A stretch of 63,972 nucleotides of DNA, counting the filler, from Choristocarpus tenellus KU-1152 (taxonomy: Eukaryota; Protista; Phaeophyceae), in the NCBI GenBank assembly GCA_964200185.2. It is 10 parts of 10 records of this genome, joined end to end, with 100 filler letters (N's around TTAATTAATTAA, not from the genome) between each part and the next. Parts side by side here need not be neighbours in the genome. Positions count along the whole stretch, not along the records: positions 36,583 to 49,103 come from CAXNAD020001812.1; 9 more parts are not named here. One strand, 5' to 3'. How positions within the stretch are numbered: position 1 is the first letter of the stretch; the number at the start of each line of letters is the position of its first letter. The translations under genes were made by a program, and so were the position numbers. Of the stretch, positions 1 to 63,972 are shown piece after piece. Under the pieces are notes generated by a model, which saw only the letters and a program-made list of their open reading frames with translations, did no database searches and was not told the DNA's origin.

Positions 1-279
1 CCCGGTGTGTTTGAAGGCATCTTGCTGAGGTTTCCTGCGGCACAAGGCATGGCTTCCACTTTTCCCCCCTACCAGCAACGTACTGTACTGCTGTATGGTG
101 GCATGACTCAGAAAGAAAGGCACTTTTCGCGATAAATTTTTACACGCGCGCCAAACTCGCGTGAATATCTCTGGAATTTTGTGCCAAATTGCCCGAATAT
201 GATAATTCCAGTACAAAAGTCTATTTTTTTGAGCATGTTGAAAATAGCGGTATAAAATTGCATATTTTTCGATTTGGTT

Positions 280-412
280 GACTTCAACTAAGATACACCG
301 AATCATTTATCTGTCACTACATTTCTCTCATTACTCCGCTACTCCATTGCTCCATTACTCCATTACTCCACTGGTGGTGTCTATAGTGTATCAGCAGCAC
401 TATCTACGAACA
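280..412. repeat. direct repeat, copy 1 (copy 2 at 2705..2821)
   Basis: GACTTCAACTAAGATACACCG...(CATTACTC)n...CAGCAGCACTATCTACGAACA present at both sites. Confidence 0.85.
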
Positions 413-589
413 CTCTCCATTGCTGCGCAGACACTATACATCCTGAGATTCTACTTCTCTCAAACTTGGAGAAAGAAACAAACTATTGCTAACTCTCTCA
501 AAAACAATAAATATACCCTAATATCAATGTTGACATTGGGTCGGTGTAGGTACAAAAAATCAGTCATCAAATCTAAACCTTTGTCCTAC

Positions 590-1130
590 TGCAGCCTCCA
601 GTGATGGGGTACTTTCTCCTGCAAGTCCTTAGCGATGTCACATTGCGTCTCCCACAATCCATGAAATGGCAAGGTCCTTAGCAATACATCCAGCGTCTCC
701 TACAATCAACGAAATTCGCTAGTACATCACTACTGCAGGTCACTGGAACACAGATCCTGCATCATATCTACCTCCCTATTGTAGCCTCCAGTAGAACCAT
801 TATGGGGTACTTTCTCCTGCAAGTCCTTAGCGATGTCCCATTGCGTCTCCCACAATCCATGAAATTGCAGGGTCCTTAGCAATACATCCAGCGTCCACTA
901 CAAACAATGAAACTTCCCTAGTACATCACCGCTACAAATCTTCGGAACAAAGTAATATGGTGGAACTGTCACTTCCTACCTATCCTATCACAATCTCTAC
1001 GAACACATCCTGGGGTGTTTTCTACTGTGGATCCTTAGCGATGTCCCATTGCGTCTCCCACAATCCATGAAATAACAGGGTCCTTCGCAATACATTCAGC
1101 GTCTCCCACGATCCTGGAAATATCCCTAGT
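590..1130. repeat. tandem repeat, about 200-bp unit x3
   Basis: TCCTTAGCGATGTC(A/C)CATTGCGTCTCCCACAATCCATGAAAT recurs at ~627, ~824 and ~1032. Confidence 0.85.
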
Positions 1131-1379
1131 GTCACGCCTAAAGTGAATCTTTGGAAAAGAGTATTACTAAGCAATTGACTTATCACTGAAATACCATACA
1201 CACAAACACGAGGAAAGCCTCTCCCTGACTTTAATAGTTCTTTTATCTAAAGTCAATCTGCATAAAACATCACAGCTGTCACATGACTACTGTGGGTATG
1301 CACCAAAATACGTAAGACATGGGGACAAACTAAATTAAAAAAAACATTTAGAAAGACAAATACAAAAGAAGAGTCATGG

Positions 1380-3540
1380 GGAATAACGATCAGATTCACC
1401 AAAATAAGAGCCGATGAACCCTTCTAACCTTTCCATCCGATCAGCAAGATCCTCTTGGTTGGATTACGGAGGTGAAGCTTTCGACATCATATTGGCATAC
1501 TTACCCCCTCTTCTTGGGGCTTTCCTGATCTTCTCCCTTGCCCGAACAGTCAGGCGACATTCATCATAGTCATGTCCTATCGCCCTGCACCTTGGTCATC
1601 TTCCATCTTTATCTTCATCTTCCTCCATTCTCGTAGAGGCACCTGCGTGTCGTCCCCTGTCCAGGTCGGGGCAGTCACCTCTCATGTGGCCATTTTTGCC
1701 ACACATGAAACAGACTATGCGCTCCTTACCACGACCATTTCTACCAGCAGCTTTACTACTCACCCTCCTTCCTGAAGCAAGGGCGTGATCATTCAGTTTT
1801 AGCTACCCATCTCGACGATTGGAGAGGTTAAGCGCTAATGCAGTTGGCACACCGTCTCCTAATGTTACCGTGGCTGCTGAAGCACTCGCGCACTATCCTT
1901 TGGACTTGGGTGCAGCCTTTCTTGACTCCACGTCCAAATCGACCCTTCACAGACTATGTCAGGGTCAAGTAGCGCAAAGTCGCAGCTACAAACATTTCGG
2001 ATGACCTAAGAATGTACAACAAAACCGAAGAAATCCACTCCCTACTTCCCAGCAAACGTGGGGAGGTTGGAGACCCTGATGGGGTTGCCGGAAGATCTCT
2101 TGTGCACAATGCTCACTACCAGTCTTGTCGCTTCGCACAACGTCCCAGGAATATTCGGTCCGCTACGTAGCGTGTTGAACTATCCCACACTGGACCTGCG
2201 GCTCTTATGGTGCTTTAAGGAACGACAAAGAACAGCTTGATATAGATGAGTAAGATTAATATTACAAGGGTCTTGTGGTCTCGATTCCGCTGACTGAGAA
2301 CGTGGGTAAGACCAAGTGTTGATTGCCATGAGGGGTTTGCAACGTCCACATGGATAATCAGAAAATAATATTATAATCAGAAAATAATACTACTGCAATC
2401 AGACAAGAATATAATCACTGCATCATATATGATAGAGTCAAAGCATCTTAGAGGGTAGAGCTGTGTCCATTTGGGGGCCAAAATCCAATGTTGCAATTTT
2501 GATGTAATTTTGGCTATCGTGTTTTAAAGGAGATGTCAATATCCTTGTTCCGGACACACCTTTTCATAACGTATACATCTTACCTAGAGTCCAAAATGTT
2601 TTAGAGTAGGTAAAATGCCATTGAATACCCATTGGAAGCCAAGTCCCAAATGGACAAACAGGGAAAACCTCACACCCTCTAAGATACTTTCACTCATATG
2701 TGCAGACTTCAACTAAGATACACCGAAAAAATGATCTGTAACTACTTTTCCCTCATTACTCCATTACTCCATTACTCCACTGGTGGCGTCTATAGTATAT
2801 CAGCAGCACTATCTACGAACATACAGCACAGTGTCCTGGTGGTGGGTGCGGCGAGAGCAACAGTAAGTGCATGGTAGGCCTCTTCGGCCATCCAGATATC
2901 ATTCGCACTGAAGCCGTCCGAGAGAAGTTTCTCGTAGGAGCACTCTTGATCGACTGATCTTTCACTTGTCAATGCACCCAAGCAGTGGGTATATCCGCAA
3001 TGCACGATGAAACTCCTCCGCCAGTCCTGGTAGTCTGAGTCGTCCAATGGTTTTGGTGGCTGGGTTCTTGATCTCTTTGTCGTAGGACAAACAATGTGTG
3101 TGCCTGACCCCAAGCTCTCCGAAGAACCGGACCTCCGACTCGCTCCACTTCTGATGCTCACAGCATCCAAACTGTTTCCCCTCTCTGGGAGATTTTCTCT
3201 CAACATGGTTCCATAGGACCCACCTCGACTGGTACGTGCCTAGCCGGAGGTCGTGTGCTGGGCACAGCGGCCTGGACGACGGGATGATATTCGTCGCTGA
3301 CTCTTTCAGACGGAACCATGAGATTGCCAACGTTTCTTGACAACTCCTATACTGTCGCCATAAGCTGTCTGAATTCTTGGACAGATGGACCCTTGGAAGG
3401 AACAGGTTCCCGCAATTCTTGAATCGCATCTCCTCGTGTAGATATGATGAAGTGATGGGTGGAGACCTAAGGTTTAATATATTGTGTTGAAGTATCTCCC
3501 AAATCATCAAAGAGGAAAAAGGTGATGAACCCAGCAAGAT
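1380..3540 (-). mobile_element. degenerate retrotransposon gag region, interrupted by a MITE
   Basis: CCHC knuckle CFMCGKNGHMRGDC at 1671..1712 (-), followed by a decayed second knuckle (*PRCRAIGHDYDEC). ORF 2790..3206 (PKPLDDSDYQDWRRSF) resembles a copia-type gag N-terminus. Confidence 0.6.
2435..2695 (+). mobile_element. MITE family A (~260 bp)
   Basis: TIRs GAGTCAAAGCATCTTAGAGGG ... CCCTCTAAGATACTTTCACTC, non-coding, multi-copy. Confidence 0.85.
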
Positions 3541-3749
3541 TGCTTGGTGTCTGTAGAGTGATTAAAGTCAAGTCGGGCATGCAGCACCCCGTAAAATCAG
3601 AAATATTTCCTTTTATATGAGAATTTTTCTCATACAACTAATCACTGGTAAGAGGTTCTGATAACATCTCAACCACTAATTGATTGTTCCGTTACTCCGT
3701 ACATATTTTACTGTAACTGTCCGATAGAGTTGGAAGAGTCTAATCGAAC

Positions 3750-5085
3750 ATATACGGCATTTTGAAAGAAGTGGGAGACACCAAACCATCAGTGTGCACA
3801 TAGTCTCAATCTCACCTCCTCTTCTTCCTGGCGTCCACATCGATGGCTACCTCCACCTGCTTCGCGACCTCTTCTAAGTAGAGGGTTTGGTGGTATCGAA
3901 AAGTCTCCACAACTGCCTTTGTTACGACGATCGCTTTCTCCCCTGTCTTGCAAGCCCTTTCGACCTTCTTTCGACCTTCAGAGCCCTTGCAGCTCAACCG
4001 TAACACCTTCTTTCTCGTTTCCTTAAGCCACTCCGGCTCACATAGCTTCCAAACTGCTAGGGCCTGCTGCAACTGTGTCGACTACTAAGATATTCTACAC
4101 CCGGGTTTTTGTTTAGGCGCTTCCTGAGCGCAATGGCACGCAGTCGCATTGCTCTCCTCCCTAACGTTCCTTCGACCGATCACCCTGGTTCTCCCTTTGT
4201 CCGCCATGACCAGGCTTCGCCACGGACTTTGTCACCGTACCACCTGGTGATGGACTCGCCACTCTCTTCCTGCTTTTCTGAGAGCCAAAGTATCTTAGAG
4301 GGTAGAGCCGCGTCCATTTGGGGGTCAAAATCCAATGTTGTAATTTTGATGTAAATTTGGCTATCGTGTATGTTAGGACGTGTCAATATCCTTGTTGTGG
4401 AAACATATTTTCATAACGTATACATTTTACTTGCTCCCAAATATTTCGGAGTAGGAAATTGTCATAAAAAAGAACCAAGGGAAGTCAAGCCCCAAATGGA
4501 CAAACATGGCAAAACTCATACCCTCTAAGATACTTTCACTCCTGAGGCAGCAGAGGCTGCAGAGCAGTGCTCCGATGTGGTTGAAGCCCCAACCACGTTT
4601 GTGTGGTAATGCTTTCCACGCATCTTCTCTCAGCGTCAGTGTCACGGCCGCGCGGTCCATTTCACGATTTGATCATGCTGCTGTGCCACAGTACACAAAC
4701 TTTCTCGCCACCTAACATCGCACTGAATGTCAGACGGTATTTGTTTTTCCGTCGCCTCTCGACAGAGAAGGTGCCGAGGGTAGATCTAGGGAGCAGAGTG
4801 GGCTCAGTAGCTCTCCTTGTCTCACCGTCGTGGTTCTTATTGCTGTTGTGGGTGAAGTATGTGTGTGCTCTCAGAAAGTCTGCAAATGGCGCTAAAAGAT
4901 GTCCTAAAATCTTGTTTTTTCTCGGTATTGCCACAGGTACCTAAATGCAGCGTTTATTTTCTCAGCAATTTCTTGCAAGGAGGAAAACCAACCACTTCAT
5001 TTTTGTACCTTTTTGAGGTTGTGACCGTCAAAATTGCGCGGGAGATGTTCCACATTGTTCAATTCTATGATCGGGGCATATGGTT
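3750..5085 (-). mobile_element. repeat family D, copy 1 (degenerate DNA transposon 5' part) with a nested MITE
   Basis: Reverse complement of 21150-22250 and 33040-34190. Shared peptide ETFRYHQ.LY.EEV.KQVEVAI. Confidence 0.8.
4282..4541 (+). mobile_element. MITE family A inserted in family D, with CTGA target-site duplication
   Basis: CTGA|GAGCCAAAGTATCTTAGAGGG...CCCTCTAAGATACTTTCACTC|CTGA. The empty site is visible in the D copies at ~21715 and ~33650. Confidence 0.9.
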
Positions 5086-5206
5086 CCTATTCAGTGGAGT
5101 TAGTACATTCAACAGTGGATTTTCAAAATTGAGGCAGAAGCGGGACTATGAGGTAGGTTGTTTTGCGAAAACTGTCTTAAAAAAGTACCGAAAGGTTTTT
5201 TTTTGC

Positions 5207-5306
5207 NNNNNNNNNNNNNNNNNNNNNNNNNNNNNNNNNNNNNNNNNNNNTTAATTAATTAANNNNNNNNNNNNNNNNNNNNNNNNNNNNNNNNNNNNNN
5301 NNNNNN
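5207..5306. other. artificial contig linker N44-TTAATTAATTAA-N44 (also 18803-18902, 22777-22876, 31220-31319, 36483-36582, 49104-49203, 53594-53693, 58219-58318, 61363-61462)
   Basis: Nine identical 100-bp spacers, each with a palindromic 12-mer that gives stops in all six frames. Confidence 0.97.
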
Positions 5307-6989
5307 TATCACACCCTTGGGCCTCTTTTATCCCTCTCGATGTGAGTGTGCAAGCAGGGGTGTCTTGGTGGGGTGTGAAGCTCAGGATGGCCCTAATTGC
5401 TGCTTTCTTTGAGGTTGAATCTTGATTGAGTGGGTTCAAGGGTTTTGGTACAGTCAGGCCCAGAAGCAGAGGGCTTTCAGCTTGCAAAATTATATAACCA
5501 AAGCTTTCCTTTTTATTTAGTGGAGTGCAATGATACTTATATTTACCTGAGGACTACTTAGTTTTGTAACCCCCCCCCACCTGAAAACTCTTCTGATTTC
5601 CCCAACGGTTAACATACGTTCTTGTGTGTCCTGTGTGTGTGTTCATGTGCAAGTTTGTGCCTTTGTTCTTGAAAGAAAACCTTGTTTTTTAGGTCGTGGT
5701 TTTGCCCTGTGTAATGAATGCTTGTGCCCTCTGAGTGGAGAGAACAGATTTTGGCATTCAGGACAAATTGGTAAGATAGTGGATGGCAGGAAGGAAAGTG
5801 TATGCGAGTTTTTTATGGTCTGATACCATGATCATCACTACGACTTCTAGCAAACTTTCTCTACTGCTATTTTGATTATACAAGGTGGATTGGAAGAAGG
5901 CAGTGAGACCTGCTGGGGATATGATGTTAGGCATTGTATTTTCCTGTTGTACACAATGTTGTACAACACCCATCTTTTGCTTTAACAGCAGCACACACCT
6001 GAGAGGGTATTTTGCTGTGCTTCATGTAGTTTCTCCATCAGGGGCGAATTAAGTGCTTCTTAGGCCCATTCACAGATAGCTTTTGGGTCTTGTTGGTCAC
6101 TCTTGTGAGGTGTGTGACTTCCCCAATGGTCCACACTGTGCACTATGATACCGTGTACTCTAGGATTAGAAAAAAGCATTTACTCTTCAAGCTCAAAAAA
6201 GTAGATTAGATAATTTGTGTTGACAAACAAGAGTTGTTGTATTGCTCTCCTTGACTGCCTCTTCCAGACTATACTCCCTCCCCATTCCTTGTTTTAAGCT
6301 CACACAACCTCAGGGCTTTCCTCCGTAAGTTTCACACGACTGGTATGAACAGAAAGGGGCATCAATTTTGAACGAGTAATACACTCCTATTTTCTAGTGT
6401 GTAAGCATTAGTATGCTGTAGTGCACTGAGGAGATCCCTTCTTTGGAAGACCCCACTAACCCTCACTATCATACTTAAATCATTTTTCACAGGTTTAGGG
6501 TTAGGGTCTGAGTTAGATTTTCAAATACGAGTGTGAAAAGTGTTCCCCTGTCTTTGGGAGAGAGGGGATCTCCCCTATGCACTGCAATGCTGTAAGAGCA
6601 GGCACTCACTGCAACCTCCATTGCCAATTATATATGCTTGAAAGGCTGAAGGCATGAAGATAGTATAGCAATATAAGTTGCCATTGTTGTGATTTGTGCA
6701 TGGTGGAAATACACCTTGCTAGATGGACACTTGAGAGTGGAACACTAGACTATGTAAGGATATCCCTTACTCAAGCAGATGTGAATGCATGGTTGGATCG
6801 ATCAGTTGGTGATGGCATCAACATTGTTGACAGGTGACATAGTGACTTCAACAACATAAACCATTCCAAAATATACAACACTGAAGTTCTATTACTATTG
6901 TCCAAGTTTGATTCCTGATTTAAGAGTTCTGTATCAAAAGTCCACATACTTCATTTGTAGATGTTGTACACAGATCTAATCTTAGTATA

Positions 6990-9900
6990 AAATGTACAGA
7001 AGAGCAGGTGGTGTCCATCATGCTTCTTTCCCCTGATTTTGGCTTGTACCATTCCTGTCCAAGAGGTATGTTTCTTCCCGAGAGTGTCGACGTGCTTCAC
7101 TCCTTGAATGCCTTGCCTGCAAGCACACCCACAGAGAAAATTGCAGACGCAGGTATTGGGTAGGACCAAAGATCTAAAATACGTGAACTTGGGTGTGAAC
7201 GAAGAGAAAGTTGGAGGTATTTCATATTTTCGGGCATTACGTCTTTACTCGACTCAGAACATGAAAAGTACAAGAAACAAACCAGTATGGTTTACACGTA
7301 GAAAAGACCTGTGCGAAGGGGGTTACAGCGAAGGAAGACAGTACAGATTTGGAACATGGAGTATGACCAAGAACAAAAACTTCACATCTGACGAGGAAGT
7401 ACGGATTAATGGAGTAAGGTCATAAGACATTCCACAGAGACGTGCATTGCGCCCGGCTTGATTGGAGTCGTTGATCGAATTAGCGTATTAGAGATGGTTT
7501 TATGGAGGATAAACCTACCTAAAATTCAAGGTTATGGTGCTTCATCATAAATGTGAGAATATCAGAGCAAGGTCTGCCTGCTCAGGCAACGTAAGACTCG
7601 AGGAGTACGGCCTTTTGATGTGAGGTTCTCGGCTATCTTGCGCAAATTGATACCATAGCTCTTCTTTCTATCACGAACAAGACCCCACCTGCCGTGCTGC
7701 ATCTGCATCTGCTTTTCGCTCGGCCTCTTTCCTTAACGCAACATCATAGAATCCCTATGGGTTGGATACGGAAAGCAGGCGAACATTAGGTGCATAATAA
7801 CAATCTACTCCCACCATAAACCATCACTGCTATATCTCACACATCCTAGATTCTCTTCAAAACTCGTTCAGAGATCGCACACACACCGAATTCTCCATTC
7901 ACCAGCTGACATTCGCCACATAGCTATATATTAGGGAACCTCACCGTTTTGAGCATGAAAAACTCCATTGATGCCCCAATCACAAAGGATGCTGGGATGA
8001 ACCTTATCAAAAGGCCCTTCATCGCAGATGACGGGGCCATCTTCGTTGATTTCGTTGTGAGGAGTATGTTCTTGTGGCTACGTTCTTATATTGTATGGAC
8101 GGCGTCGTCTGCAGTGAGTGGGTTGATAGGAAATGGATAATCACAGGTTAGTGGTTCGCACTCCGAAAAGTCCTTGCAAGGACGACTGATAAAGACTTGA
8201 AACTATGAGATCCTCTGATGTGCAGAACTCCATTGCCTATACCTTGGAGGTAGAATAAGGTATCTGGCTTCTGCCAAAATTTCAAAGGGTTTGACATGGG
8301 TTGGCGGAAACAAAGTAACACTCCATTCATTGGAGATGAGATGGATACAATGCTACGAGAACCTGGAACTATTCTTGGGCGATGGCTGAGACCTTTTCAA
8401 CCGCTTAAATGAGAAATCGACCAAACTCGACCCCAGTATCTACAACTCAATCCACTGCTCCCTTGCTTGCCACTTGTTGATGGCCTAGCATTGGGGAAGT
8501 GAGGAGTGCCGTAAGCTCTCTGGCCAACCGAAAGACTGTGGGCCCAGATGGCATTTCATTGGAACTTCTAAAGTTGGTACTTGATGAGGGCCCCTTCCCC
8601 CTGCAGGTTTTCCACAACATCATCCTTGTTGGGTGATGGTCAGAGGAGGTTCCTCAGAAGTGTAAGAAAGATATTCTTATCACAAGAAGAAGGATTGTGC
8701 TCACTGTGAAAACTACAGAGGTATCTCACCGATATTACATGCTGGTAAAGTACTCCTAAAAGTTGTAGCGCGACGCCTACGAACCTAAGTTGAGCACCAG
8801 GGCACATCACCGGAGGGACAATGAGGATTCCGACCTACACGATCAACCTTGGACATGATGTAAATGGTACATGTCTAATAACTCGCCAACAGAAGGTCCC
8901 ATTGTACAGGCTCTTCATTGACCTGCAGAAGGCGTATGACTCTGCTGATCGAGAACTTCTATGGTCACTACTGGCCAAATTTGACGTACAAGCAAAGATT
9001 GTTTCAATCAATGGTCAATTCCATGTCGGAATGTGAAATTGTGTACAGATGGACTATGGAGAATGCTCCGACTGATTAATGTTGAACAAGGCCTCTGTCA
9101 AGTGTGCGATAGTATCTCTTCTTTGCTGCAGTGCTTACCGTTGTCCTGAAGAGGTTCAGCACTGAAGAGTATATTCCTAAAAAGATTTTGTCTGTATCGG
9201 GAAAGGTGGAAACACCATGCCCGTAGATTGGAGGTAGCACACCAAAAGATACATTCTCTGTTGTTGAAATTGTGTTTTGTGATTCTTGCTGATGATGCAA
9301 CTGCTGTGCCCATGACTCAAGAGAGTTTGACCAAAATGTTGGCAGTCATCGTCACAGTGTGCAAGACATTTTGACTGTATCAGAGACAAAGACAGAGAAC
9401 ATGTGTCTCCAGTTTTCCAACAGGCCAGCACAGAAAGATAGTTCGAGGCCAGAGGATAATGGTATCAGAAGACTTCCAGGCTTGTCTATCTCCGAAGTCC
9501 AATCCGTGATAATGATGATATCACCAACAACATCCAACTTCTTATCCAGAAGGAACAGGGGTGCTTGAAGGAATAGAGCAGAGAGAGTTTGCAACTAAGA
9601 AGTAGGTGTATCACTTGACCTAAAAATTCGGATGCTCAAAGCCAAAGTAGATGATATTCTGCTGTTTATATGCATGATGTGGACGCTAAGAAGGGACCAT
9701 TACACCTAACTACATGCCCAACAGTGCATTTTGTTCCACACACGGAATCATATGGACCACTCGTGTCATACAGAGAAGCCCTGAAGAGAACTGGATGTGA
9801 GGCATTGAGGTCAGTATCCCCAAAAGGAGACTGTTCTTTGCAGGTTTTATGCTGCAAATGGGAGATTGTAGATTGCCCAAAACCCTCATGCTCTGCCGAA

Positions 9901-10150
9901 CCCAACACTCACAAACCAAAGTGGGGAAAGAAATATCCAGAGAAAGGCTGGTGGTGATGCCTCCAAGACAACCTCCAGGCTTTCGACACCACAACCGATC
10001 AGTAGGTTTCTCTTGCAGATGACTCAAACACATAAGGAAGAAGTGTGGAGGTTGGAACGAAAAACTCAATTGATGCCTGGCATACCGCTCAGGTCAAAGC
10101 AGCCATAGCCACACAAAAGTGTCCTCAACCACCAATAAAATGTGATAATG
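6990..10150 (+). mobile_element. degenerate RTE-like non-LTR retrotransposon (LINE)
   Basis: Frameshifted RT motifs: KTVGPDGISLELLK (~8530), [13 protein letters not shown] (~8680-8730), EGQ*GFRP, FIDLQKAYDSADRELLW (ORF 8821..9036), QGL, LADD (~9285). C-terminal SYREALKRTGCE..RRLFFAGF..MGDCRLPK. Boundaries approximate. Confidence 0.8.
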
Positions 10151-10695
10151 GACTTCTCTTTTTCTCATCCTCTTCTTTTGGAGGGAAAGGGACTCCTTTG
10201 CCCAACCTAAGATAATCTTCTTGGTGTTGATGATAGTAGGTTGGTATCTAGCGGGTGAAAGGACTCGATCTAGTTGCTCTTAAGTGCATGTATATATGTG
10301 ACCTCCTTGAACCAGTTATTGTCCTTGATGCTCGGGCTGATCCCTTTAATTGTATCTTCTTTCTGAATATATTATTTTATTGATCTCTGTGGACTAGACC
10401 GATGGATCTGCCATTTTTTTAGCACTTAGGTCCTATCTCGTTTTTGCTCTTTTCTTGCATCACCATTCTGACCACTGGTTCAACTACTCTTTATGTTGCT
10501 TCCTTCTCTTTCACAATTTGTGCGCCACTTTCGCTTCTTTCAAGCATCGCTGCAATATATTTCGAAATTAGTGCGTGAAAATCAATCAGTGGTTAAGGCA
10601 TTGGTCACCTAGCAAATTTAAGAATTCAAATCCCTTCAATGCCGACGTATCTTCACGGAAATCTGGTTTCGATTATGCTATTCCATGTGGTATAC

Positions 10696-10950
10696 GAGTG
10701 AAATTATCTTAGAGGGTACGAGTTTTGCCTTGTTTGTCCATTTGGGGCTTGGCACCCCTTGTTTTTTTTACACTTTCCTACTCCAAAATGTTTAGGAGTA
10801 GGTAAGATGTGTACGTTGTGAAAAGGTGTGTCCAGAACAAGGATATTGACACTTCCTAACAATCACGACAGCCAAAATTACGTAAAATCGAAACATTGAA
10901 TTTTTGAACCCCAAATGAACGCGGCCCGACTCTCTAAGATACATTGGCTC
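10696..10950 (-). mobile_element. MITE family A
   Basis: Both TIRs present; inverted copy. Confidence 0.85.
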
Positions 10951-11916
10951 AAGTTTAACAGATTGTATAACCTGTACTATCCCGTCTGTATGAAGTTACA
11001 CCACAAAAATGCCGGACCAAGATCAAGTTAAAACTTCAGGGCAAGTCCAGGTGAAGATTCAAGGGAGGAGATAGACGCAGCACAGTTTGTTTTTAGTCAG
11101 TAGTTAAGATTAAGAAGTAGGGCAGTGTGCAGTGCCTCTCAAAATGGGTCAAGATAATCACCAGACTAGTGCCACTGATACTAGCGTTACAGAATGAGGT
11201 TCCTAACTAAAAAAGTTGAAAATATTGAATTCTACCATGGGTGCACTTACTAAACTGTACACTCGGTCAAACGATATCCCTCCTACAGGACAAATGGGAG
11301 TGAAGGGGCATCATCGGGTTCCTTGAGAGGAGTAGGCCCGGTTGGACATGTCAAATGGCAGGTCAAGCGCGATCCTAGCGTAGGTCAAAATGGAGAAGTC
11401 TTCCATATGGTAGTTGATAAAATCTGATGGGCAAACATAAATTTCTTACTACGTATTGAACTCATTGTGTGGGAGAATATAGTTTGACCAATTGTACCCC
11501 ATCTATTCATTTGGTGGTGTGTTTGTTAGCGATTGCACCCATCGCCTATGTTATTCTAAATTGTGTTACTATGATTGTGGAGCGATCACAAACCTCAACA
11601 AACAAATCTCAACATTTTGGGTAGGTGAACCATCTGTCTGTCTGTGAGTTATACTGTTAAGAATACCTCCGAAGGGCAATACGAGAAGCACTCATTGGTA
11701 GAGCTGCCTGAAAGAAAACGATAATGGAATGAGTTTTGGATCATCGTCAAGGGATGGAGCACAAGGATAACATACCAACATGACAGGCAGATCGTCGTCC
11801 ACATGTATGAATATGTAGTTGATAAAACTAGGACCTTCGTGGATGGATAAGTGGTATACCAGCAGAGAAAAATTCATGTTGCATCATTTAGTTAGGTGGT
11901 AGGTCAATCATTCACA

Positions 11917-12156
11917 GAGTGCAAGCATCCTAGAGGATACGAGTTTTGCCCTGTTTGTCCATGGGTTTCTTTATGACATTTTCCTACTCCAAAATGTTTA
12001 GGAATAGGTAAAATGTATACCTTATTGAAAGGTGTGTCTGGAGCAAGGATAGTGACACTTACTAACAAACACGATAGCCCAAATTACATCAAAATCACAG
12101 CATTGGATTTTGCCCACCAAATGGACACCGCTCTACCTTCTAAGATACCTTGGCCC
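11917..12156 (-). mobile_element. MITE family A
   Basis: Both TIRs present but diverged. Confidence 0.8.
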
Positions 12157-12519
12157 TCAAGTAGCAGCTAACGGAGGAAACAATAAAACAAATCATGGCA
12201 CATGCATTTTCACTATTACCTCCTGGAGAACGTTGCATTGAGCAACTCTATGTTTGAAGGGGGTAAAGTTGAATATTTCAGACCACTGCAACTGCCTTCT
12301 AGTACTTGTACATGTGCTTCTAGTAGTACTCTGAAAGGTGATTTCACGCTTACTATCTCGTAAGATATGAACGTACATTCGTTTGTTGTGTTGGTCTGCT
12401 CTTCTGTGCGGCAACCACAAATATAAGGGGGGTTAGATGCATTTTAGTACTTAAACGTAGGGTACCCCGCCTTCATATGAAGTCCTGAATACTCAAAGGG
12501 TCAGTACGACCCAAGACAA

Positions 12520-12763
12520 TCAAGAGGGTAGGAGTTTTGTCCTGTTTGTCCGTTCGGGGCTTGGCTTCCCGTAGATATTTTATGAGATTACCTACTCAAA
12601 AATGTTTTGGAGTAGGTGAAATTTGTAGGACTATGAAAGGCATGTCTGGAACAAGGATATTGACACTTCCTAACAAACACAATAGTCAAAATTACATCAA
12701 AATCGCAACATTGGATTTTGGACCCCAAACGGGGCGGCCCTACCCTCCAAGACTCTTTGACTC
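12520..12763 (-). mobile_element. MITE family A
   Basis: Internal sequence matches the family; one TIR is eroded. Confidence 0.8.
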
Positions 12764-13149
12764 ATATATTGCCCTCTAAGAAGATAGGAAGGTGGTTCTA
12801 TTCTCATTAATTAATCTCTTCCTGACGGTTAATTTCTTTGTTTTGTCCCTTTTTCCTTTTGTTGCGTGGTATATGATGAGTAGTAGTGTTTGGCGAATCG
12901 AATAGAATTGATGTGATGGTGGCCGTTCCCACCTTTCTCCCATAGGATATTATGGAATTTTTGACAATGCTAATGACATCCTGTTCCAGATATTGGGTGT
13001 GCTACTAATAGTAGTTCGTAGTGCCTGCCAGCTGGGTTTTTCTTCTCCACAGGAACGCCCAGTTCCTTCTCTTTCTATTTCTTCTATACTCAAAGTACGC
13101 GATACGTTAACAGTGTATGAAATTGTTTCATTCTTATTATACTATCTTC

Positions 13150-13831
13150 TCTAGTATTTAGTATCTTATTTATTATGCCCTCCGACATTTTGCAGATGTG
13201 TCAAAGGAAAAACTTGTGAAAACTATCAACACATCTGGAAAAATCCCAAAAGAAGTAACAGTCGTCACAAAGTGAAAGATGTGAATCTATTTCCTATTTT
13301 CCTACCACATATCTATGTCGTACTACTGCCTTCCTGTGTCCTAAGCCTATTCCTGCACCCCAAGGTGAGGAGCTAGGGAAGCATCCCACGAATCTATTAA
13401 ACCCCTCCTTGCCCATCTCTCGGGTGACTCCAGGTTAAAACGCATGCCCCATCTAGATAGGGCTACTTGCGTTGTGTCTGAGACTATCTGGCGTAGGCGG
13501 GATTTGACTCGGCACCTTTTCTCCTGTAGCCTCCCATTCCTCTCCCCCCTACCGCGTGTGTGCCTAGCTCATCCAGGAAACGTTCCGCTTGCTTGCCGAG
13601 CCACCCAAGCCTTTCCACCGCGAAGGTGTTGAGGTTATAACTACGAGGATCAAAAGAGCCCTCGTAGTGGGTGTGCTTTCTCGCCTCGGCTGTAGCAGCT
13701 GCACCTACACCACTGCTGGTGGATGGGTGCGGGAGGTGCGAGGTTGCCTGTACTTCCGCGAACGTAAACATCAAGGAGAAGGCCTTTGTCCCGTTAGGGG
13801 GCCGATCCTGCGTTTGCAAGGGCCCCTGCAT
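13150..13831 (-). mobile_element. 3' end of an RLE-type (CRE/NeSL-like) non-LTR retrotransposon
   Basis: ORF 13484..13831 (AAATAEARKHTHYEG..TFAVERLGWLGKQAERFLDEL) resembles the C-terminal restriction-like endonuclease region. The downstream non-coding part recurs inverted at ~16310-16560 and ~17920-17962. Confidence 0.55.
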
Positions 13832-14650
13832 GGAGGACTAGATCCATGCGGAAATTCCTGTCCACTGCGAATGGGCTACCATCCTCCGTATTCCATCGAA
13901 TGTTGTTATTATGTCGCTGTTTCCCTCTACCTTACCATCATAGGTTTGAGACCCATCGGACAAATAAATGTCAGTTACGTTAATAATAAAAATATTAGAT
14001 TATTATATAATAGATTTAATCGCTGTTGTTCCCATCTCATAAACGTAATATTCAACATTATAAGTATTGCCCTAGAACGTTCGGCCCTATCTGAGCTCTT
14101 CGGATGTTGTTATCCATTTACTTCAATAATATTTTAATACATTGCTATGTCCGTTTTGCCCTATTACAAATCTATCGTGCATATTGTCCCCGTATCCATT
14201 CACTCTAGCTTTCCGTTGTCTACCACAAGGTTTGAGCGCCAAACCTGTTGCTAGTATTCCAATGTTTAGCAACCTTGGCTCTGAGACATCCACTCACTCT
14301 CTAACAAGCGTTTGAGCCCACTTGCTCCACAACTGCCGTTGTTTTCGCAAACAAACGCGGGAGTCTACTTGACCCACAGCATCTGCTGTCCAAGACCGTG
14401 TTGTCAAGGAAAACATTTGCAACCATTTGCTGTGCAAGGTCTGTTGTTCACATAATGTCGTGTTGGGTACTCCCGAGCATAATGCTTAAAAATATATATT
14501 GTGTAGAGCAAAGTGTTACGTTGTCCAATGTGTGTACCATTTAATATTTCGAAGTCAACTGCATATATGAAACATAGCACATTCGAGTTTGGACAACAAT
14601 ATTTCATTATCATTCTCGCATATACAACACACGTTTTGCAGGTATGATGG

Positions 14651-14882
14651 GAGCCAAAGTAAAGGAGAGGCACCCAGGGTTCCATTTTGTGAGGATACTG
14701 AAAAAGATGCAAAATTGTGTGTTTTGTACAAATGCGTATCTGGACCTTTTTGAAAATTCTGTCGATTTTTTTCAAACAAACCTAAGCACCTCATCCAAAA
14801 AAAGGAAGGGATGAACAGCAAAGAAAAATGACCTAAAATGCAAAACGATCTAAACCTGCATGCCTCTCGTTTACCTCGACTG
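14651..14882. mobile_element. MITE family C
   Basis: GAGCCAAAGTAAAGGAGAGGCA...TGCCTCTCGTTTACCTCGACT. Confidence 0.7.
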
Positions 14883-14934
14883 TAGGTGGTATTGTCACAG
14901 GGGATAAGAAGCAACAGCTCCTACTATGACCTAA

Positions 14935-15179
14935 GAACCAAAGTAAACGAGAGGTACTCGGGTTTTGGTCATTTTGCATTCTGTAATATTTCACATTTCA
15001 CACATATTTCTATGGACGAATTGCTCAGTTTGACATGAGAACGTTGATTTCCCTCTTATTTTATTTTTTTACCAAACTCATAAAATATCCTATACGCGTT
15101 TGTGAAAGTAGACGAATTTTGCACATATTTATCATCCTTATAATGCAACTCTGGGGGTACCTCTCGTTTACTTTTACTC
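14935..15179. mobile_element. MITE family C with CTAA target-site duplication
   Basis: CTAA|GAACCAAAGTAAACGAGAGGTAC...GTACCTCTCGTTTACTTTTACTC|CTAA. Confidence 0.85.
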
Positions 15180-16309
15180 CTAAGCAGTAACTATAGACTG
15201 CCACAGCATACGGCCTTTACGCATCTTACAGCACTTGTGCCTACACTTGACCTCTTTCTACACACTGGGTGGGAGAAAGAGGAGAATTAACCCAAGAGAC
15301 AAAAAACAATAATATTGAAAAGTCAAGTCTGCATTGTTGTTGACGACACAACCTGTCCAAACATTGTTGCTGTCATTGTTTCATCCACCACTTTACAACA
15401 ATATTACAAGGTGGATGAAATACCATGTTGTGAAAAAAGGAGGAACGTTTTCTACCAAAATTTGTCGTACCACAATACACATGATAAAAATACACTTGGC
15501 ATCACTACAACGATTACTGTCAAAATTAGGCCCGAGAGCGCAGCAACTGTCAGGGAGCCAAGTCATGTAGACTGACCATGTCGGAGTTGAATACGGAAAC
15601 CATGTGTCTCCAACCTCCAAATAAAGCTGCAGACCTAACCATCTGCATGTTGACCCAGAGCTACAAGTAGACTGATGAATTCGTTTAACTTGGACGAATC
15701 ATCAGCAATGAAACTGCTATAGCCACGGAGATCGGTGAAGGGGATAAAAAAGGCTTGCAGAAGTTTCCGCCAATACAACAAACTAGTACTTTATGACACG
15801 ACCCCAGGTTTTTCACTTGAGCTTACTACGATTCGAACGGGTTTGACAGCATGTGCTTCCAATGCAATGACCCTGTAGTTGCCATAGTCAATGCGGTCCT
15901 TCTTATGGTAGAGCACGGTGATAACCGTATCCTTCCAGACCTGTGGCACGAAATCCTGGTTCCATGCAGCAACGCAATATCGTTACAGCACGATCCAAAA
16001 GCTTACCTCCACGGGATGTATAGCTGCGATCCATAGGCCTATAGATGGCGCTGTCGCTCGTACAGGACTCTTAGGATACTCCGACAGTCGAAAGGTCCAA
16101 CGAGGGAAATGAATGCCATGTCAGCAGGTTAAGGTACTCTGTGTGGTCCTTAGTTACATTATTCACCGTTTATTTTGATTTTTGTTTACAGACGTTAAAA
16201 TACATCTGAAAACTGTTGGATACGTTCCTAACTGCAGAACAACAATACATAGGACCAGTTAAATCCCAGGTACGTAACTACGCAAGTGGCACTGTCTAGG
16301 CATGTCATA

Positions 16310-16560
16310 TGTTTTAAGCTGGAGTCACTAGGGAGATGGACACGGAGGGGTTTGTTGGATTCTTGGGATGCCTCCCTAGCTCCTCACCCTGGGGTACAGG
16401 AATAGGTAGACTGAAGGCAAAGGAAGGCAGTGGTACAACATAGTAGTGAAAAAACAAATATACTAGCGTTTTTCACATTTGTGACATTTTATTTCCTTAG
16501 GGCTTATATTGACATGTGAATAGTTTTCATTGGTTTCCCCCCTGATACATCTACAAAATG
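16310..16560 (+). repeat. second copy of the 3' non-coding region of the 13150-13831 element
   Basis: GATTCTTGGGATGCCTCCCTAGCTCCTCACCCTGGGGTACAGGAATAGG is the near reverse complement of 13346-13394. Confidence 0.7.
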
Positions 16561-18299
16561 TATAATAAATGTAGTGTAGTGTAGTATATACATAGAATAA
16601 CCAATACTACTGTGTTTGCGTAAAATGAAATTCATTCTGGTATTTTGTCGAACAGTGATAATAAAATCCACTGCGAAAATCAGTACGCTCAAAATATAAC
16701 TCGCTATATATCAAAAAGAAAAATTGAAAAAAACAAGAAACATCACCCGAAGGTGACGGACAAATTCAAACCATCTTCAACACGGTTAGTGGGCGCCCCC
16801 GTGACGAAAGAGCAGTCTGCCGTAGCCCGTGTTAGCTTCCGTCTATTTCGACCCTTCCCTGGACATTCCTCAGTGGATTGAGCGATGAATGTAGGTCTTT
16901 GCCCAAGTGGTGTCGACTTCTATCGCTCGCCCTGTCTGTTGCTAAAGCAAGTGGGGATCGAAGCAAAGGCTGGGGAACGGATGTGGCTGGTCGAACAGTT
17001 TTTGATGCATTGCCTTTTGGAATGAATGAGGTCTTTATTTCGCAGGAGGAACCAAAGCAGGTTGTTTGCTTACGGCAGCACAGACAGCGGGCGAGGAGTT
17101 ATGGGTTAAAATAGGTTGAAGCATCGGTGCGAGGGTTGCCAGTACACTGTTGGCAACCTCTTGGTGTGGCAGTGAAGTTCGGCTTGATATCTCATTGTGA
17201 GTGGACATCCTGTTCTGACGAGGTAGTCCTAGTTCCCGCCTAACGATTGGGGTTTCGTCTGAGGCAGCGAAAGGGTATGACATACTAGCAAACATAGCAC
17301 GCGCATCTGCCATAATACCCAACCATTGTGAGGCCTCTCCTTGTACAATGCAGCTTTTGTAGCACGTTGGTCGGCTGAAACAAATGCATATTGGTCACTT
17401 CGATTGGATAATTCCTATATCTTAGGAGATATCAGACGTTTGAGTGTTGTTCGAGGAGTCATACCAAAGCCATAATTCTTTTCACTTGTCACACTTGAAA
17501 CGAGAAATTTCGTAACATTTGATAAAACGAAAACACTATTGGGACAACACAGTGTGATAGATAAGGCTTTCTGATAGTGAATTCACTAATATTTTCAGAG
17601 TGTTTGCACAAACACTGCTATATACTATAGAATAGTAAGGAGGTTATCAAGTCTTTATGACTATATTTTTATTTTCATCTTTTCTTTTTCTTATACAAAA
17701 AAAGTTTGTTTCTGAAGGAAGATACATTAAATTATTTGGTATGTATGTGAGGTTTCTTAAACACTTGCAAATTCTATGATGTCATCTACCATCAGACTTA
17801 ACGTGGAGAACAATAACATACCATATATTATACTGTAGTATATTTATAGTATAAAAAACTACTATAATTATGAGTACCACTAGTTTTAATTATGTTCGTC
17901 AGAACATATAATAATACATTTTCCCCCTGACACATCTGCAAAATGTCAGAGGGCATAATAATATAATATAATAATACATGTGGAAAGCATGTTTGTCTGT
18001 TGTTATTATATCGTTATTGCCATATGCCATATACCACTATACCGGTGTAACGATTGAGGTTCCCAGTCAAGCGTCCATGATTTCACTGACAGACTTTCTG
18101 TCAGAATGAAACCATGGAATCTCTTCATGTATGTGACCAATCCCATAAACTTGGCTTGGGACAGCTCGTCATTCAGAGTTGTCACACATGGAAGATCCAC
18201 TTTGCTCTCACGTCTTGACTGATGATGAAGCCCCACCTTTGATGATGTCCATCACTCCTCAATCTGCCACTTGTCCAACCTTAACCTCGTATCCTTAGT

Positions 18300-18400
18300 T
18301 ACGGTTGGTCGTTGTTCGTTTGGTCCATCTTGCCCGGTGATTCTCTTCACCACCCTTGCCTGAGTGAACCACGCCACCACAGAATCACACGATTCACATT
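18300..18400 (-). repeat. repeat family E (also 22717-22776 + and 49025-49103 +)
   Basis: GAATCG(T/C)GTGATTCTGTGG(T/C)GGCGTGGTTCACTCAGGCAAGGGTGG(T/C)GAAGAGAATCAC in three contigs. Confidence 0.8.
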
Positions 18401-19388
18401 GGCGACACCGGTAAGATTCAATCTCGCGCATGCGAAGCACACAAACTTAGAAACACACTTATGTAATGTTGACAATAAGAATTGATACCATTATTCCACC
18501 ATATTATATACTATATAATAGTAGTGTATACTGTTGGCAGTCGCCTCCTCCATCAACTTTGTCGTGCCATAACTTTTGATCAGCATTTTCATCAACGAAA
18601 ATTCGTTTGTTGTAATCGCATCGGCATGCTTAACCTTACTTGATGGGTCTCGTTTGGCCAACTTACAGTAATCGTGAGAAATACAGGACCATACTTAAAT
18701 CAAGTAGTCCGCGTGCACTGTTCGCACGGGGGGTGCCACGTGGCGCGCGCGAACCTTGCATTCAAGGGTGATTTTGACGCCTGAAGAGGTCATCTTCACC
18801 AGNNNNNNNNNNNNNNNNNNNNNNNNNNNNNNNNNNNNNNNNNNNNTTAATTAATTAANNNNNNNNNNNNNNNNNNNNNNNNNNNNNNNNNNNNNNNNNN
18901 NNGTGAAAAACGGACGCCGACACCCCCTCCCCAAGATACTTTGACCCTTCAGGATGATGGTATTGATCGGTACAATAAATGTATACCTTGTTCTTAGGCG
19001 TCCCTCATCATCACCATCTAAGGTTGTATCCGTTGGGAGGATGTCCATTGGGGGGAGGGTCTCGATCTCACTCATCATCTGCACTTTTGACCTCTAGATC
19101 AGTCTACCAATAGTGTATGCAAAATTGATTTTCACCCTTATCACACACAAAGCGGTTCACAATTAAGCCATGAACCTTTCTGCAATTGTGTAAAATTGCG
19201 TCTTTTTGCCCTTTCTCAGGATCCTTATAAAGCAATCTTGCCCACCTCTTAGTTGGTTTGGCTCAGAAAGTGTGTAAGACGTTGAAGGTTAAGTTATATG
19301 CAAATTTAGTTAGGTAGTACTCACTCTATCTAATCCTCCGTTGACTCTTCTTAGTTTGAGAAAGGCATGTATAATTGGAAAGTATTTT

Positions 19389-19649
19389 GGAACAAAGTAT
19401 CTTAGAGGGTAGGGCCGCGTCCATTTTGGGGCCAAACCCCAATGTTGCGATTTTGATGTCATTTTGGCTATCATGTTTGTTAGGAAGTGTCAATATTCAT
19501 GTTCTGGATACACCTTTTCACAACGTATACATTTTACCCACTCTGAAATATTTTGGAGTAGGAAAATGTCATAAACTCAAAACCATGGGACGCCAAGCCC
19601 CAAATGGACAAACAGGGCAAAATTCCTACCCTCTAAGATACTTTCACTC
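19389..19649 (+). mobile_element. MITE family A
   Basis: AAAGTATCTTAGAGGG...CCCTCTAAGATACTTTCACTC. Confidence 0.85.
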
Positions 19650-19669
19650 CTTACATCATTCCAGAACAC

Positions 19670-20340
19670 GTTATTAGTGAGTAGGTGGTCAGTTTTGTTA
19701 CGTACACTCATTATGGACACGAATTATCTAAAGCAATATAACCTTATCGACTGTACAACTGAGTGGCAATCTCGTACACTCGATATCGATCTAGAAAGAG
19801 CTACTTTCGAGACGTTCTTGTCATGTGTACACAAATTGTGGACGATCAACATAGTTTTTGTTGTTGAAGGGATCAGACAGTACAGGAGTAGTAGTATCAA
19901 CACGCTCCGAAATATACGTCTTGTCAATACGGTCATAATGCCTACCATAAGCGATTTCTTCGGGACGACCAAAAATCGCTATCGGCACAGTGTGCAGATC
20001 ACTTTGTGATTTAACACAACGATTGAACTATACCATCTGGGCTTCAACAGCCCGTCATGACATGAGAAGCGATCCAATAAGTTGGAATACAATGATTATT
20101 TGCACATCTATGTAGTACAAGACAGCATCGACGATTGAGGAAGGGTATGTATCAAATCCTGTTTCCATTTTGGTTCATGCTCAAGTTGTATTTGATGAAG
20201 TACTGGTATTGAAATGTCCAACGATAGTAACCACTCCTCACTTCTGATTCGTCTTATTGGAAGATATCCATACATCGATTTCACAGATCCGAGGGTTGAT
20301 TTCGTTTTATATCAAGTGTACAATTTGGCTTTGCCCACAA
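19670..20340 (-). mobile_element. highly degenerate copia-like RT/RNase H remnant
   Basis: Minus-strand fragments KSMYG and FQLIGSLL resemble the copia KSLYGL and Y..LVGSLLY motifs. Heavily decayed. Confidence 0.4.
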
Positions 20341-20409
20341 CTTTTGGATTACTTTATTTTTTCTTTGTTTGCATTCCACCTATGCTATCCCTCCATTGTA
20401 ATACCACTT

Positions 20410-20570
20410 ATGACCAACCAGTGCAGCCCCTCCGTCACTGACTTCCAGCCACGAACCTATCCCGTGACCAACCGGTGCAAATCCCTTTCGCCACTGATTT
20501 CCAGTTACCAATCATATCCGATGACCAACCAGTGTGAACCCCCTTCATCACTGATTTCCTGTCACCACGA
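20410..20570. repeat. ~55-bp tandem repeat x3, followed by a CCA-rich low-complexity tract to ~20780
   Basis: (A/G)TGACCAACC(A/G)GTG...CACTGA(C/T)TTCC recurs at ~20410, ~20464 and ~20521. Confidence 0.75.
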
Positions 20571-21149
20571 CTTACCACTCCACCCCATCATTCACCCCAC
20601 TCCACCCCACACAGCTTTATACTCCACCCCACCATTCAACCCCCTCAACCCCACACCACTTTCTTCCAATTTCCACTCCACACCACTATTCAACACCTCT
20701 CCACACCACAACATCCTCCACCACTTTCCACTCCACCACACCATTCAACACCACTCAACACCACTCCACAATCATCCAAGAACATCCCTTCATTATCCAT
20801 TCCAATACTTTGCCTTTGAACTAGAAGACATATACCCCACCCAAACTTGACATCCCCCCCCCTGTTCCCGAACATCTCACAGTTGGTCGCAAGCAATCGA
20901 AAGGGTGGGTAGTTGGGAAAGATTGCTCGGAGGTTGCCTTGTTCTAGCCCTGCTTGTCCTGTCCCATCAACCTCAAGTTTTCCCTATATTCTGATCCATC
21001 CCTTCAAACTTCATGCTTCCACCTAAAGTGGTACCAATAGCTTCGGCAATCTTGCCTTTTTTTTGCTGCATTACCCACAATAATTATATAACATTATATA
21101 TATCAAATGAAAGCTTATGACAAGAACTTTAGAAGATTTGTATTCATGA

Positions 21150-22677
21150 ATGTACAAACTGTGGTGAACAGGAGGTATGCCTCGATCAAATAATGACAAA
21201 AAACGCGGGGGAACATCTCGGGCGCAATTTTGATGGTCACAACTCTAAAAAGGTACAAAAATTAAGTGGTTGGCTGAACTCCCCACAAAAAACTGCTTCG
21301 GATTCACCCAAGTATGACCGCTGTGATAATACCAAAAAAAAAGAGCAAGATTTGCAGACATCTTTTTTGCGCTATTTGCAGGCAGGCTGTGGGCGCATAC
21401 ACGGGTGGGCCACATAGCAACATGAACCACGGCGGTGAGACAAGGAGACCCGCCGAGGTCACTCTGCCCTCTAGATCTACCCTCAGCACCTTCTCTGTCG
21501 AGAGGCAACAGAAAAACAAGTACCGTGTGACATTCAGTGCGATGTTAGGTGACGAGTACGTGCGGTACTGTGGCGCAGCAGCAAGATCAAATCGCTGAAT
21601 TGATCACGTAGCCACGACGCTGACGCTGAGAGAAGATGCATTGAAAGCATTACTACACAAATGTGGTTGGATCTTCAACCGATTACAGAGCGCTGCTCCA
21701 CAGTCACTGCCACCTCAGGAAGCAGCAGGAAGAGAGTGGCGAGTCCATCACAAGTTGGTACTGGGACGAAGTCTGTGGGGAAGCCTGGTCACGGCAGGCG
21801 AAGGGAGAACCAGGGTGGCCAGTCGAAGGGAAGGTTGGGGAGGAGAGCAGTACGACTGCATGCCATTGCGCTCAGGAAATGCCCAAGAGAAAACCTGGGT
21901 GTAGAATATCTTAGTATTCGACGGTTAACCGTTCCAGCAGGTCCTGGCTGTTTGAAAGCTGTACGACCCGGAGTGGCTTAAGGAAACGAGGAAGAAAGTG
22001 TTAGGGTTGGGGTACAAGGACTCTGAAGCCCGAAAGAAGGTCGAAAGTGCTCGCAAGGCGGAGGAGAAAGCGATCCTAACAAAGGCAGCTGCAGAGACTT
22101 TTCGATACCACCAAATCCTTTACTTCGAAGAGGTCGCGAAGCAGGTGGAGGTAGCCATCAACGAGGACTCCAGGGAAGAAGAGGAGGTCAAATTGAGACA
22201 ATCTGCACACCGGTGGTTTGGTGTCTCCCACTTCTTGCAAGATGCCGTACATTCACTCTTGTTCCTTGGACTTAGGGTTGGACGTATGAAGTTGATTAAG
22301 GCTTCCTCCCCACCTGCATTCATTCGAGAAATCAACACAATTTTGGATCAACTCAAGTTGGTCCTCCCTCGCACTTTTACCTTGATGATAAGATATCACC
22401 TGCCCAGGAAACATGGACGACGCCCATTTTCGGCGTTCAACGAGGAAAGTTGATAGTAGCGGCTTTAACACTGTGAATCCTGTCCCTGTGTACGAACGAC
22501 AGGAAAGACCGTCAAACGGTGCTCGAGATGGCAGCAGGATATGCGATGGTCACAGCGGAAACTGTGAGTAAATGGGAGAGAGACTTCCTCACTGAGGGTA
22601 ACATCAAGGTGTTGGAGCAAGGGCGCTACAAGAGGCGTTTCGTTCTGCGCTTCGACAAGGACATCCTTGTCGAGTTA
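21150..22677 (+). mobile_element. repeat family D, copy 2 (IS630/Tc1/mariner-like N-terminal HTH region, degenerate)
   Basis: ORFs 21998..22453 and 22519..22704 (LEMAAGY..AETVSKWERDFLTEGNIKV.EQGRY). Colinear with the other two copies. Confidence 0.7.
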
Positions 22678-22884
22678 CACTTGCATTTAGCATTTATTTT
22701 GTAATTGCTCGTTTTGTGAATCGTGTGATTCTGTGGCGGCGTGGTTCACTCAGGCAAGGGTGGCGAAGAGAATCACNNNNNNNNNNNNNNNNNNNNNNNN
22801 NNNNNNNNNNNNNNNNNNNNTTAATTAATTAANNNNNNNNNNNNNNNNNNNNNNNNNNNNNNNNNNNNNNNNNNNNAAGATAGG

Positions 22885-23055
22885 GCGCAAGGTTATCTAG
22901 GGGGGGGGGTGGCTGTCCATTCGGGGCCCCTTTTTCCATATCGCGATTTTTGTGTGATTTGGTTGCGTTGGATAGATAATGTAAGTGCACTTCTCCTGGT
23001 CAGGCCCCGAATGGACACCCTGGTGTCGACCCCCCCCCCCCAGATACTTTGAGCC
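22885..23055. mobile_element. MITE family B (G-run TIRs)
   Basis: ATCT(A/G)G(n)...C(n)AGATACTTTGAGCC. Other full or partial copies at 18903-18947, 31039-31219, 31320-31394, 31449-31635, 49204-49256, 53694-53858 and 58190-58218. Confidence 0.7.
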
Positions 23056-24681
23056 TTCAGAGTGATTAATCTCAAGGAGGCAGGCAGGTAGTACAAATAC
23101 TGCCTTGCAAATAATATAATAATCTTCTTTTATCCATCTGTTGAATACGATAGAACTACCTCCTTGAGATGAATCGCTTTGCAACATTTGGCAACATCCC
23201 TGTGTTTATCAATCCCATCTTTACATGAGGCAGGCGATACTTCAACACTACTAGGGATCTGTAAAATAAATAGAGGAGACTATTGGAACACAACCCACTT
23301 TGTCTACTGGTTGGGTGAAATCCCACCCAACTGTCAGGTGGATGAGGCCTTCAGGTCATAACACTCTATCCATCGCCTCGTTGAAGCACGGACTGAAGTA
23401 CAAATTCCGCAGTGTCGCTTTCCACCAAATATTTTATTAGCTTGTCTTCCACCAATTACAATTGCCCCAGTTCCCAAGTCAGCTCAAAGAAGTGTGGATT
23501 CAGCACATGTGAATCACGATCATGCATCCTAACCTCATGAAGTGCATTGCCTTGCAGATGTCAGAGTGATGCAGCATTTGATGCAGTCAAGTGGAAAGAT
23601 ACTTCACACTGGCATTCTAGGCATGCAGTCAACCACGTCAAATTGATCCCGTCAAAATGCTTGGTCCTAAGCCACCCAAACACAAGTACTACACTAATCA
23701 CGTTGACAAACTGATCTTGATATATTTTTGAGGATCGTGCTGTACCCTTACAGGTGTCGCAAAGGGTATCGGGGATCACAGGCTAAATGGAAACTTTCAA
23801 GTTGTTTTGAGGTAAACTGGGGGGAATGCACGACAGTTTGGCGAACAGGACTGGGGTGGAGGGTAAACTCGCCATGAGATTAAAAGGAAGGAAAGTCTCC
23901 CCAGTATCAGTACTCATTGAGAAGCCCAGTCAGGAATAAGACCCGGTCCTTGGTTGGCATTCAGTCTGTTTTCCCTTCAGAGGAAAGTGGGGTAAGATTG
24001 ATGACACCACCCGATGAAGTAAGTGATTCATCTCCCAACATTTATGACCGCGCGGATTGTACTAACACGCGGTGTTGGATATTCAAAATTTCATGTGTTA
24101 CCCATACTACAAAAGCTAGACATCAGGTATACGTCCGCATAACTTGCTTACTGCACCTACTCTTGTAGTGTTTGTACTCCTCTAAAATAGAAAACGCTAT
24201 GGATTGGGGCTTCAAATTGGTGACTTCGATGCAAATTTTATCTCTGGTCAGGGCTTCCACCTGGAAGTCTAAGGCTGCTTTCCAGAGTACACTCTTGAAT
24301 CCGAAAAGTGCAGGTCTCTCCTCTCATTTTGATGAATTCAAGACTCGACGTGTGCTTTCTTGTACTGTCAACGGATGTAGTTAAATGCACCTATTACAAG
24401 TATTGGCCCTTAACTGATGTGTCAATTGAACAGGAGACAATCGCATCAATTAAAGTTGTGGTTGCATAAACTACCCATTCAGGGTAATTGGCCAACTCAG
24501 TGTTCTCCAATAAGAGCGGTCACCCTCCATTGATATAAGAGTCTCAATCGACTTGGAATTCACAAGGTACTCGTCTTTTCCCTTTGACCAACACGTTCCA
24601 GCGATCTTTCGGTCGAGGATCTCAGCAGGACTCTGGACCTCGCCATCACGTGGAGGGCTTCGTGCCTTTGACACCCTATCA

Positions 24682-27600
24682 ATGTCTGCAAGGATGCCAA
24701 GCGAGGGGTACGAGGTAGCAAAGGGACTCTGCGCCGATGTTATCCCAGGTGATCATTCCAACTCTTGATCCAACAAGTTGATTCTCCCGACAGGTTTGAT
24801 TGTTGGATTTCCCTGCATGTGACCAAAAATGTAAGACTTGTATTTTGCTAACCTTACGACCCGCATAGTAGGAAGAACCAACCCCTTCCGCTTCTTGGCC
24901 CACCACTACCCCTTGCCCATACAATACACCCTTGCCCATGCACCCCCACCAAAATAGTGCCCGTCCTAAACGACAACTACGCGTACCTGCTTGTGGACCG
25001 GGAATCGAGGATGGCAGCATGCATCGATCCCGCTGAGCCAGAAAAGGTGCTATTTCCTACCAGACCTAAGTTCTCCTACAGTAAATGTTCTAGACGTTGC
25101 AAGAGCTTGGCTTAATGAAAGCAGTATCCGTTGTGTCCCAGCCCCCAATTCCACATAACCACCAAAGTGCATGCGACTTGATGTGTTGTTACAAGCAGGT
25201 GATAAAAGCTGCTAAGGACCACAACGTGACAATTTCGGCTCTCTTGTGCACGCATAAGCACTGGGATCATTCTGGCGGAAATGAAGCCATGAAGAAAATG
25301 GTACTGGGCAGTGGCTAGTTTCCCAGAAGAGGAATACCCTTAGGGAAAGGGATAGGTTAATGAACTTCCAATGCTCAAATGTGCTTCCAAAGCTTTTGAT
25401 AGGCGCTGAGTCAAGTTCAACACAACTTCCATTGTAGGAATCCAATGTGTGTTATATCAAGAGTCCTGTATGTGTAGTTGTATGTATTGTGATTGCGTTT
25501 CTCTTGGCTGAGAAAATCGCGATGCCACTAATAGCTCTCTTTGCAGATATTTATTTTTGTCCTGGTACGTACTTGTATCCATCAATCAACACTTTCAATT
25601 ACAGTTGCCCACACACAAGGCAGGGACAAACAGATAAGATATTGAGATTGTATTGCTTATACCTCAGCATAACACATTGATCTCCTTATTATACAGATTC
25701 CCAACCTGGAGGTTGTGAGCTCGGCATATGAGGACGATGTCCCTGCGGTGCGTGGTATAGGTCCCTTGATAGGATCGAGGAAAGCTTGGTGGGATGACAC
25801 AGGTTGATCACATGGAGTAGACCTCTGTGTCGAGCCATATATACACCTCTTAATGTGGGTGTGTTTGTGTTCTTCAAGTATGTATATGACCCAGTGCATA
25901 TGAGGCTGCCATAGAGTCTGAAATTTCCCTTTTATTTTGATGGTATCTACTTGTACCCTTGCTATTGCAAAACAGATGCCTAAATTGTTCTCTAGGACGA
26001 GCAGGACCTATTATTGCTGAGAATCTAGCACACTCCCCCATTCCCTCCCATCAAACTTAACCTCCTATAATCATTACCTTTCGTCTTGTGGACCTTCAGA
26101 TGACTCTCGCCCTTAAAGACCAAGAATGCTTTACCCTGGGCTCTCTATCGGTGAAGGCGCTACACACGCCTTGCCATACAAGAGGACACATTATCTTCTT
26201 TGTCTCAGATACTAAGATGGGATGTAAGGATGGAGGTGCACCAGTGCTGTTCTCTGGCGATACCTTATTTATAGGGGGCTGTGGACGATTCTTTGAAGGG
26301 GATGCAAGTCAAAGTGAGTTTTGGTGCCGCTTCTTGATTGGTCCTGAGCCAGACAGGAAGCAGAGAGGAAAAAGGGAATGTTTTGTGAGGGCTACTTTGT
26401 TGGTATGGTAACTAACCAAATTTGCGCAGGCTTCAGAAACTAAGAGTGTAGAAGAGTAAAGATAAATCTTCAAAGTGTTTTCTCTTTGCAAATGGTCACA
26501 ACCTCAGCACAGGTGTCTAACAGAACGAACAGCATTTCTGACCTGCACACCCCATGGGCTCTGTGTGCCCCTCTATCCCCATTTAAGTTTGTCATGTCTT
26601 GTCCCAGCCCTTTTGCACCACCTACTCAAAGCATGCCGACTCCCTCTATGTTTTCCTACATACTCTACTTCACACGTGCTACTACTTCAATGTCCTTCAA
26701 GACGGTAATGGCAGGGTCCTCCATTTTTTTGGTCACGAATGCTTCAACTTTTTTTCTTTTTTTTTTCTGCGGTGTTGTGCAGTAACTAACTAGCCCCATC
26801 CATCCACCAACCCTTTGATCATCGGTACTGTTTGTCAGCCCGAGCTCCTCACACCCCACTATCCCCCCTTGTACTATACTGTTGACAGTGGCACATGCTC
26901 TCCAGGATGTTGTGGGGAGTCTTCCAGGAGAGACTAGGGTATTCTGCGGGCATGAGTACACTGTGAGCAACCTTCAGTTCGCTGCTTCAGTGGAACCAGA
27001 GAATGCTGATGTGGCGAAGAAGTTGGCGTGGTCCAGGGAGATACTCCGCACAGGGGGTTTCACTGTACCATCCACGGTAAGTTGACATATTGGTCTGTAG
27101 AAGTGGGGGGAAGGGGGAAGGAAGGGGGAGCTGCTGGCATTTTCAGGTGAATACTGTTTGAAAGGTGCGGGGTGGGGTATCCTAGCTGTACAAGGAGTTA
27201 GATGCTGTTAGGGATGTCATGGGTAGATGGATGTCAAGTGCACCACATTGGGTAGTGTTGTGAATCGTAGGTATCCAATTTGGTACATTTCATTTATACC
27301 GTAATTGATTTTTTTTTATATTTCGAGCAAATGCCTGCTACGCACTATCCTAAAGATCGGCAACTCTCTTGACTCAATCCATGCGTCACATGCACGATTT
27401 GAGCTAATTTAACTTACCCCACATGTGCTATCAATTTACAGCGCTTGCATTTGTTTTGTGTGACTCAGGCAGGGCCAGCTTACGAAACAAAATCGATCCC
27501 CAGGCTAGAAAGCAGTTGATACATTTATTTCTTGAGCATATCAAACCAATGGTGATATTGAACTGCACCAATGTGCATTTGCTTTTTTGGGTTTTGCTAG

Positions 27601-28177
27601 CCTTCTCCACTGACTGATGGTGATAGTGGCTAGATCAATTCCATTGATCCTACTTGTGATTGCCATGAACAAGAGATTGTAGTATGAGAGATCCGGCTGC
27701 ACCCATGGTTTTTGACGCGCTGTTTTGCTGTATAAACATTGCTATATGAACAAGATACCCAAGCTCCTCCACCAAGCTTGTTGTCAATATGGTGTGGTTG
27801 CTGTTACATTACAAACCTGCTGCTACAGCAGATATGCAGGAGTGCAAAAGAACTGGGTTGTGTCTTCTTGTCTGGAGCATTTCATGATGCTCAATCCTGC
27901 AACATATAATGTGATCTGTTATCCTCTCTTTGCCTTGAACATCCTCTCCTCCTACATTTGCCCACCCACACTGACTGCCTGAATTTTGCACATCACTGGG
28001 GTGGCCCCTCAGCTGGATGAGGAGCTATTGCACAACCCCTTCATGAGGATCACAGTGCCATCAGTACAGGTTGCTACGGGTGCCAAGGATGGCGTGGAGG
28101 TTATGGCCAGACTGAGAACGATGAAAAACGACTTCCGCCCTCCTCCAGAAACAGCAAGCCGCTTCCCCAAGCTGTAG
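24682..28177 (+). CDS. GLO2: hydroxyacylglutathione hydrolase (glyoxalase II), metallo-beta-lactamase fold
   Basis: join(24682..24748,24958..25046,25199..25300,25697..25747,26100..26313,26889..27076,28013..28177), all GT-AG. Motifs: [84 protein letters not shown]. Start codon tentative. Confidence 0.93.
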
Positions 28178-30566
28178 GGGAGGGGAAAAGCATGACCAAC
28201 TGACTTTGAGATGGACGTTTTTTTCACTGATCGTATCAACCATTCAGCGGACATACTGGGAGGGAACTTTGAGGAATTTATGATTCTCGAGTCTTTTAAT
28301 GAAGACTAAAGTGTGTCAAAATTGTGACTGCCATATTTTCTACGTTGATACTGAAACGGTATTTTGAGGATTTGAAACTCTTCTACGGTCTTTTTTACAG
28401 TCAACATACTTAATATTGACCTGACTCTTTTTGAACCATTCATGATTTGAAAAGTGTTGCCCATCTCTTTGTGCATATTTGTGTAGGATGAGTATCATTG
28501 AGATACAGATGTCACCAGTATTGATTATGATATATCAAGTAGAGGATTAATGTGTTGAAAAGTTGGCTGACACTGCTCGGCCAAAGATGAATACCCCACT
28601 AGCATAGAATGATGCATTTTGCAGGACGTGCCTCTTGCTTCTTTCTCCTGGTTGCTGTCTCCCAGAAGTCTTCTTCTCATGTTGCTCCGATGATCCTATC
28701 ATGGTGTTGTGTCTTTGAACATGGAAGGCAATTCACCTATACAGCGGGTGAATTGAGTAGGCTCTCGCTACAAACATCTGGTAGTCTAGGCAGAGGAGTA
28801 AGTGGAATTTTCCTTGGGTGTGATAGGTAACGTAGAGGATGTGTTGACATTTTGATTTTTCTGCACTAATGAAGTGCGTCCTCAGTACCCAGGTTTGAAG
28901 TTTCATTTTCCTTTCAGTAATACTGTAGTTGATATTACACTTTCCTCTTTAGCACCTACTAATAGTATATGCTATGCTTACACACGAACACACACACACA
29001 CACTCCTACTTCATACAGGTATCAAGTGTGGGCATCCTTCCATGAATAGACTACAAGTGAATATGGCTGGCCAGTTCAGCGATACTCCCTTGCAATGCAC
29101 TGTCACAGATCTAATAGCCACCCAGCTTTCATACACCAATTTTGACCCCTGATTGATGTGTTACAAGATAGTTGTCAATCGCGTAAGAAAGGGCCCTCCT
29201 CCTGCATCCCATAAAATCCCATCCTACGTCTTGATTCCTTCTTCTGATTCTTTTGCTTACATTTTCTGCGTTCACTTGTCTCAACACAAATAGCACTGAG
29301 ATTGATATGAAACAAAAGTGTATGGATTCCTTGCACCTCCTGAACGGATAGGCAGACACTTATCGCAATAAATTCAGTGTACTTGTGGACTGTGGTTGAC
29401 CCACAACCAGCACATATCACCACCACTCCATCATCTCATACACTTCACCATCCCACTCTGTCGTACATCCAAAGCCTAGTAGTTGGCCTTGACTATTCCT
29501 ATGCACCAGTCAGGGAGGGGGGTGAAGAAAGGGCTCTGCATGTCAGAGGCATGCCCTTTCTTGTCCACCTACTCAGTGTCTTGACCTTGAAATTGAACTA
29601 AGGCATTACAGAGCAAGTTCATAGAGCCGTTTATAAGACGGCCATCACATAGAACCTTCTCATTGCAACATCACAACGAAAACAACTTGTGATGGCGCAT
29701 CGAGGGATCCTCTACATTTATCGTAGCTGTTAGAGCTGTGAGCCAAGACAGATACATAGAATTGACCTGACTAGATTGTAGAAATTTGGTAGGTCCGAAA
29801 CCCACCCGAAAACGTTTGGCCACTTGCCTACTTAGAAGATCACAACCTAAAACGAACCTCTTAACTCCCTGGGTTTTCTTTGGGATAATAGCAACTCTTA
29901 CTCGAGCCAATCTTCTAGATCGCCACATACAACTGCAAGAGTGGCATACACACTTCTTCAAGGTACATTTCAAGCTTTGCGACTGGAGTATGCTACCAGG
30001 ATCGAAGTTGAGGTCCTTACCTTTGCACCAAAACCAGGTGGAGATTAACGTAGTAGCACTAAATAAAACTTGACAATGCCGCAGGCACGACAGAGCTAGT
30101 CGATCGACCTTTCCCACTTCACAATAGGGGGCAGATAGCTCAGAGTAAATGGCTTCATAACTACCCCGTTGTCACTAGACGTATTATGGATACGGTACAC
30201 CCAGTCTTCTGGAGTATTTGCCGTTTTACTTCAAAACGAGGTGTGAAATTTTGAACTACTTAATTTTTCGAATGTGTCAATTATTTCGAAGTAGTATTGT
30301 GGCTTCTCTTATCTTCGCATTCTAGAAGTTAAAATGGGGAATATTTCGCTCAATGCCATCTCCCTCTATTGTTAGTAGGGCGCCCTTCCTTTTCCAGTAC
30401 TCGGAGGAATAAGCACTACAAATAATATACAACACCAGATCAAGTCAAGGACTTTCTGCACAACATGAAACAATCTTCAACTACTCCTACGTCTAACACA
30501 TTTGCTTTTTGCAACGAGTCTGTTTAATGATATTGATATCTGTATCAATGCATGAGAGGGGAACAA

Positions 30567-30745
30567 GAGTGAAAGTATCTTAGAGGGTACAAGTTTTGCT
30601 CTGCTTGTCTATTTGGGGCTTGGCTTCCCATGTTTTTTTTAATGACATTTTCCTACTCCAAAATGTATTGGAGTAGGTAATATGTATACGTTATGAAAAA
30701 GGTGTGTCCGGAACAAGGACGTTGACACTTCCTAACAAACACGAT
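30567..30745 (-). mobile_element. MITE family A, partial
   Basis: One TIR (GAGTGAAAGTATCTTAGAGGG) plus internal sequence. Confidence 0.8.
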
Positions 30746-31448
30746 ATACAATGAGAATTTGACTTCTGACGTCAAAGCGGTAGCAATACTCTATACTGTG
30801 CAAGTTCTTCAAGGTACTTTGAGAGAGTGGCTTTGAATTCTTGATTGTTCCGTCACTACTGAGTACTTCTACACACAAAACTGATCGGAATTGACATCCT
30901 CATGCGGTTGGGAAGACTAGTCCCTCACTACTTTGTTTTGCATATATTCAGATCCGTGAAATTAGTATAGAACGTAGATTTAACATATCGATATTTCAAT
31001 TACTGTAGTAGATACTACGTTGTGGTGTTCAGAACCCTGGGTCAAAGTATCTGGGGGGGGGGTGTCGGCGTCCGTTTTCCACCCTTTTTTCGATTTTCAC
31101 TTTTTTGGTGTGATTGGGTCGCACGTGTCAGATTTAAAATGTCAGCAAAAAAAAAAAAGTTGTTAGACCGAAACGGACGCCTCCTCATAAAACCCCACAC
31201 AAACCAAAAAAAATAAGAANNNNNNNNNNNNNNNNNNNNNNNNNNNNNNNNNNNNNNNNNNNNTTAATTAATTAANNNNNNNNNNNNNNNNNNNNNNNNN
31301 NNNNNNNNNNNNNNNNNNNTCACCCAAAAATCGTGAGATGAAAAAATTGACCCCAAATGGACAGCTGCCACCCCCTCCCAGATACTTTGAGCCAAATATG
31401 GCCTTCGGCAGGGGTGTGTTCTTGCTTTGATCCTCTCTAACATATTCA

Positions 31449-31635
31449 GTCTCAAAGCATCTGGAGGGGGGGGGAGGCGGCTGTCCATTTGGGGCCCATT
31501 TTCCAATGTAGCGATTTTGGGGTGATTTGGTTGCATGCGTCGGATGAATAATGTAAGTGCACTTCTCCTGGTCAGGACTCGGATAGACACCCTGGTGTAG
31601 ACCCCTCCCCCTCCCCCCCAGATACTTTGAGCGTC
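31449..31635. mobile_element. MITE family B, complete copy
   Basis: CTCAAAGCATCTGGAGGGGG...CCCCCCAGATACTTTGAG. Confidence 0.75.
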
Positions 31636-31679
31636 TTCATTCCAGTGATAAATGGGCAGTTAAGGGAATCACCTCTGGC

Positions 31680-32620
31680 CCAGCCATCTCCAATGACGTT
31701 GATGTTATCAACAGATCAAGGACAAACCAAATGATCAGAGGAGGAGCACCAGCGAGTGGGACAACACTTGATTGAGTGGCATTAGTGGGAAGACGTTTAT
31801 TATGCTGATTATGCAGGCATTGTCTTCAACGCCCAAGGTGATTCGGTCTGGACGATGATGACAATTCTTGAGAAGGTGGCTGGATCATTTGACCTAGATG
31901 TAATGGCGTTGAAGGCGGAGATTATCTGTGCCTTCATCCTACTCCTAATCAGAATTCTAAAACCGGGCAGATTCAGGCAATGGAAAAGACCTACAGACTA
32001 ATAAGATTAGTTTGTTTACCTTGCGGAAACCATCACTGACGATGCCGCTAGTAGTGCTGAGGTTAGCCAGAGGAGGATTCAGAAAATTTGAGTTTCCGCA
32101 AATACAGGCAGGTTCTTTTTGACAAGACCTTGGGTCTATTCAAATGCTCAAACCGGAAGTACTCAGGCTTCTGGTATACGGCTGTATGACGCGGACACTC
32201 GGCCGGCTCATTATCTGAAGCTCTGCTCACGTCATCATTATCATAAATCCCTCCTCTGCTGCAGAAGGTTTTCTGCAGCTGGGAACATACCGAACATAAT
32301 GTCCTGATCACATACAAAGGTCATCTAGAACTCGGTATGAAAACATTGAGGCAATGATGCACAAGCAGAGCCTCCTATTTGCGTGGGGGATGAGAGACTT
32401 CCCAAGATATTGATTGATGTTTTTGGAGCTTGCAAATGGAAAACAGAAGCAAGTTAGCCCGGAGAAGGAACTGGTGGACGTGTCTCTCTTCTCTGAGAAG
32501 ACCTTGATAAGTTTGGGATTGAAGTTTAAGAATGGAGCATGAGAAGAAGAAGAGTTTTACAACCAACAGGATTGGTATAAGTATGCATAAGCGGCGAATG
32601 GCACAATGAGTTCCATAATG
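31680..32620 (+). mobile_element. 3' fragment of an RTE-like LINE
   Basis: YADYA (decayed YADD, ~31800), and a C-terminal part paralleling the 9300-10050 region (FAWG..RLPKI, EKELVDVSL). Confidence 0.6.
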
Positions 32621-33039
32621 ATCAAACGACGCTCCAAGGAAAAGCTATGATAGCTAATGTACGTCACATCAAAGAAGCAGTTAAAATCGCCCTAGGCACC
32701 AACATCATAACCATCACCATTGTCTCCTGAACGCTATTTTCCCTGCGACCTTATATCTTGCATCTTTCGACCATTTTATTCTTCTAATCCACATACTATG
32801 TGTTTTTTTAGTGACGGCGTTTTTGTCCGAGACCGTCTTTTTAAATTTTCGTTAGGGTTACATAGGAAACATTCCTCAATATTTCCTGCATCGTCTTTAA
32901 ACTAGGTACAATGAGTGTGAGATACCTCAGAATAATGTGTAATGATGATGAGGTGGCACCAGTAGGTTCGCGCCCTCTGTGGCAATCTTGCGTTTTTACA
33001 CCGGAACGCCACAACAATTACACAACAATGTATATATAA

Positions 33040-34750
33040 AACGAAAGGGTATAACAAGGACTTTTGAACGTTTGTATCCACGATGCCCAGGCTTCGAAGA
33101 ACGGGAGCTGTGTCCCAATCGAGTAATAGCAAAAACGCGGGGGAACACCTCCAGAGCAATTTTGAAGGTCACGACTTCAAAACGGACAAAAATGAAATGG
33201 TTGGCTGAACTCCTTGCAAAAACCTGGTCCGGGCTAGGTCGCTGCCCAAGTTTGGTCAGTGTGGCAATACCGAAAAAAAAAAGATTTGCGAAGATCTTTT
33301 TATCGCCTTTTCCAGACTTCCTGTGAGCACACACACGCGTGACTCACACAGCAACATAAACCACGATGTTGAGACAAGGAGGGCTGCCAAGGCCACTCTG
33401 CCCCCTGGGTCTACCCTTGGCACCCTCTCTGTTGAGAGGCGACGGAAAAGTAAGTACTGTGTGACACTCAGTGCGATGTTAGGTGACGAGAAAGTGCAAG
33501 TAGTGTGGCGCAGCAGCATGATCGAATCACGAAATGGATCACAGGGCTACGACGCTGACGCTGAGAGAAGATGCATTGAAAGAATTACCACAAAAACGTG
33601 GTTGAATCCTCAACAACGTCAGAGCACTGCTCTGCAGTCTCTACCGCCTCAGGGAAGCAGGAAGAGAGCGGTGAGTCCATCACCAGGCTGTACAGTGACG
33701 AAGTCTGTGGGGAAGCCTGGTCACGGCAGGCGAAGGGAGAACCGGGGTGGCCGCCTGAAGGGGAGATTGGGGAAGAGAGCAGTGCGACTGCGTGCCATTG
33801 CACTCAGGAAACGCCTAAGCGAAAACTCGGTTGTAGAATATCTTAGTAGTCGACAGTTGCAGCAGGCCCTGGCTGACTGGAAGCTGTGTGAGTCGGAGTG
33901 GCCTGTGTGAGCCGGAGTGGCCTAAGGAAACGAGAAAGAAGGGGTTAGGGTGGGTACAAGGGCTCTGAAGCCTGAAATAAGGTCGAAAGGGCCCGCAAGG
34001 CGGAGGAGAAAGCGATTGTAACAAAGGCAGCCGTGGAGACCTTTCGATACCACCAAATCCTTTACTTAGAAGAGGTCACGAAACAGGTGGAGGTAGCCAT
34101 CGACGTGGACGCCAGGAAAGAAGAGGAGGTGAGATCGAGACTATTTGCACACCAATGGTTTGGTGTCTCCCACTTCTTGCAAGATGCCGTACATTTACTT
34201 TTGTTCCTGGACTTAGGGTTGGACGTATAAAGTTGATTAGGCCTTTCTCCCAGCCTACATTCATTCGAGAAATCAACACAATTCTCAATCGACTCAAGCC
34301 TGTCCTCCCTCGCCCTTGCGCCTTGATGAGCTAATATCACCCGCCCAGGAAACACGGACGACACCCATTTCCGGTGCTCAACGAGGAAATGTGATAGTAA
34401 GGGCTCTAACACTGCGAATCCTGTACCTGTGTATGAGCGACGGGAAAGACCGTCAAACGGCGCTTGAGATGGCAGCAGGGTATGTAGTCAGGTCGGAAAC
34501 TGTGAGTAAATGGGAGAGAGACTTCCTAACTAAGGGCCACATCAAGGTGTCGGAGCAAGGGCGCTACGAGAGGCGTTTTGTTCTAGGCGTCAACGAGGAC
34601 ATCCTTGCCGAGGTCAAAGAGTAATTGCACGAACACACAGGAAGAAAGGGTGGGGAGGCTTTTTCCCTGTCTAAATCCTGTACTTTAATCACGTAATAGA
34701 GCCTCTGTTTCCACTCTTGGTGACCTACAATCCAGGGTTCGAACCCCAAT
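33040..34750 (+). mobile_element. repeat family D, copy 3
   Basis: Colinear with 21150-22677 (ORFs 34033..34230 and 34316..34624). Confidence 0.75.
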
Positions 34751-35156
34751 ATGAGCGATATTTTTCAAGAAAAGGAATAGTGGAGCCAAAGTAACTAAGA
34801 GGATACAGGATTTGCCCTGTTGGTCCATTTGGGGCCCGCAATATTAGGCGATCTAGGGCTTTTTAATATTTTTTTTTCGTTTTTATTCGTTAAAATTGTC
34901 GAAATGTATGCAAATGACTATTTAAAAGCAATTGTCTTCATTTTTCCCCTCAGATAGACATAGAAATGCACATGAAAATTTGCTGTTGGGTGTTATTTGG
35001 GTGATCATATCGTGGATGAAGTGTTTGGTGATGGTCCAAAACTGGATACATTTGAATCCATTGGCGTTTTTGTAGGCGATAGAGGATGTGTACTGAAAAG
35101 ATCTCCTGGTGCCGTCTTTTTGTTACTCTGGATTGATCCCGATGTTTTGGGGGAAG

Positions 35157-35775
35157 AGTGTCCTCTTTGTGCACCAAAGCTCCTAGCGTAAACTTTTTCG
35201 TCTTGATCTAAACCATAAAGTATCAAACATAAACCTGTCAACAGCCCCCAGGCTGATCGATATACAGTATCAAGAGACAGAACCTCTTAAAACTTAGGGG
35301 GCACACTTAAGAGGACACTCTTCGTACGAGACCAGAAGCATGGGGTTTGACATGATACAGCGTCGCCCAAATTGTAGCTGACAAAGTAAGGGCCAAGGAA
35401 TCGAGAAGAAAGTAAGAAACAGACACACAATATAATGTAACTGCCGTCATCTCATGACACAATACCAGGATGTTGTCCAAAATATATCTTCATGTACCTC
35501 TCTTGAATAAATTTTACGCGCTTCGCTTCATCACGACCAATTCTGGTTCCAGCAAAAAGAGGGGAGAACTTACTAAAACGATATGCACACAAGGGAAGTA
35601 AAAATGCATCGATACGAGATCAAAATGGAAACTTCTCATTATAGAACCAAACCTTCCCGCCTGGAAAAGAGTATCCTCTTGTGCGCCAAAGCTACGAGTA
35701 TACAAACGTTTCTGTCTTGATCAAAACCCATGAAGTACCAAACATAAACCTGTCATCAGCCCCCAGGCTGATAGA
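35157..35775. repeat. ~110-bp direct repeat pair (35157-35263 and 35668-35776)
   Basis: AAACATAAACCTGTCA(A/T)CAGCCCCCAGGCTGAT and upstream sequence are duplicated. Confidence 0.75.
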
Positions 35776-35914
35776 TAGTGGCGAAAACAACGAAGCCTGT
35801 ACTCTGCAGGGTCTTGTGATGGGCATCACGAATATGCGTTTATTTTTTTAATCCGATGTCTACATCAAAAGTTATGAAGGGACAACCCCAAGGGGCGAAG
35901 CTACTCGTACCACT

Positions 35915-36278
35915 GTATATCGTGTTGGCAGTTGCCTCCAGGATGAGACCAGTCTTGATTGTTTTGAAAGGGTTGCCCAACGAGTTAGACGACGATGAGC
36001 ATACCAAATGAAAGCACTTGATCGAAGCTATCCCTGGTGCAAAGGAATGTTTTGGAACCTTTTTTCTTGGTAAGGTTAAAGTTTAACCGATTGGTTTCTT
36101 TACAATCTTGGAAATGTTACGGGATGAATTATCACGACCAAACATATTTTTACGAACACATTCCTTTGCACCAGAGATAGCTTAGATTCAGAGCTTTCAT
36201 TTGATATGCTGATCGTCGATTTACCCGTTGGGCAACCCTTTCAAAAACATCAAGATTGGTCACTGCCAAAACGGTACT
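35915..36278. mobile_element. foldback/MITE-like element with ~120-bp imperfect inverted arms
   Basis: GACCAGTCTTGATTGTTTTGAAAGGGTTGCCCAACG...GGTGCAAAGGAATGT pairs with ACATTCCTTTGCACC...CGTTGGGCAACCCTTTCAAAAACATCAAGATTGGTC. Ends are ..TTGGCAGT and ACTGCCAAAACGGTA. Confidence 0.75.
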
Positions 36279-36309
36279 GTGGCTTAATACTGTTTAAGCC
36301 ACTCACAGT

Positions 36310-36482
36310 ACACGATTCTGGTTGAGCGTCTTGGAGCACACTGCTTGATACTTCCAAAGTTCCGCTTTGAATTGAACCCGATAGAGATGGTCTGGGGGTG
36401 GGCGAAGCACTATTTACGAGGGCAAATTGACTGCGCGTTGCCTGGAATGAGAGCCAACATTCCTGTCAGTCTTAAGGAGGAA
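36310..36482 (+). mobile_element. C-terminal fragment of an IS630/Tc1/mariner-type DDE transposase
   Basis: LPKFRFELNPIEMVWGWAKHYLR matches the LP.+..ELNPIE..W...K motif around the third catalytic residue. Cut by the contig end. Confidence 0.75.
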
Positions 36483-36589
36483 NNNNNNNNNNNNNNNNNN
36501 NNNNNNNNNNNNNNNNNNNNNNNNNNTTAATTAATTAANNNNNNNNNNNNNNNNNNNNNNNNNNNNNNNNNNNNNNNNNNNNCAAGCCC

Positions 36590-36713
36590 TACAAATGTAT
36601 ATATTTTACCTACTACGAAACATTTTGGAGTCGGAAAATGTCATAAAAAAATCCATGGGAAGCCAAGCCCCACAAACAGGGAAAAATTCGTACCCTCTAA
36701 GATAATTTCACTC
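36590..36713 (+). mobile_element. MITE family A, partial
   Basis: Right half and TIR at the contig start. Confidence 0.75.
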
Positions 36714-37801
36714 ACATTCTAGACGACCAGAGGGAGCATATCTGAAGCAAGAGAGAAAAGGGATGAAATATGGTTATGTCTACAACAAAGGTGATAAATG
36801 AAAAACTTCAGAAATAAGTGAACTATATACAGTGCGAGCAGAAGCTGCATGCCAAGGCATGTTACCCATTGATCCTTGCGTGTTCCACATTCAGACCCAA
36901 AGTTGTAGTGAATTTTCTGCAGTCAGCCTGTCATCACATAATACAACCAAGCAAGAGCAGAGCCGGTTGACTTTCAACTAATCCTTCCCAGATTTGCATG
37001 TATGTGATTGCATAAAAATATATATTCCAAAGAACCTTGGATCCACCTCGCTTCCATGATATCTATCCTGTCTAACAAAAAAGGAAATTGCACAATGTAC
37101 ATCCAGTCCACGGAGAAAGGCATACCAAGGAACCTTCTAACACCGCAACAATTTACAGGCACATTTTCACAATGAGGTGAAGGGTATATGAAATTTCTGA
37201 AAGTTTAAGGAAAAATAATGTTTTCCTTACGGTACTAAACATGCTATGTGTGGCAGTTTGATCAGTGAGACGGTATGGATATCAGGGGAGACATCAATGG
37301 CACAATAATTTTGAAACTGCACCACCCTAAGTTTCATATAATCTTACCACTCCACCCATTCTTGTTTCACAAAAGCGACAATTGATTCAGTGACCACCTG
37401 AAAAGCTCCCAACAGCACTCCTCAGTAGGGGTTATTCATGGTTGCGAATCAGGGGGAACTGAGCACTACCAAGCATCAACAACACACAAGAACACGACTA
37501 GACTCCCATCCCTGCGAGATTTACCTATCATAAGCCACCTTGATGGGCAATCAATACAAAGAGCTCAGCTAGTCGTGTTCACAACAGCATGATCATATTT
37601 ATGGACAAAAGAATACACTGCTGTATTCCATAGGTTTAGCTCGAAGGATCAGTGGCAACTAGAGCAATCATATTACTAGCTGCCTCCCACAAAAAAAAAA
37701 ACTCTTCACACCGAAGGAACATTTCTTCACCAGGCTAGAACTTTGTTGGGTCAACGACATGTTTGCAAATATGGGAACCAGCTTCACTTTGCTGCAACAC
37801 C

Positions 37802-40800
37802 TCAGTTCACACTATATACCACCATGTATGTCGGAATTGCAGCTTCTTCTTTGTAGACCACCACCTCATCATAGTTCAGGCTGGGTCCAACCTGGATGAA
37901 GCAGGATAGGGGGGAACCAGATCGATTAAATTCTGTATTGGTCTCAAATCTGGAACATCAAGGCTTTGCTGCTGTCCTCAACTGTCACTAGTTACGATTG
38001 ACTTCACGAGAAGAAAAAAACGAAATGTGATGCATTCAGTGATGAAGATCCCTACGGACAAAGGGTAGATAGCACGTAAGAAAATAGCACAAAAAGGACA
38101 CGTCAAATTCAGGTGTACATATGGCCACTCACAATAGCCAGATTGAGAAAAGGATCAGCTTCAGCTTCCTAAGCTCTGAACTTCGAATATTAACTCACTG
38201 GCCTATACCCCTACACTACAGTTCTACAGTTACACTGATCAAGACAGGAGTCTTCCCAACCTTCACTCCAACCACACACCCACCAAAAAATTTGAGCTGA
38301 TCGTAAAAGAAGAGGAGAGAAAGAGTGTGACATAGCCAAATCATTTAAGGGGGTAGGGTCACGTCCGTTTGGGGTCCAAAATCCAATGCTGTCGTTTTGA
38401 TGAAGTTTGGCTATCGTGTTTGTTAGCAAGTGTCGATATCCTTATTCCAGACTCACCTTTTCATACATCTTAGGTAACTGTGTTCACACAGAAAACCGAA
38501 AAAGGGTAAAAAACCCTGCGGGAAGCCAAGCCCCAAACAGACAAACAGGGCAAAATTCCACAGTGATTTACTGCTCATCCCAGGTGGGTTCATGGCATTC
38601 ATCTTACCTGTCCGTGGAGGTGTGGTTCCCTATCTGAAGGGCAAGTAGACAGGTAAAAACTCGTTCAACAGCATCACTCACCTCACCCACCACAGAGTCG
38701 TATCCTTGCGGTGGACACTCTGTATCAGGCAGTGAGCCTGATTTGGTCTTGTATGCCTTCCCTGACACAACCGTACACATAAACATGCACCGATAAGTCT
38801 TACCATCAGCCACCTGAACCAGAAAACAAGAGCAAGGAAAGTCCGCACACAGAGTTACAAATATCACGAACTGCACAAAGGAGCTTATAGCTGATTGTCA
38901 TAGTATTATGTCTGCCTTCACAAGTATGAGAAACTCTATGACAGGGTATAAAGATGGTTTTAGTTTAGTTGACAGTATAGTGTGACAAAGAAAAAAACTG
39001 CTGACAGTGGATGTGGAAATACTTGTACCAATTGGGGTAAATGCACAGTGGCATACTACTCCTTCAACTGCTCCTTTCCAGGATGGTGAAGGAACTTTTC
39101 AGATTAGTCCCTGAGCTGCAAAGATGCCTTCAATATAAACCACTGAGCCTACACTGAAGACATTAAACTTGAATAAAAAGCATCCTGTCCTGATGTAGTC
39201 GAGCAGATATGAAGTGGCTGATTGCAAATAGGAATGAAATAGAAGGTGAAGAGGATTATCATTGTGCTGTTGTTCAAGAGGCCTGTGTATCAGGGACATT
39301 TCAAAACATTCCGGTCCTTCATAAGGCAGGCATACGCAAGTAGTTAAGTCCTTGGGAAAGATTGGCTCCAATGTTTTCTGGCATTCCAGGCTAGGTCCAC
39401 CAACTATTGGAACCTGTCAAGTTTGCGGACTGGACAGGTTCCAATATTTTCTGACATGCCTGGACAAGGTCCAACCAAGTCGGTAACGGTCTGGTAAGCG
39501 TGACAGACAGGTTCAATTCTGGGCTGTATTCCAAGTTCAACGGACCAGTCCGGTTGGTCTGTCCAGTTTCCATGTAAAATTGTCTGCAAAACACCAATAT
39601 AAACAAGAAATATACTCAGTATATAACAACAGCCAGGACCCGTAACGTAAACACACAAGGGTGAGCATATGTGTGATATGAAGGAGAGTTGCTCCTGGAT
39701 ATCACCTACAGATGGTTTGAGCTGACCAATCAGGCATCAGTACCTTTTCTCAAGATCTTGTTGCAGTTATTTCAGAAGAGCTATTTGTTTGAGATAAGAA
39801 GAGGCAGTACGGGTCACACATGGAGAGTCAGATGGATAAACAGGAATGACATGGTATGTGCGTGATGGGCACCTAGAAATTTTGTAAGGGTTGCTTCACA
39901 TAATGAGTTACTTCTGCTGAACGCATACGGCTGTACGTTATGAGTAGTATTGCATAGGAGTGAAGCGCACAACATATAGTGTGTAACAGACAGAAATCTA
40001 CTGGGTTTGTACAGTATACTAGCAGCACATATATAGTGGGTTGCTCGGCAAGACTTGTCTTGGCTAGGCTGGTCATGAGCAATTGTTTCTGACAGGGTCA
40101 TTCCATGGCAATCAACTATTTCAAACACCATGGAAACATGATGGTCAACGTTGGTGCGAATACTGTATGATGTTCAACCATATTTAGTCCATACCATCTT
40201 TTATCCATGACAACATCTGTCCATTACACTGTAACACCTGATGCCCATATAAAGTTGGGGTCAATTTGCTCTATAAAATGTCCATTGTCCTGCACCAGGC
40301 TTGGCACTTAACGTCTGTTTTCAGGGCAATGCTCAGAGCCATTTGCTGATGAAGCACTCTCCAAAGCGCCAAACTTGGGAGTTTTCGACAACATTTTAAA
40401 ATGCCAATTCCGCCTCGTTCAAAAGGCAAAGAAAACCCCCCCCCCGTTCATTGTGTGGGACAACACTTGCACTCATTTGCTCTCTATAGCTCCTGTTGTC
40501 AACACTATGCTTTGTTGCGTGTAGCACAAAGATGTCAAATTGCATTGCGCAATTACTATGCCTGAGGTGTGAAATATTGCCTGGAGGTTGTTTGTTGCTG
40601 TATATTCTCACCTTTGAGGAACCAACAGCGTAGTCATTGGACTTTCCTGACACAGAAGAGAAGTATAGACCTTTGCCATAACGCAAGCCAATGCTTGTTC
40701 GCCGGGCCGTACCACCCACTCCCTTAAAAGTGAAGCCATGAGTGCAGATGCTACACACATTGCAATCTGTCCTTGTGCAGGGGCCTCTCTGCTCAACAAA

Positions 40801-42451
40801 ACAAGGAGATGGGGGGATGGATGGATGGATGGATGACGTAAGAAATTTTCCTTTTTTTTTTTTCTTTCTCAGTTTCTGAAACATTGCACTTGTGCTGTTT
40901 TTCTATCATTTACTTCTTTCTTGCGACAAGATTTGAATCTTGACATTACTTCTAAAATTGTGCAAATACTACCTTCAAATTGAGACTGAAAAGGGGTCTG
41001 GGCTATAGGTGAAGGAACACAGCAAAAATGCTTCTATCAGGAATTGGATGTCTACCACCATGAACTTGCCGTAAGGTCAGTGAAGAAGCCACAGTCTCTC
41101 GAAGCACTTGTCCCATGGAAACGCCGCACTTTGTTCATTGTGCCAGTGTATGCTTTGTGCCTTTCTTCAACATCATCCTGCACCTGCCACCATCCATGTT
41201 GTCAGTGTTATGTGAGGTGTCAAGGATATAGTTTCATAACCCTGGGAGGTTGGGGTTGAGACCATGGCTGCTCCTCCAAGTCTGCTCGATGCAGTGTGGG
41301 ATTACCATGCCTTTTGAAAGAAAACATGCAAGGGTCCACCAACCTATCCCTTTGTAATTACTTCTGACACAATGAAGTACACAGAAGTCGTATGGGAGTG
41401 CACAATAAAAATACTGATATTATAGGGAGAGGGACTCGATCCTGCTATCAAACGACTGAGTATTAAATTTCAAATTGGCAGGTACCATCATCAAGGTGAC
41501 ACGAGGACATATTTCCACGACTAACCTGGATCTTAAAAACCCTTTCCACTGTAGGAACGGGGACATCTTTCTTGCCCCATTTTGAGATGAATTGATTCCG
41601 TACACTGATGAAGGCCTTGTGCGAAGGAAGGAGGAGGCTCAGCGAGAAGTTGGAAGTACCGCCAGTGCTCCCGTAAAAGACGCGATCTATAAACCCCCCT
41701 TCTTTGGCGTGACCCCGGCTGCAGTATGGGGACTCCTAGAGATGGAAATGCGCAAGAAAAAAAAGGACAATTATCCCCCTTGCCTTGCTGGCATTGTTAC
41801 CAGCTGTTACTCTGCTGAATCTGCTGAGACGCAACTTTGACTTTCAAGGACCAGACATACCTCTCCAGTGTTTGGGTCATGACATCTTGATTTTGTACAA
41901 CCCGAGAGTGCACATGTGCCTTTAACAGGTTGTTGAACTCCGGTCATTTCACTTGCGTGCGACCTGCAGCAAAACTGATGACATCGTCCGCTTGCCTCCA
42001 CATGGACCTCATTGAAACAGCCAGGGAGCTGGCAAACCTGCAACTGGGGTCGTATGAACTATACCTGTTAGTACAACATAGACATGAACGTCCCAGAGGC
42101 GGCGTCTTCAGGGATGACAAGAAGGAGGAGTGAGACGGTGATATCAATTCATAAAACACAGGATATATTAACATGATCGAAGCTGCAACTCCTTCCTTTT
42201 CCTATGACTAGTTTTGATCCAACAATCGAAAATATGCAGAATCCATCCAGGCAGGGTCTAGTTTTGAGCTGCATAAGATGAGGGCAACCGTCGACAAAAG
42301 ATCATACATGGGTCCCATGGGCAGGAGCCCGACCTCCTCTACCAGTGGCCTCGTATGCATGAGTTTTTCCGCAGTAAGCATGCCCTTCGTAGCATGGTCT
42401 TTCACAGCCATGAAGACCGCAAGTGGGTGTCATCACGCTTCTCCCAGCCAT
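37802..42451 (-). CDS. PARP-like (H-Y-E) ADP-ribosyltransferase with three N-terminal Cx4C...Cx3H putative zinc-binding motifs, 347 aa
   Basis: Manual splice: complement(join(37802..37891,38682..38813,40612..40788,41070..41183,41526..41735,41861..42037,42308..42451)) = 1044 nt, open from ATG to TGA. Five GT-AG introns and one GC-AG intron. Catalytic motifs: RRFHGT (H), RYGKGLYFSSVSGKSNDY (Y), MFMCTVVSGK, PPQGYDSVVGE, LNYDEVVVYKEEAAIPTYMVVY (E). N-terminal motifs: CGLHGC..YCGKTHA, CQLPGC..FCCRSHA, CALSGC..YCSRGHA. Confidence 0.9.
38333..38560 (+). mobile_element. MITE family A, diverged, inside the last intron of the PARP-like gene
   Basis: GTCCGTTTGGGGTCCAAAATCCAATG...GGAAGCCAAGCCCCAAACAGACAAACAGGGCAAAATT. 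Confidence 0.75.
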
Positions 42452-42601
42452 GTGGCTTCACAATTGCAATGTACCTTATCCAGTTGCGAAAGTGGAGAAG
42501 AGATATTCGTTGGGAAGAAGGTGAATGTGAGATGTAGCATCAATAGTACAATGGCTTGCTTAGTAGTAGGCAAATATATCCATCCATAAAAGGATAAAAA
42601 A
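42452..42601. promoter_or_regulatory. putative compact bidirectional promoter and 5' UTRs between the PARP-like and NADAR genes
   Basis: Only 150 bp separate the two divergent ATGs. No specific motif identified, so this is inferred from geometry. Confidence 0.5.
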
Positions 42602-44564
42602 ATGTCTATACCAAATCCCCAGACAAGATGGTCTCAAATGAAGTCATCGATGAGATCCACATGTAGGTGTAGGTTACAAGGCTGTGACAAAAAGGCATAC
42701 GTCGAGATAAGCGGTCGTGAGCACAACTTCTGCTGTCATTCTCACGCACGTGAGTTTGAAGGCAAAAAAGTGCGAAGGGGAAAGAGGTCGACAAGGAATG
42801 AAGCATCAAGCCCCCAATTATTAATAGATCAAGATACGGAGAAGGCAAGTCGTGTGGAATCAAGAGTTTTCTACCCAGGAGTAGGACAAGGGATAAGCAC
42901 ATTTCTTCAGAAGAGAGTGATGGAGGTCGGTCGTAAGAGAGGGAAACAAGAGCCGAGGACGGGGGGTAATAGAGCTGCCAGGCTGGAGACTATCAGGCAG
43001 CACGAAGAAGTCTTGGATGGTACAGGGGTTGTGGAGACGAATGATATGGTTCTTTTCTGGAAACCACCTGCACCCTTTGTGCAGTGGACTCCTTCTCCTT
43101 TCTACGTCAATGGGGTGAGTACGAGTTCATTACACAAACGTCCCAGTATCAAAGGGGTTTCCGTTGCATCTCATCTTCCAACACCTAATGAAAAGTATTA
43201 TCTTTCACACCGGCGTTGATCTCTCTCAGTCACCTGCGTGAATTACATCATACTTGTTGGGTTAAATTTTAAAACAAGCCACCATCTTCTACAACTTTAA
43301 CAGTTTGTCCTTCACGTTCACGGACGGTGGGTGCTATAGCTGCGTTGCAGGTGGCCACAGTTGTTGATCTGATACCCCGCACTTTTTTTCGAGGGTAGGC
43401 TTGTAGGGTCGTCTAGCCCCCCTCCGTTTGACTTAACCGATGGGTTACATCTGATGAATAGTTATTCGTCTGTAGGACCTTGCATGTTGTGTCCACTGTC
43501 CTACACCAAACGAGTTGTTTTTTCCGTTCTCATAGCTGTACTTCATTTGTACTTGCCTTGTATTTGTGCGGTAGCAAGTCCCTGACAGGTCTGTGAAGGT
43601 GTCGTTACCCTGCCCTGCACGATTCCATCACCTCTCATTCCCCCACCCCGCAACTCGGCCAGGTGAAGTATTCGTGTGCCGAGCAATTCATGATGGCCAG
43701 CAAAGCAAGGTTGTTCGAGGACAGCACTACCCTTCGGGCGATTATGAGGACAGACAATCCTGAAGGGCAGAAAGCTCTTGGACGGCAAGTGGCCCATTTT
43801 GATAATAGGTTGTGGGAGAAATAACGGGAGCGTATGGTCAAGGTGGGGAACTACAACAAATTTACACAGAATCGTGACCTTCAGAGGCAGCTCCTTGACA
43901 CCAACCAAAAGGTAAGAGAGCATCTGGCTGAAACTGTTTGTAAGTGTGTTGTCCAATGACAGGAGTGCTAAAGATGGTCTCGGTCACACCCTTGATATAG
44001 AGTGGGTTGCTACTGCCATGTTCTAATACATTCAATCTCTCAGGGGTGCAACCAAATTCCATCCAATGATGTAGGCCATTTTCGGCGGACTGATACTCAG
44101 TGTGTCTCCTGCAGCATGCTAAGCAAATCGGGCTCCACATTGGCTCCAAAGATCCTGCCCATATTGTATGACTCATGGTTGGAGACTGTTACGGTCTTGT
44201 GCCCCTGCCTTCCTGACCCTCTTGGCCACCTCAGATTCTCGTGGAAGCAAGCCCCTTCGATAAGGTGTGGGGCATTGGCTTGAGCGCCGACAACCCTGCC
44301 TCCAGAGATATGAGGCAATGGAAAGGTGAAAACAAGCTGGGTAAAGCACTCATGGCAGTTCGTGAACAGATAATATTTGAAAATAAGCAAAACAGAAGGC
44401 CTTCGACGTCTAGTGCACCTGCTGGAGGAGGCATGGATAATGGCCAGGGTGTACGAAATTTGCAAATGGGGGGTAAGTTGGATGGTAACCATGGTGAGGG
44501 ATGGAAGAGGCAAAGTGGGAAAAAACATTTTTTTTCTCTTTCTGTCAGTTTTCCATTGTGGTAA
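42602..44564 (+). CDS. NADAR/YbiA (DUF1768) family hydrolase with an N-terminal Cys/His motif; one in-frame TAA (possible pseudogene, allele or sequencing error)
   Basis: join(42602..43114,43663..43911,44235..44564), GT-AG introns. NADAR motifs: VLFW..PFVQWTPSPFYVNG|VKYSCAEQFMMASKARLF, QKALGRQVAHFD..W, NYNKFTQNRDLQRQLLDT, ILVEASPFDKVWGIG, WKGENKLGKALMAVRE. TAA at 43822..43824 in exon 2. The start ATG and the C-terminal tail are less certain. Confidence 0.88.
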
Positions 44565-47500
44565 AGCCCATAGGAAGAGTTTCATTAGATGTTGGAGCAG
44601 CTTCGTGACCATTCTCACTTGTGCTAAGCAGTTAAAATAAGGCCATCCTTAGGGATGGTCCACCATTTGATCTTGAAATTCCTGATTCATGGCAAGTAAG
44701 AAATTGGACGTGGGTAGCAGGATATGATGCTATGGAACTTACCATGAACTGTGTAAGTATTTCAACTCATGATTCACTTCTTGTGTCGCGATATAATAAC
44801 ATACACCACCGGCCTACTGTTTTTGCTTCTTGTATATGCGGGTTTGTATAGTTGTTGTGAACTGGGCTGGTTAGATGAGTGGTAATAGAAATGTTGTGTG
44901 TGCAATGTTGAGACCATGTTGGGAAATGAATTGCGGTTGTTTCTTGTTCTATTGATAGGAGGATTCACACACTTGTAGAAATGAGGTGTAAGTTCTCCAG
45001 TATTGGTCGGAAAGGCTAGAGACTGTCCATGTAGATTTAAGTGTGAGGGAGGGGGGGCTTATAGGTAATAAATAGGAGTGAAGGAAACTGATGGCAGTTT
45101 CTTCCTGCTCAGTGACACACACCCTGCGCCCGCAATACAGTTCCAAGGAATTATCCTTGCAAATCCAAGTTCATTGGAGATCCCCCACTAGAAATGCGCC
45201 TGAGTACAATGAAGCCAATGACTGCTATCGTTCTTTCATTTCCGACTCCATCTCCAATACCCGTTAGAAGTTGAGCATGTTTGCCTTCTGTTACTACTAT
45301 TGCTGTGCAGAATACCCTCTCACATATCTGCTCCTACTCCTGCACCTGCTGTAGGTATTAGCTATTACCTTGGGGTAAAGGTATTTTGGCAACCCATGTC
45401 ACAGTGGTAATCATAAGAATTGTACAATCCTCACCCCCACATCTTTGAGCAAAGGTGCTCTTGCAATCTGATAGAGGTATAGTGCCTACGTGTTGTTGAT
45501 GACATGACCTTCCAATATGCAGTCCTTTTGTACTTTACGAAGTGTATTGATCTGTGCTTAACTAAATGCCATCAATGAACAGATTTTAATGTGGTATCAT
45601 AAGAGCTCTGTTGTACGCAAGATGGATAGCTCAACAAATTATTGCCTCTCCTTGTCATTGTCGCTGTAAATGTTACTGTGACACCGTTTCCAAATTATAA
45701 AGCGGTTTTGACTTATTTAGCAACTCCAGTGCATCCAATCACCTCAGTTGATCAGTGCAAAAGGAGGTGCATTTCTTTATATATGGATATGTGTAAACCA
45801 GGCAGGCACATTTCAAATTCTCACCCTTTGAAAGTTCCTAGGTGGTATTGCTAGTTCGTACTTGGGACATAAGTTCTGTTACAGTGTCTTTTATTTGAGC
45901 TGTGGGTAGGGACAGCTTGCAAGTAAGAGGAGGGCATTTTGCTCTCCTCAGCAAACAAGTTAATGCCTTTGGAGACAGTCTACTGGGAGCACAAACCTTG
46001 GACCTGGCTTCTGTTGATCGATCCGAAAAATATTTATTGTGGGAATTGAGCATCTCTGCGCGTGCAGTGATGCCCCACCCCAACCTTTCTAATGAAAGGA
46101 TTTCAGCACAGTTGTACATTTTTCCAATTTGTGTTTATGATTCATGTAAGATGCAGTCAATAACATGTGTTTTACGACAACTGCAATACATACTGAATAC
46201 ATACATTGTGTATGTGCTCTATGTGTTCCAAATGTTTCGGGTGCGAGTAAATAAAAAGCCTTTAAGACACAAATACTTCTGAAATCCTTGTGCTACACAG
46301 CATGTCCCTACAAGATTGTGGCTTTCCATGACCAGGCAGTGTACTTTTAAAGATTTTGAGTGCATGTTGGATTTTTTGTAGATGTCAAAGTTACTGCGTA
46401 TGTCACATCTGCAATTGAATCGTGATTTTATGTACCTGACTGGGGGTCAAAGCAATTAAGGGGTAGGCAGGTTTGGACCCTTTTGCATTCTAAGTCATCT
46501 TTCCTTGTGCACAGTGTTGTATGCAAAATTGTCACTCCCACTTTGCCCCTGCAAAGTGACACCACAATTGAGCAAATGCTCCTTCTACAAAATGGTGTAT
46601 TTTTACCCTTTCTTGGGATGCTTAGAATACAACACTGCTGACATCTCAATCGATTTGGACTCTGATTAACCAAGAACCTATGTATGGTTGGAGAGGAGGC
46701 TGGGGGGCACCTGTCTTGAAGGTACACATGGAATACATAGAGGAAGTTGGATAAAAAGCTGTGCAGAGGATTGGTGTTACCAAATGATGAGTAGATCATA
46801 AATGTATTTGAACATGGACTTGGAGGAGTAGATGAGTTTGGTTGTGGCCTCCTCACCCAACTTTCACTATCTTGATGTGTTTAACCATGGTGCTCATTTC
46901 CACCATTCTTACGTAGCTTGATCTCAGTGCTGACTCTGGGAATCGTACCACACTCCCTTTTCTTGAACCATGCGCAGTGGCGACATTCACTTTCTACGAA
47001 TACAAGTGTTAGTTTATTCTTTTCTAAATGAGCTAACTGAAGTGCATCCACAAAGCCCTACCAGCTGGATCTTTTGTGTTGCAATGCCAACCCTCTCTTA
47101 ACACCGTTTGGAACACAATTGGAGATTTCTTTGTGTGATAATGCATGCAAATTCCTACCCTTCTACCTTATATGTAGATTGACGAAACTCTTAAAAGAAG
47201 AAAATTCTCGAGTAAGTGTTAGAAGTGTATAAATTACAAAAAATATGTATTGAACCCTCAACGGTCGTATTTCTCTGGAGTGTTTGGCTACATTTGACCT
47301 ATGACATCCGTTATTCATTGCAATTTCACCTTGGAAAACAAAACGCTCAACGTTATCATTTCCCTATAATGCTCGGCGGTATTCGAACTACAACGTTAAC
47401 TGTTGATTACGATGTCCACCAGTTTTCTCTAGTACTCACAATATCCGTTACTAGGAGGACAAGGTCCTGGAGTCGGTTGATCAAAAATGCCTATTGTATA

Positions 47501-47943
47501 ACACAAAGGCTTTCGCATAACGCCCGTTGTCAAGGTTTGGTGCACTTTGCTTCTTACCAACACTTCTTCAGGAAACACTTGACATCGTTTGGTTCAAATA
47601 GATGTTTCACAAAGGGGTGCAATTACGTACATATATATTCTTCCATCTACAACTTTGATTTTTCTAGGAAGGGAATCCATAAATTCTTAGTTCACCCAGA
47701 AACAGGTGTTTGGGGAAGAATATGGTGCGTCATTTGAATTTCTTGTGAACATGTTTAAGAGACGTGCGGGTATACGGACCACCAAACGAAATCTATCTCA
47801 CTGATGGCTACAGTTTAAGATGAATAAAACTAGATGTGGTTGAACCATATCCCACATGAAACCGTCTACGTCATCTCTAAATGGGTAACAAATCAGGCAC
47901 CAGCTTAAAACGAGTCATCAACAAGGTAGGATGGGGGAGGTGG

Positions 47944-48200
47944 GAGTCAAAGCAAGCGAGAGGTGCCCAGGTTTTGGACGTTTTTCATTTTAAACCAGTT
48001 TTTTCATCTTTTGCAATTCACCCATATTTGTATGGATGAACTGCCAAGTTTGACTGGAGAGTGTTGATTTCTCTGTTGATTGAGACTTTCAACAGAATTC
48101 AGAAAGCTTCCTATTTGAATTTGTTAAAAAGGCGAAGTTTGCACCTATTTGTCAACCTCCTTAAAATGCTACCCTCAGTACCTCTCGCATACTTTGACTC
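47944..48200. mobile_element. MITE family C
   Basis: GAGTCAAAGCAAGCGAGAGGT...ACCTCTCGCATACTTTGACTC. Confidence 0.8.
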
Positions 48201-49203
48201 TGAACGTGGAAGTTGAAGGATTGGTGATACAGTTTTGAATCATATACGGATGTCAAGTTCGACATAGATTATGGAACATATCTGCATGTAGTACCTTCAT
48301 TGTGGAGTATTTGATTGGTTTTAAAGGGTTGGGTGTTTGGAAAATCATCTTGTTGAAGATGTGGTTAGAGGACATATTTGATCGAGTAAGTGAAGGTAGA
48401 AGAGTACAATGCTGAAGGTTACGCGTTGTCTTTTTCCTTGTATGGCACGTGTTGTTGACGTAGCGTCGTTGAACTGGATGGTCGTCTGCATTTATTTGTT
48501 GTACAGGTTCATTGCAGCAAGCGGCAAACGACACTCCAGGAGTCAACATTCGACACATGAACCATTTGATCACCTCATGTGCAAGCAGGGAAAATATCTG
48601 ACTTGGTGAAGTTGTTACCAAGAAAAGGGGGGAGGATGTAAGCATGAAGCACACTCACTCTTGTAACCACGGAAACCACTATTAACGCTGTGGAATTACG
48701 GCTTGATCAGGGCCGGAAGAAACAAGATTCCCTAGAGGTGGGGATACAAGAAAGTGAACGGACTCCTAAATTCCCTTTTTGGACTTCCTGAAAAGGATTC
48801 CTCATGCGTTGCTGGAGGTTAGTAATTTAGTAACCTGTCAAGAATTGGAGGTTTGTGGACAAAGAGTTTATTATGAAAGATAATTACTGTAATGATTGTT
48901 ATATTGATACAAATATTTACGAAGACACTTGAATTTCTTGTGTTCCCCTCATCGATCAAAATATTGTTGTGAAACGATCCGCCTTCAGCTAATACAAGTA
49001 TTACATTTGAACTGATATTTATGCGAATCGCGTGATTCTGTGGCGGCGTGGTTCACTCAGGCAAGGGTGGTGAAGAGAATCACCAGGCAAGATGGTCCAG
49101 ACGNNNNNNNNNNNNNNNNNNNNNNNNNNNNNNNNNNNNNNNNNNNNTTAATTAATTAANNNNNNNNNNNNNNNNNNNNNNNNNNNNNNNNNNNNNNNNN
49201 NNN

Positions 49204-49242
<39 letters not shown>

Positions 49243-51231
49243 AGATACTTTAAACCAGTACCAATACCAACGATATGACATGGAAAGAAAGTTACAGAAA
49301 ATGCAAATTTTGAATTGAAAAGTGAAGATATCACGCAGCTCGCTGTCTTGCGGATTATGGCACGACAAAGACCACAGCAAACTACCCACGCACAGTAGCC
49401 CAATATTTTTGTTTGAAGGTTCATATAATCACATAATAATCACACCCACAAGGCGTTGTACGCCTCAGAGAAACAACGTGAAGAAAATACGAAATAGTTG
49501 AAGTACTAGAGTAATACGACCAACAGGACACCCAGTGAGACCTTCCTTGATGCCTCGGTGCACATATGTTGCATGGAATGTAGACTATTATACATAAAAC
49601 ATGTACGAATTACTATTCGTATGCATACATGGTACAGTGTTATTTAACCACTCATTGCTACCTATGAATAAGTGATACTCAATCCTCCTAATAATGGGCC
49701 AAAGTAAACGGGATTTACTTGCATTTTAAGGATACTGCCAAAAAATGTTCAAAATTTGGCTTTTTATACGGTTGTGTGTAGAATATTATCTTAATTCTGT
49801 CGAAAGTTTTCAAAGAGTGTGTCAAGATTATGCTTGAACACCTGTGAGAATTAGATTCGAAGTAATATTTTATGTACGCAAAGACGATGATGCGGGACAT
49901 TAAGGTATTTAGGCGGGGTAGTTGACCAGAAGCAATTGGCGGAATGTTAGAGTCGGAGTGAGTTTGAAGTGTGCTAGAGAACTGTTGAGTCATTTGGTAT
50001 TCTGAGTAATTCAATGTATGTAAGGTTTGGCGAGCCCCATCTAGTGATGGTGTCTCACTCTCTTCTCAACTGTGATACAAGGTATTAAACAATACTATAA
50101 CTGGTTGTGTGGGACAACAGATCGTCAAAGACGGTGTTAACATGCTATAGGATAACTTAACACAGTAGAGAAATCAATGCTTTCGAGTGATTCTTAGCTC
50201 TTCATCCATAGAATTATGGATGAATTGCAAGAGATGGAAAAGAACTTTAAATGCAAACGGCCAAACTCTGGGTACCTCTCGTTTACTTAGGCTCACTACT
50301 ACCATACTACTAGTACTCATACTACACAAGAACATGCATTTTGCGTTGTGTAGTAGATAGTGCTCTGTCTAGTAGGTTATTAGTAGTAGTGTGGTACGCG
50401 ACACATCTATCTTCTTCATTTCTTCACTCCTATTTTTTGCATTCCGATCATTGTGGAAGTCTGTTCCCATGTATGTCGTGCAACCTCTTGGGTTGCGAGC
50501 CTGATCATGCTGCTTGTTCGATTAACCAACGATACTCTGGAGTGAAACAATATTTTAGTGTTAATATTTGTTTTGTTGTTTGGAGTCGATTGGGAGAGTT
50601 GCTTGCTCTTTTACTACTTCTCATGTGCACTCACAAGCCTCCTGATGAAGTTTAGCTGTATGTTTTTCAGACTATGGAATGGGGGTGTCAGGCAGAAGAT
50701 CTTGCAAGCCCCCAATACTCTAAAGGGTCTACATCAACCCCGCTCTTGGATACTAGGGCTCGGAGTGCACAAGGCACTCCCCTATCTATACTGGGAGACG
50801 CACCCACTTCACATACATGAACATTAAATCAAATTAGGCGTCCTTCCTCTTTTTTTGTAAATGGTTGATCAAGCGGTTTCTCGTTTGTTATTAACTTCGT
50901 TCTTTTTGGGCAGACAAACAACAATCTCTAGAGAGAGGTAGAAGAAGAGTGTGTTAGACCATAATATCATGTATGGAAGCACAGTAACAGATTATTCCAA
51001 GTGTGTGCCATGACCTACAGAGAATCGCAGAGAGGAAAGAACAGACTGAACAGCAACAGAGTCTCAATCTCCATTAGTTTGAGATGCTCCAACCCATGCA
51101 TTGTAATTATACGAATATAGGAAGAAGGGTAAGCATCAGAAGCAGTGGTTTGGAGGATTTTCATGTGGGGTCTACTCTAGTACCACCCATTCTGTCCACT
51201 CATTCCTTTGCATGCTGATGCCATACCCGTA

Positions 51232-51480
51232 CAGTCAAAAGTAAGCGAGAGGTACCCTAGGGTTGACACTTACGTGCAAACTTCGGGATTTCGTACAAAT
51301 AAATGCGTGTGGGGAATTTTCTATACTCTGTCGAAAAATTGCAAACAGTAGACAAATCAACGCAAAAATCAATTTCAGTCATTTTATTTATACAAGTATG
51401 GGCGAATTGCCAAAGATAAAAAAAAGTGGTTTAAAATGCAAAACAGTCAAAACGTGGGTACCTCTCGTTTACTTTGACTC
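51232..51480. mobile_element. MITE family C
   Basis: CAGTCAAAAGTAAGCGAGAGGTACC...GGTACCTCTCGTTTACTTTGACTC, with flanks CGTA/CATA. A further interrupted copy spans ~49696-50294. Confidence 0.8.
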
Positions 51481-52756
51481 CATACTACATAAAGCACTTA
51501 CTTGCATCACACATACACGCTCACACAATTGTCACTGACGCCTCTCACCGCTCCACCAAACACCTACCCACACAACCGTCCACCACGGAGCGAGCCTCAT
51601 TCTTGGAGGAACCGTTTTCTTCTTCAACTGAGTATATATTATTATTCACAGTGCAACGTATGTCCAACCTCATTCTGCTCGAAAAGAAGGCTTACACTGC
51701 ATTGTGCAATATACTCTCAAGTATTTTACAGCAGCGAGCAAGCGATCCATAGGTTGACAAAAAAAACAAAGAAAAACGATTCACTATTATTTTTTTATAT
51801 GCTGAGAGACTTGCCCGGTTCAATTTAATAGTCAACTTCTATTTTTTAATTATCAAGAAGAAGAAGAGACAGTCCTGCCTGTCGACCACAGCACCATGGC
51901 ATAAATCAATCAACCAGTTCAACTCATCTTCACAACAACAGTCCACAATAACAAAAACAACCACATATCCTACCCCACCACCTCAACTCTGCCCACCAAT
52001 CACCCACCAATGCAAACAAACGCCTCTTGCTCAATAGCCCCGAGGCAGGCAACAATCTGGGCTATGCCAGGCCGGCAGGCACAACAAGGAGCATGGAGAT
52101 AAAACATCCTCATCAAACCCTTACATTTTGACAAAAACAAATGCCCCAGCCATGATCTCCAATGCCAGGCTGGCAGGTAAACTACAGCGAACAGTGGATA
52201 GGATCAAACAATCATTAATGTTCTCATATTTTCACCTATCCACTACCATGCAACCCCCTTACCACTCCCAAGTGCCCTACAAAAAAGCACTCCAAGCATC
52301 ACCACAAATACATCACCACGTGCCTTGCTCCCCTGTTACAACTCCACACCCCCCAACAACCTCAGAGTCATAACCCCTACAACAGTAGGTACAGAAAAGA
52401 TATATATTTTTGCAGTTATGAGTAGCCTCTAGCGTTAAATCTCCCTCCATAAAGGCTCTGACCAAATCCTCCAATTTGCCCTCAAACTCTTCCGGACCTC
52501 CTATTGATTCGCACTATGACCTTATTATAAGCTACAGAACATCCTTATGCCATATACTTCGTACATGCCACCGCTCACCCCGTAACCTCTCAAGCCCACT
52601 CCCACTCCCACTCCCACGATCCCCCTCCCCCTCCAAGGCGACCCCATTAATGTTGCTTTGCAGAACCACTAAGAGCACACACGCACTCTTTGCATCACAC
52701 ACGTGCGCCAGTCCAGGATAACACAACCGCAACAAAAACAAATTCATGTTCTGACC

Positions 52757-52813
<57 letters not shown>

Positions 52814-55800
52814 GGNNNNNNCCCCCCACAAAAACAAACCCCCACCAAAAAAAAACTACTTTTCTCTCCCCCCCCCCCCCCCCCCCCCCTCCCATACCCC
52901 CACCCTAACCCCACCTCCTTCCAAAATCCCACATCCTTTAATAGAGCTACAAATGCTCCAACAAATATTCAAAAAGCATCCAACATTCACAATAATACAC
53001 GCAATAGCACACACACACACAGGCAAAAAGGACAAACAAACAGAAATGCATACAAGAGTCCTACAGGCACGCAGTACAGGATGATGCACACCCACCCACA
53101 ATTAGTCATATGCATCATCAGTAAGCATTTACACTCAGTCCACACACGTGCGTGGGGACTGACTCGGTGGCTCATCACACTCTACCCGCAGAGGAGTCCG
53201 TCCCCCCCACCCAACCTTGCGCTCCTCCCTACTGCTACATCTCCTCACTCAACAACCTCCGCCCAATAGAAACAATCAATCATATGCAGTAAAGGTTTAC
53301 GATATCAGAGGCCCTTGGACTCTTCATATTCAGCAATGTATTTCGCCCGGTTCTCGGGTGTCAGCTCCCTCTCGACAACCATGGTCTCCAAGGTTACTGA
53401 AAAGCGCACCTTCAAAAACCAGACAAACACACACACACACACACACAACAGCGTGTGGTGTGTGTAGTATGGTACACAAAGACCCATGAAAATGCAAAAG
53501 TCACAGGCAGTTGTAACAGGAGGGGGGGGGGGGGGGGAACAAAGGGGGGTTGGTGGTGTGTGGTGGGCGTCCCTTTTTTTTCTCAATTTTTTCNNNNNNN
53601 NNNNNNNNNNNNNNNNNNNNNNNNNNNNNNNNNNNNNTTAATTAATTAANNNNNNNNNNNNNNNNNNNNNNNNNNNNNNNNNNNNNNNNNNNNTGGGGGG
53701 GCTGTGGCGACTGTCCCTTTGGGTGCTATTTTTTCATGTCGCGATTTTTGGGTGATTTGGTTGCATACGTCTGATGGATAATGTAAATCCACTTTTCTTG
53801 ATTTTGACCCTAATGGACACCCTGATGTAGATCCCCCCCCCCCACAGATACTTTGGGTCTGAGTCGATCCATAAATCCATAATGTCTTCTTCTTACCTTG
53901 TCATCTTCCTTCTCTTTCACCTTGGCACTCTCTCCAATGATTCTTGTCCTCATTCTCTTCCTCAAGTTGACTTTGAATTATCTCCTCCTCCTCCTCCTCC
54001 TCCTCCTCCTTGTCATCATTGTTCACGTCCATGTCTTGCTCTTTGTGCTGCTGAGTTATCGTCCATCAGTCTGGATGCAATATTTGTATGGGACCATACA
54101 GTATGAGCAATTGATCATTATAGCATCTTGTTGAAAAAGACGATTGAATCTTGAGTGGTGCACGGAATCAGAATCCCTCTGTTCAGGCCCACCAACCTTC
54201 AACAGTACATTGAGGTGCATCATCAATGGGGAAGATTATATGTCGATGTGACACATAAGGTGTTGATAAATATACTCAGTATGTAAGTCAAATTTCACTT
54301 AGGTCATACCTTCTTGTTGAGGAATTGCTTGTCTTGATATCATTGTGAATCAACGCTGCCCTTGGAATCTTTTCTTTTCCATCACCCTCTTCTTCCAATA
54401 GCATCTACTCCCAAGCTCCTGAAGAAAGGAAATAGATCAGGAAGTATTACAACTCTTTGGGGGAGAGAACATGACAAGTATTTAGAGACAGAGCTTGTGA
54501 GGTATAGTAAACCATTCATTCGAGAATGCTTGTATGAGTTATGTCAGTGTTCCGTAAGTATAGTGACATTTGATACGACCGGCAACACCACCTCATAGTC
54601 CCTTTCCCATCTCTTGCAACGATATTCCAATGTATTCTCGTCCTGCTATCGAAATTGTGTATGAAAATATATGAGAGAGACACGTGCTGATGGAGGTTGG
54701 GGGGCCTTTTTTTACCTTGTTCATGTGGTACAAATTCTTGGGACCACTCTGCTTTTCCTTCACAGAGGTATCCCTAGCACGGGCTGGGTCACCAGGGTTC
54801 ATGTGTTGACTTATCCCTGGACATTACTACCCTTGCAGCATTTGGCAGCAAGGAAAAAAATGTTCCCCTGCATTCAGATTGCAAAGTTGATGCAATTTCG
54901 AGCTCCTTCTACCTCTCCGAAACTCTACTGATTGTGGTGTCGTGTAGCTCTTCCCATCGACTGATCTCCAGACATTCCTGAACTGCCTTCTCTGTCAGCT
55001 AGGACTGATGTAGTAGCATTCATCCAAACCTCATTTCATCTCTTCTAATGTGTTCCACTCCAACACAATATATGATCTGGTCTTCACATTGATCTGTGGA
55101 CACATCTCTATATCTGCTACCATCCCATCCTTCCGCAAAAATCATGAAGCACAAACACAGGTACATGACCAAAAAGGTACACCGTCCAGACAGATATGAT
55201 CAATAAAGAAAAATGCATGGAACGCAATTCCTAAGTCACCATGAGCAAAACAGCGCAGCTTCCTCTCTTTGACACAGTCTCTCTCTGCCTGGGATTGTGT
55301 TTGACCTGACCCAAACAATGCAATCTATTGAAGCGTAAGGCTGCTGCATAGACATTAAACACAGTGTGCTTAATGTTTTCAAGTACTCACCACTCAAAAA
55401 TTGCAAGTAATTTTCGTTAACAGGACCCTCTACGATTGGACTTACACATAATGCTGTTCTCAAAGTGAGTCACGAGGTCATTCTGATGCCAAGCATCAAA
55501 ATCAGGGGCAGAGAAGTCGAAAGTATAGCAGGAATTATACAATTACTATGAACAATTAACCTTGCTATACAATGACAGGGGGAAATATATATACCCAGGC
55601 ACATTCCCCAAGTCCACCCAATTTCACAGCCTGCCAAGCATCATCGTAATGGTTGAGCTTGAGCCCAACCTAGGGACAGGAGGCGGCCTCCAGTATGAAA
55701 TTGTGTGATAGTGAAAAAGGGCGATGCATGTGTTGCTGCAGTTGGAGGACAACAAAATCTCAAAATATCTTCCATCATAAAGCTTTTTCCTTGTCAGCCT

Positions 55801-58800
55801 CTGGGCCATCCTGTTGGTCAAGTCTTGAAGAACGAATATGTTGAAATTGCCCAAGAGGGTAAAGAAAATGTGATACGAGAAGTACGTTTTGTGGGATATT
55901 CTCGGCAACAACTCCAAGCCCACTGTAGTCTCACCAGCAAAAGCACAAACCTACCAGGCCTAGTAATGGTACAGGGGCAGGACCCTAAAACCTCCATTGC
56001 CCATGGCACATGCTGTTGACCTTGTAGGTCCTGGGCTAAGGATTTGGGCTTGGTAGAGAATCGAAACCTTTGTTTGGGAAACGGTTGGGTAAATAAATTT
56101 GGAAAGTGGGAAGGGGACATCTTCATTTTACATCAGGAGCACTGGCGATGTACGGCGATGTACGACAATGTAGTGTTTTACTATAGTTGATCTTAGGCAG
56201 TTGTAGGATTGAACTGTTGTTGGAATGGTATTATCACAAGCAAAATCCTAGATTCATAGCTTGCAAAGGCATCTTGACTTTATGCTACTTGTCGATTTCC
56301 GCACATTTCCCTAGGGGCATTATCTACGCCAAACTATCTTCCTATAATGAACCCTATAGATTGTGTTCAATTTTCACACATATTCTCTTTCTCAACTCGT
56401 GAGAAAGTGCATCCAGAAGGTCATGCAAGATCCAGCAGCATGATCATCTCTTATGCCAAGAGAGAAATGGAAGTATCGAATTATGGATTGTTATGCATCT
56501 CAATATGGCACATTCTTTGGTATTTTAGCAACCTGCATCAAATTTTATCACAGATTCAATTTCCAGAATGTGAAGAAGGAAAGTGGTTGAGCAGCCTCTT
56601 CTACTTGTGCAATAGCCTAGCAACGTATCCCATCAGAGGTCTGTAGAACCCTAATCTAACGATCCATAGTCTGAACTATATCACAGCACATAACTCCACA
56701 CTGAAGCAGAATTCATGGGTACATTGCTTGTCCCACCTCATTTTCTTCTTGTTCTCCTCCTGGTCTCCCTTCTCACCCATCGCCCTAATTCCCTGCTATA
56801 ACCTCGATACCTCCTCAACCACCGCCTCCTTCACCTCCTCATTGACCGTATTGGCTTTAATTTCTCTCTTCCCACCACCTCCCTATCCCCTGACACATCT
56901 TCATGTGCTTCTTCCTCATGTGTCATCTCTATCACCGCTTTCCACACCATTGACACCTCCACCTCCACCTGGGCTATGTCCATCACTTCTGCTTTTACCC
57001 CATCGGCCTCTGCCACTGCTACTAATACCCCTGTTGTGTCCGTCCCCACCTGCTTCCACCCCTGTTGCCTCCACCCCAGCAGTGTCAATCACCGCCACCT
57101 CCACCTCTGCCATATTTACCCCTGGCACCTCCCCTCCCACCCCCAATCCCTCCTCCTCCACCCCAATCAACCCCAACGCCACCTCCTTCACCGCTGGTGT
57201 TTCCACCATTGTCACTTCCTCTTCCATAGCCTCCATCCCAACAAACTGCACTTCCTCTGCCCCCATCTCTCTTTCCTTGTCTCGCAGGACCTTCTGCACC
57301 TCCTGCAACCCCCCCTTCACCTCCTCGACTGACTCCTTGCACACAACATGCCCTCGGTGTTTGCTCTGGTCAATCAACTAGAAGGGGTTCAAAGAGAAGT
57401 AAGCAAAATACAAAATGCTCGTTGCGATTAGTAAGGAAGGATTGTCATTTTGAGCTTCACAGTCATGTAAAGGGATCGGTATATTGGAATAGTATAGTAC
57501 GGTTGATGATGATATTACTGCAAGCAATCAATATCTGCTAGAGAGATCGGGAATTGTCTGCTGTCAAGGCATGGCATGTCTTAATATTGAGCTCTAGAAG
57601 TCCAACAGAAGGGTATTGAAACTTTAGCTAGAAATAGCACATGCAGAGGTCGCATCACCCCTTCATGTTAAAATGATGAATAAGAAAATTTGGAAATGAA
57701 TTGGTCTGGAGCAAGGCGGAGATGATGCAGTACCCTCCAATGTATTCAGGTTCTTTATCTCTACCATAGATCATGTTCAAAGTACAAGCATCCTAGTGCT
57801 CTTCATCCAGAGGTGATACTTCCCACTTACCTACCGAAACCTCCCCGAGGCTGGCAATTTGCGCAATATAGTTCTATCCATCACCACCACTCTATATTTA
57901 CACTTTATTTTGGTATCATGGTCGCGCCACCTCCCAAAGAATACGTCATGCTCAGGCCATCCCCTTCATACATTGGTACCAGTGTGTAGGGGGAAAATAT
58001 AACAGTCATGACAAGGACCTAGATCAGCTTTCAAATCACCTCTTCATCCCCTCTCAAAAGACTCTTCTTCCCCTTCTCATTGATACCGCTGTACCACACC
58101 AACAAGCGCTTCAACCTTGTATCCATGATAACAATTCACAGCACCAAGTGGGGAGCAAGCAGGCATTAGAAAACGTGTTAGTAAAAATTTGACCCAAAGT
58201 ATCTGGGAGGGGGGGGGGNNNNNNNNNNNNNNNNNNNNNNNNNNNNNNNNNNNNNNNNNNNNTTAATTAATTAANNNNNNNNNNNNNNNNNNNNNNNNNN
58301 NNNNNNNNNNNNNNNNNNCCCCCGCCCCCACACACCCACACATGTTGTGCAGGAGGCTCCACTGGACATTGCCATGGCAAGTGAGAATAAAGGCGTTGTG
58401 GGGCTACTTGTGTCTAAGCTTGAGAGAGAGCAGCAGAAGACTAACACCTGATCTTGTGAGGAATGTGGGCCTGGTCGAGGTCTATGCTGCCCCTCATCCA
58501 TTGTATTGGAGAGAAGAGGCTGTTCCAATACGGTACGAGATGGTACTGTTGAGGAGCAAATGGTTCATCCTGCTCATGGATAGTAGTGATCTCAGTGCCT
58601 AGGAGTAATAATGATGTTTAGATTGCATTGAGCGCATCGGCGGGCAGGCTCGTTGGCTCTTGATGTGGGCAAGCGAATGAGGCGGTGGTATTTTGTTCGG
58701 GGTCGGCCTTGGGGTAAATTAGATTTTCGAAGGAATGACTACCCCACGCATTGCACTGCGATGATGCTCCTTGCTGTCTACAGAGTATTATTTCTGCTTT

Positions 58801-61800
58801 GGCCGTGTGTTGCGATTTGGTAGAGTCGGTTTCTCTGAGTTGAAAAGTATTGGCTCTTGAAAGAGCTTTGCCCGCTCCCACCTGGGGCGATGACTAGTTC
58901 TTGGTATTACCTTAATTTATGTGTCTTTTTTTACATTACTGTAGTGATGAAAAAGGGAGGGGGGAAGTTGACTCATCCATGCAGTGGTGTTGGTGGTGGT
59001 GGTGGTGTCATCTGTTTTAGCTTTTGAGGAGGAGTTAGTGTTGGGAAAGGATGTCTTAGAGCTGCTCTTTTCAGTCAGAAAATGTGGCCCATTTCACCAA
59101 ACCCGAGTATAGAGATTTCGCCCTTTCTTGTATTTTGTGGTAAAAATATGTAGCAATTTGAAATGTTTTGGAACAGAATGTTTTTTCCAGTGGTGAAAAT
59201 GTAGGAACACAGCAGCTTTTGTTGGTACGAAAGGATGCCCCTCCCTTGTTCTGGGTTGCCTTGTTCCTTGCATGGAACTTGTTGCTCCTACGCTGCACTT
59301 CTTTTTTTTATGTGTGTCACAGGAGTTGAAATGATAAGGTGGCGTGCAGGGGGTTGAATAGGGAGAGTAATGTGTTTTTGCTTTCTTGGTGATCAGAAGG
59401 GAACATACCGGTCGCAACAGTAATGAACTGGATCATCAATGGGCTGGTGGTAGACTGTCATTTTCTTGTTATTTACCTATCTGTCTCTCTGTGGACGACA
59501 CAATGGTTTTGCATTTGCAAGTTGAGCAGAGCAGTGAGACAGGAGGTGAATGCTAGAGGTAAGGGCAGACCGGGCACGATGCATTGGCCTGGTTTGGGGA
59601 GAGTCTAGAAGGAGAAGAGGGGATGACTCTTCTCAGATGTAATGCTGGCTCTGCAACAAGGCTTGTGCATGCTATACCGTGGTGTACGCTGTTTCAAAGT
59701 AGTTCTTACTATGGGTATGCCGGATATGTGACCTCTCTGGGAAATTCTCTGTGCTTGTTCAATGAAGGAAGTCTTTTTATATCACCAACAACCCTGGTCA
59801 CGACATGTGTCTGCCTTCCCTTGGGTGGGCTGCGCAGAATGCAGATGGGATGTGTACGGTATGGGGGTGGAAGGAGGAAGGAATATACTAGCTTTTATGG
59901 AAAAGTGAGTGGACCTGTGTTGGTTATCAAGCGGGGATGAGCTCAGGGCAGGTTGGCTTAGCAACTGCCTGCTCATTATGTACTCTGTAAGTAATTAATG
60001 CTATCTAAGATGGGATAGATTCATATATCATGCTTGCTTGATTGTTGTCCAACAGGATGGCGTGTTTCATGTAAGGTTTGTCGGTCTTGTACTGCTCGTG
60101 GCTTCAAGGTGACCACTGTTGCTGTGCTGTTGTTTTTTTTATCTTGAAAGAGGTTGGTCAGGCAATGAGGGTGCTTTTCTCTACAGGTAGTCTGTAGTGT
60201 ATTTTTCGTGAGAGGGGAGCAAGAGATTGTCCTGGGGGGGTGGGTGGGGGGGGGCGGGGATTGAGAGCAAACCATTGAGTACGTGTACCTCTATCTGTTT
60301 GTGAGGAAGGCAAGCTTGTATGCGAGGGGTATCGTATCTGTGTAGGTTCTTGGTTTGTTCGTTGAGCAGTGGCTATGAATGAGTAACATGTTGCATGTAC
60401 TGCTTCATGTGGTGTTGAAGTGAGTGGAGATCGTAGAAGGCATTGGAATAAGATCAGAGGAAGCGCCAAAGATTCGCATTGGGTGGGTGGGGGAACTTGA
60501 CAAGAAGTTGAATGTGATGCACAATATTTTGTTGGCTTGAGCTGGTGATGGTTAGAATGGTGAGGTGCTGTCTAGGGTTGTAGCTGCGCATCCGTTGAGG
60601 TAGTTTATGGGGGTTGGTGATGTGTCTTGCTTGGAAGAGCTGTTTGTTATGTTACTGGATATTGTATGTGGAGGCGGTTTGTTGTGCAATAGTAATTATG
60701 GCTTTGTGCTCATCATGTATTCGTATGGGGAATGGAAGAGAGGGTAAGAGAATTTCAAAACAGGGGTGGAATGAAAACCATCCACTGCTTCAAATTATAG
60801 TAGCGGAAGTATTATTCATCGTCATTTCCTTCCCAACAAAGTATGTCAACGATCAATGAGCAGGTACCAAGCAAGCTGTGGAGACTGCGTGCACACAATC
60901 TTTCATCTGAAGAATCTGTTTTGTCCGTTTGACAGTGAATGTAGTTCAGTCGCTACGATGCTTCTGGTCGGTCGTCAACAAAGATTGTTACGTGTTTATT
61001 ATTATTCGCATCAATCAGACAAAAGTTTGTAATAATATATTCCTCAAAAGATCACACGTAGTTCAAAAAATTAAAAAACTATGGTGAGAGTAGAAGCAGT
61101 TGTAGTAGTCTGTGATTCTTCGAAACACCTTACCTTGCCAACAAGTAGTGAGCCTTGCAAATCTAGATTGAGCAAACTCCTCTATGCAAACAACAGACCT
61201 GATGAGTAATATATTTATCATCTTGAAACAAGTCCAGAAGAAGAAGTCAAGGCATTAAGCCACATCAACGACCAGTCATGAAAATGGCACATGCATACCT
61301 TAATACAGCAGTCTACACCTAACAGGTCTTTCTCAAAATTGAGGATGGTGCAGGACTATGAGNNNNNNNNNNNNNNNNNNNNNNNNNNNNNNNNNNNNNN
61401 NNNNNNTTAATTAATTAANNNNNNNNNNNNNNNNNNNNNNNNNNNNNNNNNNNNNNNNNNNNCCCCGCCCTTCTGCTTTGCTCCCTACCTTTGGTGATGT
61501 GACAGGTGCGCTTTGTGGACCGTTCGCAGTGGTTGGTCTCTTCCTGATGCTATCATAGTACCCCTTTCCCATGGCTGCGCTCTCTGCACCGGTCAACCCC
61601 TCCCTGTTGTGTGTAGAGTTGGTAGCAGTGAGGTTCATGGGCGTTAGCTGTTGATCCAGGGATTAACAACCATGCGCGGCTTATCTTCCTAAAGCTTATC
61701 TTTGTTGTTGTCTCACTGGAGGTACGGCTGGGTAAGCGGATTTTTTGGCTGAGAGGGTTGAAGTTTGACAATATATGCAGTTCATTGTGCATTTTGTGTC

Positions 61801-63972
61801 TCACAGTACTAGTGCAAACTGGTTTTTGTAAGAGGATAAGGTGGCGTGTGTATGTGACAGAAAAAAAAAAAACTCAGACGTGATGGCGAGATAGCCCTTG
61901 TATTTTGCCTGTACTTTGCTTCTGAACAAGGAAAAATATCCCATGGCTTCCTCTATGCCTACATATCTCTTCTCTTATTTATTTGACGCTAATATGGTTG
62001 TGGTGCTCTTTATCACAAAGTCCTAGCAACGAAACTTTTGTAAAGTACTGGGCAGGGGGAGGCTCCTGCTCTGCCACTGGAGCGCTATGCCTGGGGTGGA
62101 TGCTGGATGACACACCACTCCATGAACAATCCTTTTTTCTAGCAGTTTTTTAATGCTCTATAGCTGATACTGGTCTTTAGTTGGAGTACTCTTCCATGCC
62201 ACTGTATCAGACTCTTCTTCCAATTGGTTGAAACGTAATGAATTTTAAAGAAAAAACTAGAACCTCGCACCCTGGTTTGTTATCTGCTGCAAACACTTTG
62301 TTCAACAACTACAGTTCCTTGTCTTTTACTCTTTTGTGTGGTAAGGGCTCTTGATCTATAGAGCCAGTGTCAAATTGTAGCCTCCTAAGAATCTCTTAAT
62401 ACACTGAACTAATGGAGAGCCACGCTGGCACCCTATTGGTTGGGCACAAGTGGGAGTCATCAGTGTTGAAATCTCTTCACCGCCATGCAAAACCAATGGA
62501 ACTCCAGGGTTATTGTATTCTGATCTGAAGAGGTAGGTCATCGACACACTGCTGAAGATCCCCTGAGCAAGCTGCATTAGTAAACTCTTATTTAAAATCA
62601 CTTTTTTTCCTACTCTGCTTGATCTACTTTTGTGTGCAATGTTGCAACATTGGTACTAGGACAGCCTGTTTGTATGCTTAACAAGGTTAGTAAAAGACTC
62701 ACAATGAAGGTGCAGATAGGTACAGTACAGTGTGACCAAATCGAATCCTCCATTTCAAAATATTGTATGTATATAATATATATGTATGCTTACGAATTTT
62801 CGCAAGAAAATCTTTGGTACATATTTCTGTAAGTTGAGTAACTCTTGTGGGGCCCTATTATTGGGGTCTCTGTTCATACACACAGTAACCAATCACATCA
62901 CTATCAAAAGTGGTTAGTTGTATGCTTGGACCAGAATCTCTTGACAACGTATGGTACACAAGCATGAAGAAATAAAACAGAAAAAGTATTTATCCTTGTC
63001 AGCAGGTATCGGTAAGTAAAAATCTGGTAGGGTATCAGAGGTGGAAAATAAGACACTTCAATTAGGGCAAAATCAACTGAAGGAGAAGTTGTGACCAATT
63101 CCTTAGCATGGCAGCAACCACCATGATGGTGCTGTACAGACTCATGGCATGACCACTATTGTCCTGTCCTATTCTCCTTCCACTTAATACTTGTGTGATA
63201 CAGAGGACAGGACCCCTTGTCAATGGACCAATTTTCATGGTCCAAATTCAGGTGTGACTCCATCTGGAGATCTGCAAAATATAGAAGTTAAGACCTCATG
63301 AATAGGTTAAAGTTCATATTTGCCAAACTAGATAATGGCACTATTATATCAAAATTAAAAAAGCAAGTCCCAAAGACCCCAAGCGGACAAAAGCACCCCC
63401 CTCTGTGATATATTGAGCCTCGAGTGTCTCACAAGGGGGTGGACTTCGACCATTTTAGTTAACCAGGGGGCTTTGCAAATGTGATGCCTGACACCCTGAC
63501 ATGGCTAGTGATATTCCTCTTGTTATTGGTTATTATTGTAGGAAAAAAGACAGTGGAAGGAGAATGATACCTTGGGCAGGGGTTCAAGGAATAGACCCCA
63601 GGCAAAAGATGGAGAGTGAGACAATCCCTCAGAGACTAGACTGCACATGACTGGTGGGTTGATGTCTCGAGGATGAAGGAATGTAACTCTTTACCCCAAA
63701 AAGGAAAAAAAAGAATGGGATAAGAAGGGACACAAAACCGCAAAAGCCACAAAGGCGTTTCTCCTTGCTCCTCTGCTCAGAAGTGGCGAGAGTTAAATTG
63801 TAGTGGGGGCAATATTGGGGCCTGTTAACACAATGTTTGTGGAGTCCTGCTTGTCAAACGGAAAAACAGGGGGGGAGTGGTGGGGGGGGGGGGGGGGGGG
63901 GGGGGGAAGGGGGAGTGGGGGGGGGGCTTTTTAGAAAAAAAAAAGAAAAAAAAAATATAAAAAAAAAAAAAA

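Follow-up and report, generated by a model that had tools for sequence, protein, structure and literature searches.

A tankyrase-like ADP-ribosyltransferase and an interrupted NADAR gene share a rare finger and form a candidate writer/eraser pair in the brown alga Choristocarpus tenellus

NADARs occur widely among eukaryotes other than vertebrates, and N-glycosidic ADP-ribose, on guanine or cytosine, is the sole ADP-ribose linkage that they are known to cut. They act as antitoxins of bacterial DarT1 (PMC11543638), and the eukaryotic enzymes hydrolyse guanine- and cytosine-ADP-ribose in vitro, with no endogenous eukaryotic writer known (PMC12945103). A locus of Choristocarpus tenellus, in which the gene of a PARP-like ADP-ribosyltransferase (ART) lies head to head with a NADAR gene, raises the question of whether the two products write and erase a common mark. 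The pair lies in a window of 63,972 nucleotides (the whole stretch of DNA analysed, ten parts joined end to end), on the part at 36583-49103, which is a whole contig (CAXNAD020001812.1).

We took exon structures from the spliced RNA contigs of run X2, which comes from the same study as two runs of DNA-like contigs, X1 and X3; the three possibly include source data of the C. tenellus assembly. For both genes the introns implied by the X2 contig joints are canonical and lie on the strands expected, and the layout of the original prediction, a spliced H-Y-E transferase and a spliced NADAR diverging with 150 bp between their ATGs, is reproduced exactly:

37802-42451, minus strand: ART gene, ATG to TGA, 7 coding exons, 349 codons plus stop, introns all phase 0 (X2 contigs, splice sites, translations)
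42308-42451, 41861-42043, 41526-41735, 41070-41183, 40612-40788, 38682-38813 and 37802-37891, minus strand: ART exons 1-7
42452-42601, no strand: spacer, 150 bp between the ATGs at 42451 (minus) and 42602 (plus)
42602-44564, plus strand: finger-NADAR gene, exons 42602-43114, 43663-43911 and 44235-44564 (X2 joints 43113/43662, +1, and 43909/44233, +2; translations; PF08719)

All ten exon lengths (seven in ART, three in NADAR) are divisible by 3, and each ATG has an in-frame stop just upstream. Five ART introns have GT-AG ends and one has GC-AG. The final intron of the gene rests on a loose X2 contig end at 38680, which is taken up again at about 37889-37891; a database protein from the same contig, P0001, matches the ART model save at the exon 4/5 junction. 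The spacer is transcribed, a single X2 RNA contig (record 11, depth 162) running unbroken from 42308 to 43118 and spanning both first exons, and the 5' ends of the two genes abut or overlap. Independent contigs of all three runs bridge the spacer (X1 40879-44580, X2 42308-43118, X3 42269-43027), so that, on these runs from one study, the contig is not chimeric at the junction. One RNA sample contains transcripts of both genes, in line with the co-expression that had been predicted; this co-expression comes from a single run assembled into contigs that carry neither strand nor transcript ends, which counts against reading the genes as a writer/eraser pair. The surroundings had been described as full of transposons, a description that was not confirmed for the contig piece carrying the pair, where neither transposon domains nor repeats of at least 30 nt were found.

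The transferase was characterized by searches run exon by exon or with the database proxies P0001 and P0016, the latter a relative of the window ART. Its catalytic features are as follows:

41115-41117, minus strand: catalytic His (RRFHGT), corresponding to invariant H301 of P0016 in alignment A2 (translation)
40744-41093, minus strand: cysteine cluster inserted within the catalytic domain, after HGT and before GF, and running across the exon 4/5 junction (translation)
40663-40665, minus strand: catalytic Tyr (GLYFS), aligned to tankyrase GIYFA (translation)
37865-37867, minus strand: catalytic Glu (NYDEVVV), placed by profile alignment on the tankyrase YAEYVIY motif (translation)

The H-Y-E triad is thus intact and aligns to the tankyrase motifs. 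Taken exon-wise, the window ART scores 23.9 bits against PF00644, under the cut-off of 26.7, and the domain is carried by P0001, the annotated product of the gene, and by 69 of the 77 ART relatives, among them P0016 (33.3 bits, above the cut-off), so that the predicted PARP assignment holds. Against PDB sequences, the family profile matches tankyrase chains (E 1.5e-22), and with an AF2 model of P0016, not of the window protein (pLDDT 88), Foldseek places tankyrase-1 on top (E 6e-14, TM 0.73-0.77). DarT chains are absent among the matches listed, both in the PDB-sequence profile search (best 60 of 96) and in Foldseek (top 50). These profile and fold comparisons indicate a tankyrase-like PARP domain rather than a DarT-like one. 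As in tankyrase-1/2 (PARP5a/b), which is the top match by profile and, via P0016, by fold, the H-Y-E triad comes with no helical regulatory domain, but identity is only about 24%, and Pfam finds no Ank or SAM domain on any ART exon or in the 77 relatives. The ART family carries instead N-terminal C-x4-C...C-x3-H fingers, three of them in the window ART, and its Cys cluster, in which four residues are invariant in alignment A2 (C309, C320, C325 and C328 of P0016), is flanked by the HGT and GF motifs, whereas that of tankyrase follows the SKSNxY motif. H-Y-E tankyrase-like domains are known to modify proteins, whereas reported NADAR activity is confined to base-linked ADP-ribose and riboflavin intermediates, a mismatch that speaks against a writer/eraser pair.

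The NADAR gene holds 363 sense codons on read-through and is interrupted at codon 225, its predicted protein consisting of one finger, a basic linker and the NADAR domain. PF08719 matches two exon pieces above its cut-off of 35.1 (53.9 bits at 43663-43821, 58.9 bits at 44235-44561), bearing out the second family assignment as well, and the features that matter most for its activity are:

43681-43704, plus strand: active-site Glu and Lys (E-x6-K; AEQFMMASK), equivalent to E43/K50 of the Phytophthora nicotianae NADAR
43822-43824, plus strand: in-frame TAA, codon 225, between the active-site halves, 87 nt before the final exon junction
44244-44270, plus strand: VEASPFDKVW motif, which contains the Glu of the YbiA subfamily (equivalent to E125) together with Asp and Trp (alignment, translation)

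Equivalents of E43, K50, K75, R79, R93, E125, D130 and W133 are all present (residue roles taken from PMC11543638), and by these residues the window NADAR is of the YbiA (Glu) type with a complete active site. Exon 2 directly matches the NADAR of the stramenopile P. nicotianae (PDB 8BAU), a proven guanine-ADP-ribose hydrolase that is likewise YbiA-type with the active-site residues conserved; unlike the window protein, it is free-standing (189 aa), has no finger and, per its paper, has no linked transferase. A profile search for brown-algal NADARs gave about 7,500 NADARs, mostly bacterial, within a length window of 104-330 aa that leaves out the 391-aa Ectocarpus protein discussed below.

The in-frame stop to which the original prediction alluded is genuine, borne out by two DNA runs as well as by RNA: at 43822-43824 no base difference is reported in X1, X3 or X2, all of which cover the site. 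An assembly error is rejected by these three runs (from one study that may include assembly source data). The TAA takes the place of exactly one alignment column, that of residue 92 of the Phytophthora NADAR, and four exon pieces tile the domain. Since relatives have V, I, H, K, R or C at this column, a reassignment to Gln does not fit and an alternative code (TAA as Gln) is rejected; brown algae are not known to depart from the standard genetic code. No joints skipping the TAA are seen in the X2 contigs, and the genome annotators' NADAR model (P0169) begins after it. Judged by identity to the closest NADAR, at 66% and 57% upstream of the stop versus 52% and 67% downstream, the downstream parts are free of decay, and the mRNA still stands at appreciable contig depth in X2 despite a stop so close upstream of the last junction.

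What ties the two proteins to each other beyond adjacency is an N-terminal finger, scored with an HMM built from 90 fingers of ART relatives:

42356-42421, minus strand: ART finger 1 (C-x4-C ... C-x3-H), 30.7 bits on exon 1 (translation)
41954-42034, minus strand: ART finger 2, nearest relative of the NADAR finger, 50.1 bits on exon 2 (alignment A1, translation)
41706-41914, minus strand: ART finger 3, interrupted by intron 2 (segments 41861-41914 and 41706-41735), aligned with relatives' fingers (translation)
42668-42748, plus strand: N-terminal NADAR finger of the ART-finger type, 34.8 bits (alignment A1)

Against the 34.8 bits of the NADAR finger, 2000 shuffles give no more than 7.1 bits, and of about 185 stand-alone NADARs the highest scorer reaches 4.2 bits. 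The identity of the NADAR finger is 53-56% to ART finger 2 (56% over 32 aa) versus about 39%, by hand count, to the Ectocarpus NADAR finger. This rare finger on both proteins is, at the level of sequence, a link newly found here. It appears to fall in no class tried: Pfam models match it neither on the exons nor in the 77 relatives, PDB sequence profiles give only a non-significant match (Spp1 C3H finger, E 0.08), Foldseek gives nothing at E ≤0.001 (L24e, PNUTS and Spp1 at E >1), and VIA gives Z 2.0-2.7 to PNUTS and A20 fingers. Nothing homologous to the finger and linker encoded by NADAR exon 1 came out of a word-based search among proteins of 113-359 aa. As the two fingers show no similarity as DNA and no DNA-level inverted repeat was found between the two genes, a recent inverted duplication is rejected as the origin of the shared finger, which has probably been kept for a long time. 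Furthermore, since the same finger goes with this PARP clade not only in brown algae but also in Tribonema, a cryptophyte and an amoebozoan, it looks like a targeting module rather than filler. A local duplication between neighbours could also account for the sharing, and this weighs against a writer/eraser pair.

The fusion of finger and NADAR extends to Ectocarpus, where Esi0017_0056 is a stress gene induced by abiotic stress that encodes 391 aa, with two introns and a NADAR domain (DUF1768) in the middle (PMC7922944). The same study reports three Ectocarpus NADAR paralogues, proposes lateral transfer from proteobacteria, describes expression of the protein in E. coli, and finds that the gene raises salt and heat tolerance in Arabidopsis by a mechanism not known (PMC7922944). 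The published Esi0017_0056 peptides contain the C-x4-C...C-x3-H finger (Suppl. Table S1, PMC7922944), although that paper remarks on neither the finger nor a link to a PARP gene. As far as the Ectocarpus protein is known from its peptides and description, it resembles the window NADAR in its N-terminal finger, linker, central NADAR and two introns (363 codons here versus 391), and the two probably belong to the same brown-algal finger-NADAR family. The fusion itself appears from these sequences to define a conserved brown-algal family with Ectocarpus members, of which Esi0017_0056, unlike the window NADAR, is intact as a gene and has been expressed as protein.

The ART belongs to a multi-copy protist family with copies in tandem clusters and variable N-terminal modules, including NLR-like TPR arrays. 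A search of relatives for conserved linkage or ART-NADAR fusions had been proposed, and neither was found. The surroundings of at least 14 ART copies, at nine ochrophyte loci other than this one (Ectocarpus spp., Scytosiphon, Tribonema and one ENA contig), are free of NADAR out to 10 kb, and none of the 77 ART relatives is fused to a NADAR or a macrodomain; both the NADAR-free loci and the missing fusions count against a writer/eraser pair. The ART tree is a polytomy around the window ART and does not settle the orthology of the nine loci to it, and the head-to-head arrangement has so far been seen only at the Choristocarpus locus.

Head to head, both transcribed and carrying the same unusual finger, ART and NADAR make a plausible writer/eraser pair. 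The explanation that we favour, tentatively and at somewhat under an even chance, is a finger-targeted pair whose eraser has recently been disabled in this strain, a candidate system and a good lead. The shared finger would take writer and eraser to one common target, onto which the PARP domain would transfer ADP-ribose from NAD+ and from which the NADAR would take off N-glycosidically linked ADP-ribose, so that the two would jointly form a stress-responsive reversible mark; the eraser copy of this strain would have been disabled or truncated very recently. Of the ADP-ribose write/erase pair first proposed, the H-Y-E triad and the NADAR residues for base-ADP-ribose hydrolysis are thus in place, but the NADAR is cut by a genuine stop. 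Because the NADAR is interrupted while the ART is intact and transcribed, the latter seems to have no need of this eraser copy and to be no unconditional toxin, which would make the pair regulatory rather than toxin-antitoxin-like.

The toxin-antitoxin analogy, in which the ART would be toxic through guanine ADP-ribosylation in DNA and the NADAR its obligatory antidote, drew on bacterial DarT1-NADAR (DarTG1, PMC11543638), where an ART of the diphtheria-toxin/PARP-like class is likewise linked to a NADAR with the same Glu and Lys conserved. The tight head-to-head linkage with its transcribed spacer, the role of NADARs as DarT1 antitoxins, and the multi-copy, clustered and N-terminally variable ART family, a pattern typical of conflict systems, would suit such a defence module. 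It is nevertheless very improbable: the transferase is a eukaryotic tankyrase-like H-Y-E PARP and not DarT, the NADAR reads LVEAS with the YbiA Glu and not the DarT1-associated Asp (D171 of E. coli C7 NADAR), both proteins have an added zinc finger, the genes are spliced, divergent and eukaryotic rather than an operon, the ART copies at the nine other loci do without a nearby NADAR, and it is the eraser that is truncated, by a stop seen in DNA and RNA, while the writer is retained. Also improbable, though less so, is a normal writer/eraser pair, kept active by readthrough or bypass of the TAA or by other intact paralogues. The lack of decay downstream of the stop and the persisting mRNA agree with it, and Choristocarpus may have further NADAR paralogues because Ectocarpus has three; against it stand the standard code, the residues at the TAA column, the lack of a stop-skipping joint in X2 and the start of P0169 after the stop.

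A by-product of history is possible, and only somewhat less likely than the favoured pair: a NADAR, possibly of bacterial origin, would have come to lie beside a finger-PARP gene and acquired its finger through a local duplication or a gene conversion, with unrelated substrates for the two enzymes. The NADAR would then serve in stress metabolism, as an N-glycosidase for flavin or nucleotide intermediates that have been damaged, or would reverse base ADP-ribosylation by bacterial toxins, and the ART would modify proteins as an ordinary PARP. Consistent with this are the identity of the window NADAR domain to a NADAR in a bacterial operon (60%) and to a Myxococcota one (54%), the proposed proteobacterial transfer, the known riboflavin-intermediate glycosidase activity of YbiA-type NADARs and the adjacency missing at the nine other loci; local exchange also fits because the NADAR finger is nearer to ART finger 2 than to its Ectocarpus counterpart. 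Yet the finger-NADAR fusion is kept with zinc ligands intact in both Choristocarpus and Ectocarpus, the two fingers have diverged beyond DNA-level similarity, as expected of long retention, and the finger accompanies its PARP clade well outside the brown algae.

Overall, a finger common to a NADAR family and one PARP clade, together with a head-to-head pair in an early-branching brown alga, names a concrete candidate writer. The question of the writer can be put to the test with proteins already within reach, since the Ectocarpus NADAR has been made in E. coli, and a brown-algal stress gene with a salt and heat effect in Arabidopsis (PMC7922944) likewise becomes accessible to biochemistry. A broader reading, which we regard as unlikely but worth stating, is that brown algae, and perhaps other protists with finger-PARPs, run an endogenous, stress-responsive and reversible ADP-ribosylation of a nucleic-acid base or other N-linked acceptor, written by a tankyrase-like PARP and erased by a NADAR, with the same previously undescribed finger guiding both. 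If true, this would provide the first cognate transferase for eukaryotic NADARs and would show a PARP-clade enzyme making a NADAR-sensitive linkage.

In the early-branching brown alga Choristocarpus tenellus, a gene for a PARP-like ADP-ribosyltransferase (ART) and a gene for a NADAR hydrolase form a real, transcribed, divergent pair on contig CAXNAD020001812.1 (window 36583-49103) of assembly GCA_964200185.2. The stretch is present in three public runs, all from one study: X1 and X3, with DNA-like contigs, and X2, whose contigs are spliced and which is therefore in effect RNA. Both gene models were obtained from X2 joints and verified against the window sequence:

37802-42451, minus strand: ART gene, seven coding exons at 42308-42451, 41861-42043, 41526-41735, 41070-41183, 40612-40788, 38682-38813 and 37802-37891
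42602-44564, plus strand: NADAR gene, three exons at 42602-43114, 43663-43911 and 44235-44564

The ART introns are GT-AG in five cases and GC-AG in one; we infer the last ART junction from a loose X2 end at 38680. As all exon lengths are divisible by three, single exons could be translated and searched separately, and searches were run per exon, with the annotated ART product P0001 (partial) and a full-length relative, P0016, serving as database proxies for whole-protein searches and folds. The two ATGs lie 150 bp apart in the head-to-head, spliced arrangement originally proposed, with an in-frame stop upstream of each. ART exon 1, the spacer and NADAR exon 1 are covered in full and without a break by a single X2 contig (811 nt, depth 162), indicating that the spacer is transcribed and that the transcript 5' ends abut or overlap, in so far as this can be read from contigs, which give neither strand nor ends. 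Since the spacer is bridged by contigs of X1, X2 and X3 (runs among which may be the data behind the assembly itself), a chimeric assembly at this junction, a concern that the original prediction had itself raised, can be dismissed.

Between 38590 and 44580 the runs depart from the window at a single base, 39795, where all three have C in place of T, probably an assembly or version difference. Across the GC-AG intron (40789-41069), defined by an RNA joint, the ART protein reads ...DLT/RGPC... (slash at the junction) where P0001 has ...DLTASPC..., a junction that is alternative or mis-modelled in the public annotation. Within ART intron 5 (39390-39480), many short X1 and X3 contigs terminate or begin at 39418-39473 and one joint goes back from 39458 to 39395 with 10 extra letters; this resembles a short repeat, dispersed or tandemly variable, within the intron. 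A part of intron 4 (40806-40878) is of low complexity, a GGAT-type repeat and then a run of T, where reads and contigs break off and the X1 contig alignment is gapped.

The transferase, of 349 codons, is an intact tankyrase-like PARP enzyme, and the H-Y-E signature first read in it is borne out by the motifs RRFHGT, GLYFS and NYDEVVV. Pfam PARP scores on single exons fell slightly under the cut-off; an exhaustive search with ART exon 5 returned 155 relatives, and of 77 that we aligned from among the longer ones, 69 match PF00644. When the family profile was compared with PDB sequences, the best matches were the tankyrase-1/2 catalytic domains (E 1.5e-22), with PARP3, PARP4, PARP10 and PARP1 ranking behind, and in the profile alignment the window Glu falls on the tankyrase catalytic Glu. 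The AlphaFold model of P0016 (pLDDT 88, catalytic domain mostly >94) superposes on tankyrase-1 with TM 0.73-0.77, and no DarT structure was among the matches listed in either the ART profile search or the P0016 fold search. Across the 77 aligned relatives, four cysteines are invariant; they lie in an insertion between the HGT and GF motifs that in the window ART straddles the exon 4/5 junction.

The partner NADAR is of the YbiA type; its active site is complete but its frame carries a genuine premature stop. Two exon pieces score 53.9 and 58.9 bits with Pfam NADAR (cut-off 35.1), and in alignment with free-standing NADARs the four coding pieces cover the full domain without gap or overlap, one column being replaced by TAA (43822-43824). 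Residue roles are established for the Phytophthora nicotianae NADAR (PMC11543638), whose structure, 8BAU, the window NADAR matches directly: equivalents of E43, K50, K75, R79, W89, R93, E125, D130 and W133 are present, with Y84 replaced by Phe and D86 by Asn. The Glu of VEASP marks the YbiA subfamily; DarT1-partner NADARs are Asp-type. The TAA occupies the equivalent of residue 92, with one half of the active site before it and the other after it; the last exon junction comes 87 nt downstream. Neither X1 and X3, with their DNA-like contigs, nor the spliced X2 contig covering 43663-43909 shows a variant at the TAA. Identity to the closest NADAR (P0314, from a bacterial operon) does not drop past the stop: it is 66% and 57% for the pieces upstream and 52% and 67% for those downstream, and the nonsense change is therefore of recent date, provided that it is not read through. 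The public NADAR model, P0169, begins at the Met after the TAA; it spans 43834-48601 and splices from ~44474 into an exon far downstream, near 48.6 kb, in contrast to the X2 RNA contig, which is unspliced across 44474 and extends ~765 nt beyond 44580.

The two proteins share a C-x4-C...C-x3-H finger that is common to the NADAR and ART families and, in the data examined, specific to both. The NADAR N-terminus carries one copy (42668-42748), of the same type as the three fingers of the ART and 53-56% identical to ART finger 2; with an HMM built from 90 fingers of ART relatives, all from other organisms, it scores 34.8 bits, against 7.1 bits for the best of 2000 shuffles and 4.2 bits for the best of ~185 free-standing NADARs. 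As no DNA-level inverted repeat was found between the ART and NADAR genes, the shared finger is not a fresh duplication. The module matches no Pfam model and is unclassified; PDB sequences return non-significant matches only (Spp1 C3H finger, E 0.08), and its 34-residue model, confident in itself (pLDDT 89), gives weak fold matches. Directly after the NADAR finger lies a basic patch, KKVRR (42764-42778; exon 1, residues 55-59), which could be a nuclear localisation signal; the Ectocarpus protein Esi0017_0056 is cytoplasmic and perinuclear in tobacco (PMC7922944).

Esi0017_0056 is a protein of 391 aa with a DUF1768/NADAR domain at its centre; its gene has two introns, and there are two paralogues. 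Abiotic stress induces it, and in Arabidopsis it raises salt and heat tolerance (PMC7922944). Its mass-spectrometry peptides (PMC7922944 Supplementary Table S1) contain C-x4-C followed by VYQDPVTG..HDFC, the next peptide beginning THA, a pattern that equals the finger consensus; the paper mentions neither zinc nor a finger and treats the N-terminus as featureless. Since these peptides carry the finger, the finger-NADAR fusion is a conserved brown-algal family, which the finger ties to the PARP clade at the family level.

Named ART relatives come from Ectocarpus species, Scytosiphon, Tribonema, the cryptophyte Hanusia and the amoebozoan Clydonella, and brown algae and Tribonema have multiple copies, often in tandem or inverted clusters. 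Their N-terminal partners are variable among the 77 examined: arrays of up to five C-x4-C...C-x3-H fingers per protein (Hanusia and Clydonella included), RanBP2-type fingers (10 of 77), NPHP3-like TPR arrays, and one case each of HRDC, TruD, ZZ and UIM. The RanBP2, UIM and HRDC partners are compatible with nucleic-acid and ubiquitin recognition alike and are not decisive as to the clade's product. Five loci from Ectocarpus species and Tribonema (L005, L007, L010, L011 and L012) hold two to four paralogues, tandem or head-to-head, per 20-30 kb, and in some clustered paralogues NPHP3-like TPR arrays replace the fingers, a pattern reminiscent of rapidly evolving immune-type families. At L007:10001-41960, the 1208-aa Tribonema minus model KAG5189803.1 combines a TruD pseudouridine synthase with a finger-PARP over a 32-kb gene range; it may represent a true fusion or an annotation that joins two separate genes.

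Conservation of the linkage was examined at nine further loci with at least 14 ART copies and up to 10 kb of flank each where the contig permitted (Ectocarpus siliculosus twice, E. fasciculatus, Ectocarpus sp. 6, sp. 13 and CCAP 1310/34, Scytosiphon, Tribonema minus and one ENA contig). tBLASTn with the window NADAR exons and five free-standing NADARs detected a NADAR domain at none of the nine, the sole matches being finger matches within ART genes, which shows that ART-family genes do not generally travel with a NADAR. The result goes against the conserved head-to-head linkage envisaged at the outset, as a test weaker than it appears: the window ART sits in a polytomy of the catalytic-domain tree, so that none of the nine loci can be called its orthologue. 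Nor did the envisaged ART-NADAR fusions materialise, neither a NADAR nor a macrodomain being fused to any of the 77 relatives.

We favour a coupled reading, in which the finger would take both enzymes to a common target, where the ART would write and the NADAR would remove an ADP-ribose mark, in a stress setting suggested by the Ectocarpus data. NADAR substrates in the literature comprise only N-glycosidic base-ADP-ribose and flavin intermediates, and from this range and the pairing one may speculate that the finger-PARP clade makes a base-linked or otherwise N-linked product; to our knowledge, every tankyrase-like domain characterised modifies protein. The main rival, which we place only a little lower than coupling, holds that adjacency and finger are relics of local exchange between neighbours that are functionally uncoupled.

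The original interpretation holds in part. Its toxin-antitoxin analogy, with the ART as a DarT1-like toxin and the NADAR as its antidote, is poorly supported: the NADAR, as putative antidote, is broken by the stop, yet the ART, as putative toxin, is intact and transcribed; in addition, the ART is tankyrase-like rather than DarT, and the NADAR is YbiA-type rather than DarT1-associated. What is left is a possible writer/eraser pairing of ART and NADAR whose partners come from a eukaryotic PARP clade and a finger-NADAR family, and the gene pair is a useful, testable lead to it rather than a demonstrated system.

Follow-up and report, generated by a model that had tools for sequence, protein, structure and literature searches.

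Why should two unrelated enzymes encoded side by side carry the same small Cys/His module? The question is raised by a 12.5 kb contig of the brown alga Choristocarpus tenellus (CAXNAD020001812.1), on which an ADP-ribosyltransferase (ART) gene and a NADAR gene lie head to head. The window analysed is a stretch of 63,972 nucleotides made of joined genome records, in which this contig occupies positions 36,583 to 49,103; all coordinates count along the window. A literature search under the assembly accession (GCA_964200185.2) found no paper. The ART gene is on the minus strand and the NADAR gene on the plus strand, with only 150 bp (42452..42601) between the two divergent ATGs. A single transcript contig from run X2 (42308-43118) crosses this spacer unbroken and spans both first exons. 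An in-frame stop is found two codons 5' of the ART ATG. For sequence searches the exons were submitted singly, and the joined (spliced) models entered local scripts only.

Both genes are transcribed together with their modules, as all four copies (three in ART, one in NADAR) are present in spliced transcript contigs, in which eight splice junctions were seen. A six-frame scan of the contig piece revealed no further unsplit copies. The sequence-only reading of this locus had the sequences and coordinates of the modules right, and its ungapped match between ART module 2 (41957..42034, minus strand) and the NADAR module (42668..42745, plus strand) was reproduced. Counted from first Cys through His, each is 26 residues long; 16 of 27 positions are identical when the following Ala is included, and 15 of 26 without it. 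This is 59% identity, so that 'near-identical', the term used in that reading, was overstated. BLASTP of ART exon 2 against NADAR exon 1 aligned 18/32 identical residues (56%, E 8e-11), and at the DNA level 46 of 78 positions are identical, third codon positions agreeing at only 10/26. The proposal that the two proteins share an N-terminal module holds in that both carry it, but the matching ART copy is the second of three, not the first. The possibility that NADAR transcripts skip the module or splice it out was not borne out: the module is present in the transcript contigs, where exon 1 is spliced to exon 2.

The ART gene is intact. Its spliced model comprises 7 exons, encodes 349 aa without internal stops and ends at a TGA; three N-terminal Cys/His modules are followed by a tankyrase-like PARP catalytic domain with an H-Y-E triad. 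Exon 1 (42308..42451, minus strand as are all ART features; translation, and splice 42043/42308 in run X2) starts with the ATG at 42451 and holds module 1, a short form C-x4-C-x10-C-x3-H-A (42356..42421; six-frame motif scan and alignment). Exon 2 (41860..42043; X2 splices, model translation and deposited protein P0070) encodes module 2, the long 'CC' form that matches NADAR (41954..42034; motif scan, BLASTP and module scoring), and the first half of module 3 (41860..41914). The second half of module 3, the [FY]-C-x3-H-A part (41706..41734; transcript contigs, model and P0070), lies in exon 3 (41524..41734; transcript contigs and model), beyond an intron (41735-41859) that is spliced out in X2; the joint is found in P0070. 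Exon 4 (41070..41181; transcripts and model) carries the His of the triad, and the deposited model reaches 41066. Exon 5 (40609..40788; Pfam PARP and splices), where the deposited model begins at 40784, carries a Cys cluster and the triad Tyr. After a 1.8-kb intron comes exon 6 (38682..38810; joint 38810/40609 in X2), in which P0070 ends. Exon 7 (37802..37891) encodes the Glu of the triad and closes with the TGA (37802-37804); it was placed from the frame and from a loose end of X2 at 38680 that matches 37864-37889.

P0070, a deposited partial protein, is an exact substring of the ART model, covers exon 2 from residue 70 on and carries PF00644. The exon-5 ORF alone, a fragment, matched Pfam PARP (PF00644) with E 1.2e-4 and 22.1 bits against a cut-off of 26.7; for exon 5, tankyrase is the top match among solved structures. 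The His, Tyr and Glu of the spliced model align with the tankyrase triad via the homologue P0084, for which tankyrases are the best solved-structure matches (E 1e-8). The Pfam match and the triad together identify the PARP catalytic domain. Like tankyrases, the ART has, besides the H-Y-E triad, a Cys cluster that precedes the Tyr loop; unlike them, it has neither ankyrin nor SAM regions, its N-terminus being made of the three modules, and the proteins with which it shares about 35-55% identity are all uncharacterised ones from algae and protists. Its brown-algal homologues are 47-55% identical to it; those of Scytosiphon and Ectocarpus sit in PARP clusters.

The NADAR gene is expressed, and it is interrupted. 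Exon 1 (42602..43114, plus strand as is the rest of the gene; ORF list, and splice 43114/43663 in X2) encodes the module and, after a charged linker, the first part of the NADAR domain. The module (42668..42748; motif scan, BLASTP and AlphaFold2 model) is of the long 'CC' form and has one more Cys upstream. With exon 1 as query, no match was returned by a word-based protein search, none by a PDB sequence search and no usable one by an ESM Atlas feature search. Exon 2 (43663..43911; splices) matches Pfam NADAR (E 3.4e-14) and PDB 8bau (E 2e-4). Exon 3 (44235..44564; splice, Pfam NADAR E 4e-14) encodes the last strand and a W-G-x-G motif, ends in a TAA stop and is 60-75% identical to bacterial NADAR cores. 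The two domain fragments score 53.9 and 53.6 bits, above the 35.1-bit cut-off of PF08719. The last strand reads I-L-V-E-A-S-P, and its Glu is the residue that defines the YbiA subfamily (PMC11125620).

Within the NADAR domain, codon 225 is an in-frame TAA (43822..43824; from translation), which the sequence-only reading had overlooked. Because the frame stops there, in mid-domain, the full-length NADAR eraser is probably not made in the sequenced strain. Two other explanations of this codon were rejected: a sequencing error, as the position is variant-free in all three runs X1-X3 (which come from a single study), and stop-codon reassignment, as ART ends at a TGA and has no internal stops. The deposited NADAR model, P0233, begins at the ATG just past the TAA; it consequently lacks the module and half of the domain.

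A profile was built from the four copies and searched against 1.84 billion proteins. It retrieved 391 proteins (clusters) at E <= 1e-3, 96 of them at E <= 1e-10. Since so many proteins are retrieved, the resemblance of the four copies, judged on sequence, is not due to chance, and they represent one conserved module. With the BLASTP match, this supports the claim that one homologous module is borne by two unrelated enzyme folds. The module is about 30-38 residues long (C-x4-C, a loop of 10 or 16, then [FY]-C-x3-H-A), and the consensus C-x-L-P-G-C-x10/16-[FY]-C-x3-H-A is common to 504 instances. Most of the 391 matches have three tandem copies (three matched stretches), the usual architecture being three copies N-terminal to a tankyrase-like PARP domain or a RING finger. 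No Pfam model covers the module, and the PARP surveys consulted make no mention of it. It thus forms a widespread domain family that Pfam does not capture. The module occurs in at least 391 protein clusters, for the most part on ADP-ribosyltransferases and RING ligases, a pattern that, by analogy, recalls ADP-ribose reader domains such as WWE. The family is present in brown algae, a dinoflagellate, amoebozoa and a liverwort, probably also in fungi, and on a giant-virus-like contig and a bacterial-looking contig. The giant-virus-like contig has an ORF with two modules, found with a narrower module alignment; a viral scan with P0004 as query gave nothing.

PARP is the commonest partner, found by Pfam in 28 of the 150 best of the 391 matches, and in 37 of these 150 by BLAST to the ART region past the modules. 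This supports the expected enrichment of the module on ADP-ribosylation enzymes; a single ancient fusion may be the source of the many PARP ones. An independent NADAR protein, P0131, has two modules. RING domains are found in about 20 of the best 150 matches, NADAR, TruD, an exonuclease and an RNase H-like domain in single cases, and NAC and ankyrin are further partners. The occurrence of the module on RING, NAC, TruD, ankyrin, exonuclease and RNase H-like domains is a point against a special tie to ADP-ribose, and the module may be a general adaptor with no such tie.

The Cys, Cys, Cys and His ligand columns are near-invariant (at least 90% conserved). AlphaFold2 modelled the NADAR module with a mean pLDDT of 83, and the module is predicted to fold into a small zinc finger, with a knuckle, a beta-hairpin and a helix beginning at C-x3-H. 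All structural matches were below significance; the weak best ones are all small zinc fingers (the Spp1 C3H finger, then eL24/Rlp24, A20, MYND, RPAP2 and FCS). Together with the conserved ligand positions, these matches support the zinc-finger look noted earlier. In the ESM Atlas, the best shape match was a cluster of PARP-domain proteins (TM 0.85, rmsd 1.1 A), and a search with P0001 gave only a 0.76 lead. On average the module carries a net charge of about +0.5, with no hint of nucleic-acid binding.

Among known fingers, the C3H finger of the COMPASS subunit Spp1 (PDB 6J2P) has the ligand spacing of the short form, C-x4-C-x10-C-x3-H, with a profile E of 0.0017 and a Foldseek rmsd of 1.9 A over 32 columns. 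It differs in being a single copy packed on a PHD finger, the structural scores are insignificant for so small a domain, and the long form, with its 16-residue loop, has no solved counterpart. Fingers of the RPAP2/Rtr1 type also have C-x4-C...C-x3-H, and RPAP2 is in the VIA-align list; eL24/Rlp24 is at the top of the Foldseek list. FCS/MYM and TRASH-like zinc ribbons resemble the module in their small zinc-binding fold and [FY]-C-S-like second half. zf-FCS (PF06467) weakly matches 2-5 family members (E 1.5e-4 to 4e-3), and the short-form relative P0008 passes the CxC6 (PF18721) cut-off (38.7 versus 27.5 bits). However, the first half of the module is C-x4-C and not C-x2-C, as in FCS/MYM, TRASH-like and CxC6 domains, and its last ligand is His. 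At E <= 1 none of these models matched the modules of the locus, and CxC6, with its cut-off of 27.5 bits, did not match ART exon 1, which encodes the short-form module.

A closer candidate is EsV-1-7 (PF19114; the Ectocarpus IMM family), another short Cys/His repeat and proposed zinc finger, with a C-x3-G-C start and a [FY]-C-x-x-H-A end, which occurs in tandem copies, is abundant in brown algae and is present in giant viruses. We consider it unlikely, though a serious alternative, that the module is a divergent member of this virus-linked, cysteine-rich family. The EsV-1-7 spacing, which Macaisne and colleagues reportedly described in 2017, is C-x4-C-x16-C-x2-H; both 'CC' copies of the locus fit it literally, by way of their CC doublet, but across the family the spacing is C-x3-H (474 of 504 modules). 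PF19114 gave weak matches in 16 of 143 single modules (best E 5e-4), and the two-module ORF of the giant-virus-like contig is in keeping with a viral link. At E <= 1, however, PF19114 matched neither the locus modules nor the viral ORF; the one whole protein checked, P0032, scored 12.9 bits, below the gathering score of 25 bits. Brown algae have a greatly expanded EsV-1-7 family (bioRxiv 10.1101/2024.02.19.579948), which counts in favour of this origin, but Ectocarpus EsV-1-7 proteins reportedly lack any further Pfam domain (bioRxiv 10.64898/2026.04.27.720984). The present module, by contrast, is fused to enzymes and other domains (PARP, RING, NADAR and others). It also occurs in a liverwort, amoebozoa and a dinoflagellate, outside the reported EsV-1-7 range, from which land plants are excluded.

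How did NADAR come by its copy? The two matching modules lie about 700 bp apart on opposite strands, are 56% identical over 32 residues and are of the same subtype, as would be expected had ART module 2 been duplicated locally, in inverted orientation, across the promoter, the origin suggested in the sequence-only reading. This origin now appears improbable. No inverted DNA repeat was detected, and agreement at third codon positions (10/26) is about that of chance, as if these positions had been randomised. Moreover, modules of foreign species score higher against the NADAR copy (115, 105 and 105) than the neighbouring ART module 2 does (104, rank 4/507), and ART module 2, in turn, scores 118 with foreign position-2 modules but 104 with the NADAR copy. 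Both matching copies are of the 'CC' or 'position-2' subtype, which is normally second in three-module arrays. The scores suggest that their resemblance reflects this common subtype and not a recent local duplication.

A shared-targeting function of the module is plausible. On the favoured reading, a lone copy of the position-2 type has been added to the N-terminus of a YbiA-type NADAR gene. The module would act as a targeting or adaptor finger that draws the fused catalytic domain to a common partner, nucleic acid or a protein mark, and the ADP-ribose writer and the NADAR eraser would act on the same target, by analogy with bacterial ART-NADAR pairs. We give a probability of about 60% to the joint explanation: a conserved finger module, an intact ART, an expressed but interrupted YbiA-type NADAR, copies alike by subtype, and a targeting finger that leads both enzymes to a common target.

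It is possible, and about half as probable, that the genes are chance neighbours, a promiscuous adaptor module having come to ART and to NADAR for unrelated reasons, with only a bidirectional promoter in common. The partner domains are indeed diverse, foreign modules are at least as close to the NADAR module as ART module 2 is, and the NADAR is already decaying. In addition, the ART-NADAR adjacency was seen only once: at the three homologous ART loci compared, one in Scytosiphon and two in Ectocarpus, with no closer relative in the comparison, no NADAR neighbour was found within 10 kb. Against chance stand the two independent NADAR-module fusions (this locus and P0131), the rank of PARP as commonest partner, the single 150-bp spacer that serves the expression of both genes, and the established status of ART-NADAR gene pairs as functional units in bacteria (PMC11125620). 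Because the NADAR gene is broken, any coupling may be vestigial.

Very improbable, in our view, is a homotypic role, in which the modules would bind each other and NADAR would dock on ART and restrain it, as DarG binds DarT. Direct antitoxin-toxin binding has been discussed for DarTG (PMC11125620), which offers an analogy only, and the NADAR copy is of the subtype of ART module 2; yet the three tandem copies per chain of most members fit a multivalent binder of something else.

The ADP-ribose that NADARs are known to take off is linked to bases, whereas tankyrase-like enzymes typically place their marks on proteins, a difference that was counted against action on the same target.

In published work most NADARs are free-standing domains, and the ART-NADAR pairs that were characterised are toxin-antitoxin systems of bacteria; in the literature searched, no eukaryotic pair is described. 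These pairs include DarT1-NADAR and YarT-YbiA (PMC11125620, PMC11543638). As in them, an ADP-ribosyltransferase gene adjoins a NADAR gene in C. tenellus; the NADAR has the YbiA-type Glu in its last strand, and YarT belongs to the H-Y-[E/D/Q] clade (PMC11125620), in line with the H-Y-E of the ART. Unlike the bacterial pairs, the C. tenellus pair is eukaryotic, intron-bearing and divergent instead of an operon, and is known here from genes and transcripts; its ART has a tankyrase-like PARP domain and is neither DarT nor YarT, both partners bear an added zinc-finger-like module, and a stop codon cuts the NADAR frame. A PARP-type writer adjoining a NADAR eraser is a rare arrangement in eukaryotes, and the common finger gives a testable idea: same finger, same target. 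A bolder version, which we hold to be a long shot, is that the putative finger family reads a nucleic-acid or ADP-ribose/ubiquitin-type mark, and that PARP-like ART and NADAR would form a eukaryotic writer-eraser cassette on one target, a counterpart of DarT-NADAR and YarT-YbiA, maybe used by brown algae in conflicts with their giant viruses, which would encode the module too.

The ADP-ribosyltransferase (ART) gene and the NADAR gene lie head to head on a single contig, which in its entirety makes up positions 36583–49103 of the window (12,521 bases; assembly GCA_964200185.2). The DNA of this contig is eukaryotic, with a G+C content of 39–49% and intron-interrupted genes. It is covered by three public sequencing runs (X1, X2 and X3), which all come from one study and probably represent the material of the assembly itself. 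The type of run X2 is unrecorded; it was taken as RNA from its behaviour, as its contigs left out eight intervals bounded by GT..AG or GC..AG, and depth was much higher in exons than in introns. Sequence searches were performed with single exons, and spliced models were analysed in local scripts.

Both genes are expressed. The ART gene, on the minus strand, comprises seven exons: six defined by X2 splices and translation (42451–42308, 42043–41860, 41734–41524, 41181–41070, 40788–40609 and 38810–38682), and the last, 37891–37805 followed by TGA, by a loose X2 contig end that matches 37864–37889 and by the reading frame. The spliced reading frame is uninterrupted over 349 residues and encodes three Cys/His modules (residues 11–32, 52–78 and 92–119), then a PARP catalytic domain that retains the His, Tyr and Glu and whose nearest solved counterparts are those of tankyrases. 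With a 4-nt shift of one intron, this model contains the deposited partial ART protein (P0070, 252 aa) without a mismatch. Intron 4 has two in-frame versions offset by 4 nt (40785–40788, 41066–41069): GC..AG in the X2 RNA contig (40789–41069, giving T-R-G-P-C) and GT..AG in P0070 (40785–41065, giving T-A-S-P-C). In the same intron, a (GGAT)5 repeat and then a T-run occupy 40815–40878, an interval passed over as repetitive in the read analysis. Within the 1.8-kb intron 5, several unrelated X1 and X3 DNA contigs end or branch at 39395–39473, where depth also climbs from about 17 to 27, a pattern suggestive of a short dispersed repeat; at 39795, all three runs have C, not T.

The NADAR gene, on the plus strand, has three exons (42602–43114, 43663–43911 and 44235–44564; X2 splices and model). 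Exons 2 and 3 each score about 54 bits against Pfam NADAR, and the last strand carries the Glu diagnostic of the YbiA subfamily (criterion of PMC11125620). A 150-bp spacer separates the start codons of the two genes, and because a single X2 contig is continuous from 42308 to 43118, the transcribed regions of ART and NADAR meet or overlap. The NADAR model is interrupted by TAA at codon 225 (43822–43824), between two well-conserved parts of the domain and at a site variable in relatives. No alternative base was found at this TAA in runs X1–X3, which, coming from one study, are not independent evidence. An altered genetic code is unlikely, since ART terminates at TGA and lacks internal stops. The sequence 3' of the TAA is still 60–75% identical to bacterial NADAR cores, so the break in the frame looks recent. 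The full-length NADAR eraser is probably absent in this strain, and a 224-residue product consisting of the module and a partial NADAR domain could be made. The deposited NADAR model (P0233, 136 aa) starts at the ATG following the TAA (43834 onward) and hence is devoid of the module and of half of the NADAR domain; it uses a donor near 44473 and a different last exon, and the X2 contig instead continues without that splice to at least 44640. A word-based protein search found no relatives of NADAR exon 1.

The four module copies are homologous. The sequence-only reading had matched ART module 2 (41957–42034) with the NADAR copy (42668–42745), and this ungapped match was reproduced (15/26 identical residues, 16/27 counting the next Ala); BLASTP lengthened it to 18/32 (E 8e-11). 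The remaining two ART copies are also real, one of them split by the intron 41735–41859. The same reading had raised a local inverted duplication as a possible origin of the pair. At the DNA level 46 of 78 bases agree, with only 10 of 26 third codon positions, and no inverted DNA repeat was detected between the copies; the likeness is therefore old and maintained at the protein level. Both copies are of a doubled-Cys type (F-C-C-x-x-H), which often has an extra Cys immediately upstream and occupies position 2 in 33 of the 41 such cases within three-module arrays. When the NADAR copy was scored against all modules, three foreign modules (115, 105 and 105) outscored ART module 2 (104), and ART module 2 scored 118 against foreign position-2 modules, which are thus nearer to it than the NADAR copy. 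A local duplication is therefore unsupported, and the 16/27 identity reflects a common subtype.

No Pfam model matched the window copies at E <= 1. Single modules of the family gave weak Pfam matches to EsV-1-7 (16/143), zf-CGNR, the WRKY19 finger, zf-FCS, RPAP2/Rtr1 and CxC6. The best meaningful match of the profile to a solved structure was the yeast Spp1 C3H finger (E 0.0017), whose C-x4-C-x10-C-x3-H spacing is identical to that of the short form of the module. Modelled by AlphaFold2 with 143 aligned modules (mean pLDDT 83), the NADAR copy showed a short hairpin, then a helix starting at the last Cys/His pair. Fold searches with these 39 residues gave weak scores, as expected at such length, and listed mostly small zinc fingers (Rlp24/eL24, TOX4, Spp1, A20, MYND, RPAP2 and FCS). 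We conclude from sequence and model that the module is a predicted C-C-C-H zinc finger, akin to several described fingers and outside all Pfam models tested; it would bind zinc.

Among 1.84 billion proteins, the four-copy profile matched 391 at E <= 1e-3, of which 96 reached E <= 1e-10; most had three matched stretches, and the best 150 of the 391 were inspected. In 217 proteins examined, 504 module instances were found, with the consensus C-x-L-P-G-C, a loop of 16 (283 cases) or 10 residues (67 cases), then [FY]-C-x3-H-A. Named carriers include Ectocarpus and other brown algae, the dinoflagellate Polarella, Dictyostelium, Nematostelium and Marchantia. ART homologues also occur in Sphaeroforma and the fungus Cetraspora, in which a pattern scan did not find the module; the top Atlas shape match was a PARP-protein cluster, mostly from Basidiomycota. 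A 957-kb giant-virus-like IMG/VR contig (L006) carries a 103-residue ORF with two modules and little else (3986–4297), adjoining a 1227-residue SNF2/ResIII helicase gene.

Pfam partners among the best 150 of 391 were PARP (28), RING types (about 20), NAC (3) and ankyrin (2), with single cases of NADAR, TruD, 3'-5' exonuclease, RNase H-like, LOTUS and BTB. The ART region after the modules is shared by 37 of these 150 (BLAST). Three modules plus PARP is thus the standard architecture, with the window ART an ordinary member. The only other NADAR fusion among the best 150, P0131 (260 residues, L001:409–1191), has the reversed order, NADAR then two C-terminal modules, on a gene-dense, bacterial-looking contig; it is independent of the window fusion, and a host-associated bacterium carrying a eukaryote-like domain is a possible reading. 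Nearby genes encode, among others, DsbD-like, AbiEii, peptidase S9 and SET-domain proteins. In the liverwort Marchantia polymorpha, a NAC-domain transcription factor (P0150) has three N-terminal modules.

Choristocarpus tenellus, under whose name a protein from this contig is deposited, is an early-branching brown alga. In Scytosiphon and Ectocarpus, the homologous ART genes lie within PARP-gene clusters or amid unrelated genes, and no NADAR was found within 10 kb of them. The module may be a targeting finger which, present on both enzymes, would direct ART and NADAR to one place; this is attractive because in the ART-NADAR pairs known so far, writer and eraser form a unit that acts on a single substrate (PMC11543638, PMC11125620). 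Direct binding of the two proteins to each other is possible and received no support. Common targeting is itself far from proven, as the finger is promiscuous, the adjacency was observed in one case, the ADP-ribose that NADARs are known to act on is base-linked, not protein-linked, and the NADAR gene of this strain is disrupted. A 23-kb contig of Scytosiphon promiscuus (L003) carries four or five ART-related PARP-domain genes in a tandem cluster, which suggests a lineage-specific expansion of this family in brown algae.
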